Positions 1-4,130 of a stretch of 4,130 nt of DNA are shown piece after piece. Origin of the DNA: a virus (taxonomy: Duplodnaviria; Heunggongvirae; Uroviricota; Caudoviricetes); the IMG/VR virus record IMGVR_UViG_3300014705_000033. One strand, 5' to 3'. Each line of letters begins with the position of its first letter. The first letter of the stretch is position 1. A program made the position numbers and the translations under genes. The notes beneath the pieces are model-generated. The model was not told the DNA's origin, made no database searches, and was given only the letters and a program-made list of their open reading frames with translations.

Positions 1-1173
1 GCACTGGCTGCAACCTCCGGCGCAGCGCCCAGTGTCAGAAAGGTGGAACCCAGTGCCGCCGCTTTACGATAATCCAGACGGTCAGCCACACCGCCCAGAC
101 GTTGCATGACATCAATGATGTCCGCCCCTTTCGACATGGCGTTATCATCCAGATAGTTCAGCGCATCGCCGAGCTGTTCAATATTGCGGGTAGGTATTTT
201 GTAGAGCTGGGCGATTTTCCCCAGACTTTCTGACAGTTCATCCGCTGGCAGCTCAAAGGCTGTTGCCGCCTTTGCCGCCGTACTGGCGAAGTCCAGCAGG
301 TCACGTTTCTGGTCTTCCCAGCTGTCGTCAGGGTTTGCGACGTTCATACGCGCACCACCTTCAACCAGTGCAGCGAAGTCCACCGCACCGTTTTCCATCG
401 GCAACTGTTCGCTGGCNNNNNNNNNNCTTGATGGCATCCTGCATTTCATAAAAACGTGCAGTGCGGTTGCCATTATCGTCACGCAGACCATTGACCTGCT
501 TTGCCACACCTTTCATGGCATCTTCCATGCTGGTATAGCTTTTTACTGCCGCCATCACTGGTGTCCCCATTGCCAGCCCTGCAGCCGTGGTGGTGGCTCC
601 GGCTCCTGCAATACGATCACGCACCTCCAGCGAACGGGCATAACTGGCACGCGCCGCATTCATCCTGCGCTGAGCTTCCCCCAGTCGCTTCAGCCGCGCC
701 TCCTGTTTCGACAATTCCTGGTTATAACGCGATGTTTCACGGGCTAAACGGGCAGTTGCTCCCGCATCATCTTTCGCAGAAATTCCCGCCCGATACAGTT
801 CTGCACGCACAAGCGCCGTTTGCTTCTGCAAATATTTTTGTTGTTCTTCCAGGCGTTGGACTGCCAGCGTTTGCCGACCTAAAGCCACAAGGTGCCGTTG
901 TGATGGTTGTTCCATCGCTTCCAGCTCAGAACTAAGCAAATTTGCCTTCTGTCTGGCATAGTTCAGCCTGTCGCCTAACCTTTTGTTATCGGCCTGCAGC
1001 TTGCGAAATTTTTCCAGGCTGTTACCCGCCTGATTGAGTTGCTTTAATGCGTCACGGGAGTTTCTGATTGCGCCAGCCAGCTCTTTCGAACTGGCCTGTG
1101 CAGCACGGAATGGGCGGGTGAGTTTGTCAACCGCATTAAGAATGACCTGCAGGCGCAGGTTATTATCACTCAT
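1..1173 (-). CDS. T: Phage tail tape measure protein (P2 gpT-like), N-terminal part; C-terminus lies beyond the left edge of the window. Interrupted by the N-run at 417-426, with the reading frame changing across the gap.
   Basis: ATG at 1173-1171 opens MSDNNLRLQVILNAVDKLTRP..., followed by a long Q/R/E/L/A-rich segment with coiled-coil character typical of tape measure proteins. Left of the gap a different frame (codons from 416 downward) stays open to position 1 and translates to ...DALNYLDDNAMSKGADIIDVMQRLGGVADRLDYRKAAALGSTFLTLGAAPEVAAS, which I recognise as tape-measure core sequence. Gene order after E/E' matches P2 (FI-FII-E-E'-T). Confidence 0.88.
417..426. other. Assembly gap (10 N) inside the tape measure gene
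   Basis: Run of n characters. The coding frame to its right (codon boundary at 427) and to its left (codon start at 416) differ, so the N-run is a placeholder and not a length-preserving mask. Confidence 0.9.
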
Positions 1174-1602
1174 CGTTGGCCCCGCTTCTCTGAATCGCTT
1201 TATACCGCCATTCCAGCACTTCTGTCAGCGGCATAACGTCAGTAACGGATGGCGGCCAGTGAAAAATGGTGGCGATATCTGCCACCAGATCGTCAACCGT
1301 CAGGCTGTCGGTAAACCGGCAAGCACCGACTTCTTCAACAAAAAAGTGACAACCTCAACCGACATGGCAGTGAGATCTGCCGGGTCCATCTCTGCAATTT
1401 CCTGTGCGGTCAGTGCCGGGCTGGAGATGCGGGGGATCACGGTCATCATCGCGTTCACATCCATATCCATAATGGCCTGCAGGCGCGTACCGCGCAGCGC
1501 ACCGGACTGCGGTTTACGCAGCACAATTTCGGTGATTTCAGTTTTACCACGCTTGATGGGGGTATCCAGTTGAATGGTCTTTTCAGTCTGCTTATCGCTC
1601 AT
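1166..1602 (-). CDS. E': Tail assembly chaperone E+E' fusion made by a programmed -1 ribosomal frameshift (about 145 aa); the E' extension ends at TGA 1168-1166, overlapping the T start codon
   Basis: Slippery heptamer T_TTT_TTG sits in the E zero frame (ACT TTT TTG) at minus-strand 1345->1339. The -1 frame from 1339 is open for 57 codons (VEEVGACRFTDSLTVDDLVADIATIFHWPPSVTDVMPLTEVLEWRYKAIQRSGANDE*). Its stop overlaps the T ATG in the sequence ATGAGTGA. Confidence 0.8.
1300..1602 (-). CDS. E: Phage tail assembly chaperone, P2 gpE-like (zero-frame product, 100 aa)
   Basis: ORF MSDKQTEKTIQLDTPIKRGKTEITEIVLRKPQSGALRGTRLQ...LTAQEIAEMDPADL... resembles P2 gpE in size and pattern. It sits between the tube gene and the tape measure gene. 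A possible AGGA Shine-Dalgarno lies about 8 nt upstream of the ATG. Confidence 0.88.
   Translation of the reverse strand: MSDKQTEKTIQLDTPIKRGKTEITEIVLRKPQSGALRGTRLQAIMDMDVNAMMTVIPRISSPALTAQEIAEMDPADLTAMSVEVVTFLLKKSVLAGLPTA
1339..1345 (-). other. -1 programmed ribosomal frameshift slippery site (TTTTTTG), with a candidate downstream stimulatory hairpin at 1307-1330
   Basis: X_XXY_YYZ heptamer in the correct register of gene E. Eight nucleotides downstream on the mRNA is a perfect 6-bp inverted repeat GUCGGU...ACCGAC with a 12-nt loop (1330->1307). Confidence 0.75.
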
Positions 1603-2144
1603 TTTGCTGTCCTGTAAATTGGGTCCTGGGGCGGGGGTGCGCGCCCCCCCCANNNNNNNNNNAGGTCCACGCCATCAACGATTTCAATCATGTTGATCAC
1701 ATCAACCTCATAGAGCACCTCGCCGTTAATGGTCAGCTTCGCGTAGCTGTTGGTACTGGTCACTTTGGTGGTGTTGCTTTCGCCCGTCTTCCACTCGCCG
1801 GAATCCACTTCTTTGTGACGCCCACGCACGACAAGCTCCACGGCCTGCACTTCCCCGGTATCGTCACGCTGGATAGAGCCGGTAAAGCGCAGTTGGATGC
1901 CATCCACCGTGGATTTGCCCATCTGCTTAAACAGCAGCAGTTCAGTACCACCAATGGAAAATTCTGTGTCCAGAGCACTGTCATCAAGCCCCAGATCCAC
2001 ATCCACCGCCCCCGGCATTCCGCCGCCGCGATACTTCTCATATTTGCGGGTGAATTTCGGCAGCGTCAGCGACTCAACGATCCCCTGCCAGTTGTTCCCG
2101 TCGTTAAACAGGTTCAGGTGTTTTAATTTGCGTGGTAAAGCCAT
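1599..2144 (-). CDS. FII: Phage tail tube protein, P2 gpFII-like. The 3' end is uncertain because the reading frame runs into the N-run at 1653-1662; 1599 is only the ORF-track stop after the gap.
   Basis: ATG at 2144-2142 opens MALPRKLKHLNLFNDGNNWQGIVESLTLPKFTRK..., matching my recall of the P2 FII N-terminus (MALPRKLK.LNLFNDG). A Shine-Dalgarno AAGGGGA overlaps the FI stop, 9 nt from the ATG. About 160 codons are read before the gap, against about 172 aa expected for P2 FII. Confidence 0.85.
   Translation of the reverse strand: MALPRKLKHLNLFNDGNNWQGIVESLTLPKFTRKYEKYRGGGMPGAVDVDLGLDDSALDTEFSIGGTELLLFKQMGKSTVDGIQLRFTGSIQRDDTGEVQAVELVVRGRHKEVDSGEWKTGESNTTKVTSTNSYAKLTINGEVLYEVDVINMIEIVDGVDXXXXWGGRAPPPQDPIYRTAK
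1653..1662. other. Assembly gap (10 N) at the 3' end of FII, next to a G/C homopolymer tract
   Basis: Run of n characters immediately preceded on the plus strand by GGGGCGGGGGTGCGCGCCCCCCCC (1628-1651). Confidence 0.9.
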
Positions 2145-2153
2145 GTTATCCCC

Positions 2154-3323
2154 TTACGCGCTGACCTGGCTGGAGAAATTCACCAGGTACTGATCGGTGA
2201 TGCGCTGACGCAGCATCAGGTTTTCAAGTGGCGGCACTGGCGTGTAGTCGTAGTCGATGGTGAGCTTCCCGGCTTTCAGAGTATCTTTGTCGTTCACCGA
2301 CTCATCCAGCCAGCAATCACCACCAATGAGATAGCCCTGACTGACCAGGCTGCGCATTTTGGCGCGGATACCTTCGATAATGTCGCGGGCCAACGACGGG
2401 TTCAGCGGTTTGTCCACCGCCCACATATGCGCTTCTGCCATTGTGTCCATAAGTACCTGCGCCGTGCGGGTGTAGTTTTCGAAGGCAAAGAGCGGGTCAT
2501 CACTCAGGCAGCGGGAACCCCAGAAGCGGAAACCGTCTTTGCGGATAAGGGTGGTAACGTCGTTCTGGTTCAGCAGTCCCGCATCTGTTGCCGTGTCCTG
2601 CAGATCCCAGAACACATCAGCAGAAATTCCGGTGACACCGTTAACGCCCACGTTGGACAGGCTTTTGTGCCATCCGGTCTGCTCGTCAATTTTAGCGCGC
2701 AGACCAAGCGCACGGGCGGTGGCATAAGCCGTTGCTTCGGCATTCAGCACCGTGTCCCAGCCAGTAAAGTCGGGCCAGATCAGCATTCCTTCACGCTGAC
2801 TGAAGTTTTCACGGTAAGTGATCGCCTCCTGCACTGTCTTGCAGCCATACGCTGACAGGTAAGCAAACCCACGCAGGCTTTGCGCCACGCTCAGCAACTC
2901 AGTCGCAACGGCTTTGTTATCGTGGCCTGGCACGCCGAGAATGCGCGGTTTAACGCCGAGCTGTGACTGGGCAGATAACAGAGCTTTCATGCCTGTTTTT
3001 TTACCTTCATCAGTCACTGCGCCGATGATATTAGTTGTGGTTTCTTCTTCCGTTTCACCCTGCGGCACACGCACAACGGTCACGGGTTTTGCCTGATCAG
3101 CAATTGCATCCAGCGAACGAGCCAGTGTGCCGGACTCGCCCGCCTTACCGCTGGCGGTCAGCACATCGGTCAGCAGGACCGGCTTATTGAGCGGAAACAT
3201 GGACGCATCAGCATCATCGCCGGTGCAGACCATGCCCACGATAGCGGTGCTCACCGTGGTAATGGATCGGGTGCCATCGTTGACTTCAACAACGCGCACC
3301 CCGTGGTGGTAATCCTGGGCCAT
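2154..3323 (-). CDS. FI: Phage contractile tail sheath protein, P2 gpFI-like (about 389 aa)
   Basis: Translation from the internal ATG at 3323-3321 begins [54 protein letters not shown]... and ends ...[24 protein letters not shown]..., co-linear with my recall of P2 FI (MSDYHHGVQVLEINEGTR...). GGAGAG Shine-Dalgarno about 9 nt upstream. The ORF-track start at 3416 adds 31 non-conserved codons and runs over the promoter and terminator region. Confidence 0.93.
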
Positions 3324-3397
3324 AAGGCAGTCTCTCCAATTTACAGGGGGTGTGCCTATGTTCTGGTTAATAAGCGCGCGCCGCACGCGCCGGGCTA

Positions 3398-3415
3398 TGT
3401 GTGGGGAATGACACA
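3398..3415 (-). promoter_or_regulatory. Candidate Ogr/Delta-type late-activator binding dyad (TGT-N12-ACA) of a P_F-like late promoter driving FI-FII-E-T
   Basis: TGTGTGGGGAATGACACA has the TGT-N12-ACA form, centred about 83 nt upstream of the FI ATG. A possible -10 TATTAA lies at minus-strand 3372->3367. The position between G and FI matches the P2 P_F promoter. Confidence 0.45.
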
Positions 3416-3426
3416 ATGGAAAGGAC

Positions 3427-3450
3427 AGAAAAATCCCCGCAGGTGCGGGG
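3427..3450 (-). terminator. Candidate rho-independent terminator downstream of gene G
   Basis: Minus-strand CCCCGCACCTGCGGGG (6-7 bp GC stem, short loop) followed directly by ATTTTTCT, starting 6 nt after the G stop codon. Confidence 0.5.
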
Positions 3451-3456
3451 ACGGGA

Positions 3457-3933
3457 TTAATCTTTGGGCGGCTCAGGCCAGTTAATATCAGGTGCCAGCG
3501 ATGTATCCACCCGCATCAGCAATACGCGGTATTTTCGCCAGGCATCATAGCGGCTCTTTTCTTCGTCTGTTGCCATATCCAGTTCAACAGCATCCTGCAG
3601 CGGAGATATCGCGGTACCTGCTTCGGATAACAACGTAGATCTCCGTAGCTCAGCATCAGCTATTAGATCTGCCGACTTTCGCGTTACGGCTGCATCTGTC
3701 ATAACCCAGGTATTGCCAGCTGCATCCCATGAATGGTATTTATCAGGGCGCGGTTGAGAAATGTTGTATTTATCGGCAACCAGATAAACCACCCGGTCAC
3801 TATTTATTGCATTAAAAAAACGGGCATATTGCTCATTATCTATCGCCTGAACATCTGAGGGTAAATCGTCGACTATTGCGTTTTCCTCATAATTATCATC
3901 GTAGAATGATTGGGTGCTAACTGAAAATCTCAT
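3457..3933 (-). CDS. G: Tail fibre assembly protein / chaperone (P2 gpG-like, Tfa family), 158 aa
   Basis: C-terminus ...[36 protein letters not shown] matches the conserved Tfa C-terminal motif as I recall it. It lies immediately upstream of FI, as gene G does in P2. GAGGG Shine-Dalgarno about 6 nt before the ATG at 3933. Confidence 0.82.
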
Positions 3934-3946
3934 TTAATGCCCTCAT

Positions 3947-4129
3947 TTAATAGCCAATTGCAAGATATGAGCCATTCATCGATGCGTTTGGGGTACGGCA
4001 TTGAAAACCAAAAATCCCATAAGTTTTTGTCTTGCCCAGACTCCATGCCATCTCTTGCTGCCCGACACCACTAACATCAGATGAACCGCCTGTTATCACC
4101 TGGAAAACCGCATTGGGGAAAGCAACTGG
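3947..4129 (-). CDS. Putative C-terminal end of a tail fibre protein (H-like); 5'-truncated by the window edge
   Basis: A minus-strand frame is open from the window edge for 60 codons (...FQVITGGSSDVSGVGQQEMAWSLGKTKTYGIFGFQCRTPNASMNGSYLAIGY*), with its TAA stop at 3949-3947, 13 nt before the G start. Position matches H in the P2 order H-G-FI. I do not recognise the sequence itself. Confidence 0.4.
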   Translation of the reverse strand, partial: PVAFPNAVFQVITGGSSDVSGVGQQEMAWSLGKTKTYGIFGFQCRTPNASMNGSYLAIGY

Positions 4130-4130
4130 C

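Follow-up and report, generated by a model that had tools for sequence, protein, structure and literature searches.

Does the tail operon studied here yield two proteins from gene E by a shift of the reading ribosome, as phage P2 does, and does the shift depend on an RNA structure downstream of the slippery site? In P2, a -1 shift at TTTTTTG gives rise from one start to the 91-aa protein E and the 142-aa protein E+E', with no hairpin (Lynch et al. 2010, PMC3091744). The whole stretch of DNA that was analysed, here called the window, comprises 4,130 nucleotides.

Genetic Context of the Locus

The minus strand is the coding strand for all genes in the window. The following genes were recognized.

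3933..3457, minus strand: tail-fibre assembly gene (Pfam Caudo_TAP)
3323..2154, minus strand: tail sheath gene FI (PF04984, PF17482, PF22671)
2144..~1657 (1664..2144 before the N-run), minus strand: tail tube gene FII (PF04985, E 1.8e-55)
1602..1300, minus strand: gene E, zero-frame tail assembly chaperone of 100 aa (open reading frame and PF10109 Phage_TAC_7)
1..1173 with the ATG at 1173..1171, minus strand: 5' part of the tape-measure gene T (TIGR01760 tape_meas_TP901)

The order sheath, tube, E, E', tape measure is shared by the window and its annotated relatives. Gene T leaves the window at its edge, and its homologues in relatives carry a tape measure annotation. The nearest phage records were those of Klebsiella prophage-derived phages (99.6% identity), Klebsiella phage 4LV2017, and Escherichia phage Cartapus, the 4LV2017/Cartapus lineage belonging to Peduoviridae, Elveevirus. 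Judged from its sequence, the window comes from a P2-family prophage (Peduoviridae, Elveevirus-like) and covers part of its FI-FII-E-E'-T tail operon. The locus was present at an identity of at least 95% in ~1,000 of the 5,426 complete E. coli genomes and also occurred in many Klebsiella prophages.

Two runs of 10 N, at 417-426 and 1654-1663, behaved like scaffold-type gaps in which length is not preserved, as seen by comparison with locus L080 (99.3% identical). Judged against L080, the first run stands for 3 nt (GCT) within T and the second for ~38 nt that include the FII stop. Because the N-runs fail to preserve length, two apparent open reading frames were rejected as artefacts: a 270-aa "T" ending at a stop at 361, which arises from run 417-426, and a 181-aa "FII" reading into E, whose true stop codon is hidden in run 1654-1663.

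Several non-coding elements were noted alongside these genes. In the FII-E spacer of L002, L004-L014, L037, L080, and L140, a 7-bp GC hairpin, GGCGCGG-N4-CCGCGCC, is kept just upstream of E; its loop is variable in these close relatives, and it is not followed by a T-run. The hairpin in this spacer of P2 is a different one. The spacer of the window itself (1621-1653, minus strand) consists of a different G8/C-rich sequence adjoining the N-run; either sequence variation or an error of assembly could account for it. The FII-E hairpin may serve mRNA stability or attenuation where the abundant tube gene gives way to the E-T genes of low abundance. A hairpin resembling an intrinsic terminator, followed by a T-run, lies after the tail-fibre assembly gene (3433-3452, minus strand). 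Upstream of FI, at 3398-3415, there is a TGT-N12-ACA dyad, which we take to resemble the Ogr/Delta-dependent P2 late-promoter element.

Anatomy of the Frameshift Site

The site and the reading frame that it gives access to are located as follows.

1345..1339, minus strand: slippery heptamer T_TTT_TTG, in register with the zero frame
1339..1166, minus strand: E' extension, 57 codons in the -1 frame plus TGA at 1168..1166 (Pfam PF06528 and open frame)

TTTTTTG occurs only once in the window. It begins at the third base of the codon ACT, and the reading ACT TTT TTG places it in the register X_XXY_YYZ, as had been claimed in a first-pass annotation made from the sequence. The zero frame of E stops at 1302..1300. 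Upstream of the slip site, the -1 frame is open for only 5 codons; the 57 codons from there to the TGA, and with them a fusion protein of 145 aa, had likewise been predicted and were confirmed. The fusion is described by join(1602..1339, 1339..1166), in which the G is read twice to give 88 + 57 = 145 aa. The octamer ATGAGTGA at 1173..1166 on the minus strand carries the TGA stop of E' as its last three bases, so that E' and T overlap by 8 nt and the E' stop lies 2 nt after the T ATG. The earlier description of an E' stop overlapping the T start therefore held for the overlap with T but needed correction in one respect: the TGA covers T codons 2-3 and not the ATG.

Because the bare heptamer occurs at chance level (1 found versus 1.01 expected in the window), the case for the site rests on register and homology. 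Taken together, the register, the position at the end of E, the open -1 frame, and the homology are far beyond chance.

Relationship to E and E+E' of Phage P2

The 145-aa fusion matched two protein families, one on each side of the junction. Residues 9-88 corresponded to PF10109 Phage_TAC_7 (E 1e-18, 67.5 bits, cut-off 25), the match ending exactly at the slip codon, and residues 107-143, within the -1 extension, corresponded to PF06528 Phage_P2_GpE (E 2.9e-18, 65.5 bits, cut-off 23). No NCBIfam family matched the fusion, and a sequence search of the PDB found no solved relative of it. Alignment with P2 E+E', which the first-pass annotation had suggested as a check, was gapless across the junction (49% identity over 139 aa, E 1e-49) and showed that the similarity continues through the -1 extension. 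Up to the slip codon, E was 44% identical to P2 E over 88 residues. The P2 record NC_001895 (P2p25/P2p26) lists a 91-aa E and a joined CDS for E+E' with a "site of -1 translational frameshift," and its note calls the fusion an "essential tail protein."

The window and P2 have in common both protein families, the TTTTTTG heptamer, its register, and the aligned codon at which it stands. The heptamer context is GGT TTT TTG in P2 and ACT TTT TTG in the window, with identical register. In both, the -1 extension comprises 57 codons, E' and T overlap by 8 nt (ATGAGTGA in the window, ATGAGTAA in P2), and the gene order is FI-FII-E-E'-T, known in P2 as the FETUD tail operon. The two differ in the length of E, 100 aa in the window versus 91 aa in P2, because the zero frame stops 12 versus 6 codons after the slip; in the length of the fusion (145 versus 142 aa); and in lineage, the window belonging with Elveevirus (4LV2017/Cartapus) and P2 with Peduovirus. 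All four sequence-level traits of the P2-type E/E+E' site, comprising both Pfam families, the T6G register, and the placement between FII and T, were found in the window.

Conservation among Related Loci

Conservation was evaluated for 54 related loci, taken from contigs of one genome per species and sharing 33-99% identity, which span Enterobacterales, Pseudomonas, Burkholderia, Halomonas, and sphingomonads (Sphingomonadales). A T6N sequence was present at the homologous codon in 51 of the 54 loci, N being G in 38, T in 5, A in 4, and C in 4. The wobble T preceding TTT was retained whether the residue before it was G, T, N, S, A, or I. The -1 open reading frame spans 54-76 codons in 53/53 readable loci (L040 was excluded, since a contig end cuts it), and the zero frame closes 2-22 codons after the site. 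An E'-homologous extension was found in 51/54 loci.

Exceptions to the T6N rule were of two kinds. In L038, an alphaproteobacterial metagenome-assembled genome, T6G is replaced by A_AAT_TTC at 1752-1758, one codon upstream, and E' is kept. L029 (Zoogloea) and L034 (a Burkholderiales metagenome-assembled genome) have GTTCCTG and contain neither the heptamer nor a recognizable E' (around 1740-1770). A terminator-like hairpin was seen after E in both L029 and L034.

The proposal that the locus is the counterpart of P2 E/E' was thus borne out by both Pfam families, by the gapless P2 alignment, by the P2 record, and by the conservation of the locus. The feature is an already known P2-type programmed -1 frameshift in a common P2-family prophage.

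Evaluation of a Downstream Hairpin

The first-pass annotation had pointed to a hairpin as the possible stimulator of the shift.

1330..1307, minus strand: proposed 6-bp hairpin GTCGGT/ACCGAC with a 12-nt loop, 8 nt 3' of the heptamer

On this proposal, the -1 shift would be real but dependent on the hairpin as a stimulatory structure. The description of the element itself was accurate. The 6-bp stem is present, its 8-nt spacer falls within the canonical 5-9 nt (range from PMC5009743), 5/6 outer pairs appear in the ViennaRNA local MFE, and most sequences in the window's close clade retain the stem unbroken. The role assigned to it was not supported, however, as the local MFE of -13.5 kcal/mol corresponded to z = -0.68, 50 of 200 shuffles folded at least as well, and in a 106-nt context (z = -1.64) the region was paired differently.

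Comparative analysis pointed in the same direction. The single stem changes observed in 19 close-clade variants were wobble-preserving or pair-breaking, and none was compensatory (first stem base G to A in four, T to C in one). In a set of 29 sequences drawn from the two enteric clades with equal linker length, 66% of cells were paired, and the covariation of 0.150 was no better than that of controls slid by -3 (0.170) or +3 (0.167). Folding of 50 diverse loci did not reveal a common structure: the mean z was -0.55, 6 loci lay below -2, and the stem positions varied. The stem is broken in P2-clade relatives, and Lynch et al. (2010, PMC3091744) describe P2 and three Burkholderia cepacia complex phages as lacking a hairpin. 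The C-terminus of E and E' overlap by 12 codons, so that the hairpin stretch is dual-coding, and it is because of this dual coding that the region is conserved in close relatives.

On the basis of the shuffles, the substitutions in the 19 variants, the folding of the 50 loci, and the pair count in the 29 sequences, the hairpin was rejected as stimulator, and a shift that depends on it is quite improbable. The structure-stimulated type (dnaX/IS911/viral) is marked by a stable stem-loop or pseudoknot on the 3' side, at 5-9 nt from the heptamer, that is conserved or covaries among relatives; none was found here. When the two elements were followed across relatives, as the annotation had recommended, it was the heptamer that proved to be conserved and not the hairpin.

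Two other palindromes near the site were recorded. P2 (L001, 686-700), L028, L030, L031, L035, L049, and L059 contain a small hairpin, CGCCG-N4-CGGYG, at +2 to +15 after the heptamer; its distance of 2 nt from the heptamer falls short of that expected of a canonical stimulator, and its sequence is part of the dual-coding stretch. In the window, 52 nt beyond the slip site and within the coding sequence of E', a 7-bp hairpin with a T-run (TGGTGGC...GCCACCA, then TTTTT) at 1267-1287 (minus strand) resembles a terminator. It is probably fortuitous, because by eye the homologous stretch of P2 shows no such palindrome.

Shine-Dalgarno-like Element Upstream of the Heptamer

An element that could influence the shift from the 5' side was also considered.

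1356..1352, minus strand: Shine-Dalgarno-like GAGGT, 6 nt 5' of the heptamer

A sequence of the form R-A-G-G-T-G precedes the heptamer in many loci, at a distance of 5-6 nt, and is absent in many non-enteric relatives. In 31/56 loci, the window and P2 among them, it is the strongest anti-Shine-Dalgarno match anywhere in E, and the E/K codon overlapping it has G as its last base in 36/42 loci versus 18.4 expected from local codon usage, both counts being drawn from loci that are not phylogenetically independent. Shine-Dalgarno spacing for stimulation of a -1 shift is 9-14 nt upstream (PMC5009743). An element of this dnaX type, 9-14 nt 5' of the shift site, was not found, GAGGT being only 6 nt away. 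That R-A-G-G-T-G pairs with the 16S rRNA of elongating ribosomes and so tunes the P2-type frameshift appears unlikely; the pattern could equally have arisen from a conserved E/K-V-V peptide together with shared ancestry. If such pairing did take place, it could help to explain how P2-type frameshifting reaches an efficiency 2-3 times that of lambda G-T (Atkins et al. 2016, PMC5009743) in the absence of a 3' structure.

Possible Separate Translation of E'

The annotation of this locus in databases suggests another way in which E' could be produced. In RefSeq, Cartapus, and CP019275, E is accompanied by a stand-alone CDS of 120 nt (39 aa), called "GpE family phage tail protein," which starts from GTG 1285. 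It had been expected that a gene caller would report E alone and miss the fusion. The fusion is indeed missed, but E' is not: it is drawn as this separate 39-aa "GpE family" CDS. According to such an annotation, E' would be made mainly as a separate 39-aa protein from GTG 1285 and the fusion would be unneeded. Apart from the three database entries, this reading is favoured by an ATG or GTG at about residue 19 of E' (window 1283-1285, minus strand) in most relatives and by the fact that the Pfam GpE model begins at the position of GTG 1285.

Several observations are at variance with it. L024, L033, L055, and L058 do not have a start codon there, and E' is still conserved in them. Upstream of the annotated start, the linker motif V-[DE]-D-L of the -1 frame is conserved, and this is also the case in the P2 clade, where the motif lies past the E stop and only the -1 frame is coding. 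The T6N heptamer and the wobble T are conserved as well, and by eye no obvious Shine-Dalgarno sequence was present just upstream of GTG 1285. For P2, E' has been described as devoid of a ribosome binding site and as overlapping T (Lee et al. 2014, PMC3931495), and it is the fusion that the P2 record lists as an essential tail protein. Because the four loci lacking the start codon keep E' and the upstream -1-frame linker is conserved, independent initiation is not the general route, and its serving as the main source of E' is very improbable. Some independent translation of E' from the conserved ATG/GTG at about residue 19 is a potential addition to the fusion.

For E. coli RNA polymerase to slip efficiently, runs of ~8-9 or more are required, longer than the T6 present here. 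Access to the -1 frame by transcriptional slippage, in which RNA polymerase would add one U at T6 and ribosomes would not slip, is extremely unlikely, for although the site is homopolymeric (T7 in some relatives) and such slippage serves comparable two-product genes in other systems (PMC5009743), the A_AAT_TTC of L038 is a valid tandem-slip heptamer and not a homopolymer, and the site is called a translational frameshift in the literature and in the P2 record (NC_001895, PMC3091744, PMC3931495).

Proposed Mechanism and Comparison with Lambda and dnaX

From the sequence comparisons as a whole, a P2-type -1 frameshift at T_TTT_TTG very probably yields both E and E+E' in this prophage. Most ribosomes translating E would stop at 1302..1300 and release the 100-aa chaperone E. 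A minority would slip back by one base with TTT TTG of T_TTT_TTG (1345..1339) in the P and A sites, read 57 codons in the -1 frame, and release the 145-aa E+E', ending 2 nt after the T ATG. The heptamer alone would most likely be sufficient for the slip, with no downstream RNA structure taking part. A literature search did not find a specific measured efficiency of U_UUU_UUG in E. coli. A fixed slip frequency, which we infer for this prophage, would set the ratio of E to E+E' for tail assembly. By analogy with lambda gpG/gpGT, the E part shared by both proteins may bind the tape-measure protein, and the E' part may recruit the tube protein.

The lambda heptamer is G_GGA_AAG and thus unlike TTTTTTG. 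Lambda moreover is a siphovirus, whereas the phage described here is a myovirus. The two systems resemble each other in that the site lies between the major tail (tube) gene and the tape-measure gene, in that a short chaperone is accompanied at a fixed ratio by a form extended through a -1 frameshift, and in that neither needs an elaborate stimulator (PMC5009743); the lambda and P2-type systems are reported to share no detectable sequence similarity (PMC3931495). E. coli dnaX (A_AAA_AAG) shares with the site the tandem -1 slip on X_XXY_YYZ and an upstream Shine-Dalgarno-like element. It differs in that its Shine-Dalgarno sequence lies within 9-14 nt and a strong 3' stem-loop is required (PMC5009743), whereas in the window GAGGT is 6 nt upstream and no 3' structure is supported.

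Significance

The locus adds one more member to a textbook case of recoding and opens no new question. It confirms the conservation of T6N across P2-like prophages of the Proteobacteria, unaccompanied by any conserved RNA structure. In practice, it matters for annotation: ~1,000 E. coli genomes carry E and a "GpE family" CDS as split genes, and the E+E' fusion is left undrawn.

Follow-up and report, generated by a model that had tools for sequence, protein, structure and literature searches.

The tail-fibre and tail-fibre assembly (Tfa) genes of phages P2, Mu, P1 and lambda are reportedly mosaic, as Haggard-Ljungquist, Halling and Calendar are said to have described in 1992 (J Bacteriol 174:1462). 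That fibre and Tfa genes are mosaic, and that fibre tips can be inverted, has been known since the early 1990s, reportedly from the work of Haggard-Ljungquist and co-workers in 1992 and of Sandmeier in 1994. A variable C-terminus of the fibre protein, together with its Tfa, is common to these otherwise unrelated phages, and the locus described here belongs with them in this respect. In the invertible host-range segments of phage Mu (G/gin), P1 (C/cin), e14 (P/pin) and p15B (Min), the cassette consists of a fibre tip and a Tfa gene. The variable tip begins at a 26-bp crossover site both in these segments and in the P2-like prophages of Escherichia coli, for which invertible fibre tips have been reported (PMC4272514). 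The Tfa proteins themselves are described by a two-domain model (North et al., 2019, as summarised in PMC9608196): the non-conserved N-terminal domain binds the fibre tip, while the conserved helical C-terminal domain drives trimerisation or oligomerisation (PMC9608196). This model explains why a tip and an N-terminal domain must move together, and also why the sequence encoding the C-terminal domain is a convenient point for homologous crossover.

The DNA analyzed here (the window, a stretch of 4,130 nt) is the tail block of the P2-like Klebsiella phage 4LV2017, with every gene on the minus strand. It is 99.9% identical to the record of that phage (NC_047818), whose taxonomy line gives the genus Elveevirus in Peduoviridae. 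Over 3300-4130 a single base differs from NC_047818, and 12 further phage records are 99.9% identical in this region; the structure of the sequence is also matched by further IMG/VR and metagenome contigs. The tail module is of the P2 (Peduoviridae) type, with the synteny V W J I H G, then FI FII E E+E' T U D ogr. Pfam matches in the window comprise the sheath, the tube and Phage_TAC_7, and the annotation of NC_047818 lists the same gene order. The features of the window are as follows.

1173 (start), minus strand: tape-measure gene T
1300-1602, minus strand: gene E, with the -1 frameshift extension E'
about 1626-2144, minus strand: tube gene FII, with a Pfam tube match
2154-3323, minus strand: sheath gene FI, with a Pfam sheath match
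3433-3452, minus strand: intrinsic-terminator-like hairpin and T run directly 3' of the G stop, part of the backbone and not of the cassette
3457-3933, minus strand: gene G, encoding a tail-fibre assembly chaperone (Tfa) of 158 aa
3934-3946, minus strand: H-G spacer of 13 nt with a GAGGG ribosome-binding site for G, read from the sequence
3947-4130, minus strand: 3' end of the tail-fibre gene H (last 60 codons and stop), the gene continuing past the end of the window
about 3660-3960: GC trough (36-46% GC in 150-nt windows), covering the 5' two-thirds of G and the H-G junction

Positions beyond 4130 are given below as extended coordinates; in this region a window coordinate equals the coordinate in the 4LV2017 locus (L001) minus 4015.

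As in phage P2, the order V-W-J-I-H-G is followed by a terminator and the FI operon, and the N-terminus of H is conserved (Phage_tail_fib, PF12571). The V-W-J-I-H-G late operon ends at the hairpin at 3433-3452, which is 92-100% conserved in the backbone relatives. Unlike P2, phage 4LV2017 carries a tip of the Gp53-like_C type in place of the P2 H tip, and its 158-aa G has an N-terminal domain found in very few phages and a recombination junction that maps to 27 nt inside the conserved Tfa domain. The region from 3596/3622 to 4130, continuing to a crossover site in H, is very probably a host-range cassette exchanged by recombination, composed of the Gp53-like_C tip and the tip-recognising part of G.

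The GC content falls from 55.4% over 1-3456 to 40.3% over 3701-3933, with 45.9% for the whole of G. A first-pass annotation of the window had drawn attention to this contrast from hand-counted 60-nt blocks, and its counts are reproduced by computation: 36.7% in 3781-3840, 40.0% in 3841-3900 and 50.0% in 3481-3540. It rightly called FI, FII and T GC-rich, but placed them in the high 50s, whereas T, E, FII and FI all have 54-56.5%, that is, the mid-50s. Its proposal of a compositional change inside G agrees with a single-breakpoint likelihood scan of the window, which gives a change point at 3728 (support interval 3454-3801, LLR 11.9). When 30-nt blocks were shuffled 500 times, the highest LLR obtained was 9.2. 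Composition over the full genes is non-uniform in sliding-window GC as well as in GC3. The drop that it had assigned to 3700-4130 is real, but the trough proper occupies only about 3660-3960, and the fibre tip is mildly low (46% inside the window, 50% over 117 codons, 48-53% in 150-nt windows).

The drop in GC falls at synonymous third codon positions. Codons 1-112 of G have a GC content of 44.0% and a GC3 of 0.375, compared with 0.65 in FI (Fisher p = 4e-7). The H tip is similar to the former, with a GC3 of 0.40 in the part inside the window and 0.42 over the 117-codon tip; intermediate values are observed for G codons 113-158 (0.49) and for H upstream of the tip (0.58). The low GC3 shows that the history of the cassette differs from that of the 55% GC backbone. 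At the same time, low GC characterises the cassette family as a whole and was not left behind by a single event, because it recurs in its relatives. The homologous tip and Tfa N part of the phage RCIP0057 have the same low GC3 (0.38-0.39) and the same gradient, the alternative cassette of the related prophage L004 has 49-50% GC against 57-60% in its backbone, and the fibre and N-domain-homologue genes of the Klebsiella phage KP2025 (about 38% GC) have about 33-39%. Relative to the change point, the recombination junction is displaced by about 100 nt in the 3' direction; since the two do not exactly coincide, the compositional gradient is partly a property of the cassette family. Promoter-like sites in the GC trough are no commoner than in shuffled sequence, and a regulatory reading of this AT-rich stretch is therefore unsupported.

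The junction divides G into two parts.

3598-3933, minus strand: G codons 1-112, the variable N-terminal domain and the first part of helix 1, the low-GC cassette part
3596-3622: crossover interval of 27 nt, G codons 104-113, encoding the near-invariant Tfa motif ISPLQDAV
3457-3597, minus strand: G codons 113-158 and stop, the conserved Tfa C part, colinear with the phage backbone (92-94% nucleotide identity to L004/L007, 100% to L008)

It was located by three independent comparisons: with a P2-like prophage of E. coli I3, with the metagenome contig L008 and with a prophage lineage represented by L004 and L007. The tail-block genes of the I3 prophage are all equal in length to those of 4LV2017, and its backbone identity to the window is 93.8% for FI and 94.9% for the part of H that precedes the crossover site. 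Identity drops to 34-72% in 50-nt bins over 3450-3599. The last mismatch is at 3595, and from 3596 to 4130 only two mismatches are found in 535 nt (99.6%), with 100% identity over 3596-3933. Contig L008 behaves in the opposite manner, being 100% identical over 3300-3622 and onward into FI, with the first mismatch at 3623 and 80-94% identity thereafter; this 1.9-kb contig, one of the three reference sequences, has an odd layout and could be chimeric. The L004/L007-type prophages, which were found via the protein closest to the C-terminus of G, are 92-94% identical from FI to 3600. Their similarity ends at 3601 and is absent from there until the extended coordinate 4866 in H. The informative sites are partitioned accordingly (Fisher p = 6e-29): of the 55 supporting L008, 53 are found no further than 3595, and the 53 supporting I3 all start from 3623 or beyond. 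The breakpoint that the first-pass annotation proposed to look for in alignments with related prophages is present, but at 3596-3622, not near 3700, and outside the range 3700-4130 given there.

The same division is seen in the protein relatives of G. Among 120 database homologues, those closest to residues 1-112 are the I3 copy (100%) and then a few proteins of 157-161 aa at 70-87%, the variants P0004-P0007 showing 83-87% identity to the N part. For residues 113-158 the closest are Tfa proteins of 198-199 aa (87-93%), which carry another N-terminal domain (Caudo_TAP_N) and whose N parts have no similarity to G. The two parts of G accordingly have different closest relatives, which, with the abrupt change of identity at 3595/3596, bears out the module swap proposed from the composition. 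Three further protein variants of the same make-up (P0004-P0006) argue that L008-type recombinants are real. The near-identity tract continues through the H-G spacer, where the I3 copy is identical to the window, three differences (3934, 3936 and 3945) are seen in the other E. coli prophage, and nine of the 13 bases are common to all four aligned relatives. In the tip it is interrupted by a patch of 12 mismatches to I3 at 4162-4238, and the fibre tip is therefore itself mosaic. The identity of 99.6% between a cassette in a Klebsiella phage and one in an E. coli prophage shows a recent cross-genus exchange of host-range determinants, in one direction or the other.

These comparisons bear on two other accounts of the region. 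In one of them, no exchange took place: G and the H tip were inherited vertically, and low GC resulted from amino-acid or codon constraint, or from faster AT-biased drift in a fast-evolving receptor-binding region. The low GC3 of RCIP0057 and the lower-GC cassette of L004 fit such an account in so far as they make low GC a family trait. Yet it would have to accommodate a cassette 99.6% identical to that of an E. coli prophage between flanks at 94%, the sudden change at 3595/3596, two parts of one gene nearest to different protein families, and the unrelated sequence that the backbone relatives L004/L007 hold in the same slot; we consider it highly improbable. To the same small degree one may credit the swap of the whole of G with the tip as a block, with the breakpoint in the G-FI intergenic region and no junction in G, a scenario suggested by a single megablast match to E. 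coli genomes that covers 3502-4130, nearly all of G. Inside this match, however, identity is 62-72% over 3500-3599 and 100% from 3596, and the last 46 codons match L008 (100%) and L004/L007 (92-94%) instead, without sharing of the N part.

Having set these accounts aside, we return to the cassette exchanged at a junction inside G, and to the protein in which the junction lies. G belongs to the Tfa family by its match to Pfam Caudo_TAP (PF02413) over residues 47-157 (109.8 bits against a cut-off of 22.1, E = 1.4e-31). Its position is also typical of Tfa, as the H stop at 3947 and the G start at 3933 lie on the same strand with the 13-nt spacer between them. In the AlphaFold2 model of G (pLDDT 94), residues 1-77 form an alpha/beta domain, residues 80-117 a long helix and residues 123-140 another helix. 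Together with the distribution of its parts, the predicted model assigns G to the two-module Tfa proteins, whose N-terminal domain is variable and whose helical C-terminal domain is conserved. The motif ISPLQDAV, encoded by the crossover interval, is the most conserved one in the Tfa family alignment, and the crossover lies within helix 1 of the conserved C-terminal domain and not at the domain boundary. Hence the exchanged unit is the Tfa N-terminal domain plus about 25-33 residues of helix 1.

The Tfa protein U of phage Mu, which has been solved bound to a fibre tip (PDB 5YVQ), provides the closest structural comparison. Residues 91-174 of 5YVQ_B match residues 72-156 of G (E = 3.5e-14), so that the C-terminal regions are homologous; moreover, both genes directly follow a fibre gene, and both proteins combine a variable N-terminal domain with a conserved helical C-terminal one. 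The N-terminal domain of G, by contrast, has no detectable sequence similarity to U. A Foldseek search of the G model against PDB gave no match at E <= 0.001, and the fold of the N-terminal domain is not tied to Mu Tfa by this search. By analogy with Mu Tfa, the N-terminal domain of G would be specific for the H tip.

The C-terminus of H, which the first-pass annotation did not recognise, is a Gp53-like_C domain (Pfam PF21882). In the window, 60 aa of it give 29.0 bits (cut-off 24.9, E = 1.6e-6), and in the full H of 4LV2017 the match extends over residues 386-473 (37 bits, E = 5e-9). The segment in the window is the C-terminal half of the predicted receptor-binding tip, its translation ending in GSYLAIGY before the stop. 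In NC_047818, H is annotated as a P2 gpH-like tail protein. A phmmer search of the tip against PDB sequences yielded noise only, and no solved structure is detectable by sequence in this way.

In all loci examined, the tip and the N-terminal domain of G occur together: every locus with either has both, and the N-terminal domain is encoded directly downstream of the tip. The idea that fibre tip and N-terminal region of the chaperone are exchanged as a unit is in line with this pattern. The linked pair is found in E. coli I3, E. coli CFSAN064036, L008, L052 and the metagenome contigs L067-L070. More distant examples are provided by two Klebsiella phages, in both of which a Gp53-like_C tip is followed by a homologue of the G N-terminal domain. 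The first, RCIP0057, is P2-like and shares the low GC3, but has only 70% identity in the tip and 51% in the Tfa N part; in the 149-kb phage KP2025 the N-domain homologue has about 33%. Among the linked loci the identity of the C part of G varies from 60% to 100%. In KP2025 (L072, 1959-3474) the protein after the Gp53-like_C fibre is an N-domain-like protein of 157 aa (33%) without a Caudo_TAP match, which suggests that the N-terminal domain can be joined to C-terminal modules of another kind.

The two parts of G also differ in their distribution. In a tblastn search of phage genomes, the N part was found in 19 records, all from Klebsiella, six of which show no more than 51% identity. The C part is far more widespread, with 327 records in many genera; lambda Tfa, at 66%, is one of them. 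Close relatives of the N part were absent from genomes representing 185,579 species, and a scan of genome contigs with G gave distant relatives only, all of them matched via the conserved C part. The cassette is present in three of 5,426 complete E. coli genomes. A metagenome search with a pattern joining the invertase half-site to the cassette had no match; a second pattern search returned four contigs.

The same tip (88% nucleotide identity) also ends a short 274-aa fibre in L052 (5163-7397; IMG/VR UViG_2877195390_000002), a non-P2 prophage with a Baseplate_J protein, in which Tfa is truncated, ending with residue 62. Downstream lie another Tfa gene in convergent orientation and an alternative tip, and no invertase reading frame of at least 70 aa was found nearby. 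In E. coli CFSAN064036 (L003, 7151-7977) the cassette copy of a P2-like prophage is 86% identical and in the expressed position; the remnants of a second Tfa and a recombinase pseudogene beside it indicate a decaying invertible switch.

The upstream edge of the cassette is located beyond the end of the window, at a DNA-invertase crossover site in H. This 26-bp site of the Hin/Gin/Cin type reads TTCTCGCATACC TT GGTTTAGGGGAA on the coding strand and occupies the extended coordinates 4307-4332 (L001 8322-8347). Identity to the silent arm of I3 is unbroken over 4239-4320, and the first mismatch, at 4321, directly follows the core AA at 4319-4320; the edge of the cassette thus coincides with the 2-bp core of the site. 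In E. coli I3 the cassette lies on the opposite strand, converging with a second Tfa, beside a serine recombinase (Resolvase and HTH_7 domains), in the layout of a Gin/Cin/Pin-type invertible host-range segment. I3 has two crossover sites with opposed cores; these sites were located by eye and by regular expression, the repeat search having missed them as the half-sites are only partly alike. The 4LV2017 site joins the half-site of I3 H to that of the cassette, exactly the hybrid expected from flipping of the I3 segment. The contigs L068 and L069 have the same layout as I3, and a serine invertase is present in I3, L008, L068 and L069. A literature search on hix, gix and cix sites found nothing.

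Coincidence of the edge with the site core indicates that the cassette of 4LV2017 descends from an invertible switch, not that it belongs to one. A cassette that is still the active arm of a Gin/Cin/Pin-type switch in 4LV2017 itself would account for the crossover-type site in its H and would agree with the role of the same cassette as a silent arm beside a serine invertase in I3, L068 and L069. The phage, however, lacks the remaining parts, and this makes an active switch very unlikely, slightly more so than the two accounts above. A pattern scan finds one site only in 16 kb around the tail genes. No invertase gene lies in the 133-nt gap between G and FI, and none is annotated in the 33.5-kb 4LV2017 record, where the only recombinase is a P2-type integrase. 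G is followed by the terminator and the FI promoter region, and no second Tfa or tip reading frame, and hence no second cassette, is seen on the opposite strand in 4LV2017. Unlike the invertible host-range segments of Mu, P1, e14 and p15B, 4LV2017 therefore has an orphan site and a fixed arrangement: with no invertase, second site or other arm, the former switch arm is locked and the fibre specificity fixed. That the mosaic junction is an artefact of assembly or masking is extremely unlikely, for although the runs of N at 417-426 and 1654-1663 show that the window was processed, they are far from a region that is one base off NC_047818 and whose structure recurs in one metagenome contig, two contigs of IMG/VR and 13 records of phages.

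The origin of the exchanged cassette can then be outlined as follows; how it affects host range, and in which order and direction the exchanges took place, is what we infer from the comparisons. By analogy with described Tfa proteins, the tip would be unable to fold without the matching Tfa N-terminal domain, so that the two would be inherited, and would travel, as one block. The helical C-terminal part of Tfa is generic, and its coding sequence, conserved across many phages, would thereby supply the homology for the downstream crossover, for which the 27-nt ISPLQDAV-coding stretch at 3596-3622 would have been used. The upstream edge of the cassette family is the 2-bp core of the 26-bp invertase site in H. 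In the relatives, the cassette is one arm of an invertible host-range switch, while 4LV2017 lacks the other arm and the invertase, and its fibre is fixed in this specificity. This locus is a well-resolved new example of known phage mosaicism, clear but ordinary, and not a new kind of system.

What it adds is a base-level map of the natural joints of tip and chaperone exchange in a clinically common lineage of Klebsiella prophages, namely, the invertase-site core in H and the ISPLQDAV-coding stretch in Tfa. As these joints reveal the share of the chaperone that travels with the tip (residues 1 to about 104-112), they provide practical splice points for the engineering of P2-type particles or tailocins with new host ranges.

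A wider reading may be drawn from the same observations, although taken as a whole it is doubtful. The orphan site, together with the junction in helix 1 of Tfa, may be the trace of a general route to the fixation of invertase-switch arms in non-invertible phages, one edge arising by site-specific recombination at the fibre site and the other by homologous crossover in the ISPLQDAV stretch. If this route holds, the 27-nt stretch may be a linker at which Tfa genes universally recombine. An intermediate may then be seen in contig L008, where the invertase could delete the DNA between two directly repeated sites and so produce the 4LV2017 layout. Large Klebsiella phages with about 38% GC, KP2025 among them, may be the ultimate source of the low-GC cassette.

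The arrangement of L008 (ENA ERZ22665968, contig k127_23462435) can be described further. A serine invertase gene at 1-341 reads away from the crossover site, and the order is invertase, site, a promoterless copy of the tip, G and FI, with 100% identity to the window from the C-terminus of G into FI. The contig represents a sibling phage that has been rearranged, or else a chimera of the assembly.

Several other features of the window and of the phage were observed. A TGT-N12-ACA dyad (TGTGTGGGGAATGACACA) at 3398-3415 precedes the FI start by about 83 nt and follows the G terminator (3433-3452); it has the form of the activator sites to which Ogr/Delta proteins respond in P2-type late promoters. 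Gene E contains, close to its end, a slippery heptamer T TTT TTG of the canonical -1 type at 1339-1345 (minus strand), and a shift there would yield, as in phage P2, an E+E' product of 145 aa that ends near 1166, just inside the start of T. The GenBank record lists E' as a separate CDS of 120 nt and not as a frameshift product. Runs of ten N at 417-426 in T and at 1654-1663 in FII each break the reading frame of the gene, and the reading frames listed for T and FII are therefore distorted. Across the second run, which is flanked by a very G/C-rich stretch at 1621-1653, the offset to the GenBank record shifts by 3. A search of the window against Rfam gave no match. Outside the window, between the replication and portal genes of 4LV2017 (NC_047818.1, 10905-12888), a pair of genes is annotated as a retron St85 family effector and a "polymerase", presumably a reverse transcriptase; this St85-type pair looks like an anti-phage defence moron.
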